A stretch of DNA of 64,000 bases from Azonexus sp. (lineage in GTDB: Bacteria > Pseudomonadota > Gammaproteobacteria > Burkholderiales > Rhodocyclaceae), in the NCBI GenBank assembly GCA_030824535.1, contig JAVBXO010000022.1, positions 1,138 to 65,137 of the forward strand. Direction: 5' to 3'. This document shows, piece by piece, positions 1-64,000 of the stretch; positions within the stretch are counted from its first letter, which is position 1; each line of letters starts with the position of its first letter. The notes beneath the pieces are model-generated. The model searched no databases. It saw nothing but the letters and a program-made list of their open reading frames with translations, and was not told where the DNA came from. Position numbers and translations under genes: made by a program.

Positions 1-66
1 GCCGAGCGCAATGTTTTCGAAATCGCAGAAAAGCGCCATGCTGGCGGTGTCGTTTTGTGCTGCCAT
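1..66 (-). CDS. NYN (LabA/DUF88, PIN-like) domain protein, N-terminus only (runs off window)
   Basis: Manual translation from ATG at 66: MAAQNDTASMALFCDFENIALG. The AhFxDxEN motif is typical of the NYN N-terminus. Confidence 0.75.
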   Translation of the reverse strand, partial: MAAQNDTASMALFCDFENIALG

Positions 67-93
67 GAAATGCTTTCGACTAAAGGATGCAGG

Positions 94-121
94 AGTATAC
101 CGCCCGGCGGCGCCTTGTCAG
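94..121 (-). promoter_or_regulatory. Putative sigma70 promoter for the NYN gene
   Basis: CTGACA-N16-TATACT on the minus strand, about 30 nt upstream of the ATG. Confidence 0.45.
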
Positions 122-231
122 AGCTACGTCTGCGTCACGGCACCCCGGAAACGGACCAGGGCGGCAGCGAAACAAACCGAACCGAGCAAGGTCATCCAGC
201 AGTTCGACCCGCCCGGACGACAAGCAGTTGA

Positions 232-756
232 TCAGTGGCTACACCACGGCGCCACCCCATCCCGACCGCGCCATTCCGGTACCTGCAGGGTACTGCGCAC
301 CAGACTACTTTTACCATCAAACAGCACCGAAAATCGTGCGAGCCTGTTCCAGTCATCGCAAATCAACCATTGCCAGGCCAGTTCATCACGTGCCTCGTAA
401 TAAACCGTCCAGACTGGATTCGGCGGACCAAACAAGCGCAGGATGGCGTTCTGGTCATGCTCGCCCGGCCGCACCTGCGCAAAGCGTTCGCTGACGAGGG
501 CATTCTCGATACGCGCCAGGCGCTTGTCCGGCGCCAGATAAACCATGTAGGTATGCACGCCCATCGGCCCGCGCGGATAAGCCAGTTGCTCGCTGCCATC
601 GGCATCCTGCCAACGCATTGCCGGCGGACCCATTTCGGCGATCACCTCGTTGACACTGGCCCCCCCCGCTAGCAAACGATGACCATCATACGCAACACAT
701 GCCGACAGACACAAAATCATCGAATGGAGCCACACTCCCGCAAGCAAATGACACAT
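232..756 (-). CDS. Putative lipoprotein with SmpA/OmlA(BamE)-like repeats
   Basis: Hydrophobic N-terminus with lipobox LSAC. Two repeats of the V/IxxxxGxP...W/Y type (EVIAEMGPP; AILRLFGPP). Confidence 0.6.
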   Translation of the reverse strand: MCHLLAGVWLHSMILCLSACVAYDGHRLLAGGASVNEVIAEMGPPAMRWQDADGSEQLAYPRGPMGVHTYMVYLAPDKRLARIENALVSERFAQVRPGEHDQNAILRLFGPPNPVWTVYYEARDELAWQWLICDDWNRLARFSVLFDGKSSLVRSTLQVPEWRGRDGVAPWCSH

Positions 757-928
757 TATTCTCTCCCTATCGTTGAATTACGCAGTAAAAACGGGCAGTC
801 TTTGCAAAATTCGATAAAACTGCAATAGATGCTGGCGACAAGCAATTCATCCGGATTGTCTCAAAGGTGGACAGCCCGCCCCCGGGAATGGCAAACTCGC
901 GCGCAGAAACCAACAAATGGAATACGCA

Positions 929-2041
929 ATGTCAGAAGCAGCACCATTCATCATTTGGACTTTTCGCCGTACAGGCGGCACGAATCTAAGTAGCGCCTTG
1001 TTTGACCGCTCAAGCTTTGAAAAATCCCAGCATGAGCCATTCAATCCCGAGCGGCAATTTGGCAAGGTAACGAACGACTGGCTGGAAAATCGCGACCCTT
1101 CTGCCATGCAGGCAGCCGTCGAGGAAATTTGCCAGCGTCGTGTGGTCATGAAGCATTGCCTGGAAATCATTCCTGAAGAAATCAATACTGCCCTGGCCAA
1201 AGCTGCTATCGCCCAGGGCTACCGCCATGTTTTCCTTTATCGCCGCAATTCCCTGGACCGCCTGATGAGCCTGCACTTTGCCAGCCAGTCAGGCGTGTGG
1301 GGTAAAGAGCATCTCAAGGACGGCCAGATCGATGAGGAAATATTCCAGCAAGGCATCCCTGTCCAGAAACTGCTTGCCCACGAGTCGCATTGCCGGACGG
1401 AAATGCTGCGCATCTACAATCTTTTGCGCAAGGAAAACCAGCAACCACTCGTGCTGGCCTTTGAAGACCTGTACCTCAACCCCAGCATGAGTGAAGCTCA
1501 ACGACAGGTATTAAGCACACTCCAGGCACTCAAACTCGCCAGCGACAGCCAGCAGGATCTGGCTTTTGCCGAGAAGGTGCTGACTGGCGGGGAACAGGGT
1601 ACACGCAATCATTACACGCGCTTTGTCGATTACGAGCACCTCTCCCAGGCACTGAATACGCTGGGTGACTTTGAAGTTGGCGCGACATCAGGGGTGGAAA
1701 TCATCATGCCTGCCACCCCGGTGAAAGAATTGCAGAAGCTGCAGATCTGGCCCGCACGCAGTGATGTTCAGGCGGGAAGCATCGTCCTGGAAGGGGTTGC
1801 GCTCCTGCCAGCTGGCGCCAGCCCGTCCCATACACTGCTGGTCACTCATGCTGGCGGGGAAAGCATCGCTGACTGGAGCCTGCCATCACCCAAGATTGCC
1901 GCCGAGTTTCCGGCCAATCCCCATGGAAAATCTGCCCGCTTTGTTGCGTCCGGCATCATCTGCGGCAAGCAGGCTTGTCAGCTGATCCTGCGTACGCCGG
2001 AAGGCAAAATGGTCGAACTGGCCCGGATCGAAGCCCCCTGA
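929..2041 (+). CDS. Sulfotransferase-like protein (Stf0/P-loop sulfotransferase fold) with C-terminal extension
   Basis: N-terminal FIIWTFRRTGGT (5'-PSB-like loop), HEPFN, LYRRNSLDRLMS (3'-PB-like), LAFEDL. Start could be 917 or 929. Confidence 0.6.
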   Translation: MSEAAPFIIWTFRRTGGTNLSSALFDRSSFEKSQHEPFNPERQFGKVTNDWLENRDPSAMQAAVEEICQRRVVMKHCLEIIPEEINTALAKAAIAQGYRHVFLYRRNSLDRLMSLHFASQSGVWGKEHLKDGQIDEEIFQQGIPVQKLLAHESHCRTEMLRIYNLLRKENQQPLVLAFEDLYLNPSMSEAQRQVLSTLQALKLASDSQQDLAFAEKVLTGGEQGTRNHYTRFVDYEHLSQALNTLGDFEVGATSGVEIIMPATPVKELQKLQIWPARSDVQAGSIVLEGVALLPAGASPSHTLLVTHAGGESIADWSLPSPKIAAEFPANPHGKSARFVASGIICGKQACQLILRTPEGKMVELARIEAP

Positions 2042-2068
2042 AATAGCGGCAGCGAGTGCAGCAAACCG

Positions 2069-2112
2069 AAAGCGAGCCTGGCGGAAAACCAATTCCGCCA
2101 GGCTCGCTTTTT
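2069..2112. terminator. Bidirectional intrinsic terminator between convergent genes
   Basis: AAAGCGAGCCTGGCGGAA-aaccaa-TTCCGCCAGGCTCGCTTT(TT), an 18-bp perfect stem. Confidence 0.85.
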
Positions 2113-3469
2113 ATACGCCGCTTTGAAAATTCCTGGCCATTTCTCCCAGGTGTTTCAAATAAATCTGCGAGATCAGTTCAGGCTGAAAACGGTTGATTAC
2201 CGGTGCAAAACGCGTCAGGAACTTGAATTTCAGCGCCAGCAAATCGTGGCTGGCCGATTTGTTGCTGACCGCCGATGGTCGCGGCGTTAACTGCACCAGA
2301 ATTTTCTCCAGAACTGTCGTCGTATAACGGGAGAAAAAGCGCAGATTGAACTCAAGATCCTGGTGCCGCCGATAAGTCTCGTCAAAGCCCCCCAGGGCCA
2401 GAACTGCCGCTCGCCGGTAAGTCATGGTGTTGGTATGCAGATAATGCTTTTCGTAATCGAGCAACAATATCTCAAGACTCAGATCCCCGCCCCGGTAGCG
2501 ACGCTGGTCATTGTACGAAGAATTCCAGCCCAGATAGCCGCAGTAGACCGCTCCGCAAGATGCCGGGGAATCACGTAGAACAGCGATGCTCTCGCGCAAG
2601 CGTCCTGGCAGGTAAACGTCATCATCATCGAGAAACGCGATGTATTCTCCAGTCGCTTGCAACAATCCGCTGTTTCTTGCCGCTGCGCCATTGCGATTAC
2701 GCGCGTGGGCCAGGAAATTGATCGACACCTGCGGATATTTTTTCCGGATAGTCGCGACAATCGCTGCCGTTTCTTCGCGAAACGGCGAACCCTCGCCGTT
2801 ATCGTCGACCACGATGATTTCCTTGTCCAGAAAATCCTGGCAAGCTACCGATTCGAGGGCATTGCCCAGATTGTCCGGGCGCTTGTAGGTCGGGATGATC
2901 ACCGACACCCGTCCCGCGACAATGGGTAATTTCGGCATTTCAAGTTGGCGAAATGGCGAAATATTCTCTGAACACCTCCCCTGCACGAAAGCCAAATAGC
3001 TATCGATATCGGCAGGCATGAAAGCCCTGCCGGGCGCCACGGTCAATAGATGGTCACATGGCGGAAAGCGCAAGGCCTTTTCCGGTACGACCAGCCTATC
3101 GGCCGCTGTATCGAACCAAGCCTTGTCGTGTATCGGCCGCAAACCATCAGGGGTACAACAAAACATCGACACATCGCAGGTCGCAGTGCGCAAGTCAAGG
3201 TGAGCGAAGGGCCAGTCGCTGAGGTTGTCAGGCGCGGACAGCAAAATCGACAGCCTGGGCGGTGACAAGCGAATTGCTTCACTGCTCAGTCGTCCAGGCT
3301 GGGCAAGCAGGCGACGACATTGCTGCAGGTTGTAGGAAAAACCCCGTTCCCCATAACGCTGTGCAGCCAGCTGGTAATAAGCATAAGCACCAGCGATATC
3401 ACCACGCCGAAATAGCTCGGCTGCACTACGAACGATCATGTCGGCTTTCGGGGATTTTCTTTGCAACAA
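2111..3469 (-). CDS. Family 2 glycosyltransferase with N-terminal TPR-like helix pair
   Basis: VSVIIPTYKRP, IIVVDD, NGAAARNSG, YIAFLDDDD (DxD), GGFDE...HQDLEF. TTG start is uncertain. Confidence 0.88.
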   Translation of the reverse strand: MLQRKSPKADMIVRSAAELFRRGDIAGAYAYYQLAAQRYGERGFSYNLQQCRRLLAQPGRLSSEAIRLSPPRLSILLSAPDNLSDWPFAHLDLRTATCDVSMFCCTPDGLRPIHDKAWFDTAADRLVVPEKALRFPPCDHLLTVAPGRAFMPADIDSYLAFVQGRCSENISPFRQLEMPKLPIVAGRVSVIIPTYKRPDNLGNALESVACQDFLDKEIIVVDDNGEGSPFREETAAIVATIRKKYPQVSINFLAHARNRNGAAARNSGLLQATGEYIAFLDDDDVYLPGRLRESIAVLRDSPASCGAVYCGYLGWNSSYNDQRRYRGGDLSLEILLLDYEKHYLHTNTMTYRRAAVLALGGFDETYRRHQDLEFNLRFFSRYTTTVLEKILVQLTPRPSAVSNKSASHDLLALKFKFLTRFAPVINRFQPELISQIYLKHLGEMARNFQSGV

Positions 3470-3481
3470 GGACTCAAAATA

Positions 3482-5143
3482 TCAGCTTATTTCTTGGGCA
3501 ACAGGCGGAATCGCGCACCCAAAACGCTGCAGGTGCTGCTCCAGCCCCTTGAGGTAGATCCGATGAATTTCCAGTTCCAGCTCATGCTCGCTGAACTCGC
3601 CCTCCCCGCTACCCGCCTGCCGTGCCTTCAACTGCTGGAGCAAGGTATAAGCCAGGGGGCTTTCCGGGTCGTAAACCAGGGCGGCAGCCATTTCCCGATA
3701 AACCTCGTCAAAAGCCCCTTGTCCAAGAGCCTTGGCCGCCTCCTGCAGAAGTTCTCCAGCAATCGCCTTTTTAAACTCCTGCTCGATGAATGCCACGTCC
3801 GCACGCAACGACAGTGCATGACGCAACGCCGATTTTGCCTGTGAAAACTCACCCAAGGCGACTGATGCCTGCCCCAGCCCAACCTGAGCCCAGACATAAT
3901 TACGGTCAATCGCCACGGCCTGGCGGTAATAATCAAGCGCCGACGCGGCCTCGTTTTGCAGCAGGAAAATTTCCCCCAAACGACAAAGCGGATGGATCAA
4001 GCCCGGCGAAATTTGTAGCGCCTCGCAATACGCCTCCTCTGCAGCCGCGAAATCACGACGGGAGAATTCGCCATCGGCGCGCTTTATCAAGTCCGGTAAA
4101 GCCTGCAGGCGGAGGGCCAATTGCTCCTTGGCGGCAGCAATGAGACCAGCAATATATTCATTGTTTGGCTTCAGTTGCAGGGCATTCTCATAGCACTCGA
4201 TCGCATCAGACCAGCGCTGAAGAGCCGCATGACAGTCACCAAGCCCGACATGACCCCAGGGATAAGATGGCTGGCACAGGGAAGCCTGCTGAAAAAGATT
4301 AAATGCCAGATCGCTGTTCTTGTCCACGAGCGCCATCGTGGCCAGTCGACAGAGCGGGTGAACAGCATCGGGGAATAATTCGAGCAACTGCTGATAAAGC
4401 TCCCGAGCTTGTACAAAATCACCCTTTTGATAAGCCAGATCAGCAGCTTTCTGGATTTCAGCAGAGCGTCCACGGTTAATACCCCGCGTGATTTCCCGGG
4501 ATATTTTCTCGATGGACTCATCATCCGGAGAAATTTGCTTGGCGACCTCAAGTGCAGCTTGAGCATCCTGCCACTGCTCTGCGCCAATATAACTTTGCGC
4601 CAGACCAAGATGAGCATTGAGATGGCGTTTATTCACGCCAATGGCCAGCTTGAAATACTCCTGAGCAGAAGCAAAGTCGTTCATACCCAATGCCGCTGTA
4701 CCCAAGCCAAGCTTTGCCAGAAGCGGCTTGTCATTAAGATTGTCAGCCGCCAGATAATTTGCAAAAGCAGAATCCCATTCCTTGAGGCTGACAAAAGCAT
4801 CACCGAGGCAAATATGAGCCCACGAGAGGTTGGGCTTGATCAGCAAGGCAGATGAATAAGCGTCGATTGCTTCCCGATACAGACCTCGCAAACGACAGAT
4901 ATCGGCCAAGCCCATCAAGGCCCAGAGGGCTTTTGAATCAAGCTTGAGGGCCTTCCGATAAAAATCCTCAGCCGTATCAGGATCTTTTTTCTGGGTATAG
5001 ATATCACCCAAAAGAATCGACAACTCGAGAACATCAGGGCTGGCTTCCTGTAACTCCAGAGCCAAAGTCTCGGCCTCTGCAACTTTTCCTTTCTTCAGAA
5101 ATTCCCGAGCTGCAATAATCTGCTTCTTTAAATTATTTTCCAT
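3482..5143 (-). CDS. Tetratricopeptide repeat protein
   Basis: More than 10 repeats such as LGDIY..AEDFYRKALKLDS, LADIC..AIDAYSSALLIKP, LGDCH..AIECYENALQLKP. Confidence 0.85.
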   Translation of the reverse strand: MENNLKKQIIAAREFLKKGKVAEAETLALELQEASPDVLELSILLGDIYTQKKDPDTAEDFYRKALKLDSKALWALMGLADICRLRGLYREAIDAYSSALLIKPNLSWAHICLGDAFVSLKEWDSAFANYLAADNLNDKPLLAKLGLGTAALGMNDFASAQEYFKLAIGVNKRHLNAHLGLAQSYIGAEQWQDAQAALEVAKQISPDDESIEKISREITRGINRGRSAEIQKAADLAYQKGDFVQARELYQQLLELFPDAVHPLCRLATMALVDKNSDLAFNLFQQASLCQPSYPWGHVGLGDCHAALQRWSDAIECYENALQLKPNNEYIAGLIAAAKEQLALRLQALPDLIKRADGEFSRRDFAAAEEAYCEALQISPGLIHPLCRLGEIFLLQNEAASALDYYRQAVAIDRNYVWAQVGLGQASVALGEFSQAKSALRHALSLRADVAFIEQEFKKAIAGELLQEAAKALGQGAFDEVYREMAAALVYDPESPLAYTLLQQLKARQAGSGEGEFSEHELELEIHRIYLKGLEQHLQRFGCAIPPVAQEIS

Positions 5144-5211
5144 AATTCACCAATAAACACCAATAGACTTAATTAAATTAAAACAATCCAGTGAAAAACC
5201 AGTTGATAGAA

Positions 5212-6951
5212 TCAGCCTCGTCCAGTCAAATGGGGCTTTAGCAGCTTGCTAATCAATTGCCGAGTTTCTCGCTCACTTTTCCGATAGCTCTCCAACAAAC
5301 CTCTTACTCGTTCACATTCAAGGAAATAAAGCTCCAACTCCTCCTGAACCTGATGCAATTGCAACAGCATCAATTCGCTGTCGCTTCTCAATTCCGAAAT
5401 TTGTGTTTCTTTTTCCGCCAGCAGAATATTCTTCTCCTTTTCGAGCGCAGCCTGTTTTTCAGCAAGCGCCTTCTGTGTCAAGAGATGGTTCTCGTGGCCC
5501 TTCTGGGCTTCATGCAGTTGCGCCTGCATGGATTTCTTTTTATTTATCAGCTCGACAATTTTTGCCTCTGCATTAGCCAGGGAATCAGATAGCCTCTTCT
5601 GATCGAGCAACAGAAGGTTTTTTTCTTTCTCACACAGTTCCAATTTGCCAGCCAGCGTTTTTTGCAACAAGAACTGCGTCTCACACTCCTCCTGGACCTG
5701 ATGTAATTGCAAAAGCATCAGTTCGGATTCATTTTGCAATTCAATTACTCGATCTTCATGTTTTTTCAGTGATACAGCCTGCGCATCATGGTTGGCAAGC
5801 AAATGTTTATTGTCCTTTTCAGCAGCCGCCAATTTTATTGCATTATCTTTCTGTAGCAGCGCCTGAACCTCCAACGACTCCTGCAATTGATGCAACTGCA
5901 ATAGAGCCAATTCCAACTCAGCTTGCACATCAATAATTTGCTGCTCCCGCTTGTTCACCAGATCAAGCTGTGCCTGCTTATCAATCAGACATCGCTCTTT
6001 TTCTTTTGCCAGAGCTTCCATATCAGCGATTATTTTTTTGTGTTCGGTCTGTTGGACCTTGGACATTTTTTGCGTTTTCAGTTGATCGGCCAATACCGCC
6101 TCGTGTCGCTCTTCCGAAATACGCAACTGCTGCGCCGCAATTTTATTTTTTTCCACCAGCTGCAGGGAGACCAATTGCTGCTCGAGAGCCTTCAGGGAAA
6201 GAGTTTTCAAGTCCAGCTCGGCGAGCTCTTTTTTCCTGATACCGACAGGAAGCGCTGCAGCCTCCAAGTTCAGGAATAATTGGTGACACTCAGGATAGGC
6301 CTGAGCTAGCGCTGTCAGCAGAAACTCTTCGTCGGCTGCAGCATCCTGTCCGAAATCGTTTGCTTCATTCAGGAGGCAAGCGAAAAATGCCTCCGGCAAT
6401 ATTCCCTTGGCAAAAGACTTGGATCCCTCCAGTTTTTTGCGTAATGCGGCAGCGGATTCTTCCGTTGTGTCATCAAGGCGAAGCAGCAAGGCTTTTTTGG
6501 GGTGAGCATGATAAATATCGAGGAACTTTTGGTGATAAGCCAGCCAGTTCTCCATCGCCTGACGAAGAGTCGTTCCCAAATCAGGTAAATCACTCTTCCC
6601 TTGAATGCTTTTCAGGACAGAGAGCGGACTTTGATAAAAAAGCAGATAGCTGCCAGCGAGACAACCATCCCAACTTTCATAAGTCCAGACCAAGGAAGCA
6701 TCGGCGCAAAAGAATTTGGTGTCAGCTTTCTTCCTGCCCCCCGCCGCTTCCGGCAAGATTCCGGCGATTTCTCCGGCAAGATCAATCGACCCGGATGATT
6801 CAACAGGCGTCCGGTCCTGAAGCTGTCGGGAGAGCCGATGCTGCACCTGAGAGATCTTTTCCGTAAGTGCTTCCGAGTTTTTACTACAAAAATTCGTAAC
6901 TTTATCGAACAAGGCTCCGGGCATGCCGGCAATCCACAAAGGCTTTAGCAT
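5212..6951 (-). CDS. Coiled-coil protein with ELMLLQLHQVQEE repeats and a degenerate sulfotransferase-like N-domain
   Basis: Long K/E/Q/L-rich heptad region with repeated SELMLLQLHQVQEE. N-terminal LLFYQSP...WLAYHQKFL segment. Confidence 0.6.
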   Translation of the reverse strand: MLKPLWIAGMPGALFDKVTNFCSKNSEALTEKISQVQHRLSRQLQDRTPVESSGSIDLAGEIAGILPEAAGGRKKADTKFFCADASLVWTYESWDGCLAGSYLLFYQSPLSVLKSIQGKSDLPDLGTTLRQAMENWLAYHQKFLDIYHAHPKKALLLRLDDTTEESAAALRKKLEGSKSFAKGILPEAFFACLLNEANDFGQDAAADEEFLLTALAQAYPECHQLFLNLEAAALPVGIRKKELAELDLKTLSLKALEQQLVSLQLVEKNKIAAQQLRISEERHEAVLADQLKTQKMSKVQQTEHKKIIADMEALAKEKERCLIDKQAQLDLVNKREQQIIDVQAELELALLQLHQLQESLEVQALLQKDNAIKLAAAEKDNKHLLANHDAQAVSLKKHEDRVIELQNESELMLLQLHQVQEECETQFLLQKTLAGKLELCEKEKNLLLLDQKRLSDSLANAEAKIVELINKKKSMQAQLHEAQKGHENHLLTQKALAEKQAALEKEKNILLAEKETQISELRSDSELMLLQLHQVQEELELYFLECERVRGLLESYRKSERETRQLISKLLKPHLTGRG

Positions 6952-7060
6952 TTAAAGAGGTTCCAACAAATTAGTTTAAACATGCCATCAATCCGCAGCG
7001 AACCAATGACCGGAAGCAATTAATAAAAATAGAATCTCGACCAGTAGCATCACTGATGAG

Positions 7061-7090
7061 AAAAATACCTGATTTAAAAATACCTGATTT
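7061..7090. repeat. 15-bp perfect tandem direct repeat
   Basis: AAAAATACCTGATTT x2 (7061-7075, 7076-7090). Confidence 0.9.
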
Positions 7091-7644
7091 TTTACCAGTC
7101 AGAACCAAGGCGCAGAGCTGTCTAATACAGGACCATGCAAGATAACTTGAGATGGGTCATCTTTGACAAATCCGGTAAGGATTGGCTGCAGCATCTGCCT
7201 TACAAATATCAGCAAGCGCTTGAAATCTAAAACGAACAGCAGCACACGACACCGGAATAATCAAGCTTGGCAAAAAAACACTCACAAATTCCCCAACAAT
7301 CTTTTCCCCGCCAGCATTAATTCATAAAACCCATAGAATCCATAACCAGGCACAACAAGCTGGCAAACAAAAACCATTCAAAAAAAGCAGATCAAAAGCA
7401 GAAAATCGGCTTCAAGCCTATGGAAAAATCATGCACGCAGATAAACAAGGTTCATGATGCATCTTCACATACGTAATAGTTTCATGAGCCAACATGAGCC
7501 TGTCCTGCCATATATGAAACCAGCCATTCATGATGTTACCTTAAGGCAGGGGGCTTTGACCATGTGAAGTAGCGCCGGGAACTGAAAGCGAAAGCCTGGT
7601 CGTGGATTTCTCAATCTTCATCTGACGCAAACGCGGAAGCCTTG

Positions 7645-8148
7645 CTAGCCAGTCCGCTGTTCGTCAAGCAAAGTCAGCCAGGCACCCAGGGTGGCCATGC
7701 TAATAAGCTTTTTCGAGAACAGGAAAGCCGCCTCGGAGTTTTGCTGGGCAGACAACGAGAGTGGATGCCCAAGCTCAAACGCATCACCGCGCACGCACAG
7801 GACAAACGCTGGCGGCGGTGCCTTGCCTTCGGTCTGATGATAGACCTGTAACACCGCTTCCGGCGCCAGGGCGTGGGTGGTGTGCGCTACTGCGGTCGAC
7901 GGGTGAATTCGGCTAAAAATGAACGGTGCCGGGGTGTTCATGCCGGCGTCGATGAACAGCGCCAGCGCCCGTCCTTGTAGATCCAGGGCATGCTCGATCT
8001 GCAGTTGAAAATCTTCAATCAGCTCGAACTGATCGGCCATGCCTGCATTTTCGAGCCATTTTTGCAGTCGACCGCAGATTTCCGGGCCGATGGCATCGTC
8101 GCCACGACTGGGGTTGCCGATGGCGAAAATCACCACCGGTGCGGTCAT
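7645..8148 (-). CDS. hoxW: Hydrogenase maturation protease
   Basis: GNPSRGDDAIG and FIDAG motifs; directly follows hoxH. Confidence 0.85.
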   Translation of the reverse strand: MTAPVVIFAIGNPSRGDDAIGPEICGRLQKWLENAGMADQFELIEDFQLQIEHALDLQGRALALFIDAGMNTPAPFIFSRIHPSTAVAHTTHALAPEAVLQVYHQTEGKAPPPAFVLCVRGDAFELGHPLSLSAQQNSEAAFLFSKKLISMATLGAWLTLLDEQRTG

Positions 8149-9608
8149 GATTGGCTCAGGCGATGCAGCAAGGCGCCTTCGGCGTCGAGCAGTTCCACTT
8201 CCAGCGGCATCTTGCCCAGGGCGTGCGTCGCGCAGGAGAGACAGGGATCGAAAGCGCGAATCGCGACTTCGATGTGATTCAGCAGCCCCTCGGTGACTTC
8301 CTTGCCGTGCAGGTAGCGGCGGGCAACCTGACGGATGGCTTCATTCATCGCCTGGTTGTTGTTGGTCGTCGAGACAATCAGGTTAGCCATGGTCACGATA
8401 TCGTTTTCGTCGACCTGGTAATGATGGAAGAGCGTGCCACGCGGTGCTTCGATGACGCCAACGCCTTCCATCTGCCGCTCGCCCTGAACCATCAGATCAT
8501 CGGACAGCAGATCCGGATCGTGCAGCAACTCCTTGATCACTTCGGCGGCGTGCAGCATCTCGATCATGCGCGTCCAGTGATAGGCCAGCGGCGCATGCAT
8601 CGGCGAGCCACCGGCGTAGTCGATGAATTCGCGCCGGGCATGCTCGGCGAAGGGCGTCGAGATCTGGTCGCAATTCTGCACGCGCGCCAGCGGCCCGACC
8701 TTGTACCAGCCATGTTCCTTGCCCAGCGCCTTGAAGAAGGGAAACTTCATGTAGCTCCACGGCCGCACTTCTTCCTCGATGACCTGCTGGTAGTTCTGGT
8801 AATCGACGTGATCAAAGATCGGCGTGCCGTTGTCGTCGCGGGCGCGCAGCGTGCCGTGGTAGAAATCGAGGTCGCCACCGTTGCCGACCAGGGACATGAA
8901 ATTGGAACGGAAGATGCCGAAGCTGTTGTACAGCGCCGGCGCCTGGGTATGCACCTGCTGGATCAACTGCACCGCTTCGCGCGACCACTGGATGATGTGG
9001 TAGATGTCCTTGAGCAGCTCGTCGCGCTCGGCGATGGTCAGGGACTTGTTGACGCCGCCCGGCACCGCCCCCGTGCCATGCACGCGCTTGCCGGCGGTGA
9101 CGCGGATGACTTCCTGGCCGAATCGGCGCAGCAGTACACCGCGCTTGGCGGTTTCCGGGTGCGCCATGGCCACGCCGACGATATTGCGCTTGGTCACATC
9201 GCTGTCGAAACCGAACAGCAGGTCCGGCGAACAGAGATGGAAAAAGTGCAGCGCATGCGACTGCAGCATCTGCCCGTAATGCATCAGGCGGCGCAGCTTC
9301 TCGGCCGCCGGCGTCAGTTTCTTCGCGCCGACGATGTGGTCGAGCGCCTTCGACGCCGCCAGATGATGCGACACCGGACAAATGCCGCACAGGCGCTGGA
9401 CCATGACCGGCACTTCCCAGTACGGCCGGCCCTGGATGAATTTTTCGAAGCCACGAAACTCGACGATGTGCAGGCGCACCTGATGCACCCGGTTCTGCTC
9501 GTCGAGCAGGATCGTCACCTTGCCATGCCCTTCGACGCGCGATACCGGATCGATGGCAACGCGGCGCAGCTTTTCCGGGTTTTGGGCGGTTTCCAGGTTG
9601 TAAGTCAT
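8145..9608 (-). CDS. hoxH: NAD-reducing [NiFe]-hydrogenase large subunit
   Basis: RVEGHG; L1 RLCGICP; L2 DPCLSCATH followed by a cleavable C-terminal extension. Confidence 0.95.
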   Translation of the reverse strand: MTYNLETAQNPEKLRRVAIDPVSRVEGHGKVTILLDEQNRVHQVRLHIVEFRGFEKFIQGRPYWEVPVMVQRLCGICPVSHHLAASKALDHIVGAKKLTPAAEKLRRLMHYGQMLQSHALHFFHLCSPDLLFGFDSDVTKRNIVGVAMAHPETAKRGVLLRRFGQEVIRVTAGKRVHGTGAVPGGVNKSLTIAERDELLKDIYHIIQWSREAVQLIQQVHTQAPALYNSFGIFRSNFMSLVGNGGDLDFYHGTLRARDDNGTPIFDHVDYQNYQQVIEEEVRPWSYMKFPFFKALGKEHGWYKVGPLARVQNCDQISTPFAEHARREFIDYAGGSPMHAPLAYHWTRMIEMLHAAEVIKELLHDPDLLSDDLMVQGERQMEGVGVIEAPRGTLFHHYQVDENDIVTMANLIVSTTNNNQAMNEAIRQVARRYLHGKEVTEGLLNHIEVAIRAFDPCLSCATHALGKMPLEVELLDAEGALLHRLSQS

Positions 9609-9620
9609 TTTTTACCCCAA

Positions 9621-10169
9621 TCAATCGTAATGCATCAGGCCGTGGCCCAGTTCCGGCTCGCGCCCGGCCAGCAGATCGGTCAGCACTTTCCAGATCGCAT
9701 CGGCGGAAGGCGGGCAGCCAGGAATGAAGTAATCAATCTTGACCACCTCATGGATCGGATGCACCTGATCAAGTGGCAAGGGCAGCTCCGGATCATTGGG
9801 AATCATGCCATTGGTCAGCCCGGGGCTGGTGTGATAAACCTCTTCGAGAATCGCCGCCAGCGACAGATGATTGCGCTGCGCTGGCAAGCCGCCGTTGATC
9901 GCACAGGCGCCGATGGCGATGAGGATCTTGCAGTTCTGGCGAAACTCGCGCAGCACATGCACATTCTCGGCATTGCACAAACCGCCCTCGATGATGCCGA
10001 TATCGCAATCCGGGCTGACATGCTTGATGTCGGTCAGCGGCGAACGGTCAAATTCGATGTGTTCGAGCAGCGTGAACAGGCGCTCGTCGATATCAAGAAA
10101 GGACATGTGGCAGCCAAAACAGCCAGCCAAGGACGTTGTCGCGACCTTGAGCTTCTTCTTTTCGCTCAT
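9621..10169 (-). CDS. hoxY: NAD-reducing hydrogenase small subunit
   Basis: SLAGCFGCHMS, GACAINGG, PGCPP. Start reassigned to MSEKKK at 10169. Confidence 0.93.
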   Translation of the reverse strand: MSEKKKLKVATTSLAGCFGCHMSFLDIDERLFTLLEHIEFDRSPLTDIKHVSPDCDIGIIEGGLCNAENVHVLREFRQNCKILIAIGACAINGGLPAQRNHLSLAAILEEVYHTSPGLTNGMIPNDPELPLPLDQVHPIHEVVKIDYFIPGCPPSADAIWKVLTDLLAGREPELGHGLMHYD

Positions 10170-10170
10170 T

Positions 10171-10872
10171 TCACTTACCCTCCGCGACGATTTCATCAAT
10201 CGGCTGCTTGTCGTACTTGCGCTCGCCAATGGGTACGGCAAAACCACGGCGCTTGGGCAGGATGACGCCAACCGGGCAAACCTGCGCGGCCTTGTCGGCC
10301 TCGGCGAAGTTGGTATCGGCGAGTTTGCCCGAGCGGGCATTGACGATCAGGTGGGTATCGATGCCCCGCCCTGACAGCGCGAAAACGTTCTTGCCATCGA
10401 CATCGCGGCTGGCGCGCACGCACAGCGAACAGAGGATGCAGCGGTTGAAGTCGAGCAAAAAGTCGGGATGGGAGGCGTCGACCGCACGATTGGGGAAAAA
10501 GTGGTCGTAATGCGGGCTCATCATGCCCAGATGGTAGGCCGTGGCCTGCAACTGGCACTGACCGCTCTTTTCGCACGATGGGCAGAAGTGATTGCCCTCA
10601 ACGAAGAGCATCTGCGTCAGCGCCCGGCGCTCGGCATTGATTTCCTCGGTATCGCTTTCAACGACCATGCCGACCGCTGCGCGCATGGTGCAGGAAGCCG
10701 TCTGCCGGCCATTGACCTTGACCGTGCACAGCTTGCACGAGCCGTGCGGCTTGAATTCCGGGTGGTAGCACAGGTGTGGGATGAACACGCCGGCGCGGGT
10801 CGCCGCCTGAATGATGGTCTCGCCGTCATTGAAAGGAATGCTCTTGCCGTCGAGAGTGAGGGTCTGGCTCAT
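10171..10872 (-). CDS. hoxU: Diaphorase Fe-S subunit
   Basis: IPHLCYH, GSCKLC, HFCPSCEKSGQC, CILCSLCVRA. Confidence 0.93.
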   Translation of the reverse strand: MSQTLTLDGKSIPFNDGETIIQAATRAGVFIPHLCYHPEFKPHGSCKLCTVKVNGRQTASCTMRAAVGMVVESDTEEINAERRALTQMLFVEGNHFCPSCEKSGQCQLQATAYHLGMMSPHYDHFFPNRAVDASHPDFLLDFNRCILCSLCVRASRDVDGKNVFALSGRGIDTHLIVNARSGKLADTNFAEADKAAQVCPVGVILPKRRGFAVPIGERKYDKQPIDEIVAEGK

Positions 10873-12767
10873 GCGGCACCTCCGTTATGGGTCGTCAGGT
10901 GTGCGGCAGCATCGTCGCGCCCGGTCATCTGGCGGGCTGCTGCCAGCGCCCGGTCAAGATCGAAAGCCGGGGTGAAATCCTTCTGCATCATGCGCTTTTC
11001 GTAAGCCGGACGGAACTTGGCGATGGTATCGAGGACCGGATTGCAGGCCGTGTGCCCCAGACCGCAGTGGCTCATCGATTGCAGCAACTGGTTGAGTTTC
11101 TCGATTTCGGCCAGGTCGTATGGCGAACCGGCGCCCTTGTGCAATTTGTCCATCAGGTTCTTCAACAAGGACGTACCGACACGGCAGGGGGTACAGAAGC
11201 CGCAGCTTTCGTGCTGGAAGAAATGCACGTAATTGCGCGCCACTTCGAACATGTCGCGACTGTTGTTGAAAATGGTGAAGGCCCCGGCCGTCGGGATGTC
11301 CTCGAAGCCGATGATGCGGTCGAACTCATCCGGACCGATGCAGATGCCCGAGGGGCCGCTGACCTGCACCGCCTGCACATCTTCGGCGCCGCAGTCTTCC
11401 AGCACCTGGCGAATACTGATCCCAAAGGGGTACTCGTAGATACCAGGCCGCAGACAATCGCCGGAAACCGACAGCAGCTTGGTGCCTGCCGAATGCCTGG
11501 TGCCGATGCCGGCATACCAGTCGCCGCCCTTGAGCGCGATCAGCGCTGCCGCAGCGAAAGTTTCGACGTTATTGACGATGGTTGGCTGGTCGAGATAACC
11601 GTTGGTCACCGGGAAAGGCGGACGATTGCGCGGCGTGCCGCGCTTGCCTTCGAGCGATTCGATCAGCGCCGATTCCTCGCCGCAGACATAGGCACCCGCC
11701 CCGAGATGGATCTCGATGTCGAAATCCGCGCCGGGAATACCCAGGATGTTTTCGCCCAGCAGTTTTTCGCGCCGACGATTGCTCAGCACGGCATTCAGGT
11801 GGTCGAGCAGGTAACGGTATTCACCACGCAGATAGATGAAGCCCCGGGTTGCGCCGACGGCGTAAGCAGCGACGGTCATGCCTTCGAAGACAAGATCGGG
11901 AAATTTCGACAACAGCACGCGATCCTTGAAGGTGCCCGGTTCGCCCTCGTCGGCATTGCAGACAACGATGCGCTGCGCGCCCGCCTTAAGTTGCGCGTTG
12001 CGGCAGGCCTCCCACTTCAGGCCGGTGGTAAATCCGGCGCCACCGCGACCGCGCAGGTTGGCACGCTTGATTTCGTCAAGGACCGCCACCGGCCCGCCGA
12101 TGCCGCTAGGCAGCCCCTCGCGCCAGGAGCGCATGTTCGACGCCAGCAAACCTTCGTCAGGTGCGCGCGCCCGCGCTGCGAGCAGCGCCGAACCGGGTTC
12201 CAGATCGCTACTGAGCAGCACGTCGCTACGGCGAATATTGTCTTCAATGCGGAAAAACTCTGGAGGCCAGGCGCTCATCGGCACCCGTTCGCGGATCAGT
12301 TCGGCAACCCGGTCTATGCGCTCCGTGGTCAGGCCACCAATCGCGTAATTATTCACCAGCAGCGCCGGCCCCTGGTCGCACAAGCCGGTGCAGGAGGTCA
12401 TCGCGACGCTGACCAGGCCATCTTCCGAGACCTTGCCGGGCTCGATCCACAGGCTGTTGCACAGCTGGTCGCGCAAGTCGCGATTGCCGAGCATGCAGTC
12501 GGTGATGTTGTCGGAAAACAGCACCCGGTACTTGCCACGCGGCTGGGTGTAGAAAAAAGAGTAAAAACCGGCAACGCCCTCGATCTTGGTCCGTGGAACG
12601 CCCAGCGTCAGCTGCAGGCGATCGATGGCTTCCGGTGAAATCCAGTCGCAGGCTTCCTGGACTTCGCGCAGGATTTGCACCATACAACTCGGGTCGCGCC
12701 GGTAACGCGCCACCACCCGGTCGACGACCCCGGCCACGGCTTCGGCATGCATTTCGGTCAGTGCCAC
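10869..12767 (-). CDS. hoxF: Diaphorase NAD/FMN-binding subunit (NuoE-NuoF-like fusion)
   Basis: GRGGAGFTTG, CNADEGEPG, GAYVCGEESAL, ESCGFCTPCR. Likely GTG start at 12767 after GGGAGAG (alternatively ATG at 12752). Confidence 0.93.
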   Translation of the reverse strand: MALTEMHAEAVAGVVDRVVARYRRDPSCMVQILREVQEACDWISPEAIDRLQLTLGVPRTKIEGVAGFYSFFYTQPRGKYRVLFSDNITDCMLGNRDLRDQLCNSLWIEPGKVSEDGLVSVAMTSCTGLCDQGPALLVNNYAIGGLTTERIDRVAELIRERVPMSAWPPEFFRIEDNIRRSDVLLSSDLEPGSALLAARARAPDEGLLASNMRSWREGLPSGIGGPVAVLDEIKRANLRGRGGAGFTTGLKWEACRNAQLKAGAQRIVVCNADEGEPGTFKDRVLLSKFPDLVFEGMTVAAYAVGATRGFIYLRGEYRYLLDHLNAVLSNRRREKLLGENILGIPGADFDIEIHLGAGAYVCGEESALIESLEGKRGTPRNRPPFPVTNGYLDQPTIVNNVETFAAAALIALKGGDWYAGIGTRHSAGTKLLSVSGDCLRPGIYEYPFGISIRQVLEDCGAEDVQAVQVSGPSGICIGPDEFDRIIGFEDIPTAGAFTIFNNSRDMFEVARNYVHFFQHESCGFCTPCRVGTSLLKNLMDKLHKGAGSPYDLAEIEKLNQLLQSMSHCGLGHTACNPVLDTIAKFRPAYEKRMMQKDFTPAFDLDRALAAARQMTGRDDAAAHLTTHNGGAA

Positions 12768-12801
12768 GACACTCTCCCTAAAACAGGCTATGACAGCAAA
12801 G

Positions 12802-12842
12802 AGCCTAGCACTGATTACTGCGTCTTTCTTGCTCTGGATCAA
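12802..12842 (-). promoter_or_regulatory. FNR/CRP-family box and extended -10 of the hox promoter
   Basis: TTGCT-ctgg-ATCAA at 12829-12842 (9/10 match to TTGAT-N4-ATCAA), centred about -41 relative to TGc-TAGGCT (12810-12802). Confidence 0.65.
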
Positions 12843-12988
12843 ATATCCGAATCGTCCGGTTCACCCCAGCGTAATCTTCCCGTGCCAGAATGTTGCTGCA
12901 GCACAGCATCGATTTTTCCTTGCCATACGGGCTATTTGGCTAATATTTGATGCGGTGCATGACGATAATCCACTCAAGGAACTACAGC

Positions 12989-13792
12989 ATGAACACCCCC
13001 CTCGTCCCGGCTCCCGCAGCCACCGCCCTGCTGCCGCTGGCCGGCAAAAAAGGCCTGATCACCGGCGTCGCCAACGACAAGTCGATTGCCTTTGCCGTGG
13101 CCAAGGCCATTCGCGCCCTGGGTGGCGAGATCGCCATCACCTATCAAAACGACAAGACCGCCAAGTACACCCAGCCGCTGGCTGAGGCGCTGGGGGCCAA
13201 GCTTTTTCTCAAGCTTGATGTTTCCGAGCCGGGCAGCCTGGAAAACGTCATTGAAGAATGCGGCAAGGAATTCGGCGAAATCGACTTCGCCGTGCATTCC
13301 ATGGCCTTCTGTAACGCCGACGACCTGCACGGCCGTGTCATCGACACCACCGAAGCCGGCTTTGACTCGGCGATGAACGTTTCCTGCCACAGCTTCCTGC
13401 GCATGGCCAAGGCCCTGGAGCCGCTGATGGCCCACGGCGGCTCGCTGATCACCATGTCCTACCTCGGCGCCGAGCGCGTCGTGCGCAATTACGGCGTGAT
13501 GGGCATCATCAAGGCGGCGCTCGAATCCGCCGTCCGTTACATGGCCTATGACCTCGGCCCCAAGGGCATCCGCGTCTTCGCCGTCTCGCCCGGCCCGATC
13601 ATGACCCGCGCCGCGTCCGGCATCGCCGATTTCAACAAGCTACTCGAAGCCGATGCCGTCAAGGCGCCGCTCGGCCGTACCGTGACCATCGACGAAGTCG
13701 GCGCGCTGACCGCCTTCCTGTGCACCTCAGGCTCTTCCGGCATGACCGGCCAGACGATTTACGTCGACGGCGGCTCCCATATCGTCGCCTGA
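12989..13792 (+). CDS. fabI: Enoyl-ACP reductase FabI-type (paralog associated with pta-ackA)
   Basis: GVANDKSIAF, YGVMGIIKAALES (Y-x6-K), SPGPIMTRAASGI; RBS AAGGA before ATG 12989. Confidence 0.9.
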   Translation: MNTPLVPAPAATALLPLAGKKGLITGVANDKSIAFAVAKAIRALGGEIAITYQNDKTAKYTQPLAEALGAKLFLKLDVSEPGSLENVIEECGKEFGEIDFAVHSMAFCNADDLHGRVIDTTEAGFDSAMNVSCHSFLRMAKALEPLMAHGGSLITMSYLGAERVVRNYGVMGIIKAALESAVRYMAYDLGPKGIRVFAVSPGPIMTRAASGIADFNKLLEADAVKAPLGRTVTIDEVGALTAFLCTSGSSGMTGQTIYVDGGSHIVA

Positions 13793-13811
13793 GGCAAAAA
13801 CGCCTGATTCT

Positions 13812-13825
13812 TGCGGTCGACCGCA
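13812..13825. repeat. Palindrome TGCGGTCGACCGCA (also the core of 60418-60447)
   Basis: Perfect 14-bp inverted repeat in an intergenic position. Confidence 0.7.
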
Positions 13826-13889
13826 GAAAAGGGCTAATTTTCGGGGAGGGGCCACGCGCCCTTTTCCCGAAACGCTTTTGGAGACCTGC

Positions 13890-14465
13890 ATGGCCGATGT
13901 TGACGGACTACTCCCCGATCCGATCCCGGATCACCCTCTACTGCGTGGCCGCCAGGAAATCGGCCGGGGCGAAAGCACCATCGTCCTGGAAGCCGACACG
14001 GTCGATGGTCAGGAGCGGGTGTTCAAGGTCTTGTCTTCGCCCACTGATTACGCCTACTACACCGCCGATGATCGTCCGACCGGCCGGCATTTCCCGATTG
14101 TTTACGCCGATCACGGCACGGTTGGCCGCTCCAGTCGCGGCTTTCCTTTTCATGTCGTCGAGGTCGAGCGCCTCTATCCGCTGCCCGGCTCCGGTGAAGC
14201 GGCAGAAGTGGCGACCAAACTCTCCAGCTCCTATTTCGACGCCTGCCTGATGTGGCGCAATCTGGCTCACGATATGGGCCGCATTGCCCTGCACCACCTG
14301 ACGGTCACACCGATGGGCTGGAGTGACGCTGTCCAGGCCTCGCTGCAGGCACTGGAGGGCTTTTCCAACGACTACGGCGCCCTGCCCGACCTGATCAAGG
14401 CTGACAACCTGATGATGCGCAAGGACGGCACCCTGGTCTTTTCCGATCCGGTATTCATGGAATGA
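13890..14465 (+). CDS. Minimal protein-kinase-like protein (T7 gp0.7-like motif pattern)
   Basis: IGRGES Gly-loop, RVFKV Lys, HFPIVY, ERLYPL hinge, DLIKADNLMM catalytic loop, VFSDPV; GGAG RBS before ATG 13890. Confidence 0.65.
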   Translation: MADVDGLLPDPIPDHPLLRGRQEIGRGESTIVLEADTVDGQERVFKVLSSPTDYAYYTADDRPTGRHFPIVYADHGTVGRSSRGFPFHVVEVERLYPLPGSGEAAEVATKLSSSYFDACLMWRNLAHDMGRIALHHLTVTPMGWSDAVQASLQALEGFSNDYGALPDLIKADNLMMRKDGTLVFSDPVFME

Positions 14466-14947
14466 GCATCAACCAGGTTTCCTTCACTTCCCGCGAGCAC
14501 GCCGAGTCAATGTCTGGCGCGCCCGGCATTGCGGTGATTTCGATCACCGACCCCGGCAGCCCGCCAGCCCGCCTCTCGCCCTGCTTCGGGCCGATTCTGC
14601 GCTTGTCCTTTTTTGATGCGCTACCGGCCGACGAATACCTGCCGGCCCCCTTCCCCGGCTTGTTCGACCATCGCATGGCACGCCAGATCAATGAATTTGT
14701 CGAACAGTTGCAAGCCACCAGCGAGCACTATCAAGTGCTGGTTCATTGCGAATTCGGCATCAGCCGTTCGGCAGCCATCGCGCTGTTCGTCGAAGCTTGC
14801 AGCGAAGCGCCACTGGCGGCCCGGGAATTCACCGCCGAGGCCAATCAGTGGGTCATTGACAGCCTGTTGCGCGTGCGCCCGGATTTGCTCATCGACATTC
14901 CGACCAGCGTCGCCATCGTCGAGCGCCGCCATGCCGCACGGACCTGA
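14462..14947 (+). CDS. Cys-based protein tyrosine/dual-specificity phosphatase
   Basis: VLVHCEFGISRSAA (HCx5RS), AVISITDP, LRLSFFD general-acid loop; ATGA overlap with the upstream gene. Confidence 0.85.
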   Translation: MSINQVSFTSREHAESMSGAPGIAVISITDPGSPPARLSPCFGPILRLSFFDALPADEYLPAPFPGLFDHRMARQINEFVEQLQATSEHYQVLVHCEFGISRSAAIALFVEACSEAPLAAREFTAEANQWVIDSLLRVRPDLLIDIPTSVAIVERRHAART

Positions 14948-15007
14948 GGCCCTTGATCGGCAATTTGGCAAATTTCGATACTGAAAAGCCATTCCGGGAG
15001 CAAAACA

Positions 15008-16426
15008 ATGCCAAACAACAGTGACAGCACTTATCTCGACAATAAAACCTTCGATGAAATCAGGATCGGCGACTCGTCCTGCCTGAGCCGGACGCTGATG
15101 CCCGAAGACGTCAAGCTCTTCGCCATCCTGACCGGCGATTTCAACCCCACCGTCGTCGATCCTTCCTACACGCAAAGCAGCCTGTTCCGCGAGGTCATCG
15201 CCCACGGCATGTGGAGCGGCTCGCTGATTTCGACCGTACTCGGCACCCAGTACCCGGGACCGGGCACCATCCTGGTCGACCAGGCGCTGCACTTTGCCCG
15301 GCCGGTCAGCATCGGCGACACCATCACCATTACCGTCACGGTCAAGCAGAAATTCCCGCATAACCAGCACGTCATCTTCGACTGCGTCTGTACCAATCAG
15401 GATGGCCTGCAGGTCGTGCGCGGCACGGCAGAAATTCTGGCGCCGCTGGAAAAGGTCCGGCACCTGAAGCGCGGCGACATGCCGGCGGTGCGTATCGACG
15501 ACAAGCACGAGCGCTACACCCAGATGCTGTCGCGCGTCAAAGGCCTGGCACCGATCCCGACCGCCGTCGCCCACCCCTGCGATGCGGAATCCCTGAAAGG
15601 CGCGGTCATGGCTTTCCAGGCCGGCATCATCGAGCCCATCCTGGTCGGCCCGGAAAGCAAGATCCGCAGCGTTGCCGAGGAAAACGGTATCGACCTGTCC
15701 GGCATCCGCATCGTCAACGCCGCCCACAGCCACGATTCTGCCGCGCTGGCGGTATCGCTGGTGCGCACCGGCGATGCCGAGGCGCTGATGAAGGGCAGCT
15801 TGCATACCGACGAGTTGATGGCGGAAGTCGTCTCGCGGGCCAATGGCCTGCGTACCTGCCGCCGCATCAGCCACGTTTTCCTGATGGATGTGCCGACCTA
15901 TCCCCGGCCGCTACTGATTACCGACGCCGCAATCAATATCGCCCCGACGCTGGAAGAAAAAGCCGACATCATCCGCAACGCCATCGATCTGGCACACATC
16001 ATCGGCATTCCCGAACCCAAGGTGGCGATTCTCTCGGCGGTCGAGACCGTCAATCCCAAAATCCAGTCCACGCTCGACGCCGCCGCGCTGTGCAAGATGG
16101 CCGACCGTGGCCAGATCAAGGGCGGCATCCTCGACGGCCCGCTGGCTTTTGATAACGCCATTTCCATCGTCGCCGCCAAAACCAAGGGGATTGTCTCGGC
16201 TGTTGCCGGCCACGCCGAAATCCTCGTCGTCCCTGATCTTGAGTCCGGCAACATGCTGGCCAAGCAACTCGAATATCTGGCCAATGCGCTAACCGCCGGC
16301 ATTGTCCTCGGCACCCGCGTGCCGATTGTGCTGACCAGTCGCGCCGACTCCGCCGAAACCCGAACTGCATCGTGCGTCATTGCCGCACTGATTGCCCACG
16401 CCAACCGCAAAAACGGAACTGTTTGA
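15008..16426 (+). CDS. Bifunctional MaoC-like (R)-enoyl-CoA hydratase / phosphate acetyl(butyryl)transferase
   Basis: N-terminal FAILTGDFNP..IAHGM hotdog domain; C-terminal ALMKGS, DGPLAFDNA, LTSRAD. Confidence 0.9.
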   Translation: MPNNSDSTYLDNKTFDEIRIGDSSCLSRTLMPEDVKLFAILTGDFNPTVVDPSYTQSSLFREVIAHGMWSGSLISTVLGTQYPGPGTILVDQALHFARPVSIGDTITITVTVKQKFPHNQHVIFDCVCTNQDGLQVVRGTAEILAPLEKVRHLKRGDMPAVRIDDKHERYTQMLSRVKGLAPIPTAVAHPCDAESLKGAVMAFQAGIIEPILVGPESKIRSVAEENGIDLSGIRIVNAAHSHDSAALAVSLVRTGDAEALMKGSLHTDELMAEVVSRANGLRTCRRISHVFLMDVPTYPRPLLITDAAINIAPTLEEKADIIRNAIDLAHIIGIPEPKVAILSAVETVNPKIQSTLDAAALCKMADRGQIKGGILDGPLAFDNAISIVAAKTKGIVSAVAGHAEILVVPDLESGNMLAKQLEYLANALTAGIVLGTRVPIVLTSRADSAETRTASCVIAALIAHANRKNGTV

Positions 16427-16427
16427 C

Positions 16428-17609
16428 ATGAACCAAGGTATTTTGACGATCAATGCTGGATCGTCCTCGATCAAATTTGCCCTTTTCCCGCTCGCCCAGG
16501 TGATCTCACCGGACGCCGAAGTGTCCGGCCAGATCGATGGCATTGGCACTGCCGCCACCCGCATGGTGGCCCGGAACGGCGCCGGGGAAAAAATTGCCGA
16601 CCAGAACATTCCCGGCGAACAAGTCAGCCATGACCAAGCTTTCGACGCGCTGCTGCACTGGTTTCTTGCCAGCCACAGCGGCTGGGAAATCGTCGCGGTT
16701 GGTCACCGGGTTGTCCATGGCGGTGAGCGCTATTCCAAGCCAACGCTGATCGACGACACGGTCCTCGCCCACCTGAGCAGCTTCTTTCCGCTGGCCCCCC
16801 TGCATGAACCGCACAACGTCGCCGGTATCAAGGCCTTGCAGGCGCTGTTGCCGAACGTGCCGCAAGTCGCCTGCTTCGACACCGCCTTCCATCGCAGCCA
16901 GCCCGACGTTGCCCAGGTTTTTGGCCTGCCCAGGGCGTTGACCGCAGAAGGCATCAAACGCTACGGTTTTCACGGTCTGTCCTACGAATTCATCGCCCGT
17001 GCCCTGCCCCAGCATTCACACCGCGCCAACGGCCGCGTCGTCGTCGCTCACCTCGGCAACGGCGCCAGCATGGCAGCGATGGTCAATCGCAAATGCGTCG
17101 CGACGACGCTCGGCTTCTCGACCATCGACGGCCTGCTGATGGGCACCCGCTGCGGCAACCTTGATCCCGGCGTGATCCTGCACCTGATGGACACCAAGGG
17201 CTACACGGTCAAAGACATGACGCGGATTCTTTACAAGGAATCCGGCCTGCTCGGCGTCTCCGGCATCAGCCAGGACATGCGCACCCTGCTGGCCAGTGAC
17301 AAGCCTGAGGCTCACGAAGCCGTTGATCTGTTCTGCTATCGCATCGTCCGCGAACTCGGTTCGCTGGTCGCCGCTGCCGGCGGCATCGATGCGCTGGTCT
17401 TTACCGGTGGCATCGGCGAGCACGCCGCTGAAGTCCGCCGGCGCGTCGGCATGCAATGCGACTGGCTGGGCATCCGCGTCAATCCCGAAGCCAATGCCCG
17501 CCACGATGTGGTGATCAGCGCTGGCAACAGCAGTGTTGACGTGCTGGTGATCCCGACCAACGAGGAATGGATGATGGCCCACCACGCGCAAACCCTGCTC
17601 GCGCTGTAA
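16428..17609 (+). CDS. ackA: Acetate/propionate kinase
   Basis: INAGSSSIKF, GHRVVHGG, CFDTAFH, YGFHGLSY, HLGNGAS, FTGGIGE, IPTNEE. Confidence 0.95.
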   Translation: MNQGILTINAGSSSIKFALFPLAQVISPDAEVSGQIDGIGTAATRMVARNGAGEKIADQNIPGEQVSHDQAFDALLHWFLASHSGWEIVAVGHRVVHGGERYSKPTLIDDTVLAHLSSFFPLAPLHEPHNVAGIKALQALLPNVPQVACFDTAFHRSQPDVAQVFGLPRALTAEGIKRYGFHGLSYEFIARALPQHSHRANGRVVVAHLGNGASMAAMVNRKCVATTLGFSTIDGLLMGTRCGNLDPGVILHLMDTKGYTVKDMTRILYKESGLLGVSGISQDMRTLLASDKPEAHEAVDLFCYRIVRELGSLVAAAGGIDALVFTGGIGEHAAEVRRRVGMQCDWLGIRVNPEANARHDVVISAGNSSVDVLVIPTNEEWMMAHHAQTLLAL

Positions 17610-17626
17610 ATATTTTTTCTCCCTTC

Positions 17627-17663
17627 GGCCCCGGCCCCGAAAGGCGCCGGGGCCTTGTTTTTT
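17627..17663 (+). terminator. Intrinsic terminator after ackA
   Basis: GGCCCCGGC...GCCGGGGCC followed by TTGTTTTTT. Confidence 0.75.
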
Positions 17664-17710
17664 CGGGGCTTTTCGCACTATGCCAAAAGTATAATCATCA
17701 CGGACACAAA

Positions 17711-17757
17711 ACACTGCATCTAGTCAACACCTTCCGAAAAAACACTAGATATAGTAG
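17711..17757. promoter_or_regulatory. Tandem NrdR boxes
   Basis: ACACTGCATCTAGTCA (17711-17726) and ACACTAGATATAGTAG (17742-17757), 31 bp apart, match acaCwAtATaTwGtg upstream of an RNR gene. Confidence 0.8.
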
Positions 17758-17815
17758 ATTGCGCCCATTCGAACACTAGCAATCCCACCGCAGGATTGCC
17801 CAGAGAGGAACCGCC

Positions 17816-20716
17816 ATGATCAAAGTTGCCGAGCAGCTTTCGCTGACCGACATCCCCGCCCCGCCGCTGTTTTCGCCGCTGCCGGAGCAGGAAATTTCCG
17901 CCGAAGTGCTGATCGAAAAGTACGCCAAGGGTAAGGAAACCAACGTCCACGACGTGCGCAAGCGCGTCGCCTGGGCGCTGGCCCAGATCGAGCAGGAAAA
18001 GGATCGCGCCCACTGGGAAGCCAAGTTCCTGTGGGCCCAGGAAAACGGCTTCATCCCGGCCGGCCGCATCAACTCCGCCGCCGGCACCGACCTGCAAGCG
18101 ACGCTGATCAACTGCTTCGTGCAGCCGGTCGGCGACTCCATCGTTGAAACCACCGATGGCAAACCCGGCATCTACACCGCGCTGGCCCAAGCCGCTGAAA
18201 CCATGCGTCGCGGTGGCGGCGTCGGCTACGATTTCTCGTCGATCCGTCCGCAAGGCGCTCACGTCAAAGGCACCCAATCGCGCGCCTCCGGCCCGGTGTC
18301 CTATATGCGCGTCTTTGACCGCTCCTGCGAGACCGTCGAATCGGCTGGCGCCCGTCGTGGCGCGCAAATGGGCGTACTGCGCTGCGACCATCCGGACATC
18401 GAGGAATTCATCCACGCCAAGGATCATGGCGATCTGACCAATTTCAACATTTCAATTGGTGTGACCGACGGCTTCATGCTGGCCGTCGACGAAGACAAGG
18501 ATGTCGAACTGATCCATCGCGCCGAGCCGAATGGCGAAATGCGTGCGACGGGTGCTTATCAGCGTGACGACGGAATGTGGGTTTACCGCAAGGTCCGGGC
18601 GCGTGACCTGTGGGATCAGGTCATGAAATCGACCTACGACCACGCCGAACCGGGCATCCTGTTCCTCGACCGGATGAACAAGGACAACAACCTCAATTAC
18701 TGTGAAGTCATCGAGGCCACCAATCCCTGTGCTGAACAACCGCTGCCGCCGTATGGCTGCTGCTGTCTGGGTTCGATCAACCTCACGCTGTACGTGCGCA
18801 AGCCCTTCTCCGAACAGGCTGAATTCGACTTTGCCATCTTCGGTGACGTCATCCGCGCCTCGACCCGGATGCTCGACAACGTGCTGGAAGCGACTCACTG
18901 GCCGCTTGAACGCCAGGCTCAGGAAGCCGCCAACAAGCGTCGCGTCGGCCTCGGCTTTACCGGCCTCGGCGACGCCCTGGCCATGCTGCGCCTGCGCTAT
19001 GACCGTGCCGAAGCCCGCGCCATGGCCAGCCGCATCAGCGAATTCATGCGTGACACCGCTTACCTGTACTCGGTTGAACTGGCCAAGGAACGCGGCGCCT
19101 TCCCGCTGTTCAATGCCGAGCTTTACCTCTCCGGCGGCAACTTCGCCTCGCGCCTGCCGAACGACGTCAAGACCGAGATCAGGAAGCACGGCCTGCGCAA
19201 CTCGCACCTGCTGTCCATCGCGCCGACCGGAACGATTTCCCTGGCCTTCGCCGACAATGCCTCGAATGGCATCGAGCCGCCGTTCTCCTGGACCTACAAC
19301 CGCAAGAAGCGCATGCCGGATGGCACGATCAAGGAATACGCGGTCGAGGATTACGCCTGGCGTCTGTACAAGCACCAGGATGGTGACGTCAGCAAGCTGC
19401 CGGACTACTTTGTAACGGCCCTGGAAATTTCGGCCAAGGCGCACAGCGACATGGTCGCGGCCGTTGCCCCTTACGTTGACACCTCGATTTCCAAGACCGT
19501 CAATGTGCCGGCCGATTACCCCTACGAAGACTTCCAGGATCTCTACATGCAGGCCTGGAAGGCTGGCCTCAAGGGTCTCGCCACCTATCGCCCGAACAGC
19601 GTGCTGGGTTCGGTGCTGTCAGTCAGCAGCGAACCGGCCAAGACCGACACGGCGGCCGCCGACGCCAAATCACCGCAAGATTTCGTCTCCGACGCCAACC
19701 GCCGCCTGTCGATCAAAAATCTGCCGGCACCAGTGCTCGCCAGCCTGCGTTGGCCGGGCCGCCCGAACCTGCCGGAAGGCAATCTGTGCTGGACCTACAT
19801 GGTCGATTCGCCGATTGGCAAGTTCGCGCTGTTTGTTGGTCACGTCGATCCGGATGGCCGCGCCTGGCCGTTCGAAGTCTGGGCCAACGGTCCGGCTGAA
19901 CCGCGTGGCCTCGGTGCCGTCGCCAAGACGCTGTCCATGGACATGCGCGCCAATGACCACGCCTGGCTGGAAATGAAACTTGAGGCACTGGCCAAGACCC
20001 CTGGCGATGCCTTCGAAATGCAAATGCCGCCGCATGGCGAACGCAAGCGCATGCCTTCCGTGGTTTCGGCCATGGCCCAGGTCATTCGCTGGCGCGTCGA
20101 GCAGCTCGGCGCCCTCGGCCACGATGGCCCAACACCGGTCAAGGATGCGCTGTTCAGTGCCCAGGAGCCCAAGACCGGCACCGATGGCACGCTATCCTGG
20201 ACGGTCGACGTCAGCAATCCCTCGACCAGTGAAGACTTTGTCCTCGGCCTGAAGGAAATCACTCTGCCGGATGGCGTCACCCGCCCGTATTCGATGTGGT
20301 TGTCGGGAAATTACCCGCGTGCTCTCGACGGTCTGTGCAAGCTGCTCTCGCTTGACATGCGCGTACTTGATCCGGCGTGGATCGGCATGAAGTTGCGCAA
20401 GCTGCTCGACTACTCCGAGCCGCTCGGCGATTTCATGGCTTTCGTTCCCGGTTCGCGTAAGCAGCAGACCTACCCGTCTACCGTTGCCTATATCGCGCAG
20501 CTGATCATTCACCGCTACGCGATGCTCGGCATCCTCGACGAAGCCGGTTTCCCGCTGCAGCAAATGGGCATTCTGGAAGCTCCGGAAGACACCACCAGCA
20601 ACAAGGTGCTGCCGACCCAGGGCAAGCTCTGCGGCGAGTGTGGCAACCATACGATGATCCGTAAGGATGGCTGCGACTTCTGTACGGCCTGCGGCGCTGT
20701 AGGGACCTGCGGCTAA
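17816..20716 (+). CDS. nrdJ: Class II (adenosylcobalamin-dependent) ribonucleotide reductase
   Basis: [45 protein letters not shown]; C-terminal CxxC...CxxCxxCG; no nrdB nearby. Confidence 0.92.
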
Positions 20717-20745
20717 CCAAGCCCTTGCCTTCGCGCACATAAACG

Positions 20746-20771
20746 AAGCCCCGGCATGCCGGGGCTTTTTT
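20746..20771 (+). terminator. Intrinsic terminator after nrdJ
   Basis: AAGCCCCGGC-at-GCCGGGGCTTTTTT. Confidence 0.85.
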
Positions 20772-20911
20772 CATGTCCGTTTTTCCAAGTGATTGCTGGC
20801 TTTCCGAATCGACCGCAAGCATCTTAAATTGGAAGTTTCTGGCACACAGAGACTCGCAGAAGATGAATATTTAAGCTTCTGCGGTCAACGTTCAAATCAG
20901 GGCAATTTTGC

Positions 20912-21460
20912 TCAAGGCTTATCCAGCCAGAACAACGCGGTAATCGTCTTGGCATCGGTAATCCGTCCATCCCAAACAGCCTGCCTGGCTTCGGCAGGCG
21001 AGAGTTCCAGCAAGTCCAGAAACTCGTTGTGATCGAGTTGTTGCTCACCCGCCTTGTGCAAGCCCCGCGCCGCGAAAATTTCGATTCGCTCATCCGAGTA
21101 GCCTATGCACGGATGCATCACCCCCAGATATTCCCAATCAGCGGCGATATAGCCGGTCTCTTCGAGCAACTCACGCCGCGCCGTGTCGATGATCGACTCG
21201 CCCGCATCGATCTTACCGGCAGGTAGTTCCAGAAAGACCCGGCGCAAGGGGTAACGGAACTGCTTTTCGAATAACAAGTTGCCATTATCGAGCAGAGCCA
21301 GGACCACTACGGCCCCCGGATGAGTAATGTACTCACGCACCGACTCATTGCCGTTCGGCAAGCGAACCTTGTCCTTGCGTACCTTGAGCAAAGCACCATC
21401 AAATACCTGCTCGCTGGCAAGTTCGGATTCAATCAAATGGGTATCAGCAGACAATTTCAT
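20912..21460 (-). CDS. Nudix hydrolase (ADP-ribose pyrophosphatase-like)
   Basis: Nudix box GKIDAGESIIDTARRELLEETG; QFRYP; exact start uncertain. Confidence 0.9.
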   Translation of the reverse strand: MKLSADTHLIESELASEQVFDGALLKVRKDKVRLPNGNESVREYITHPGAVVVLALLDNGNLLFEKQFRYPLRRVFLELPAGKIDAGESIIDTARRELLEETGYIAADWEYLGVMHPCIGYSDERIEIFAARGLHKAGEQQLDHNEFLDLLELSPAEARQAVWDGRITDAKTITALFWLDKP

Positions 21461-21464
21461 CTCC

Positions 21465-21495
21465 AAAAAAAACGCCCCGACCAGCGGGGCATTTT
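21465..21495 (-). terminator. Terminator after nuoN
   Basis: Minus strand GCCCCGctggtCGGGGCGTTTTTTTT. Confidence 0.75.
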
Positions 21496-21517
21496 ACAAA
21501 TCGTTCAGGTATGCAAT

Positions 21518-23002
21518 TTACAGCGAGCGAGTCAGGGCAACGCCACACAGTTCCATCAGCGACTGCGGGAAGATACCGAAGAAGGCAACAGCCAAACCAT
21601 TCGCTGACATCAACAAGTTCATGCTCGTCGGAATAACCAGCGGAGCATCATCGGCAGGTGCATCGAAATACATCAGCTTGACCACGCGCAGGTAGTAGAA
21701 GGCACCAATCAGCGAGAACAGCACGGCGACAATCGCCAGCCAGATGTTATTCGTGGCAACAACCGCCTGGAGCACAGAGAATTTGGCGAAGAAGCCCACA
21801 AAGAACGGCACGCCAGCCATCGAGAACATCAACATCAGCATGATTGCGGCAAACCACGGATGGCGCTTGTTCAGCCCCTTGTAGTCGTCCAGCTCATCAG
21901 CCTCGAAGCCTGCGCGCGACATCAGCAGAATCATGCCGAAAGCGCCGGTCGTCATCATCACATAAGAGATGACGTAGAACATCGACGAGGAGTAGGCAAA
22001 GGGATTCAAGGCGAAGCGACCATCGACGCTGACGATGCCGGTAACGATACCCAGCAGCATGAAACCCATGTGTGAGATCGCCGAATAAGCCAGCATGCGC
22101 TTCAGATTGGTCTGGGCAATTGCCGCCAGGTTACCAATCGCCATCGATAGCACGGCCAGAATCGTCAGCATACCCTGCCAGTCCGGAGCCATTGAAATCA
22201 GACCGCTCACCAGCAGGCGCATGGTGATGGCGAAAGCAGCGAGCTTGGGCGCGGAACCGATCAACAGCGTCACCGAGGTCGGCGCACCGTGATAAACGTC
22301 CGGGATCCACATATGGAAGGGCACGACGCCAAGCTTGAACGCCAGACCACTAACCAGGAAAACCAAACCGAAAACCAGCACCGATTTGTTGACTGCGCCA
22401 GCAGCCAGTCGTTCCTGAATAGCGGTGATTTCCAAGGTGCCAGTGGCGCCGTAAATCATCGACATACCATAGAGCAGCAAGCCGGAAGCCAGAGCACCGA
22501 GCACGAAGTACTTCATCGCCGATTCGGTTGAGGCCACGGAATCGCGATTCATGGCAACCATCGCGTACAGCGACAGGGAAAGCAGTTCCAGACCGACATA
22601 CACCGTCAGGAAGTGGTTTGCCGAAATCATCACCATCATGCCCAGCGTTGCAAACAACGCCAGCACGTAATATTCGCCTTTACTCAGTGCCTCACGGTCG
22701 GTGACATAAGCACGGGAGTAAAAGAGCACCGTCACGACAGTCATGTAGAGGAAGATCTTCAGCACATCGGCCATCAGATCATCGACGAACATGTTGCTGA
22801 AGGTGTAAGTCACCTCGCCATTGATCGTATAGGCCTGAATCACGGCACAGCCGATCAGCGTCAGTTGCGTCAGGATGAATGTCAGCGTGCGACGTCCATC
22901 CTTGACGGTCAGATCTATCATCAAAATGGCAAGCGCCATAAACGCCAGGAATATTTCCGGAGCAGCGGGCAGGAGATCGGGAACAACGAAATTTGCAAAC
23001 AT
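21518..23002 (-). CDS. nuoN: NADH-quinone oxidoreductase subunit N
   Basis: [27 protein letters not shown]; operon position. Confidence 0.95.
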
Positions 23003-23014
23003 GTCGGCTACCGT

Positions 23015-24499
23015 TTATTGAATCTTGCTGTTGGCAACGTGATGCAGCAGGTCATTGACCGACGCATGCATGACTTCCGTAAAGGGCTGTGGATATAGCC
23101 CCATCCACAGCGTACAAATCGCCAACACCGCGAGAATGGCAAATTCACGCTTGTTAACATCACTCAGTTCGGCGACATGCTCATTAGCCACATCACCAAA
23201 AATGACTCGCTTGTACATCCACAGGGTGTAAGCCGCACCGACAACCATCGAACTGGCTGCAGCGAAGGCCACCCAGAAGTTGAACTTCACTGCACCAAGA
23301 ATGATCATGAACTCACCAACAAAGCCGGAAGTTGCAGGCAGGCCGGCGTTGGCCATGGAGAACAGCATGAAGAGTGCGGCAAACTTCGGCATGGTATTCA
23401 CCACGCCACCGTAATCGGCGATTTGGCGACTATGAACGCGGTCGTACATCACCCCAATACAGAAGAACATTGCGCCGGAAACAAAGCCGTGCGACACCAT
23501 CTGTACCAGCGCGCCCTCGATACCCATGGCGCTGAACATGAAAAAGCCCAGGGTGACGAAGCCCATGTGGGCAATCGAGGAGTAAGCCACCAGTTTCTTC
23601 ATGTCGGACTGGACCAGCGCCACAAAGCCGATATAAACCACGGCGATCAGCGACAAGGCGACGACCAAGCCGCTTAGCTGATGAGCCGCATCGGGAACGA
23701 TGGGCAGGGAGAAGCGCAGGAAACCGTAAGCCCCCAGCTTCAGACCAATGGCCGCCAGAACGATGGAGCCACCGGTAGGCGCTTCAACGTGAGCGTCCGG
23801 CAACCAGGTATGCACTGGCCACATCGGCACCTTGACAGCAAAAGCAATCAGGAAGGCCAGGAAGATCCAGATCTGCGGCCCCATTTCGAGCGGCAGCTTG
23901 TGCCAGTCGAGAATCGAGAAGCTGCCGCCGGACTGGACGAACAAATACATCTGCGCAACCAGAAAGAGCAGCGATCCGAACAGGGTATAGAGGAAAAACT
24001 TGAATGCGGCATAGACGCGCTTCGGACCACCCCAAACACCAATGATCAGATAGAGCGGAATCAGTGAAGCTTCGAAGAAGACGTAGAACAGGATGCCGTC
24101 CAGCGAAGTGAAAATACCGTTCATCAAGCCCGACATGATCAGGAAAGCGGCGTTGTACTGCGCCACCTTGTTCTGAATCACTTCCCAACCGGCCGCCACA
24201 ACGATGATCGTGATGAAGGCGTTGAGGATGACGAACAGCATCGAGATGCCATCAACCCCGAGGTGGTAGTTGATGTTGAAGCTGGGTATCCAGGATTTCA
24301 GCTCGACGAACTGCATGCCGCCATTGGCAATATCGAAGCCGCTCCATAGCGGAATGGTGACCAGAAAACTGACCACGGCGCCAACCAGGGCGAGTATGCG
24401 TGCCAGCGGAGCATTCCGGTCGTTGCCGGTAGCCAAAACAATCAGGCCGGCAACAATCGGAATCCAGATTGCGAGAGATAGCAGGGGGTAAGTCGACAT
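23015..24499 (-). CDS. nuoM: NADH-quinone oxidoreductase subunit M
   Basis: VKVPMWPVHTWLPDAHVEAP. Confidence 0.95.
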   Translation of the reverse strand: MSTYPLLSLAIWIPIVAGLIVLATGNDRNAPLARILALVGAVVSFLVTIPLWSGFDIANGGMQFVELKSWIPSFNINYHLGVDGISMLFVILNAFITIIVVAAGWEVIQNKVAQYNAAFLIMSGLMNGIFTSLDGILFYVFFEASLIPLYLIIGVWGGPKRVYAAFKFFLYTLFGSLLFLVAQMYLFVQSGGSFSILDWHKLPLEMGPQIWIFLAFLIAFAVKVPMWPVHTWLPDAHVEAPTGGSIVLAAIGLKLGAYGFLRFSLPIVPDAAHQLSGLVVALSLIAVVYIGFVALVQSDMKKLVAYSSIAHMGFVTLGFFMFSAMGIEGALVQMVSHGFVSGAMFFCIGVMYDRVHSRQIADYGGVVNTMPKFAALFMLFSMANAGLPATSGFVGEFMIILGAVKFNFWVAFAAASSMVVGAAYTLWMYKRVIFGDVANEHVAELSDVNKREFAILAVLAICTLWMGLYPQPFTEVMHASVNDLLHHVANSKIQ

Positions 24500-24520
24500 G
24501 TTATTCCTGGCTTTTCTGTG

Positions 24521-26566
24521 TTACACGGGCCTGACCCAGACGGCCAGCAGAACCAGCAGGCCAATGATCATGGTGAAAGCGTAGTGATAGACATAACCGG
24601 TCTGGAGCAGACGGCTAACTGAAGAAATCCAGCCAACCAGCTTTGCCGAACCATTGACCACCAAACCATCAATGATCGCAACGTCGCCGCCGCGCCAGAA
24701 GGTATTGCCAAGCAGGCGAGCACCACCGGCCAGAACGAACTCATTGACCTTGTCGAAGTAATACTTGTTTTCGAGCAGGGTATTGATCGCGGAGAACTTG
24801 CGCTGAATGGCAGCAGGAATATCCGGACGCTTCATGTAGAAGAACCAGGAAAGAACCACACCGGCAAGCGCGAGAATAAAGGGAAGCGTGGTCAGGGAAT
24901 GGATGCCCATGGCGCCAGCGCCGTGGAATTCTTCAGCCAGGTGTTCCATCGCCGGATGGGCTTCGGCGTTAATGAAGATCACGCCCTTGAAGTAATCACC
25001 GTAGAGCATAGGCTCAATTGCGATGTAGCCAATAAACATTGACGGAATAGCCAGCAAAACGAGCGGCAACCAGACCACCCAAGGCGTCTCGTGGGGTTTT
25101 TGGCCCGGCGCCAGACCGTGGTGATGATCGTGTGAAGTCTCTTCATCATCGTGATCGCCTTCGTGCTCATGGTGGTGAGCAGCATCCGCCTTGCCGAAGC
25201 GCTCTTCGCCGTGGAAGACCAGGAAGTACATCCGGAAGGAATAGAAGGCAGTCACGAAAACGCCGGCCAACACCGCGAAATAAGCAAACCCGGCGCCCGG
25301 CTGGCCGCTGTGGTAGGCAATCTGGGCCGCCTCGATGATCGAGTCCTTGGAGTAGAAGCCGGACAGGAAAGGCGTACCAATCAGGGCCAGCGAACCAACC
25401 AGCGAAGTAATCCAGGTAATCGGCATGTACTTGCGCAAGCCACCCATGTTGCGGATGTCCTGATCGTGATGCATGCCAATAATCACCGAGCCGGCACCGA
25501 GAAACAGCAGCGCCTTGAAGAAGGCATGCGTCATCAGGTGGAAGATGGCTACCGAGTAGGCGGAAGCGCCAAGCGCCACGGTCATGTAACCGAGCTGCGA
25601 CAGCGTCGAATAGGCAACCACGCGCTTGATGTCGTTCTGGATGATGCCCAGGAAACCCATGAACAGCGCAGTGATGGCGCCGATGACGATGACGAAGGAG
25701 AGCGCGGTGGTAGACATTTCGAACAGCGGCGACATCCGTGCGACCATGAAGATACCGGCCGTCACCATGGTTGCGGCGTGGATCAGTGCGGAAATCGGCG
25801 TCGGGCCTTCCATCGAGTCAGGCAGCCAGACGTGCAGCGGAACCTGGGCCGACTTGCCCATCGCACCGATGAACAGGCAGATGCAGGTCACGGTCATCAG
25901 GGACCATTGCGCGGAACCCCAGATATTGATCGTTACGTCCGCCAGTTCCGGAGCCTTCTTGAAGGCTTCGGCATAATCCAGCGTACCGCAGTAAGCCAGC
26001 ACCAGACCGATGCCGAGAATAAAGCCGAAGTCGCCGACACGGTTGACCAGAAAAGCCTTCATGTTGGCAAAAATCGCCGTCGGGCGTGTATACCAGAAGC
26101 CGATCAGCAGGTAGGAAACCAGACCCACGGCTTCCCAGCCAAAGAAAAGCTGCATGAAGTTGTTGCTCATCACCAGCATCAGCATGGAGAAGGTAAATAA
26201 CGAGATATAGCTGAAGAAACGGTTATAACCCGGATCTTCCTGCATATAGCCAATGGTGTAGATATGCACCATCAGCGACACAAAGGTAACTACCAGCATC
26301 ATCGTTGCGGTCAGCGTGTCCACAAGGAAGCCGACATAGAAGGTGTACTCGCCGCTGGTCAGCCAGGTATACACAGGGCCATTGAACGTATTGCCGGCCA
26401 GCACATCCTTGAAAATGAGGAGTGACGTGATGAAGGCGATTGCCACACCGGCTATCGTCGAAGTATGCGCGACCCAGCGAGGAATGACCCGGCAAAACAA
26501 GCCGGCGATCATTGCACCGACTAGCGGTGCCATGGGTACGAGCAGATAGAGTTTTTGCATTTCCAT
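24521..26566 (-). CDS. nuoL: NADH-quinone oxidoreductase subunit L
   Basis: GKSAQVPLHVWLPDSMEGPTPISALIHAATMV. Confidence 0.96.
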   Translation of the reverse strand: MEMQKLYLLVPMAPLVGAMIAGLFCRVIPRWVAHTSTIAGVAIAFITSLLIFKDVLAGNTFNGPVYTWLTSGEYTFYVGFLVDTLTATMMLVVTFVSLMVHIYTIGYMQEDPGYNRFFSYISLFTFSMLMLVMSNNFMQLFFGWEAVGLVSYLLIGFWYTRPTAIFANMKAFLVNRVGDFGFILGIGLVLAYCGTLDYAEAFKKAPELADVTINIWGSAQWSLMTVTCICLFIGAMGKSAQVPLHVWLPDSMEGPTPISALIHAATMVTAGIFMVARMSPLFEMSTTALSFVIVIGAITALFMGFLGIIQNDIKRVVAYSTLSQLGYMTVALGASAYSVAIFHLMTHAFFKALLFLGAGSVIIGMHHDQDIRNMGGLRKYMPITWITSLVGSLALIGTPFLSGFYSKDSIIEAAQIAYHSGQPGAGFAYFAVLAGVFVTAFYSFRMYFLVFHGEERFGKADAAHHHEHEGDHDDEETSHDHHHGLAPGQKPHETPWVVWLPLVLLAIPSMFIGYIAIEPMLYGDYFKGVIFINAEAHPAMEHLAEEFHGAGAMGIHSLTTLPFILALAGVVLSWFFYMKRPDIPAAIQRKFSAINTLLENKYYFDKVNEFVLAGGARLLGNTFWRGGDVAIIDGLVVNGSAKLVGWISSVSRLLQTGYVYHYAFTMIIGLLVLLAVWVRPV

Positions 26567-26568
26567 GT

Positions 26569-26880
26569 TTAACCCTTCAGGCTGCCCAGGTCATCCACGT
26601 GGATGCTCTTCAGGTTGCGGAACAAGACAATCAGGATGGCCAGACCAATTGCCGATTCAGCTGCAGCAACGGTGAGGATGAAAAAGACGAAGATCTGTCC
26701 GGAAAGATCCTGAAGGTAATGCGAAAAAGCCACGAAATTCATGTTGACCGCAAGCAGCATCAACTCGATGGCCATCAGCAAAACCAGCAGGTTTTTTCGA
26801 TTCAGGAATATCCCGACCACACTGATCGCGAAAAGAATCGCGCCCAGAATCAGGAAATGCGAAAGTGTAAGTGTGAGCAT
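26569..26880 (-). CDS. nuoK: NADH-quinone oxidoreductase subunit K
   Basis: [23 protein letters not shown]. Confidence 0.95.
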
Positions 26881-26894
26881 TGGCGTCCCTGGGT

Positions 26895-27491
26895 TCAGTC
26901 TTTTTCAACCGGCATTTGCAGCACGCGAATCCGATCCTTGGCCTTGACGAAAACCTGTTGATTCGGATTGGTGTACTTGCTCTTCTTGGGGCCTCGGTAA
27001 GTCAGCACGATGGCGGCAATCATGCCCACCAGCAAAATCAACGAAGCGAGTTCGAAGGGATAGACATAATCGCTGAACATCAGTTCACCGATCGCCTTGG
27101 TATTGGAAACTCCCGCAGGCGAGATGGCCTCGGAGGCAGGAACCCGGAAATATTTGCTACCCAGCACCAGTCCCATTTCAATGACCATCAGCACGCCAAT
27201 AAGCGCGCCGAACGGCAGATAGCGCCAGAATCCCTCGCGTATCCGGTCGATGTTGATGTCTAGCATCATGACCACGAACAGGAAGAGCACCATGACAGCA
27301 CCGACGTACACCAGAATGATTGCTATCGCCAGGAACTCTGCCTGCAACAGGGCCCAGATCCCGCCACAAGTAAAAAAGGCGAGAATCAGGTTGAGTGCCG
27401 CATGCACCGGATTCCGGGCGGTAATCACTCGCAAACTGGCAACAATCAATATCGTTGACAGAAGGAAAAATACGAAGCTCTGAAAATCCAT
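26895..27491 (-). CDS. nuoJ: NADH-quinone oxidoreductase subunit J
   Basis: [31 protein letters not shown]; start 27491 or 27500. Confidence 0.93.
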
Positions 27492-27503
27492 CACTGACAC
27501 CTG

Positions 27504-27992
27504 TTATCGGTAGGGAGCATCGAGTTCGCGATCTTGCGCGATTTGCGACTCATAGCGATCGCCATTGGCGAGAAGCATCTGCTTGGTGTAGTAAAGATCA
27601 CCGCGCTTTTCGCCGTGATATTCGAAGATGCGCGTTTCGACGATGGCATCGACCGGGCAGGCTTCTTCACAGAAACCGCAGAAAATGCATTTGGTCAAAT
27701 CGATATCGTAGCGCGTCGTGCGCCGTGAGCCATCATCACGGGGCTCAGCTTCAATCGTGATCGCCAAGGCCGGACAAATCGCCTCACAGAGTTTGCAGGC
27801 GATGCACCGCTCTTCACCATTGGGGTAACGGCGCAAGGCGTGCAATCCACGAAAACGGAAGCTTTGCGGCGTCTTTTCCTCGGGGTACTGAACGGTGATT
27901 TTCCGGGCAAAAAAGTACTTGCCCGTAACCGCCATGCCTTTCAACAACTCTTTGAGGAAGAGGCTGTTGAAGATTTCCTTCATCGAACCCAT
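27504..27992 (-). CDS. nuoI: NADH-quinone oxidoreductase subunit I
   Basis: [12 protein letters not shown] and [12 protein letters not shown]. Confidence 0.96.
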
Positions 27993-28002
27993 TAGTCTCT
28001 CC

Positions 28003-29052
28003 TCATTTCCAGATATTCAGGGGGGACATCATCCAGACACCAACAACTACCAGCCAGACAATGCAAATCGGTACAAACACCTTCCAGCCCAAGCGCATCA
28101 ACTGGTCATAGCGATAGCGAGGGAAAGTTGCCCGGAACCAGAGGAACAAGAAAAGAATCGCCGACATTTTGGCGAACAGCCAGAGAATGCCATCAGGCAA
28201 GAAGCCCACCGGTGACAACCAGCCTCCGAGGAACATGATCGAGGTCAGTGCAGCAACCAGAATCATGTTGGCGTATTCCGCCAGGAAGAAGACCGCAAAA
28301 GCCATGCCAGAATATTCAACGTGGAAACCAGCAACGATTTCTGATTCGCCTTCAGCCACGTCGAACGGCGCCCGATTGGTTTCTGCGACACCAGAGATCA
28401 GATAAACCAGGAACATCGGCAACATCGGCAACCAGTTCCAAGAAAGGAAACTCAGGCCCCAATCAGCAAAGCGCCCCTGATTCTGAACATTGACGATATC
28501 CACCAGATTCAGACTGTTGGAGACCATCAGGACGCAAATCAGCGAAAAGCCCATCGAGATTTCGTATGAGACCATCTGGGCAGCAGAACGCATTGCACCG
28601 AGGAAAGCATACTTTGAGTTCGAGGCCCAGCCCGACAGAATAATCCCATAGACCCCCATCGAGGTAATAGCCATGATGTACAACAAGCTCGCATCAATAT
28701 TGGCCAAAACTAGCGTATCGGTAAATGGCACCACGGCCCAGGCAGCCAGTGCCGGCGCGATGGCCAGCATCGGAGCAATGAGGAAGATCCCCTTGTTGGC
28801 ACTGCTGGGAACAATGATTTCCTTGAGCAACAGCTTCAGGCCATCGGCGATTGGCTGAATCAGTCCCCAAGGTCCGACCCGGTTGGGGCCAATACGGACC
28901 TGCATATAACCGATGACTTTACGCTCTGCCCAAGTCAAATACGCAACGCTGAGCATCAGCGGCGCAACGATGACTACTATTTTCAGAAGCGTCCAGACTG
29001 CAGGCCAGGCGCCACCGAAGATCCCCTGTCCAAAACTCATCAATGCGTCCAT
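28003..29052 (-). CDS. nuoH: NADH-quinone oxidoreductase subunit H
   Basis: [33 protein letters not shown]. Confidence 0.96.
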
Positions 29053-31386
29053 TTATGCACGCTCCACGGAAATCTGACCAAACATCTCGCCGAGCATTGC
29101 GGTAGTTGCATGAGCCGCAGCAACCCGTACGCAATTGAGCGGTACATTGTTATCGATCTTGGCATTGAGCACCGCAACTCCACTCCCTTGGGAAACACGA
29201 ACCAGTGTTCCATCGGTGAGACCAAGTTGATTTGCAGTCTGTTCGCTGATCCGCGCCGTCGGCGATTTACCGTCTGCTGTCTGTTGCAAGGCAGGCGCCC
29301 GGCGAGCAATCGGATCTGCAAAATGGATAGGCACATCGGCAATTCGTTGTAAAGCAACATTGCCAGTAGCCGGCAAAGCCAATACAAGCCCGTTCAAGCC
29401 ATTGTCGAGATTGGCTACAAATTCAGCGCCTTTACCCAGTGCCTCATCACGAACCTGTTCACTAGACTCGTAAGAAAAGCCATCCAAATTCAAAACATTG
29501 CCGAGAACACGCAGTAATTTCCAGGCCGGGCGAGCATCGCCCCGCGGCTTGACAACGCCACTGAAACTCTGGACGCGACCTTCAGTATTAACAAAGGTCC
29601 CGGAAGTCTCGGTGTATGGGGCAACAGGCAGCATCACGTCAGCGTACTCAAGCGCAGCAGCATGCTTGAAGGCAGACATATAGACCACCAGAGCAGCCTG
29701 TTTAAGGGCACCAAGCACCAACTGCGGATTTGCGGTATCAAACTCTGGCTCGACGCCCATCAGGACATAAGCTTTGCGCGGCTTCTCGAACATCTCGCGA
29801 GCATTTGCGCCTGAAGAGCAGGCACCGGCAGCGTAGGCGCCGACCGTATTAGCGCCTTCGCCAAGGAAACCCACCGAAGCATTGGTCAATTTACCAAGTT
29901 CAAGGGCCAATGCGTGCAGTTGTGCAGCCTCAGCCGACTGGGTTGCGACATTACCCAGGAAAATTGCGCGCTTATCACCGTCCACCAAACTCTGGGCGAT
30001 CTTGCGACTTTCGTCACAAACAACAACGCCCGCAAGAGCAACTGGAACAACAGCGCCCTTGATCTCTGCTGCTGCCTTAACAATCTCAGCCACAGCGAAG
30101 ACCAAGCCAGCCGGTGCCACAGTGAGGGCGGCATGTTGTTTGATCAACATCTCGTCACCGGCTACCGAAACAAAACTGAGCTTGGTATATTTTTTGGCAG
30201 CTTGGCGTAGGCGCTGGGCGATCAGCGGATGGTCCTTGCGCAGGAATGAACCGATGACCAAGGCAGCATCGAGATCCTTGATCTCTGAGAGACGCAAGCC
30301 CAGCCAAGGCACGCCAGCACGCTTGGAATCACTACTAAAATCGATTTGACGCGGGCGGGAGTCAACATTGCTGCTTCCCAAGCCCCTCATGACCTTATTC
30401 AGAAGGAACAATTCCTCAAGCGTTGAACTTTGGGCTGCCAACGCTGCAATCTCATCACCGCCATGTTGGCGGGCTACATCCTTGAGGCCGTGAGCGACAT
30501 AATCGAGAGCCACATTCCAGTCGACTTCGCGCCACTCCCCGCCTTGCTTGACCAGTGGACGCGTCAAGCGCTCGTCTGAATTCAGCGCTTGATAGGAAAA
30601 ACGCTCTTTATCGGAAATCCAGCACTCATTTACTGCCTCATTTTCGCGCGGCAGCACCCGCATCACGTTGTCATGCTTAACCTGCACAACCAGATTAGCC
30701 CCAACGGAATCGTGCGGGCTAACCGATTTACGGCGCTGCAATTCCCACGAGCGAGCGGTATAACGGAATGGTTTGGAAGTCAGCGCGCCAACCGGGCACA
30801 AATCAATCATGTTGCCAGACAGTTCCGAATCCACCGACCGACCAACAAAAGTCATGATTTCCGAGTGCATATTGCGGTTGGCCATCCCCAATTCCATTAC
30901 GCCAGCGATCTCCTGACCGAAACGAACGCATCGGGTGCAGTGAATGCAGCGGCTCATCTCTTCCATCGAGACCAAGGGACCGACGTTTTTATGAAAAACG
31001 ACGTGCTTGTCTTCGGTATAGCGGCTCTTCATGGGGCCGTAACCAACTGACATGTCCTGCAACTGGCACTCCCCACCTTGATCACAAATCGGGCAGTCGA
31101 GCGGATGGTTGATTAACAGGAATTCCATCACACCCTTTTGGGCCTTTACGGCCAAGTCAGAGTGAGTGAACACCTTCATCCCGTTGGTCACCGGCGTTGC
31201 ACAAGCCGGCAAGGGCTTCGGCGCCTTTTCCACCTGCACCAGACACATCCGGCAGTTGGCGGCAATCGAAAGTTTCTTGTGGTAGCAGAAATGCGGTATG
31301 TATACCCCTACCTGCTGCGCGGCGTCCATCACCGTGCTGCCGTCGGGCACTTGCGCCTTTTTGCCGTCGATCTCGATTTCTAGCAT
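29053..31386 (-). CDS. nuoG: NADH-quinone oxidoreductase subunit G
   Basis: IPHFCYHKKLSIAANCRMC, HPLDCPICDQGGEC. Confidence 0.96.
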   Translation of the reverse strand: MLEIEIDGKKAQVPDGSTVMDAAQQVGVYIPHFCYHKKLSIAANCRMCLVQVEKAPKPLPACATPVTNGMKVFTHSDLAVKAQKGVMEFLLINHPLDCPICDQGGECQLQDMSVGYGPMKSRYTEDKHVVFHKNVGPLVSMEEMSRCIHCTRCVRFGQEIAGVMELGMANRNMHSEIMTFVGRSVDSELSGNMIDLCPVGALTSKPFRYTARSWELQRRKSVSPHDSVGANLVVQVKHDNVMRVLPRENEAVNECWISDKERFSYQALNSDERLTRPLVKQGGEWREVDWNVALDYVAHGLKDVARQHGGDEIAALAAQSSTLEELFLLNKVMRGLGSSNVDSRPRQIDFSSDSKRAGVPWLGLRLSEIKDLDAALVIGSFLRKDHPLIAQRLRQAAKKYTKLSFVSVAGDEMLIKQHAALTVAPAGLVFAVAEIVKAAAEIKGAVVPVALAGVVVCDESRKIAQSLVDGDKRAIFLGNVATQSAEAAQLHALALELGKLTNASVGFLGEGANTVGAYAAGACSSGANAREMFEKPRKAYVLMGVEPEFDTANPQLVLGALKQAALVVYMSAFKHAAALEYADVMLPVAPYTETSGTFVNTEGRVQSFSGVVKPRGDARPAWKLLRVLGNVLNLDGFSYESSEQVRDEALGKGAEFVANLDNGLNGLVLALPATGNVALQRIADVPIHFADPIARRAPALQQTADGKSPTARISEQTANQLGLTDGTLVRVSQGSGVAVLNAKIDNNVPLNCVRVAAAHATTAMLGEMFGQISVERA

Positions 31387-31436
31387 GTCGCTACCTTGTA
31401 GCCGTTTATCTTTTAACTAACGCGAAACGATTTTCG

Positions 31437-32765
31437 TCAGACCGGAATCTTGTGAAAACCGCTGCCAGCCCACTGCACATCCTTGGGAACCTGACAAGTC
31501 TTGTGCTCGATGTGGTACTCGAATTCGCTACGGAAATGCTTGATGAAGCTCTGAACCGGGAAGGCTGCAGCATCTCCAAGAGCGCAAATTGTCCGGCCAG
31601 CAATGTTACCAAGCACGCTGCTCAGCAAATCCAGATCCTCCGGACGCCCCTGACCATTTTCGATGCGATGCACGACCTTGTACATCCAGGCCGTACCTTC
31701 TCGACACGGCGTACATTGACCGCAAGATTCTTCATGGTAGAAGAAGGACAGGCGATCCAGCGCCTTGACCATGCACACCGTCTCGTCCATCACGATCACC
31801 GCACCCGAGCCGAGCATCGAGCCGCCCTTGCTGATGGAGTCATAATCCATCGTGCAGTCCATGATCACGTCGGCGGGCATGACCGGGGCCGAGGAGCCAC
31901 CTGGGATTACCGCCTTCAGCTTGCGACCGCCGCGCATCCCGCCGCACATTTCCAGCAACTGGGCAAACGAAGTGCCCAGCGGAATTTCGTAGTTACCCGG
32001 ACGATTGACGTGGCCCGACACCGAGAACAGCTTGGTGCCGCCATTATTGGCCTTGCCAAGATTCAGATAATCTTCCCCACCCATCTTCAGAATGAAAGGG
32101 ATGGCAGCGAAGGTCTCGGTGTTGTTGATTGTCGTCGGCTTACCGTAAAGGCCGAAGGAAGCAGGAAATGGCGGCTTGAAACGTGGCTGGCCTTTTTTGC
32201 CTTCAATCGACTCCAGCAAAGCAGTTTCTTCGCCACAAATATAGGCACCATAGCCATGGTGGGCAAAGAGTTCAAAGTTGAACCCGGAGCCAAGAATATT
32301 CTGACCGATAAAACCAGCAGCACGAGCCTCGTCAAGAGCCTCTTCAAACCGTTTGTATTCCAGCCAGACTTCACCGTGGACATAGTTGTAACCACGGTTC
32401 GCGCCCATTGCGTAAGCGGCAATCGCCATACCTTCGATAACCGCATGCGGATTGTAGCGCATGATATCGCGGTCTTTGAACGTACCGGGCTCACCCTCAT
32501 CGGTATTGCAGACGACGTACTTGTCCCCAGGGAAAGAACGTGGCATGAAAGACCATTTCAAACCGGTCGGAAACCCTGCTCCACCACGCCCGCGCAGGAC
32601 CGATTTCTTGACCTCGCTGATTACATCTTCCTGAGAAATTTTGTTCTCAAGGATGCGCTTAAGCTGCTGATAACCACCGCGAGCTACATAATCGGCCAAA
32701 CGCCAAGTCGCATCGCCATTAAGGCCTTCCATCAGAACGCCATTAATCGAACCGAGCATTGCCAT
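31437..32765 (-). CDS. nuoF: NADH-quinone oxidoreductase subunit F
   Basis: [22 protein letters not shown]; start at ATG 32765 overlapping the nuoE stop. Confidence 0.95.
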
Positions 32766-33238
32766 TATTTGCACTCCTCGAGCAGCTTGTCGATCTGTTC
32801 GGGGTGCATGTGACTGCACATCGAGCGATTATTGACAATGAATACCGGAGCATCACCGCAAGCGCCCATGCATTCACCTTCTTTCAGCGTGAACTTGCCA
32901 TCAGCGGTCGTTTCGTTATATCCGATACCCAGTTTGGTCTGCAGGTATTCGCCCGCATGATAGCCGCCGGACAATGCGCACGGTAAATTGGTGCAAACCG
33001 TGATTTTGTACTTACCTAAAGGCTTCAGGTCGTACATGTTGTAAAAGGAAGCAACCTCATAAACAGCAATCGGAGGCAGGCCGAGGTAGTCGGCAACCGC
33101 TTCGATAGCTTCAGGAGGCAACCAGCCTTTTTCTTCCTGAGCATGAGCCAAACAGGACATGGTTGCCGATTGCTTTTGGTCTGCCGGATATTTGGCGACC
33201 TCGCGGGCAAACTTTTGGAGGGTTTCAGCGGAAAACAT
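32765..33238 (-). CDS. nuoE: NADH-quinone oxidoreductase subunit E
   Basis: CTNLPC and ECMGAC [2Fe-2S] ligands. Confidence 0.95.
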
Positions 33239-34491
33239 CAGCGGTCAATCTCGCCAAAAACAATATCTTGGGAACCAATGATCGTCACAACGTCAGCAAT
33301 CATGTGGCCACGGGACATCTCATCCATACCGGCCAGATGCACATAACCTGGCGCACGAATCTTCATGCGATAGGGCTTGTTAGCACCATCAGAGATGAAA
33401 TAAATACCGAATTCACCTTTGGGATGCTCTACGGCAGCGTAAGCCTCACCAGGGGGAATATGGATACCTTCAGTGAAGAGTTTGAAGTGATGAATCAACT
33501 CTTCCATGTTTGATTTCATACCCTCGCGTGAAGGGGGGGCAACCTTGTGGTTGTCGCTGATCACCGGGCCAGGGTTTTTACGCAGCCAATCGATACATTG
33601 CTTGATGATCCGATTCGACTGCAGCATTTCTTCCATACGAACCAGATAGCGGTCATAGCTATCGCCATTGACCCCAACCGGCACGTCGAAATCAACCTTG
33701 TCGTAAGCCGCATAAGGCTGCTTTTTGCGCAAATCCCAAGCGATACCGGATCCACGCAGCATTGCACCGGAGAAACCCATTTGCAATGCGCGCTCAGGAG
33801 TAACCACGCCAATGTTGACTAAACGCTGTTTCCAGATTCGGTTGTCAGTCAGTAGCGTGTGATATTCCGAATGGTAAGTCGGAAAGCGATTGGTAAAGTC
33901 TTCCAGGAAATCCAGCAGCGAACCGCTACGATTTTCATTCAACTCACCAGCTTTTTTCGCACTCGTCCAAGTAGATTCGCGATACTGCGGCATCCGATCA
34001 GGCAAGTCACGGTACACACCACCAGGACGGTAGTAGGCAGCGTGCAAACGCGCACCGGAAACCGCCTCATAAACGTCCATCAGATCTTCCCGCTCGCGGA
34101 AGGTATAGAGCGCCATTGTCATTGCACCAACATCCAGTGCATGACAGCCGATCCAGAGAAGATGATTCAGGATGCGCGTAACTTCGTCAAACATCGTGCG
34201 GATGTATTTGCCGCGTTCCGGAACTTCAACACCCAAAAGCTTTTCTACTGCGAGACAGTAGGCATGCTCATTGGCCATTGGCGAAACATAGTCCAGACGA
34301 TCCATATATGGCACGGACTGGACCCAGGTGCGGGTTTCGGCCAGCTTTTCGGTAGCACGATGCAACAAGCCGATATGCGGGTCGGCACGCTGAACAACTT
34401 CGCCATCCAGTTCAAGAACCAGACGCAGAACACCGTGCGCAGCTGGGTGCTGCGGACCAAAATTCAGAGTGAAATTGCGGATATCAGCCAT
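33238..34491 (-). CDS. nuoD: NADH-quinone oxidoreductase subunit D
   Basis: [15 protein letters not shown]-terminal DIVFGEIDR; start MADIRN at 34491. Confidence 0.96.
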
Positions 34492-35089
34492 GTGCCGGAT
34501 CCCCGTAAGTATCTTCGCGCACAATGCGCGGCGTGTTTTCGCGAGGCTCGATGGTTACCGGTTGATAGATGACCCGCGCCTGATCCGGGTCATAACGCAT
34601 TTCGACATAGCCGGAAATCGGGAAGTCTTTGCGGAAGGGATGACCGATAAAACCATAGTCAGTAAGAATGCGCCGCAGGTCATCATGACCAGCAAAAGCA
34701 ATCCCATACAAGTCAAAGGCTTCCCGCTCAAACCAGTTGGAACTAGTCCAGATGCTCGTCATGGTCGGCACAGAGGGAAATTCATCATCCTCAGCAAAGA
34801 CCCGAACGCGCACGCGCCAGTTATTGGCGATGGAAAGCAGATGCGTAACCACCGCAAAGCGCTTACCTTGCCAAGCACCGTCGCCGTACGTCGAATAATC
34901 AACACCACACAGATCAACCACCTCTTCAAAACCCAGATCAGGTTGATCGCGTAAGGTGAGCATCAAATCGTAGTAGTCGGAAACACCCACTTCGATCGTT
35001 ATTTCCCCCAAAGCCAACTTCAGGGACTTAAGCTTTTCACCAAAATGCTTTTGCAGATTTTGGCTCAGCGTTTCAAGCTTGGCAGACAT
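34484..35089 (-). CDS. nuoC: NADH-quinone oxidoreductase subunit C
   Basis: [28 protein letters not shown]. Confidence 0.95.
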
Positions 35090-35109
35090 ATTCAGATCAG
35101 CCTCGGCAA

Positions 35110-35586
35110 TTAACGAGCAATGGTGTTGGTGCGGCGGATCTTGTTTTGCAACTGAATGATCCCGTATATCAGCGCCTCGGCCGTCGGGGGACAGCCTGGA
35201 ACATAAATATCAACAGGAACGATTCGATCACAGCCGCGAACCACAGAATAGGAATAGTGGTAATAACCCCCACCATTAGCACACGAACCCATTGAGATAA
35301 CCCAACGCGGCTCAGCCATCTGATCGTAAACTTTGCGCAGAGCCGGGGCCATTTTATTCGTTAGCGTACCTGCAACAATCATCAAATCTGACTGCCGAGG
35401 ACTAGGGCGGAACACAACACCAAAACGATCCAAGTCGTAGCGCGACACACCCGCGTGAATCATTTCCACAGCACAACAAGCCAAACCAAAGGTCATCGGC
35501 CACATCGAGCCGGTGCGCATATAGTTGATCAGCTTGTCTGCAGTGGTTGTGACAAAACCTTCCTGAAGAACGCCTTCAATTCCCAT
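35110..35586 (-). CDS. nuoB: NADH-quinone oxidoreductase subunit B
   Basis: [20 protein letters not shown]. Confidence 0.96.
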
Positions 35587-35595
35587 AGCGAAGCC

Positions 35596-35967
35596 TCACT
35601 CCCATTCCAGGGCACCCTTGGCCCAAGCGTAAACGTAGCCGATGACCAAAATGGCAACAAACACCATCATCTCGGCAAACCCGAACATTTTGATCGACTC
35701 GTTTGCCACGATATCCTTGAAGATCGTCGCCCACGGAAAAAGGAAGGCAACTTCAAGATCGAACAGAATGAAGAGAATGGCTATCAGGTAATAGCGCACA
35801 TCAAATTTCATGCGCGCGTCTTCGAATGCCTCGAAGCCACATTCGTACGGAGAAAGCTTTTCAGGGTCCGGCCTGCTGGGAGCGAGCAAAAAGCCCATTG
35901 CCACGGGGAGCACACCAACCGCCACCCCTACCAGGACGAACATCAGGATTGGAAAGTAAGTTTCCAT
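35596..35967 (-). CDS. nuoA: NADH-quinone oxidoreductase subunit A
   Basis: PYECGFE, FILFDLE, GALEWE. Confidence 0.96.
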
Positions 35968-36029
35968 GATCCGCCGCCAATATTCAGTTTCTTGTGCGAA
36001 ACAGCATGCAAAGCATGCTGCCAGTTTAT

Positions 36030-36114
36030 TGGTGCCGACGGCGAGACTCGAACTCGCACAGCTTGCGCCACTACCCCCTCAAGATAGCGTGTCTACCAAT
36101 TTCACCACGTCGGC
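36030..36114 (-). tRNA. tRNA-Leu (anticodon GAG)
   Basis: GCCGACGTGGTGAAATTGGTAGACACGCTATCTTGAGGGGGTAGTGGCGCAAGCTGTGCGAGTTCGAGTCTCGCCGTCGGCACCA: 85 nt, long variable arm, encoded CCA, secG-tRNA-Leu synteny. Confidence 0.96.
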
Positions 36115-36165
36115 ACTACTTTTTATCGCTTTCCAGCGAGGACTGTTACCAGAAAGCGAGACTTC

Positions 36166-36537
36166 TTACTTCGGTACGTCGTTGGCCTTGGAACCAGCTC
36201 CAGCCGGGACCGCAGCAGCGCTTCCAGCCCCTGAAACAGGCTGTGAAACCGGCTGCGATTGTACCGCTTCCTGCATCAAACTGCCAGTCGTTTTTGGCTT
36301 GATGGAGCCTGCGTAGGCCAGCAGCAAGCTGGTTGCGAAAAACACCGCAGCAAGCACCGCCGTGGTGCGGCTGAGAAAATTAGCCGAGCCGCTGGCGCCA
36401 AATAAACTACCGGATGCACCACTACCGAACGCCGCTCCCATGTCAGCGCCCTTACCATGTTGCATGAGCACCAAACCAATGATGGCCAGCGCCACCAAAA
36501 TGTGAATCGTCAAAAGAATTGAGAAAAACCAGTTCAT
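36166..36537 (-). CDS. secG: Preprotein translocase subunit SecG
   Basis: LMQHGKGADMGAAFGSGASGSLFG, NFLSRTT; start MNWFF. Confidence 0.95.
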   Translation of the reverse strand: MNWFFSILLTIHILVALAIIGLVLMQHGKGADMGAAFGSGASGSLFGASGSANFLSRTTAVLAAVFFATSLLLAYAGSIKPKTTGSLMQEAVQSQPVSQPVSGAGSAAAVPAGAGSKANDVPK

Positions 36538-36550
36538 ATCTTTACACCTA

Positions 36551-37300
36551 TCAAACTGCCGCCCGGCAAATCGCCAGAAAATCACCAGCCACCAACGCAG
36601 CCCCACCGATCAAACCACCATCGATATCGGGCTGCCCAAACAAATCCCCTGCATTTTGCGGCTTAACACTTCCGCCGTACAGAATGCGCACCGACACCCC
36701 GACCTCAGGTGCCAGACCAAAAATTTGCGCACGAATTGCTGCATGCACCGCCTGCGCCTGCTCCGGCGTCGCCGTCATCCCCGTTCCGATGGCCCATACC
36801 GGCTCATAAGCCAGCACCGAAGTCAGCAAGGCCCGAACACCTACACGCTCAATCACCGCGTTCAATTGCCGCGAGACAACCGCTTCCGTAGCACCCGATT
36901 CGCGCTCAGCGAGCGTCTCACCAACACACAGCACCGGGCACAGACCTGCTCGCTGCGCCGATTCAAACTTCGCGGCAACATCATCATCGCTTTCGCCATA
37001 AAGACTACGCCGCTCCGAATGCCCGACCAGGACATGCGTACACCCAAAATCCTTCAGCATTTCACCAGAAACTTCGCCAGTGTAGGCACCAGCCAAGTAC
37101 TCTGACAAGTTTTGCGCCCCCAGCATCAGGGGCGTATCAATCAATTTTTCCTGAAGCTGCATCAGATAAGGAAAGGGAGGGCAAATCACCACCTCGCAGG
37201 AAACTCCGGAAAGATTCTCGAGAACCTCATCCAATAGAACGGCATTTTTCTGGAGACTGCCATGCATCTTCCAGTTCCCTGCAACAAGCTTTTTACGCAT
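36551..37300 (-). CDS. tpiA: Triosephosphate isomerase
   Basis: AGNWKM, GHSERR, AYEPVWAIGTG, YGGSVK. Confidence 0.97.
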   Translation of the reverse strand: MRKKLVAGNWKMHGSLQKNAVLLDEVLENLSGVSCEVVICPPFPYLMQLQEKLIDTPLMLGAQNLSEYLAGAYTGEVSGEMLKDFGCTHVLVGHSERRSLYGESDDDVAAKFESAQRAGLCPVLCVGETLAERESGATEAVVSRQLNAVIERVGVRALLTSVLAYEPVWAIGTGMTATPEQAQAVHAAIRAQIFGLAPEVGVSVRILYGGSVKPQNAGDLFGQPDIDGGLIGGAALVAGDFLAICRAAV

Positions 37301-37384
37301 GAGTGAACCGCTTCGGTTGGCGAAAAACTTCGGGATTATATCGACCAGCCAATTTTCCGGTCAATATTCACAGCGATGTAAGCA

Positions 37385-38740
37385 CTATTGCTGAGCGGAT
37401 GCACATACGAATTCTGCCAAGCCCTCTGCTTCCGCAGTAACTTCCGAGGCGTCCTCACCTTCAACCATGACTCGCAGCAAAGGCTCAGTTCCCGAGGCTC
37501 TCAGCAACACCCGACCTCGCCCAAGCAGACGCTGTTCGGTTGCCCGCAACGCGGCCGTGATTGCCGGACTGTCCTTCCAGGAAAACCCGCGGGCAACAGG
37601 CACGTTGATCAGGCGTTGCGGATACAGCACAAGATCCCCCAGCAAGGCCTTCAGCCCTCCTCCCGCTCGGCGCAATGCCGCCAGGACCTGCAAGGCGGCA
37701 ACAACACCATCCCCCGTTGTGTGCCGATCAAGCACCAGGATGTGCCCGGAACTCTCGCCGCCCAGAACCCAGCCTTTCTCGCTCAACATTTCCACCACAT
37801 AGCGATCACCCACAGCAGCTCTCGCAAAGGGTACCCCTAGGCGCTCGACCGCATGCTCGAGAGCCAGATTACTCATCAATGTGCCAACGACGCCAGCTAC
37901 AGGGGAAGTCTCAGCGCGAGATTTGACAATGGCGAACAGCAACTGGTCGCCATCGTAGAAGTTACCTTCTGCATCAACCATAAGCAGTCGATCTGCATCG
38001 CCATCGAGCGCAATGCCGAGATCAGCGCGGTTAGCCAAGACCGCATCACGCAAGGCTCGGGGCGCCGTTGCCCCAACCCCATCGTTGATATTCAAGCCAT
38101 TAGGCTGCGCACCGATACTGACAACATCCGCTCCCAACTCGTGAAATACGGCCGGCGCTATCTGGTAGGCAGCACCATGGGCACAGTCCACCACAATTTT
38201 CAAACCACGTAGATCCAGATCATTCGGGAAGGTGCTTTTACAAAACTCGATATAGCGACCGCGTGCATCCTCTATACGCTTGGCTCGCCCAAGATCGGCG
38301 GAGGCCACGCACTGCATCGGCTGATCGATACCAAGCTCGATACTCTGCTCCACCTGATCAGGCAGTTTGCAACCTTGGGCCGAGAAAAACTTAATGCCAT
38401 TATCATAGTACGGATTGTGCGATGCGGAAATTACGATTCCGGCCTGCAAGCGTAGCGCTCGGGTCAGATAAGCCACGGCAGGCGTAGGCAAGGGGCCAAC
38501 CAGGCAAGTATCTACACCAGCGGCCGAAAACCCGGCCTCTAACGCTGATTCCAGCATATAGCCGGATAGGCGGGTATCCTTACCGATCAATACGGTTGGG
38601 CGCTCACCAGCTGGCATTGAAACTCGCTCGACCAAAACACGGCCTGCTGAGTAACCCAAGCGCATGACAAAATCCGGCGTTATGGGCGCCTGCCCGACAC
38701 GCCCACGCACGCCATCGGTACCAAAATATTTTCTGCTCAT
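37385..38740 (-). CDS. glmM: Phosphoglucosamine mutase
   Basis: [29 protein letters not shown]. Confidence 0.96.
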
Positions 38741-39570
38741 ACCCCCCCCTGCTGAATAGCGGCACAGACCGCAAGCGCATCACAAGTTGCCGCAACATCG
38801 TGCACGCGAATAATCGCCGCCCCTTTAAGCGCCGCCATCACTGCACCAGCCAGACTCGCAGCAAGCCTTTGATCGACCGGACGCCCAATAATTTCGCCCA
38901 GCATGGTTTTGCGCGACACACCGACCAGCATAGGCAAATTATCGGGCGATATTGCGGTCAACGCTCTAAATAAGGCCAAATTGTGCGCCAGTGTTTTGCC
39001 AAACCCGAAGCCTGGATCGACGACGATGCGCTCATCTGCGATCCCAGCCATTCGACACCGCCGCACCGCATCAGCCAGAAAATTTGCAACTTCGCCGACC
39101 GCATCACCGTACTTTGGCGCTTGCTGCATATTCCCGGGTGAGCCCTGCATATGCATCACACAGACCGCACAATCACTGGCAGCGACGACAGCCAGCGCCT
39201 CGGGCGCGGCCATTCCGCCAATATCGTTAATCATGCTGGCGCCAGCGGCGAGAGCCGCAGCCATGACCGACGGCTTGTAGGTATCAACGGAAATAGGCAC
39301 TCCCCAGCGGGAAACCTCCTCCAGCACCGGCAGCAAACGCCGCAACTCTTCATCCGTCGGCGTGGCGATGGCGCCGGGGCGCGAGGATTCAGCACCGATA
39401 TCGAGAATATCGGCCCCCGCATCCAGTTGGGCGCGCGCGTGGGCGATTGCACTATCGATATTTGCCCCTTTGCCATCCCCGGAAAACGAGTCAGGAGTCA
39501 AATTGACGATCCCCATCACCAGGGGACGCTGCAGTGATAGCCGGTAAGGGCCGCATCTCAGAAAGGGCAT
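38737..39570 (-). CDS. folP: Dihydropteroate synthase
   Basis: [36 protein letters not shown]. Confidence 0.96.
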
Positions 39571-39573
39571 GAT

Positions 39574-39601
39574 AAAAAAAGGCCGGGAACAAGCCCGGCC
39601 T
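39574..39601 (-). terminator. Terminator after ftsH
   Basis: Minus strand AGGCCGGG-cttgtt-CCCGGCC-TTTTTTT. Confidence 0.8.
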
Positions 39602-39619
39602 GTCTAGCTAATGGAGAAA

Positions 39620-41500
39620 TCAAGCCGGCGCAGCTGCGCTCGGCTCCGCACCCGGCGTATCACCAGGAGTAGAAGGACGGGACAGCCCTTGCACGGGCTT
39701 CGGCGGACGTGGCTGCTTGCCGGCCATGATGTCATCAATTTGATCAGCATCGATGGTTTCCCAATCAAGCAAGGCCTTGGTCATAGCCTCGACCTTGTCA
39801 CGATTTTCTTCCAGTAGCTTGCGCGCCAACGCATATTGTTGCTCGATGATGCGACCAATTTCCGCATCAACCCTCTGCATAGTTGCTTCCGAGACGTTCT
39901 TGTGCTGGGTCACCGAACGACCGAGGAAAACCTCGCCATCGTTTTCACCGTAGACCATCACACCAAGATCAGACATTCCGTAGCGAGTAACCATGTCACG
40001 AGCCATCGCCGTCGCACGCTCGAAGTCGTTGGATGCGCCAGTCGTCATCTGATTCATGAACAATTCTTCGGCAATACGCCCGCCAAAAAGCACCGCAATC
40101 CGGCTCAACAGATATTGCTTGTCATAAGCATAGCGGTCCTGCTCCGGCAATTGCATTGTCAGGCCAAGCGCACGACCACGCGGAATGATCGTAACCTTAT
40201 GCACCGGATCCGACTTCGGCACCAATTTGGCAACCACTGCATGCCCCGACTCGTGATAAGCCGTATTCATCTTCTCGTCTTCGGTCATGACCATGCTCCG
40301 GCGCTCAGCACCCATCATGATCTTGTCCTTGGCCATCTCGAAGTCGTCCATATCAACCAGACGCTTGTTGCGGCGAGCAGCAAACAGCGCGGCTTCATTG
40401 ACCAGATTGGCCAGATCAGCGCCGGAAAAACCCGGGGTGCCACGAGCGATAACATCAGCCCGGACATCACCAGCTATCGGCACTTTGCGCATGTGAACCT
40501 TGAGGATCTCCTCACGCCCGCGAATATCCGGCAGCGGCACGACAACCTGGCGGTCGAAGCGACCCGGACGCAGCAGCGCCGGATCAAGAATGTCAGGACG
40601 GTTGGTCGCAGCAATAACAATGATGCCGGAGTGGCCTTCAAAGCCATCCATCTCGACCAGCAACTGGTTCAAGGTCTGTTCGCGCTCGTCGTTACCACCA
40701 CCCAAGCCGGCACCGCGATGGCGACCAACGGCGTCGATTTCATCGATGAAGATGATGCATGGCGCATGCTTCTTGGCGTTTTCGAACATGTCGCGCACAC
40801 GAGCGGCGCCGACACCGACGAACATTTCAACAAAATCGGAACCGGAGATACTGAAGAATGGCACCTTCGCCTCGCCGGCAATGGCCTTGGCCAGCAAGGT
40901 CTTGCCAGTACCAGGGTTGCCGACCATCAGCACCCCCTTGGGAATACGACCGCCAAGCTTCTGAAACTTGGACGGATCGCGCAGGAAATCAACGATTTCC
41001 TGCACTTCTTCCTTGGCCTCATCACAACCGGCGACATCGGCGAAAGTAATGGAGTTCTGCGCCTCATCCATCATGCGCGCCTTCGACTTGCCGAAGGAGA
41101 ATGCCCCACCCTTGCCACCACCCTGCATCTGGCGCATGAAGAATACCCAGACGCCGATCAGAAGCAACATCGGGAACCAGCTGACAAAAAGATTCATCAG
41201 GAAAGATGGCTCTTCTTCCGGCTTCGCTTCAATTTTGACGCCACTTTTCAAGAGGTCAGACACTAGCCACAGATCAGGCGGCGCATAGGAAGTAATGCGC
41301 TTGCCATCAGAGGTAGTCGCCTTGAGTGTCCGCCCTTCCATGACGACCTTGGAAATACGCCCGGCCTTGACCTCGTCAATAAACTGGGAATACTCAACCG
41401 AACCGGTCGCAACCTGACGATTGTTGAACTGATTGAATACAGTCATCAGCACCAAGCCGATGACCAGCCAGATTGCGAGGTTTTTGAACATGTTGTTCAA
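39620..41500 (-). CDS. ftsH: ATP-dependent zinc metalloprotease FtsH
   Basis: [25 protein letters not shown]; TTG start with GAAGGAGAG RBS. Confidence 0.97.
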
Positions 41501-41554
41501 GCTTGCTCTCCTTCTACAGCGTCGAGCGAAAAAATAGCATTCTAAACAAAACCA

Positions 41555-42172
41555 TCAGCGCAATGTGCGCCCGAGCAAATAAAGCTCGGGGCTGCGATCA
41601 CGTGACGCATCGGGTTTACGCACCGCGACCGTCTTGAAAGTTTCGCGCATCAACTTCAGAAACGTGTCGTAATCCTGCCCCTGAAATACTTTGACCAGAA
41701 AAGCGCCTTCCGGTTTCAAGTGAGCCTTTGAAAATTCCAGCCCCAGTTCGGCAAGGTGCATCACCCTGGCCTGGTCGACCAGCGGTACTCCTGACATATT
41801 GGGGGCCATGTCGGACATTACAAGCCCGACCCGACGTTCCCCCAACAACTCTTCCAACTGGTGCAAAACGGCATCCTCACGAAAATCGCCCTGGATGAAA
41901 TGCACACCATGAATTGGATCCATCTCGAGCAGGTCGAGTGCGAACACCAAACCGCTATCACCTACCCGCTTTACCGCAACCTGCGACCAACCGCCGGGAG
42001 TCGCCCCCAAATCAACGACGACCTCGCTACGCTTGAGCAGTTTGTCCTTATCGTCAATCTCCATCAATTTGAAAGCGGCGCGTGAACGCCAGCCTTCTTT
42101 CTTGGCGAGTTGAACATAAGTGTCGTTAATATGCTCTCGCATCCACGCCTTGCTGGTTCTGGTTCTTTTCAT
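41555..42172 (-). CDS. rlmE: 23S rRNA Um2552 methyltransferase
   Basis: [31 protein letters not shown]; start MKRTRT. Confidence 0.95.
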
Positions 42173-42203
42173 TCGGTAAAATGCCGTTTTTGAAAGGTTT
42201 ACT

Positions 42204-42560
42204 ATGTTGCAATTATCAACCATCGAACGCCGTGAACTGCGCGCTCGTGCCCACGCCCTGAATCCGGTTGTCGCCATCGCTGAAAATGGTTTGACCGAGG
42301 CCGTTCTCAAAGAAATCGACAGCTGCCTGAAAGCCCACGAACTGATCAAGATTCGCGTCTATGGCGACAGTCGCGAAGATCGCCAGGCCTACCTCGAAAA
42401 AATCTGTGTCGAACTCGACGCTGCGGCCGTTCAACACATCGGCAAGCTGCTCGTCGTATACCGCCACAACCCGGAAAAGGCCGCTGCCGCCGCCTCTGCC
42501 AGCAAAACTTCCCGCCCGGCTTCAGCGCCTCGCCGCACCAAGCGCAGCTTTCAGGGCTAA
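42204..42560 (+). CDS. yhbY: CRM-domain RNA-binding protein YhbY
   Basis: [29 protein letters not shown]. Confidence 0.92.
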
Positions 42561-43021
42561 CCCTTTAGCCCGCGACCGCTTCGCACGACCAGCACCACTC
42601 CCAGCAAGCTCTGCAACAAATAGAGAATGCTGGAAACTGCATGCCAGGTAACGAATCGGTCGCGCATTGCGCTACTCATTACATCCAGCGGCATGGCATC
42701 GACCTTCAGCTGCGCCATCAGCGGCTGAATGCCGAATTGACTTGCTGCAAGCATCAACACCATGACCAGCATCACCCAGAAATCCAGGCGTTTGTGCGCT
42801 TGCCCTCGCCACTCCGCAAACCAGTAAGCGAATAAATACGTCGCAACAGCAAAACCTAGCCAGCCAATCAGTGCAAACAACTTGCCGGCCAGCATTCCTG
42901 CCAGTTGCCGATCAGCCAGCGTAGCAAATAGCGTCGGAACAACAAGATAGCCAACGACCCAGAGCCCACCTACCCACAAGGTGAGCAACACCGAATTGAG
43001 GGCCGCGAACCAGCGACGCAC
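42557..43021 (-). CDS. Membrane protein (DUF4149/TMEM205-like)
   Basis: LWVGG, four TM segments, F..WH..SS..Y motif; greA-yhbY synteny. Confidence 0.75.
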   Translation of the reverse strand: MRRWFAALNSVLLTLWVGGLWVVGYLVVPTLFATLADRQLAGMLAGKLFALIGWLGFAVATYLFAYWFAEWRGQAHKRLDFWVMLVMVLMLAASQFGIQPLMAQLKVDAMPLDVMSSAMRDRFVTWHAVSSILYLLQSLLGVVLVVRSGRGLKG

Positions 43022-43026
43022 CTCGC

Positions 43027-43503
43027 CTACTCGTAGCGAACGTCAATAATTTCGTATTCGCGTAAACCGCCTGGCGCCTGCACCTGCGCAATATCACCCG
43101 CATATTTTCCGATCATCGCCCGCGCCATCGGCGAGGATACGGAAATCTTGCCGGCCTTGATATCAGCCTCATCCTCACCAACGATCTGGTAAGTCACGGT
43201 ATCACCTCTATCCTGATCTTCGAGCCCTACAGTCGCGCCAAATACGCAGCGACCGTCGGCATCCAGCAGTTTTGGATCAATGATCTGGGCGTTGGACAAC
43301 TTGCCCTCGACCTCCTGAATTCGCCCCTCGATAAAACCCTGGCGCTCCTTGGCCGCATCATATTCGGCATTTTCCGACAAATCACCATGCGAGCGCGCCT
43401 CGGCAATCGCGGCAATAACCCAGGGACGATCAACCGTCTTCAGGCGATGCAGTTCTACACGCAGTTTTTCAGCGCCAGTGACAGTCAACGGAACTTTGCT
43501 CAT
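43027..43503 (-). CDS. greA: Transcription elongation factor GreA
   Basis: [22 protein letters not shown]; start MSKVP. Confidence 0.96.
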
Positions 43504-43511
43504 GTTTTCTT

Positions 43512-43559
43512 CCAGAAAAAGCAAAACCGCCGGCCCCAAAAATGGGCGGTCCGGCGGCT
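43512..43559 (-). terminator. Putative hairpin/terminator between carB and greA
   Basis: Minus strand AGCCGCCGG...CCGGCGGTTTTGCTTTTT. Confidence 0.55.
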
Positions 43560-43569
43560 TGGATTAGTC

Positions 43570-46500
43570 TCAGTGTAGCTGTTCGTGCAAGGACTGGATC
43601 GGATAAACGACCAGCTCACCCAGATGACGGATCCCTTCGGCTGCGGCTTCAGCACCCCAGATCGTCGTGTACATGGTGACACGCGCCTGCAGGCCGGAAG
43701 TCCGGATCGAACGGGAATCATTGATTGCCTGGCGCTTTTCCTCAACCGTATTGATGATCAGGGAAATTTCACCATTCTTGATCATGTCGACGATATGCGG
43801 ACGCCCCTCGGTCACCTTGTTGACTGCCTGCACCGGCAAACCGGCAGCTTCGATGGCCTTGGCCGTACCACGCGTGGCAACGAGCTGGAAACCAGCCTGG
43901 TGCAAATGGCGGGCAATCTCGATGGCCTTGACCTTGTCGCTGTCCTTGATCGACATGAAGACCTTGCCCGCACGTGGCAGCTTGACGCCGGCGGCGAGCT
44001 GCGACTTGACGAAAGCTTCGGCAAAGGTCGTACCGACCCCCATGACTTCGCCGGTCGACTTCATTTCCGGGCCCAAAATGGTATCGACCCCAGGAAACTT
44101 CACGAAGGGGAAGACCGCTTCCTTAACCGAGAAATACGGCGGAATGACCTCGGCAGTGACGCCCTGATCCTTCAGCGAACGACCAGCCATGCAGCGTGCA
44201 GCAATCTTGGCCAATTGCAGGCCGGTTGCCTTGGAAACGAAAGGCACCGTACGCGAGGCGCGCGGGTTAACTTCCAGCACGTAAACTTCGTTGTCCTTGA
44301 TCGCGAACTGCACGTTCATCAGGCCGCAGACGTTGAGCGCCTTGGCCATCAACTTGGTCTGACGACGCAGTTCGTCCTGGATTGCAGGCGACAGCGAATA
44401 GGGCGGCAACGAGCAGGCGGAGTCACCGGAGTGCACGCCAGCCTGTTCAATGTGTTCCATGACGCCACCGATGATGACTTCGTCGCCATCCGACAGGGCA
44501 TCAACGTCGCATTCGACGGCATCGTTAAGGAAGCGGTCAAGCAGCACCGGCGAATCATGGGAAACCTTGACGGCTTCGCGCATGTAGCGCTCAAGATCCT
44601 TCTGCTCATGGACGATTTCCATGGCCCGGCCACCGAGCACGTAGGACGGACGAACGACCAGCGGATAACCGATTTCCTGCGCCAGACGCAGGGCATCTTC
44701 CTCAGTACGCGCAGTACGGTTGGGCGGCTGCTTGAGACCGAGGTCGTGCAGCAACTTCTGGAAGCGCTCGCGGTCTTCAGCGACGTCGATGGATTCCGGG
44801 CTGGTACCGATGATCGGCACGCCATTGGCTTCCAAAGCCAGCGCCAACTTGAGCGGAGTCTGGCCGCCGTACTGTACGATGACGCCGACTGGCTTTTCGA
44901 TGGCGACGATTTCCAGCACGTCTTCGAGCGTCAGCGGCTCGAAATAGAGACGGTCGGAGGTGTCGTAGTCAGTGGAAACGGTTTCCGGATTACAGTTGAC
45001 CATGATGGTCTCGTAACCATCTTCGCGCATCGCCATCGCCGCGTGAACGCAGCAATAGTCGAACTCGATACCCTGGCCGATGCGGTTCGGACCTCCGCCC
45101 AAGACCATGATCTTCTTCTTGTCGGTCGGCATGGCCTCGCACTCGTCCTCGTAGGTCGAGTACATGTAGGCCGTCCCGGTAGCGAATTCGGCAGCACAGG
45201 TGTCGACGCGCTTGTAGACCGGACGCACGGCGAGCTCGTGGCGACGTTCGCGCACTGCTGTTTCGCTCGTCTTGGTCAGATGCGCCAGACGACGATCGGC
45301 AAAACCCTTACGCTTGAGGTAACGCAGCTCTTCTGCGGTCAACGACTGGAAATCGCGTTTTTCGATTTCCAGTTCGAGATCAACGATTTCCTTGATCTGC
45401 ACCAGGAACCATGGATCGATCTTGGTCAGCTCGAAAACACGCTCAACCGACATACCGATACCGAAGGCATCAGCCACGTACCACAGGCGATCCGGCGTCG
45501 GACGGGCCAGTTGCTCATCAATCGTTGCCGGATCGACAGTTTTCAGATTGAAGCCATCGACACCGACTTCCAGCCCGCGCAAAGCCTTTTGCAGCGACTC
45601 CTGGAAGGTGCGACCAATGGCCATGACTTCGCCGACCGACTTCATCTGCGTCGTCAGGGTGTCATCCGCCTGCGGGAACTTCTCGAAGGCGAAACGCGGC
45701 ACCTTGGTAACGACGTAGTCAATCGATGGCTCGAACGATGCCGGGGTCTTGCCGCCGGTGATGTCGTTGGACAACTCGTCCAGCGTGTAGCCGACCGACA
45801 GCTTGGCGGCGATCTTGGCAATCGGGAAGCCAGTTGCCTTGGAAGCCAGCGCTGACGAACGCGAAACGCGCGGATTCATCTCGATGACGACCATCCGGCC
45901 ATCGACCGGATTGATCGAGAACTGCACGTTGGAACCACCAGTATCGACGCCAATCTCGCGCAGCACGGCGATCGAGGCGTTACGCAGGATCTGGTATTCC
46001 TTGTCAGTCAGCGTCTGGGCTGGCGCGACGGTGATCGAGTCGCCGGTATGCACGCCCATCGGATCGAGATTTTCGATCGAGCAGATGATGATGCAGTTGT
46101 CCGCCTTGTCGCGGACGACTTCCATTTCATATTCTTTCCAGCCGAGCAGTGATTCTTCGATCAGCAACTCGTTGGTCGGCGAGGCTTCGAGACCGCGCTT
46201 GCAGATGGTCTCGAACTCTTCCATGTTGTAGGCGATACCACCGCCGGTACCGCCGAGCGTGAAGGACGGACGAATGATGGTCGGAAAACCAATCACCGCC
46301 TGCACCTGGTAGGCCTCTTCCATGCTGTGCGCAGTGGCCGACTTGGCGGAACCGAGACCGATCTTGGTCATCGCGTCCTTGAACTTCTGGCGATCCTCGG
46401 CCTTGTCGATAGCTTCCTTGGAGGCGCCAATCAGCTCGACGTTGAACTTGGCAAGAACTCCCTCGCGGTCGAGGTCGAGCGCGCAGTTCAGCGCGGTCTG

Positions 46501-46776
46501 GCCGCCCATCGTCGGCAACAGCGCATCCGGGCGTTCCTTCTCGATGATCTTGGCAACGACCTGCCAGGTAATCGGCTCGATGTAGGTGACATCGGCCATT
46601 TCCGGGTCGGTCATGATCGTCGCCGGATTGGAGTTAACCAGAATGACCTTGTAACCCTCTTCACGCAGCGCCTTGCAGGCCTGTGCCCCGGAGTAGTCGA
46701 ATTCGCAGGCCTGACCGATGATGATCGGGCCGGCGCCAATGATCAAAACACTTTTTATATCTGTACGTTTCGGCAT
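43570..46776 (-). CDS. carB: Carbamoyl-phosphate synthase large subunit
   Basis: [18 protein letters not shown], duplicated ATP-grasp domains, MGS domain. Confidence 0.98.
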
Positions 46777-46797
46777 CTTTATCTCTCTCTGTGCCGC

Positions 46798-47955
46798 TTA
46801 TTGCGCGTTGTTCAGCGCAGCTACGCCACGCGTCATGGTGTCGAGGAAGCGATCAAACAGATAGGCCACATCATGCGGGCCAGGACTGGCTTCCGGGTGC
46901 CCCTGAAAAGAGAAGGCCGGCACATCGGTGCGTGCAATGCCTTGCAGGGAACCGTCAAACAGGGACACGTGGGTAGCACGCAGGTTTTCCGGCAAGGAAT
47001 CGCCGTCGACCGCAAAACCATGATTCTGGCTGGTGATCAGCACCTGACCGGTATCCATATCCTTGACCGGATGGTTGGCGCCGTGATGACCGAACTTCAT
47101 TTTCAGCGTTTTGGCGCCGGAAGCCAGGGCCAGCAACTGATGCCCCAGACAAATGCCAAAAGTCGGGATGCCGCGATCAAGAAACTCGCGAATTGCAGCA
47201 ATGGCGTAGTCACAAGGCTCCGGATCTCCCGGACCATTGGACAGGAAAATGCCATCCGGCTTCATCGCCAGCACATCGGCTGCCGGCGTCTGGGCCGGCA
47301 CGACGGTCAGCTTGACGCCACGCTCGGCCAGCATGCGCAGAATGTTGCGCTTGACGCCAAAGTCATAGGCCACAACATGGAAACGCTCTTCCTTGCGCTG
47401 CGTGTAGCCATCGAGCGTCCATTCGGCCTCAGTCCAGGCATAAGCTTCTTTACCAGACACAACCTTGGCCAGATCCATCCCGGCCAGGCCAGGGAAAGCG
47501 CGAGCCATAGCCAGGGCCTTGGACTCTTCAACCTCACCTGCCAGAATGCAACCTGCCTGGGCACCTTTTTCACGCAGGATACGCGTCAGCTTGCGGGTAT
47601 CGATCCCGGCAATGGCGACAATGCCATGCTTCTTGAGATAGGACGACAAATCATCCTGACAACGCCAGTTCGACGCCCGGCGCGGCAGGTCACGAATGAC
47701 CAGACCGGCAGCATAGTTGGCATTGGATTCGAAATCTTCCGCATTGCAACCGGTGTTGCCGATATGCGGATACGTCAACGTCACGATCTGGCGGCAATAG
47801 GAAGGATCGGTGAGGATCTCCTGATAACCCGACATGGCGGTATTGAAAACAACTTCGCCACTAGTGACACCGTCAGCGCCGATGGACTGGCCCTTGAATA
47901 CCGTTCCGTCGGCGAGGGCGAGAATGGCGGGTGTAAATGAGGGCAGTAACGACAC
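46798..47955 (-). CDS. carA: Carbamoyl-phosphate synthase small subunit
   Basis: [38 protein letters not shown]; GTG start after AGGAG. Confidence 0.97.
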
Positions 47956-48040
47956 GACCGGCTCTCCTGAATTTTCTGCTTATCCATGTGCCAAGCGGGA
48001 AGGCTTGCGCCTCCCCGCTTGTGCTTTTTTTAACCTTCCC

Positions 48041-48069
48041 ATTTTAGCCGAATCCGCCTTTTCAGGCAA
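48041..48069 (-). promoter_or_regulatory. sigma70 promoter of carAB
   Basis: TTGCCT-N17-TAAAAT. Confidence 0.65.
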
Positions 48070-48071
48070 AT

Positions 48072-50612
48072 TCAAGGGATTACACGCAGCTTGACGAAAG
48101 TCTGCAGGCGCGGCTTCAATTGCCCCATCTCTTCGATGAGCGCCTGACAATAGCTGCGACAGGCCTGCCAATCGACGGCATTTCCCGCCAGCATCAACTT
48201 TTCAATGGCTGCGGCCTGGTACTTGGCGATATCGGCATGAAACATCGCCAGCAAGCCCTTCAGAGTATGCGCCGACAATCTGCCCGCTTGCTGGTCTTGA
48301 GCATCGATGGCCCGACTCAATTCGTTCAGGTAGGTATCCCATTCATTGGTAAACATCACCGCCATCGAGTGCAACAATTCCAGATCGCCAATATCGCGCT
48401 CGGCTGCCGCCAAGTCGAGACGCGTGCTCTCGGCATCCTGGGCGGAAAAATCGTTCAGCAGACGACAGCCCTCGGCGCTCGCCTCCCTCGCCCGATCCAG
48501 TGCGGCGTAAAGCTCTTCACGGCGAATTGGCTTGGCAACATAATCATTCATGCCCGCGTTGAGGCAACGCTCACGATCCATTGGCATGACATTGGCCGTC
48601 ATCGCGACGATATAAACCTGATGATAATCCTCGGCCACTACCCAGCTACGCCGCGTCTCGCGTGCACGTATGGTTTCAGCCGCCTCAACCCCCCCCATGA
48701 CCGGCATTTGCATATCCATCAGGATTACATCAAAGCGACCACTGTCAAACAGATCCACTGCTTCAGCACCATTGGTCGCCACAAGCACTTCATGCGACAA
48801 CTGTTGCAGCAACTGGCAAACCAACTCCTGATTCACGGGATTGTCTTCAACCACCATGATGCGCAATGGTCGACCTCCGCTTGGCGCGACCCTGGAAACA
48901 GCATCAACAGCCGGCGGCTCAAGCAAAGGATGGGATTGCACCTCAATCAACACCAAGGCATCCAGCAAGTCAGACTCGCCCAATGGCTTGACGAGATGCG
49001 CGGCAGCCCCCAGCGCCTTCAAAGGAGCAATATCCTGCCGCTGATTCTCGGTCGTCAGCAACAACAGAAGCTTTTCGGGACCTGCGAACATCGCCCAGGA
49101 TGCAACCAGACCATCAGGGAGCGCCCGATCCTTGATCAGGTCTACGAAAACGTAATCGTAGGGCAACCCCGTCGCTCGCGCCTTGGCGATCAGCGTCCGC
49201 GCCACCGGCGCGTCACTGGCCGATTCAGCCAGCAAGCCATGACGCGAAAGCAAACCGGCGAGATGACGATTTGCGGTCGGATTCGCATCGACCACCAGCG
49301 CGCGCCGCCCGGAAAACTTCTGACTTCGCACGGCAAACGGCGACGCCTCCTGCCCGAAAAATGCCGTGAATGAAAATACGGCCCCTTGCCCAGGCTTGCT
49401 TTCCAGGGAGATTCGCCCCCCCATCAATTGCACCAGCCGGGTTGAAATGGCCAGACCAAGACCACTGCCGCCATAGCGACGGGTCATTGAAGCATCGGCC
49501 TGGGAAAAGGCCTCAAAAATAGCCTGCTGCTTATCGTGTGGTACGCCGATTCCCGTATCGCGAATCGAAAACCTGAGACCGGTAGTCCCGGCAGGCGCTT
49601 CAATCACCGAAACCTCGATCACCACCTCACCACGCTCGGTGAACTTGATGGCATTGCCAACCAGATTGGTGATCACCTGACGCAGGCGGACCGGATCACC
49701 CACGACCCTGACCGGCACCTCCGACTGCAAATCCACGACCAGTTCCACCCCCTTCTGGTGCGCGATGACAGCAAGAACCCGGACCGACTCGAGTACCAAG
49801 TCATGCAGACTGAAAGGCAGTTTTTCAAACTCCAGCCGCCCTGCCTCAATCTTCGAAAAATCAAGAATGTCGTTAACAATCGCCAACAGGGAATCGGCAG
49901 AGGATTTGACGGTTTTCAGGTAATGGCGCTGTTCGGCATCGAGTTTTGTATCCAGGGCCAAATCGATCATGCCAATGATGCCGTTCATCGGTGTGCGAAT
50001 TTCATGGCTCATATTGGCCAGAAAAGCACCGCGCGCCTTATTGGCCGACTCCGCCGTCTCCTTTGCGGCAACCAGCGCCGCCTCTGCCCGCTTTACCTCG
50101 CTGATGTCACGCTGCAGCACCAGCAGGCGCGCCGGACGCCCCTGCTCATCGCGTGAAGCAACTGCACCACGCAACACGCACCAGCGTCTGAAGCCATCCT
50201 TGGCCAGGAAACGACACTCGACCTCGAAAAAGCGATCACGATTGCGAACATGCAGGTCAATCCGCTCGCGCAAGCGTCGTAAATCCTGCGCATCAATCCT
50301 GCCCAGCCACTCACCGATTGAATTGTCAAAATCCTCGGTGCCATAGCCCAGCATTTCCTTCCACTGGCGCCCGGAATCGATTTGTCCGCTCAACAAATTC
50401 CAGTCAATCAGCGCATCCCCGGTCAGGGTTGCATGCCAGGCGGTCAGGTTAAAACCGGAATAAGCCACATAAGCAGCGTCAACCGCAGCAAGCAGTTTTT
50501 CCAGGCCGGCGGCCAGCTCAGGCTTCTCGCTGACCAGCAAAGCCCGCAACGATGATTCACCATCACCGCCAAAGATTTCCTGCAGCTGACGGGCCAGCAG
50601 CCTGGATCTCAT
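48072..50612 (-). CDS. Cytoplasmic hybrid sensor histidine kinase (PAS-HisKA-HATPase-REC-REC-Hpt)
   Basis: [50 protein letters not shown]; no TM segment. Confidence 0.9.
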
Positions 50613-50617
50613 CTCAG

Positions 50618-51912
<1,295 letters not shown>

Positions 51913-52008
51913 TCGGGTTTCCGGAGTTTTTCAAACTTCTTTGAAGCGGTATATCATACCCGAAATACGCCATCCGCCCCGCCTGCACCACTTCCGGAAA
52001 CATCACAA

Positions 52009-52446
52009 ATGAGCGATCCGCAAAGCCTCAAGAACATGGGGCTTAAAGCCACTTTTCCGCGCCTGAAAATTCTTGAATTATTTGAAAAAGGCACGATGCG
52101 TCACATGACGGCGGAGGATGTCTACCGAATGCTGATTGCCGAGAATATGGATATCGGTCTGGCGACGGTCTATCGGGTATTGACCCAGTTTGAACAGGCC
52201 GGGCTCCTGGAGCGGCACTTTTTCGAATCCGGAAAAGCCGTCTTCGAAATCAACCGGGGCAATCACCACGACCATCTGGTGTGCGTTGACTGTGGTCGCG
52301 TCGAAGAATTCTACGACCCGGAAATCGAGCGTCGGCAGAATGCCATCGCCAGCGAGCGTGGGTTTGCCATCCAGGACCACGCCCTTTACCTGTACGCCCA
52401 ATGTACCAAGGCTAACTGCCCGCATCGCAACGCCAACGACAACTAG
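52009..52446 (+). CDS. fur: Ferric uptake regulator
   Basis: [28 protein letters not shown]. Confidence 0.96.
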
Positions 52447-52459
52447 ATCGCCACGACCT

Positions 52460-53065
52460 GTGACCGAACTAGCTACCATTGCCCCGGCCTCCTGGCTGTC
52501 GTCGACCGCCACCACCTTTCTGCTGATTGCCTTGGCCGAATTTGGCGACAAAAGCCAACTGGTGTGCATGACCCTGGCGGCCCGTCATCGCGGCACGCCC
52601 GTGGCGCTCGGGGCCATTGCCGCTTTTGCCATCCTTAATTTGCTGGCCGTCCTGTTTGGCGCCGCCATCGCCGCCTGGCTACCGGAGTGGATGGTCACTA
52701 GCGCGGTGGCGGCACTTTTCGCCTTTTTTGGCATTGCCGCCCTACGCTACAGCGATGATGAAGACGACGAAAATATCGAGGAAAAACCGGGGCACGGCAT
52801 TTTCGCCACGACTTTTCTGATGATTTTCCTCGCCGAATTTGGTGACAAGACGCAAATCGCTGTCGCCGGCATGGGCAGTGCCACGCCGCCGCTGGCCGTC
52901 TGGCTAGGCTCAACGCTGGCGCTGGCCACCACGTCGCTACTGGGAATTTACGCCGGCAGGCGTTTTCTGAAGCGCCTGCCCTTGCTATGGATACACCGTA
53001 TCAGCGGTGCGTTTTTTCTGGTGCTCGCCGCTGTCGCCGTAGCGCACCTGCTCGGCGCTTTCTGA
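52460..53065 (+). CDS. TMEM165/GDT1 (UPF0016) family Mn2+/Ca2+ transporter
   Basis: Two EFGDK(S/T)Q motifs, six TM segments, acidic central loop; GTG start approximate. Confidence 0.9.
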   Translation: MTELATIAPASWLSSTATTFLLIALAEFGDKSQLVCMTLAARHRGTPVALGAIAAFAILNLLAVLFGAAIAAWLPEWMVTSAVAALFAFFGIAALRYSDDEDDENIEEKPGHGIFATTFLMIFLAEFGDKTQIAVAGMGSATPPLAVWLGSTLALATTSLLGIYAGRRFLKRLPLLWIHRISGAFFLVLAAVAVAHLLGAF

Positions 53066-53068
53066 TTT

Positions 53069-54736
53069 TCAGGTATTTTTGACCGTTGACCGCAGTAATT
53101 CGCGGGCATGCTGCAAAGTGATGTCGGCAATCTCGACGCCGCCCAGCATACGGGCAATTTCTCTGACCCGGCCATCGTCAGCAAGCGGCTCGATAGCGCT
53201 CAAGGTCACGCCATCGCGCGTTTCCTTGCTCACTTGCCACTGCCAGACCGCCTGAGCCGCTACTTGCGGCAAGTGCGTGACGCACAAGACTTGGCGCTCG
53301 GCGCCCAGTTCGCGCAGCAAACGCCCGACGATTTCCGCAACACCGCCGCCGATCCCGACATCCACTTCGTCAAAGATCAGGGTCGGCACGCTGGCAGAAC
53401 GGGAAGTCAAAACCTGAATGGCCAAACTGATGCGCGACAATTCGCCACCGGAAGCCACCTTGGCCAGCGGCTTGGCGGCATTGCCAGCGACGCCGCCAAT
53501 ACGGAACTCAACCTGCTCCAGGCCGTAAACTGCCCCCTGGACCAGCGGCAGCAAGGCTACTTCCAGACGCCCGCTGGCCAAAGCCAGCTGGCGCATGATT
53601 TCGCTGACCTTGCCGGCCATTTCTTCAGCCGCCAGTCGGCGCGCCGCCGAAAGCGCCAGTGCCAGATCGCGGTAAAGAGAATGGGCGTTTTCAACCCGTA
53701 ACTGCAACTGCCCAAGATCCGCCGAGGCTTCGAGCTCAGCCAGACGCTTTTTCCAGCCGGCCAGCAGCCCCGGCAATTCAGGTGGCTGAACGCGATAGCG
53801 TCGGGCGTGCCCCATGACCACTTCCATCCGCCGCTCCACTTCGGCCAGACGCGCCGGATCGAGATCAACCCGCCCCATATAACGGCGCAGCGTGGACACG
53901 GCTTCCGACAACTCGGCCTGTACCGAGCCGAGTAGCCCGGCGACTTCGGCCAGCGCCGGATCGTATTCGGCCAGGCCATCCAGGCGAGTGGCAACACCAT
54001 CAATTTGCTGCTCGCAGGCGCCATCATCCTCGGCCAGCACCGAGAGCGCGTATTGCGCACCTTCGAGCAGGCTGGCCGCGTGACTCAAGCGCCGATGTTC
54101 CAGATCAAGAGTCGGCCACTCCTCTTCCTCCATCCCCAGAGCATCGAGCTCGCGTATCTGCCATTCGAGCTGCTCGCGTTCGCGCACCAGCGCCGCCGCG
54201 CCTTCGCGCGCGCTGAGCAAGGCCTGCTCGGCATTGCGCCAGGTCCGCCAGGCATCACCAACCTGCTTCACCTGCGGCGCCAAACCAGCATGGGTATCGA
54301 GCAAGGCGCGCTGGGCATCGCTGCGCAACAGCGACTGGTGCGCGTGCTGGCCGTGAATATCGACCAGCCAGTCACCGACTTCGCGCAACTGCTGGGCCGT
54401 CGCCGGAGAACCATTGATATAGGCGCGGGAACGCCCGCCAGCATCGACGACGCGGCGCAACAGGAGTTCATCACTGAGATCGAGATCATGAGCGAGCAGC
54501 CATGCTCCGACCATCGGCAAAGCCGTTACGTCGAAACAGGCACTGACCTCGGCCTTGTCACAGCCGGCCCGGACCACACCGGCATCAGCCCGTTCGCCCA
54601 GGGTTAGCGCCAAGGCGTCAATCAGAATCGACTTGCCGGCCCCGGTTTCTCCGGTCAAGGCGCCAAAACCGCCGGAAAACTCCAGTTCCAGTCGATCAAC
54701 AATGACAAAATCGCGTATGGTCAGACGCAGCAGCAT
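53069..54736 (-). CDS. recN: DNA repair protein RecN
   Basis: TGETGAGKS, IHGQH, ASGGELSR, IFDEVD, VTHLPQVA. Confidence 0.96.
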   Translation of the reverse strand: MLLRLTIRDFVIVDRLELEFSGGFGALTGETGAGKSILIDALALTLGERADAGVVRAGCDKAEVSACFDVTALPMVGAWLLAHDLDLSDELLLRRVVDAGGRSRAYINGSPATAQQLREVGDWLVDIHGQHAHQSLLRSDAQRALLDTHAGLAPQVKQVGDAWRTWRNAEQALLSAREGAAALVREREQLEWQIRELDALGMEEEEWPTLDLEHRRLSHAASLLEGAQYALSVLAEDDGACEQQIDGVATRLDGLAEYDPALAEVAGLLGSVQAELSEAVSTLRRYMGRVDLDPARLAEVERRMEVVMGHARRYRVQPPELPGLLAGWKKRLAELEASADLGQLQLRVENAHSLYRDLALALSAARRLAAEEMAGKVSEIMRQLALASGRLEVALLPLVQGAVYGLEQVEFRIGGVAGNAAKPLAKVASGGELSRISLAIQVLTSRSASVPTLIFDEVDVGIGGGVAEIVGRLLRELGAERQVLCVTHLPQVAAQAVWQWQVSKETRDGVTLSAIEPLADDGRVREIARMLGGVEIADITLQHARELLRSTVKNT

Positions 54737-55635
54737 CAGCCCCCCCGGGGTCGCTCGCTCCAGTGCAATTTCTGGCGCAGCATGGCGAAATAACTGTATC
54801 CCGGCGGATGCAGGAAACAGATGGTATGTTCAGAACGGCGCAGACGAACGCAATCGCCGCTTTCCAGATCCAGCGTCACTTGACCATCGAAGTGCACGCG
54901 TGGATCGTCGGCATAAGCAACACGCAGTTCAATGTCAGCCCGGTCATTGACGATGATCGGACGATTGCTCAGCGCGTGCGGACATAAGGGCACCAGCGCA
55001 ATGCCGGTCAGGGTCGGGTTCAGGATGGGCCCGCCGGCGGACAGCGCATAGGCGGTAGACCCGGTCGGCGTCGACACGATCAGGCCATCGGAACGCAGGT
55101 TGTAAATAAACTCGCCGTCGATGAAAAGCTCGAACTCGATCATCCGGCCGATGGCGCCCTTATCGACGACCACGTCGTTGAGCGCCATATTCGAGGCGAT
55201 CTCGCGTCCATTGCGGATGACCTCTGCTGCCAGCAACATGCGCTTCTCCGGCACGAAGCGATCATCAAGCAGGTCTTCCATGCAACTCAGCATGTCTTCG
55301 CGGGCGATGTCGGTCATGAAACCCAGACGCCCCTGGTTAACGCCGACCAAGGGCACACAGTAGCGCGCCAAGCGGCGCGCCGCATTCAACATCGTGCCAT
55401 CGCCGCCCAGGACGATGGCCAGATCGGCATGCGCGCCAATGTCGTTGAAACCGCAAGTCACCCAGCGCGACAGGTCGACCTTCTTGCCGATATGTTCGGC
55501 GGTCTCCCGCTCGATGAAAACCGACACACCGCGCTCGTATAAATACTCGGCCAAACGACGCAGCGACTCGGCAATTTCGAGGCTGTGATACTTGCCGACC
55601 AGGGCGATTGTGCGGGGAGCAAAGCTTCTGTTCAT
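54736..55635 (-). CDS. nadK: NAD kinase
   Basis: [27 protein letters not shown]; start MNRSF. Confidence 0.95.
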
Positions 55636-55701
55636 GGGGCCGAATTCTTGCATAAAAAACGCCTTGCCGTGCCAGGCAATCTTTTTTGTACAATCCCCGC
55701 C

Positions 55702-56727
55702 ATGTTGGATGAACGCGCACGCACCCTGCTGAAAACTCTGGTCGAACATTACATCGCCGACGGGCAACCGGTCGGCTCGCGAGCGCTATCGAAATTTTCC
55801 GGGCTCGATCTATCGCCAGCGACGATACGCAACGTGATGGCCGACCTCGAAGAGGCCGGTTTTGTCGCCAGTCCGCACACCTCGGCCGGGCGCATTCCGA
55901 CGGCGCGCGGCTATCGCCTGTTTGTCGACCGCCTGCTTACCATGCAACCGCTTGAAGCCCGCCAACTGGGGCAGATGGAAGAGGCACTGCAAGGGCTACC
56001 GGCCAACCAGGTGATCGCCAGCGCCTCGCAATTGCTCTCCAGCCTGAGTCATTTTGCCGGCGTGGTCATCACCCCGCGGCGAGCCAGCAATCGCATCCGC
56101 CAGATCGAATTCCTCAGCCTCGCCGAAAAGCGCATTTTGCTGATCATTGTCACCAGCGATGGCGACGTGCAGAACCGCATCCTGAGCACCGAAAAGGCTT
56201 ACAGCCCGTCGGAGCTGGTCAGCGCCGCCAACTACCTGAACCAGAATTACGCCGGTCTGGATTTCGAACAGATCCGTCAGCGCCTGAGTCAGGAAATCCA
56301 GCGCCTGCGCGACGATATCAAACCGCTGATGGCCCTCGCGCTCGATGCCGGCGATGCCGCCATGGCCGAAAGCGCCACGCCCTACGTGATTTCCGGCGAA
56401 AAGAACCTGCTCGACGTCGAGGAACTGTCGTCGAACATGAAACGCCTGCGCGAACTGTTCGACCTTTTCGAACAACGCTCCAGCCTGATCCGCCTGCTCG
56501 ACGTTTCCAGTCATGCTGAAGGCGTCCAGATTTTCATCGGTGGTGAATCCGGCATCGCCTCGCTCGACGAGTGCTCGGTCATTGCTGCTCCCTACTCGGT
56601 CGACGGTCAGGTCGTCGGCTCACTCGGCGTCATCGGCCCGACGCGCATGGCCTACGAACGCATGATTCCGATTGTGGACATCACCGCCCGCCTGCTTTCC
56701 AGCGCCCTATCCGGCAAACCCCTATAA
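55702..56727 (+). CDS. hrcA: Heat-inducible transcription repressor HrcA
   Basis: [36 protein letters not shown]. Confidence 0.96.
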
Positions 56728-56729
56728 AA

Positions 56730-57830
56730 ATGAGCTTTCTCCCCGAACCGCCGCACACGCATGGACAGTCGGCGCACACCGCCATTGTTCTGGTCAATCT
56801 CGGCACGCCCGATGCCCCCACAGCCCCGGCATTGCGCCGCTATCTCAAGCAATTCCTCTCCGACCCGCGCGTTGTCGAAATTCCCAGAGCAATCTGGTGG
56901 CTGATCCTCAACGGCATCATTCTCAACACCCGACCGAAAAAATCCGCTGCCAAATACGCTTCCGTGTGGATGGAGGGCGGTTCGCCGCTGCGCGTCCATA
57001 CCGAGCGCCAGGCCAAGCTGCTCAAGGGCCTGCTCGGCACGCGCGGCAAAACGCCGCTCGTGACCTGGGCCATGCGCTACGGTTCGCCATCGATTCCCGA
57101 CGTGCTGAGCAAACTGAAAACCGACGGCGCAACGCGCATCCTGATCGTGCCGATGTATCCCCAATACGCCGCCAGCACGACTGCCACGGTCATCGATGAC
57201 ACCTGCCGCTGGCTGGGCCAGACCCGTAACCAGCCGGAAATGCGCTTCGTGCGCAATTTCCATGACGATGCCGGCTATATCGATGCCCTTGAGCAATCGG
57301 TGCGTCGCCACTGGCAGAGCAGCGGGCCGCTCGGTGGAAAAGACCGCCTGCTGATCAGTTTTCATGGCCTGCCCAAACGTAGCCTGGACCTGGGTGATCC
57401 TTATTTCTGCGAATGTCACAAAACCGGTCGCCTGCTCGCCGAGCGTCTGCAACTCAAGCCCGAACAGTTCAAAATCTGCTTCCAGTCCCGTTTCGGCAAG
57501 GCCGAGTGGCTGCAACCCTACACTGCCCCGACCCTGGCCGCCTGGGGCAAGGAAGGCATAGCGCGGGTGGATGTCATTTGTCCGGGCTTTGTCGCTGACT
57601 GCCTGGAAACGCTGGAAGAAATTGCCATGGAAGGCAAGCACGACTTCCTCCACAGCGGCGGCAAGGAATATCACTACATCCCGGCACTCAACGAGGATGA
57701 CACCTGGTTGAATGCGCTGGCCGACCTGGTCGAACGCCACCTGGGCGGCTGGCCGATCAATACCGTCGCCAATCCGTCGGCAGCTGCCGCCACACGCGAA
57801 CGCGCGACCAAGCTCGGCGCCAGGACTTGA
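56730..57830 (+). CDS. hemH: Ferrochelatase
   Basis: VNLGTP, PMYPQY, SFHGLP, FQSRFG, DCLETLEE. Confidence 0.96.
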   Translation: MSFLPEPPHTHGQSAHTAIVLVNLGTPDAPTAPALRRYLKQFLSDPRVVEIPRAIWWLILNGIILNTRPKKSAAKYASVWMEGGSPLRVHTERQAKLLKGLLGTRGKTPLVTWAMRYGSPSIPDVLSKLKTDGATRILIVPMYPQYAASTTATVIDDTCRWLGQTRNQPEMRFVRNFHDDAGYIDALEQSVRRHWQSSGPLGGKDRLLISFHGLPKRSLDLGDPYFCECHKTGRLLAERLQLKPEQFKICFQSRFGKAEWLQPYTAPTLAAWGKEGIARVDVICPGFVADCLETLEEIAMEGKHDFLHSGGKEYHYIPALNEDDTWLNALADLVERHLGGWPINTVANPSAAAATRERATKLGART

Positions 57831-57882
57831 AAAATGCCATCGCGGCCCATACATCAGTCTAATCTGATTGATGGAGTCCGCG

Positions 57883-58317
57883 ATGAGCGATCTGCTACAT
57901 GTCGTCTGTCCACACTGTTCTGCGGTCAACCGCCTGCCAGAGGCAAAATTGGCCGAGCGCCCCAAATGCGGGCAATGCCACCAAGCGCTTTTTGTTGGCG
58001 AACCGGTCGCGCTGACGGCTGCCAACTTTGATCGTCACCTGACGCGCAGCGACCTGCCCGTCGTGGTCGATTTCTGGGCGCCGTGGTGTGGCCCCTGCAA
58101 GATGATGGCGCCCAATTTTCACCAAGCCGCCATCGACCTCGAGCCCAAGGTCCGACTGGCCAAGCTCAATACCGAAGAAGAACAGCAACTGGCGGCGCGC
58201 TACAACATCCGCAGCATTCCGACGCTGGCGATATTCAGGAATGGTCGGGAAATTGCCCGCCAAAGCGGCGCGCTGGATCTGGCTGCACTGAAACGCTGGA
58301 TACAGTCCAGCCTGTAA
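57883..58317 (+). CDS. trxC: Thioredoxin 2 (Zn-finger thioredoxin)
   Basis: CPHC...CGQC N-domain and WCGPC active site. Confidence 0.93.
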   Translation: MSDLLHVVCPHCSAVNRLPEAKLAERPKCGQCHQALFVGEPVALTAANFDRHLTRSDLPVVVDFWAPWCGPCKMMAPNFHQAAIDLEPKVRLAKLNTEEEQQLAARYNIRSIPTLAIFRNGREIARQSGALDLAALKRWIQSSL

Positions 58318-58343
58318 GCCCTGGTCGACGACACGCGACAGAC

Positions 58344-59699
58344 TCAGTCGTCGACCAGGCGCAACTGCAGCTTGCTTTGACTCAGCGCCGCCAGCTGCAT
58401 CGATCCGGTCACTGCCGGCAGCCCCTGCTGGGCAGCAATCCGGTTAACTTCGCGCAGGCGCTTGATGACGACCGCCATCAGGACGCTGCGCAGCCGCTCG
58501 TTCAGTTCTTCGGATGACAAGGCCAGGGCACTGGCGTGAATTTCCAGGAAGCGCGTCGGCTCCAGCGTGACCACGGTGGCGCAGCGCAGATCGCTGCTCG
58601 GGTGCAGATAGGCCATTTCACCCACCGCCTCACTCGGCCCCAAACGGCATAAGGCCCGCCCTTCCAGGGAAACTTCGACCGAGCCGGAGATGATCACGCC
58701 GAACATCTTGTTGTGTTCGCCCTCGCTGATCAGCGCCACATTGGGCTGAATCTCGCGCCAGACAGCAACGCGCAGGATTTCCCAAAGCTCGACATTTTCA
58801 AACTCGACAAAAAAGGACAGCTGGCGCAGTTGTTCGAAATGCGTGCAATCCTGCGCCGTCGTATCCTCGTCGAGGATCTGGTAGCGCACGGCAGAAATAT
58901 CCTTGGCCATTTCCGCGCCATTGCGATAGCGGTTGTAAAGATCCTTTTCCAGCGCACGCTGCATGATCCCGTTCAAGCCTTCCGGCAAACTGGGGTTCAG
59001 CGCGGTCAACTGCGGGGCGTCGGTATTGACGATCTTGTAAATCAGGGTCGCCTGGTTATTGGCGCGAAATGGCAAACGTCCGGTCAGCAACTGGAACAAG
59101 ACCACGCCGAGGGAATAGATGTCGGTTTTCTGGTTAAGCGGATAAGCCTTGATCTGTTCCGGCGACATGTAAGCCGGCGACCCCACCCCCATGATGAAGG
59201 TTGAATCGCGGTCCATGTCCTTGTTGATATTCAGCGCCAGGCCAAAATCGGCGATTTTGGGCTCGTCATTGGCGGCGACCATGATGTTGGCCGGCTTGAT
59301 GTCGCGATGGATGATGCCCTGGCGGTAAGCAGCATCAAGGGCCATGCAGCATTTAAAAATGATGCCCATGACCCGGTGCATCGGCAGCAGCTTGTCGATC
59401 CGGCAATGCTGCTCGAGACTGAAGCCCTGGACGTACTCCATCGCCATGTAGGCGAAATCCTTCTCGACCACGGCTTCGTACACCCGGACGATATTCGGGT
59501 GATCCATACGCTGGGAGACCATGCTTTCATTCTGGAACAGCTTGCGCATCCGGCGCGACATGGCGCCGTTATCCTGACCAAACTTGATGACCTTGACCGC
59601 GACCTGAACGTCCGAACCCGGCTGTTCACAGAGGTAGACAGTCGCCGTGGCGCCCTTGCCCAGCTCTCGAATTACGCGGTATTTGCCAATTTCTTCCAT
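58344..59699 (-). CDS. Hanks-type Ser/Thr kinase with C-terminal cyclic-nucleotide-binding domain
   Basis: GKGATA, VAVK, HRDIKPAN, DFG, GSPAYMSPEQ; C-terminal GEMAYL...RCATV. Confidence 0.88.
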   Translation of the reverse strand: MEEIGKYRVIRELGKGATATVYLCEQPGSDVQVAVKVIKFGQDNGAMSRRMRKLFQNESMVSQRMDHPNIVRVYEAVVEKDFAYMAMEYVQGFSLEQHCRIDKLLPMHRVMGIIFKCCMALDAAYRQGIIHRDIKPANIMVAANDEPKIADFGLALNINKDMDRDSTFIMGVGSPAYMSPEQIKAYPLNQKTDIYSLGVVLFQLLTGRLPFRANNQATLIYKIVNTDAPQLTALNPSLPEGLNGIMQRALEKDLYNRYRNGAEMAKDISAVRYQILDEDTTAQDCTHFEQLRQLSFFVEFENVELWEILRVAVWREIQPNVALISEGEHNKMFGVIISGSVEVSLEGRALCRLGPSEAVGEMAYLHPSSDLRCATVVTLEPTRFLEIHASALALSSEELNERLRSVLMAVVIKRLREVNRIAAQQGLPAVTGSMQLAALSQSKLQLRLVDD

Positions 59700-59791
59700 G
59701 ACCTGCAGCGGAAAATAACTTAGCTGAATATCGTAGCACGCACCGTGACAAGAGCTTCCGCAAGAAATCGAAAGAAATTGCAAAAAGCGCT

Positions 59792-59820
59792 CTTGAAATA
59801 CCTGCTTACAACCCCAAGAT
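59792..59820 (+). promoter_or_regulatory. sigma32 promoter of grpE
   Basis: CTTGAAA-N13-CCCCAAGAT. Confidence 0.8.
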
Positions 59821-59849
59821 TCAGCCCCAGTACTTTTGGAGAATCAGGC

Positions 59850-60407
59850 ATGACCACCCCCGAAAACACCCAGGAAGCCATGCTGGGCAATGCAGCAGCC
59901 CCCGCACAAGGCCCTGTCGAAACCCCGGCAGAAAAGAACGTTGACACCATCCCCAGCCTGGAAGAGCAGATCAAGGGCCTGGAACTGAAGGCCGCCGAGC
60001 ATTACGATGCCTGGCTGCGCGCCAAGGCCGAAGGCGAAAACATCCGCCGCCGCGCTCAGGACGACATCAGCAAGGCACACAAGTTTGCCGTCGAAAAATT
60101 TGCTGGCGAACTGCTGGCCGTCAAGGACAGCCTGGAAGCCGCGCTGGCGGTCAAGGAACAAACCGTCGACAGCTTCAAGTCCGGCGTTGAGCTGACCCTG
60201 AAGCAACTGGTTTCCGCCTTCGACAAGAATGCCCTGATCGAGCTCAATCCGGTCGGCGAGAAATTCGACCCGCACAAGCACCAGGCGATTGGCATGGTCG
60301 ATGCCGAACAGGAAGCCAATACCGTTGTCACCGTGCTGCAAAAGGGTTACCTGATTGCCGAACGCACCCTGCGTCCGGCACTGGTCATGGTCGCCAAGGG
60401 CAAATAA
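59850..60407 (+). CDS. grpE: Nucleotide exchange factor GrpE
   Basis: [24 protein letters not shown]...LRPALVMV; start after GGAG. Confidence 0.96.
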
Positions 60408-60417
60408 GCAAAACCGG

Positions 60418-60447
60418 GCCATTTTTGCGGTCGACCGCAAAAATGGC
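60418..60447. repeat. 30-bp perfect palindrome
   Basis: GCCATTTTTGCGGTC|GACCGCAAAAATGGC. Confidence 0.9.
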
Positions 60448-60474
60448 TTGAAATTGGGCCAAGCATCCCCAATT
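60447..60474 (+). promoter_or_regulatory. sigma32 promoter of dnaK
   Basis: CTTGAAA-N13-CCCCAATT. Confidence 0.8.
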
Positions 60475-60512
60475 CACGAACATCAGCAATTTACCTCTCA
60501 AGGACACAGAAC

Positions 60513-62447
60513 ATGGGCAAGATTATTGGTATTGACCTCGGCACGACGAACAGCTGCGTCGCCATCATGGAAGGCGGCACGCCGAAGGTCATCGAAAACT
60601 CCGAAGGCGCTCGCACCACCCCGTCGATCATCGGCTACTCCGAAGATGGCGAAATCCTCTGCGGCGCACCGGCCAAGCGCCAGGCCGTGACCAACCCGCG
60701 GAACACGCTGTACGCCGTCAAGCGCCTGATCGGTCGCCGCTTCGAAGAAAAAGAAGTGCAGAAGGACATCTCGCTGATGCCTTACAGCATCGTCAAGGCG
60801 GATAACGGCGACGCCTGGGTTTCCGTACGCGACAAGAAGATTGCCCCGCCGCAGGTTTCTGCTGAAGTGCTGCGCAAGATGAAGAAGACTGCCGAAGACT
60901 ACCTCGGTGAAGAAGTCACCGAAGCGGTCATTACCGTGCCGGCTTACTTCAACGACAGCCAGCGCCAGGCGACCAAGGACGCCGGCCGCATCGCCGGCCT
61001 GGAAGTCAAGCGCATCATCAACGAACCGACCGCCGCCGCACTGGCGTTCGGTATGGACAAGTCGTCCAGCAAGGACCGCAAGATCGCCGTGTATGACCTC
61101 GGCGGCGGCACCTTCGACATCTCGATCATTGAAATCGCCGACGTCGATGGCGAAAAGCAGTTCGAAGTGCTGGCCACCAACGGCGACACCTTCTTGGGCG
61201 GCGAAGACTTTGACCAGCGCCTGATCGACTACATCATCGACGAATTCAAGAAGGAATCCGGCGTTGACCTGAAGAAGGACGTGCTCTCCCTGCAACGTCT
61301 GAAGGAAGCGGCCGAAAAGGCCAAGATTGAGTTGTCGTCGAGCCAGCAGACCGAAATTAATCTGCCTTACATCACCGCTGATGCCTCCGGTCCGAAGCAC
61401 CTGGCGCTGAAGATCACCCGTGCCAAGTTCGAATCATTGGTCGATGAACTGGTCGAGCGTACCGTCGCCCCCTGCGTCATGGCCCTCAAGGATGCTGGTT
61501 GCAAGATCGGCGACATCGACGACGTCATCCTGGTCGGCGGCCAGTCGCGCATGCCCAAGGTGCAGGACAAGGTCAAGGAAATCTTCGGCCGCGAACCGCG
61601 CAAGGACGTTAACCCGGATGAAGCCGTCGCCGTTGGCGCCGCCATTCAGGGCGGCGTGCTGCAAGGCGAAGTCAAGGACGTGCTGCTGCTCGACGTGACC
61701 CCGCTGTCGCTGGGCATCGAGACGCTGGGCAGCATCATGACCAAGCTGATCCAGAAGAACACGACGATCCCGACCAAAGCCTCGCAAGTCTTCTCGACTG
61801 CCGACGACAATCAAGGCGCCGTGACCATCCACGTGCTGCAGGGCGAACGTGAAGTCGCTACCGGCAACAAGAGCCTCGGCCAGTTCAACCTCGAAGGCAT
61901 CCCGCCGGCCCCGCGTGGCACGCCGCAGATCGAAGTCATCTTCGACATCGACGCCAACGGCATCATGCACGTCACGGCCAAGGACAAGGCCACCGGCAAG
62001 GAAAACAAGATCACCATCAAGGCCAACTCCGGTCTGTCCGAAGCCGAAATCCAGGCGATGGTCAAGGATGCCGAGCTGCACGCCGAAGAAGACAAGAAAG
62101 CGCACGAACTGGCTGATGCCCGCAACTCGGCCGACGGCATGGTGCACATGGTCAAGAAGTCGCTGAACGAATACGGTGACAAGCTCGACGCTGGCGAAAA
62201 GGCCACCATCGAAGCCGCCATCAAGGATGTTGAGGATGTGCTGCGCGACGGCGACAAGGACGTCATCACCGCCAAGACCGAAGCTCTCGGTGCTGCGGCC
62301 CAGAAACTGGGTGAAAAGATGTACGCCCAGCAACAACAAGCCGAAGGTGCCGCTGCCGGCGCTGAAGGCGGCGCTCAGCAACAGGCCAAGAAGGACGAAG
62401 GCGACGTCGTCGACGCCGAGTTCACCGAGGTCAAAGACAAGAAGTAA
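60513..62447 (+). CDS. dnaK: Chaperone DnaK
   Basis: [18 protein letters not shown]-terminal DAEFTEV. Confidence 0.98.
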
Positions 62448-62478
62448 GGATCGCGGATTGAGCGATTAGCCGCTAACA

Positions 62479-62512
62479 GCCGGGACTGGGAAATACTCCC
62501 CGCCCCGGCTTT
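62479..62512 (+). terminator. Hairpin / weak terminator after dnaK
   Basis: AGCCGGG...CCCGGCTTT. Confidence 0.5.
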
Positions 62513-62577
62513 AACCATCCTGATCCTTGATCCTCCTGTAGATCACTCGATCCTAACCACTAATTCCTCGATCCTAA

Positions 62578-63714
62578 ATGAGCAAACGCGATTTTTACGA
62601 AATTCTCGGGGTCAACCGCGACGCCTCCGACGAAGAAATCAAGAAGGCCTACCGCAAGCTGGCCATGAAGCATCACCCCGACCGCAATCCGGACAATCCT
62701 GGCGCCGAAGAGAAGTTCAAGGAAGCCAAGGAAGCCTACGAGATTCTGTCGGATAGTCAAAAACGTGCAGCTTACGACCAGTACGGTCACGCCGGCGTTG
62801 ACCCGCAGGCGGGCATGGGCGGTGGCGGATTCGGTGGTGGTAACGCCGGCTTCTCCGATGCCTTCGGCGGCATTTTTGACGAGATCTTTGGCGGCCGGGC
62901 TGGCGGTGGCGGCGGACGCGCCAACGTCTATCGCGGCGCCGACCTGCGCTACAACCTTGAAATCACCCTCGAGCAGGCCGCGCACGGTACCGAGACCAAG
63001 ATTCGCATTCCGACCATGGAAGAATGCGAACCCTGTCACGGCTCGGGCGCCAAGCCTGGCACCCAGCCCAAGACTTGCCCGACCTGTAATGGCTCCGGCC
63101 AGGTTCGCCTGCAACAGGGCTTTTTCTCGATCCAGCAGACCTGCCATAAATGTCACGGCTCCGGCCGCTTCATTGCCGATCCCTGCAAGAGCTGCTCGGG
63201 TTCGGGTCGCATCAAGCAACACAAGACGCTGTCGGTCAAAATTCCGGCGGGAGTCGATGAAGGTGATCGCATCCGCCTGACCGGCGAAGGTGAGCATGGC
63301 GTCAACGGCGGCCCACCGGGCGACCTCTACGTGCAGATCCACCTCAAGCCGCATGCCGTATTCACCCGCGACCACAACGACCTGCATTGCGAGATGCCGA
63401 TTTCCTTCACCACCGCCGCGCTGGGTGGAGAAATCGAAATCCCGACACTGGATGGTGCCGCAGCCATCAAGATCCCCGCCGAAACCCAGTCAGGCCGGGT
63501 CTTCCGCTTGCGCGGCAAAGGCATCAAGGGGGTGCGCAGCCACACCCATGGCGATTTGCTCTGCCATGTCGTCGTTGAAACACCGGTCAAGCTGACCGAG
63601 CGCCAACGGGAACTTTTGCGTGAGCTCGAAGAATCGAGCAAGGATAGCGACCACAAGCACAATCCTCGCGCAAAATCCTGGATGGACAAGGTCAAGGAGT
63701 TTTTTGGCGACTAA
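62578..63714 (+). CDS. dnaJ: Chaperone DnaJ
   Basis: HPD J-domain, G/F region, four CxxCxGxG repeats. Confidence 0.98.
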
Positions 63715-63731
63715 GCCGCCATTTTCTCGAG

Positions 63732-63767
63732 AAAAAGCCCCGAAATTCGGGGCTTTTTTATTTTTTT
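63732..63767 (+). terminator. Bidirectional intrinsic terminator after dnaJ
   Basis: AAAAAGCCCCGAA-a-TTCGGGGCTTTTTT. Confidence 0.88.
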
Positions 63768-63840
63768 AACGCGTTTTTTCCGGCTCGGATTACACTAGCA
63801 GGTCCAGAGGATTACAAACCAAAACAGGGGAGATAGACCA

Positions 63841-64000
63841 ATGAAAGTCTTCAAGAACCTGGCCGCCATTGGCCTCATATCACTATCGGCGCTGACTTGC
63901 TGGGCCGAACCCGGCGTCAGCGACAATAGCATCACCATCGGCATGTCTTCACCATTCTCGGGACCGAATGGTGCTTACGGCAATGACATGCGACAAGTCA
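63841..64000 (+). CDS. ABC transporter substrate-binding protein (LivJ/leucine-binding type), partial
   Basis: MKVFKNLAAIGLISLSALTCWA signal peptide, then EPGVSDNSITIGMSSPFSGPNGAYG; GGGGAG RBS. Confidence 0.75.
   Translation, partial: MKVFKNLAAIGLISLSALTCWAEPGVSDNSITIGMSSPFSGPNGAYGNDMRQV

Follow-up and report, generated by a model that had tools for sequence, protein, structure and literature searches.

The window, a 64,000-nucleotide stretch of Azonexus sp. DNA (contig JAVBXO010000022.1), contains a gene for a short kinase-like protein and, overlapping it, a gene for a phosphatase, both placed between fabI and pta-ackA. The locus raises the question of what so short a kinase acts on among metabolic genes. 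A preliminary description had proposed a coupled kinase-phosphatase switch, serving either as a toxin-antitoxin or anti-phage module or as a regulator of the neighboring enzymes.

Gene organization of the locus

Both open reading frames (ORFs) and all of the motifs described for the kinase (IGRGES, RVFKV, HFPIVY, ERLYPL, DLIKADNLMM, and VFSDPV, in this order) were confirmed; the kinase ORF (13890-14465), which GGAG precedes, stops three residues past DPV, and the HCEFGISRS loop lies in the ORF at 14462-14947. The features of the locus, in window positions, are as follows.

12920..12947, + strand: sigma-70-like promoter site upstream of fabI (9/12 matches)
12951..12959, no strand assigned: PhaR-like operator core YGCRNYGCR, immediately following the -10 hexamer (motif from PMC12542648)
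12989..13792, + strand: second-copy enoyl-ACP reductase (FabI) of the PRK07533 type, from the kinase-linked clade and both likely substrate and predicted partner of the kinase
within 12989..13792, + strand: FabI candidate phosphosites T57 (codon 13157-13159), T206, and S210, in the predicted interface
13890..14465, + strand: minimal T7K-like kinase, 191 aa (G-loop 25-29, K46, D167, N173, DPV 186-188)
14244..14297, + strand: kinase residues 119-136, a clade-specific helical segment predicted to dock on FabI 110-114 and 165-171
14462..14947, + strand: DUSP-like CX5R phosphatase, 161 aa (C96, R102, invariant D52)
15008..16426, + strand: MaoC-fused phosphate acyltransferase (NF006045 match)
16428..17609, + strand: acetate kinase, ackA (TIGR00016 match)
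17633-17654: terminator-like hairpin behind ackA

The setting of the kinase, hox-fabI-pta-ackA-nrdJ, was chromosomal and neither phage nor prophage, and the GC content of the locus (60-64%) was the same as that of its flanks. The labels hoxF, nrdJ, phaJ, srkA, yaeQ, McrBC, selA/B, and proA are assumed from our own readings of the translated ORFs. The FabI of the window matched NF005717/PRK07533 with 394 bits (cut-off, 337). Gene order was compared in the best 80 of 248 relatives from a scan with one genome per species (the close loci), among which the closest named kinase relatives came from Dechloromonas, Azonexus, and Quatrionicoccus. The ATGA overlap between the kinase and phosphatase genes, although present in the window, recurred in only 11 of the best 80 of 248 related loci, the remainder of which had gaps of 2-151 bases. 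The MaoC-fused phosphate acyltransferase is probably encoded in the same operon in the window, and its association with the kinase was not conserved. Next to the hox operon, in a stretch of low GC (40-49%), the minus strand has a long ORF rich in coiled coil (5212-6951 and 7000-7499).

Sequence and predicted structure of the kinase

In the family alignment, K46, D167, N173, and D186 were invariant (25/25 members). Because 116 of 121 family copies terminate three residues past DPx, the short C-terminus is the form of the family and not a truncation; DPVF was present in 116/121 copies. The D-to-N spacing, previously noted to be one residue longer than that of phage T7 gp0.7 (T7K), was so in all 41 family rows, each of which had D-x5-N without a His, whereas 84 of the remaining 132 rows read D-x-H-x-x-N. 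The residue after DPV was Phe in 37, Val in 2, and Arg in 2 of the 41 rows, and Ser in none.

The AlphaFold model of the kinase (pLDDT 95, pTM 0.89) ended at the DFG-equivalent strand, with neither an activation segment nor a lower C-lobe. Its best Foldseek matches were phage proteins, many of them named protein kinase (TM 0.5-0.67), and the PDB structures matched were kinase cores, over the part from the N-lobe to DFG (Foldseek E about 1e-4); a VIA comparison with solved kinases gave a middling score (Z 7.2, rmsd 3.6, 120 aligned). A profile of 142 rows aligned with T7 gp0.7 from the G-loop to DPV (P=95.8, E=7e-9), and the shallow 25-row profile, which reached T7 gp0.7 at E=0.036 only, matched the Asteriusvirus kinase with P=96.3. 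The fold of the model, the Foldseek matches, and the 142-row profile thus supported the earlier proposal of a T7-gp0.7-like minimal kinase core.

The nearest family was PHROG 3809 (E=1.4e-8); among the PHROG profiles, PHROG 15752 was matched only at E=0.15 and PHROG 2828 not at E<=1. The kinase had no match in Pfam, NCBIfam, or PADLOC, and a PDB sequence search returned chance matches only. The Atlas gave a mostly viral cluster, 23% of its members with PF27024 (Phage_T7_kinase), at a score of 0.96; an Atlas cluster was automatically named aminoglycoside phosphotransferase. The 25-row profile found 312 representatives at E<=0.001; among 53 scanned, drawn from 150 of the 312, 52 matched PHROG 3809. 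The scanned set included 47 distant representatives, and 34 of these had a further match to PHROG 15752, which is annotated as T7 kinase. Hanks-type kinases have DFG and APE motifs and a full C-lobe; assignment to the Hanks-type Ser/Thr kinases was rejected on the missing Pfam and NCBIfam matches and on the end of the model at the DFG-equivalent strand. As judged from its sequence, the kinase belongs to the T7K-like group as one of its distant members and is not a close T7K homologue. It has the features of the broad T7K-like (DPV) superfamily, namely a kinase-like core fold, DP(V) in place of DFG, and the catalytic Lys, Asp, and Asn. One protein in the collection (P0164, 838 aa) carried three T7K-like kinase domains in tandem.

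With T7K (PHROG 2828/15752), as portrayed in the accessible sections of PMC13645617, the kinase shares a collinear core, DPV at the DFG position, and the lack of a canonical activation segment. Unlike T7K, it is chromosomal and lineage-wide, lacks the shutoff domain and the Ser after DPV, has the D-x5-N loop without His and an extra clade-specific helix, and has a predicted dedicated partner, whereas T7K acts proteome-wide. It is too distant to be counted among the close T7K homologues of the PHROG 2828-based HMM search described in those sections (E<1e-10), and their S216 autophosphorylation site, Autographiviridae C-terminal shutoff domain, and phage or prophage location are all absent here; a further hallmark of those homologues is hyperpromiscuous activity on Ser, Thr, and Tyr. 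The PHROG 3809 proteins and the jumbo-phage and phage-plasmid kinases (Asteriusvirus UE-S1; Acinetobacter pABTJ2 type) resemble it in being stand-alone proteins of about 200 aa that end soon past DP, and the host kinase clade nests among them; they differ in residing on mobile elements and in lacking the 119-136 signature, and the three of their neighborhoods that were viewed held no fabI and no annotated phosphatase. Kinase-PolyVal (PF18762; PMC5512222, in part) has likewise lost the whole C-terminal subdomain while keeping the active site, but it is described as having an insert that precedes the Asp, together with a conserved His, and it occurs in polyvalent proteins of other phyla. The kinase had no Pfam match to PF18762, which a basal family member approached at E=0.061, below the cut-off.

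Distribution, phylogeny, and selection

The kinase was found in 42 of 151 sampled Rhodocyclaceae genomes, as a single copy in each (that of G115 lies split across two contigs). There was one weak match in 391 other genomes of the order and none in the 400 genomes of a phylum-wide sample, in which the kinase was thus not found. Plasmids gave no match to the kinase query, and viral contigs yielded two weak relatives with the family profile and none with the query P0165. Because related genomes are not independent, genome counts here are descriptive and overstate support. A FastTree of 173 rows grouped the 41 rows of the family with 7 close proteins from metagenomes in a single clade (0.979) inside phage-like diversity. 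T7K-like relatives occurred on phages and on pABTJ2-type plasmids of Acinetobacter (146 records). One such gene, annotated as hypothetical (L205:5013-5774), is carried by pABTJ2-type Acinetobacter plasmids of about 111 kb. The sole copy found outside the Rhodocyclaceae (L161:5887-6531, genome G225) lay between McrBC-like genes and selA/selB, at a locus that looks like a defence island or a mobile insertion.

In every third of the close loci (best 80 of 248; 25-27 usable per gene), median dN/dS was 0.11 for the kinase, 0.10 for FabI, 0.12 for MaoC-Pta, 0.17 for AckA, and 0.29 for the phosphatase; in 21 loci of a second lineage, which has a HAD phosphatase gene instead, it was 0.26 for the kinase, 0.12 for FabI, and 0.25 for HAD. 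Between the two lineages the kinase (58% identity) was as conserved as FabI (54%). These ratios indicate that the kinase, like FabI, is under purifying selection.

Phosphatases of the two lineages

The phosphatase of the window proved to be an intact DUSP-like enzyme, as previously suggested: C96, R102, and D52 were invariant in 38/38 aligned rows, the HCX5RS loop was present in 88/88 rows, and the model (pLDDT 88) matched the dual-specificity fold (Z 10.5, rmsd 3.3, 127 aligned). Pfam DSPc scored 30.7 bits against a gathering cut-off of 33.5 (E=3e-7), and the structure matches of the DUSP-like fold included enzymes for RNA, lipid, and inositol substrates. An obligate pair of kinase and CX5R phosphatase, as first supposed, was not what the gene-neighborhood survey revealed, since a CX5R orthologue was detected in just 10 of the 42 kinase genomes, adjacent to the kinase every time.

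Orthologues of a HAD_SAK_2 protein (PF18143, above the cut-off) occurred in 25 genomes, 23 of which have the kinase; in 21 of these 23 the HAD gene was adjacent to fabI and divergent from it. The CX5R and HAD phosphatases are unrelated, stand beside the same fabI-kinase pair (21 loci for HAD), and were never found together in one genome. The CX5R phosphatase is likely the eraser in the Dechloromonas/Azonexus lineage only, a role and substrate suggested by its position. Among kinase genomes with no adjacent FabI (solo kinases), HAD_SAK_2 was absent from the 5/5 tested and CX5R gave one weak, unlinked match among 5 tested; one solo-kinase genome had a weak (25%) HAD match just upstream of the kinase.

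The genome with the basal kinase (G137:C26) had four tandem HAD_SAK_2-like genes and a fifth nearby (L164:3563-5814 and 9720-10211), and a similar cluster was present in G064:C35. In G042 the HAD gene was convergent with an SrkA/RdoA-like kinase gene (L151:4904-6423), an alternative partner for the HAD phosphatase.

Linkage of the kinase to a second-copy FabI

The fabI gene adjoined the kinase in 34 of the 42 kinase genomes, in three gene arrangements: 10 with CX5R, 23 of the HAD lineage, and 1 head-to-head with the basal kinase. In the close loci with enough flank (from the best 80 of 248), it preceded the kinase in 78/78. In two genomes (G042 and G123) the HAD gene survived kinase loss, fabI and the kinase both being absent from the site. 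A FabI of the PRK07533 type was present in 70 of 151 genomes, and the 38 unlinked fabI loci fetched had no kinase within about 3 kb. Many of these 38 retained fabI-pta-ackA, so the kinase and phosphatase genes sit inside an older cluster.

The kinase-linked FabIs formed one clade with none of the 37 usable unlinked FabIs inside. Its support (SH-aLRT) was 95 in a tree that combined 22 linked rows with 29 unlinked and 5 canonical ones, 8 near-duplicate unlinked rows having been omitted, and 88 when every one of the 37 usable unlinked rows was included; an earlier unrooted FastTree had placed 2 unlinked rows inside the linked clade, with a support of 0.17. A canonical FabI was additionally present in 5/5 complete genomes and in the window's own genome, which makes the linked FabI a second copy. 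The catalytic Tyr and Lys of this PRK07533-type FabI were invariant in 42/42. Taken together, gene order and phylogeny indicate that the conserved partner of the kinase is the upstream second-copy FabI and not the CX5R phosphatase or pta-ackA.

Predicted complex of the kinase and FabI

The ESMFold2 model of the complex comprised one kinase and two copies of FabI, and an alignment of 42 rows was supplied for each. The ipSAE was 0.78 (runs 0.80, 0.73, and 0.78), and the best of three controls gave 0.00; the mark used, reached by 116/157 solved and 2/215 mismatched pairs, holds only roughly here. The alignments were row-matched and two FabI copies were used, unlike in the calibration, and the controls had no such pairing. 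The runs had at least 70% of contacts in common, and the partner pLDDT was at least 87. The G-loop and catalytic loop of the kinase contacted FabI in the model, with residues 27-29, 167-170, and 173 in the predicted interface together with segment 119-136, of which C119, W122, L125, M129, G130, and A133 were the predicted docking residues. Identity in this segment was 0.56-0.58 within the clade, solo copies included, and 0.08 to distant relatives. The area of FabI covered by the modeled kinase was the active-site mouth, in which lie the catalytic Tyr and the TRAASG loop, taken as the substrate-binding loop. The prediction supports binding of the kinase to FabI.

The hydroxyl residues of FabI in the predicted interface were S32, T57, Y60, Y158, Y168, T206, and S210. 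Position 57 was Thr in 107/107 kinase-linked FabI loci (some genomes counted twice), in 3/37 unlinked FabIs, and in 0/5 canonical ones. Two other candidates for a Ser/Thr specific to linked FabIs, T25 and S83 (full numbering), were dismissed because neither lies in the predicted interface, and T25 also because canonical FabIs have Thr there. Thr57 did not extend to the FabIs of solo-kinase genomes, only 1 of 6 examined having Ser or Thr (a Ser) at this position. In 4 of the 8 solo-kinase genomes only canonical-level FabI was seen, and the kinase there would therefore depend on a site common to all FabIs (T206/S210, for example) or on some other target. Taken as a whole, the kinase interface did not exceed the remainder of the protein in conservation (0.51 vs 0.56), and conservation of the FabI interface was equally high in unlinked FabIs (0.67 vs 0.70).

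Proposed function and alternatives

We consider it somewhat probable that the kinase docks on the linked FabI, phosphorylates a Thr or Ser at the mouth of the active site, and inhibits the enzyme, and that the lineage-specific phosphatase resets it. Sequence, profile, and model agree on a kinase core with intact catalytic residues that lacks the substrate-binding lower C-lobe, and the adjacency of the kinase to one FabI clade is conserved. Helix 119-136 is predicted to replace the missing docking surface and to bring the kinase active site to the FabI mouth near T57, T206, and S210. A phosphate placed there may block access of the cofactor or acyl carrier, as with Thr phosphorylation in mycobacterial InhA, in which phosphorylation of Thr266 impairs enoyl reductase activity (PMC4014462, available part). 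The two cases would share Thr phosphorylation of an enoyl-ACP reductase, here predicted only; in InhA it is performed by general, unlinked Hanks kinases on a C-terminal Thr, whereas here the kinase is co-encoded, of phage type, and predicted to act at the mouth of a second FabI. The switch might gate NADH-consuming enoyl reduction according to the carbon-storage state through the PhaR regulon described below, and the mark would likely be removed by the CX5R phosphatase or, in the sister lineage, by the unrelated HAD phosphatase. Against phosphorylation of FabI count the 8 of 42 kinase genomes with no adjacent FabI, the absence of the T7K His, and the unremarkable conservation of the interface. 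Against the HAD phosphatase as eraser speak the divergent orientation of its gene to fabI, its adjacency in 21 rather than all 23 kinase genomes, and its survival of kinase loss in two.

The main alternative, which draws on the same linkage and interface data, reverses the roles: the FabI paralogue would be the regulator, covering the active site of a promiscuous kinase until released by NADH or acyl-thioester occupancy, and the phosphatase would reset the targets. A kinase devoid of the autoinhibitory Ser216 of T7K (0/41 rows) would require another brake, and it persists in eight genomes with no linked FabI. The same eight genomes, however, would then hold an unrestrained promiscuous kinase, and the linked FabI has retained both catalytic residues (Tyr and Lys) and scores above the cut-off of the FabI family. 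We regard this reversal as unlikely; the other alternatives fit less well.

A kinase toxin with its phosphatase antitoxin, or an abortive anti-phage module of the KKP kind, appears improbable. The phage-type kinase, the phosphatase directly downstream in 80/80 close loci (best 80 of 248), the faster evolution of that phosphatase (dN/dS 0.29), and its relatives in 62 Pseudomonas phage records are all in keeping with such a module, for which KKP offers a precedent (PMC11341870, in part). There, adjacent kinase and phosphatase genes are also found, but, according to that part, with two kinases, in prophages, and with toxin-antitoxin and defence functions, as opposed to one kinase at a metabolic site with replaceable phosphatases. 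The defensive role first envisaged for the Azonexus pair was not borne out: no PADLOC family was matched, the site is fixed among metabolic genes with host-like GC, and the dN/dS of the kinase (0.11) resembles that of housekeeping genes. With the query used, no CX5R orthologue was found in 32/42 kinase genomes, and in eight genomes no partner phosphatase was seen nearby; the solo genomes tested lacked HAD_SAK_2 (5/5), with one weak unlinked CX5R among five.

Phosphorylation of RNA or of a small molecule (a nucleotide or a metabolite of the acyl pathway), reversed by the phosphatases, seems no less remote. HAD_SAK_2 is named after RNA-repair proteins, one Atlas cluster bears the automatic aminoglycoside phosphotransferase name, and APH and the RNA kinase ArkI were among the fold matches (Z 6.4 and 6.0). 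These Z values, however, tie with those of protein kinases, and the nearest named homologues are protein kinases. In APH-type enzymes the lower lobe holds the small substrates, and this lobe is absent here; the FabI link and the predicted interface would also be left unexplained.

We give little credence to inherited synteny, by which a kinase of unrelated function would have stayed beside fabI since one old insertion. A single ancestral insertion would yield one FabI clade and is compatible with the eight solo kinases, but the adjacency has outlasted the divergence of FabI to 54% identity, an inversion (G137), and changes in the flanking genes; moreover, fabI and the kinase were lost jointly in two genomes, and the complex prediction passes. 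Least credible is regulation of Pta/AckA at the acetyl-phosphate node: among the best 80 of 248 loci, MaoC-pta was within 6 kb of the kinase in 75/80 and ackA in 72/80, but the fabI-kinase-phosphatase block was inverted away from pta-ackA in 9/80, pta-ackA was near the kinase in only 1/23 HAD-lineage loci, and kinase-free fabI-pta-ackA clusters are common. The earlier option of a regulator of a neighboring enzyme was supported, the conserved and predicted physical partner being FabI, which the preliminary description had missed, and not Pta/AckA or the phosphatase.

Origin of the kinase

If the kinase acts on FabI as proposed, its origin may lie in capture from a phage or phage-plasmid, a phage weapon probably turned metabolic regulator. 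In a fuller scenario, which we advance tentatively as possible though doubtful, a T7K-family kinase was captured once by the Rhodocyclaceae and tamed from a proteome-wide weapon to a single-substrate regulator. A new docking helix would stand in for the absent C-lobe and direct the kinase to one FabI clade with a matching Thr57, and unrelated Cys- and Asp-based phosphatases would have been recruited separately as erasers, yielding a post-translational switch on PHB-linked enoyl reduction in bacteria that denitrify and accumulate phosphate. Close T7K homologues are almost confined to phages, with five sporadic bacterial cases, and hyperpromiscuous phosphorylation may be incompatible with selective signaling, domestication being an open question (PMC13645617, 2026, in its accessible sections). 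Six Rhodocyclaceae names were absent from the searched supplements of that paper, Supplementary Table 8 (all homologues), which may list a member, excepted. Whereas T7K-like enzymes are known, as are switches made of a kinase and a phosphatase, a literature search returned no description of this pair or of a chromosomal T7K-like branch that spans a lineage and is linked to one FabI clade. With its candidate partner and sites, and with hosts in culture (type strains of Dechloromonas and Azonexus), this branch makes the question of domestication directly testable. If true, the proposal would give Proteobacteria a case of dedicated kinase control over an enoyl reductase, and would do so in organisms behind the denitrification and phosphorus removal of wastewater plants.

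Regulation of the operon

The promoter site at 12920-12947 was the sole one found in 12700-17900, where 1.0 was expected by shuffling, and is weak alone. The only forward terminator-like site after the phosphatase was that behind ackA, in a scan at chance level overall. The PhaR-like core was present upstream of fabI in 71/76 close (best 80 of 248) and 21/21 HAD-lineage linked loci (12.8 and 3.9 expected). It was also upstream of 19/38 unlinked fabI genes (6.5 expected) and is therefore uninformative on the kinase. The genome of the window encodes phaR and phasins; the 9-mer at 12951..12959 recurs in it upstream of a phasin, and the core was present in 5/6 phasin upstream regions versus 253/1840 background regions. 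The full-length S. meliloti PhaR motif was discarded, being found in 3/76 and 10/21 loci and not in the window, so that only the core holds. Since the core lies upstream of fabI and phasin genes in a genome with phaR, the operon likely belongs to the PhaR (PHB storage) regulon, as a trait of the fabI type and not of the kinase.

Two further elements were observed. An FNR-like box with 2 mismatches to the consensus lies at 12829-12842, in the gap that separates fabI from the hox operon, which is divergent and encodes an NAD-reducing hydrogenase; boxes with no more than 2 mismatches were present in 61/77 close loci (best 80 of 248), a count with no shuffle control. The intergenic region at 13795-13889 contains a 14-base palindrome and a 9-base inverted repeat, and related loci have a shared short motif followed by a variable hairpin ahead of the kinase start; this region is possibly an internal promoter or an mRNA control element.
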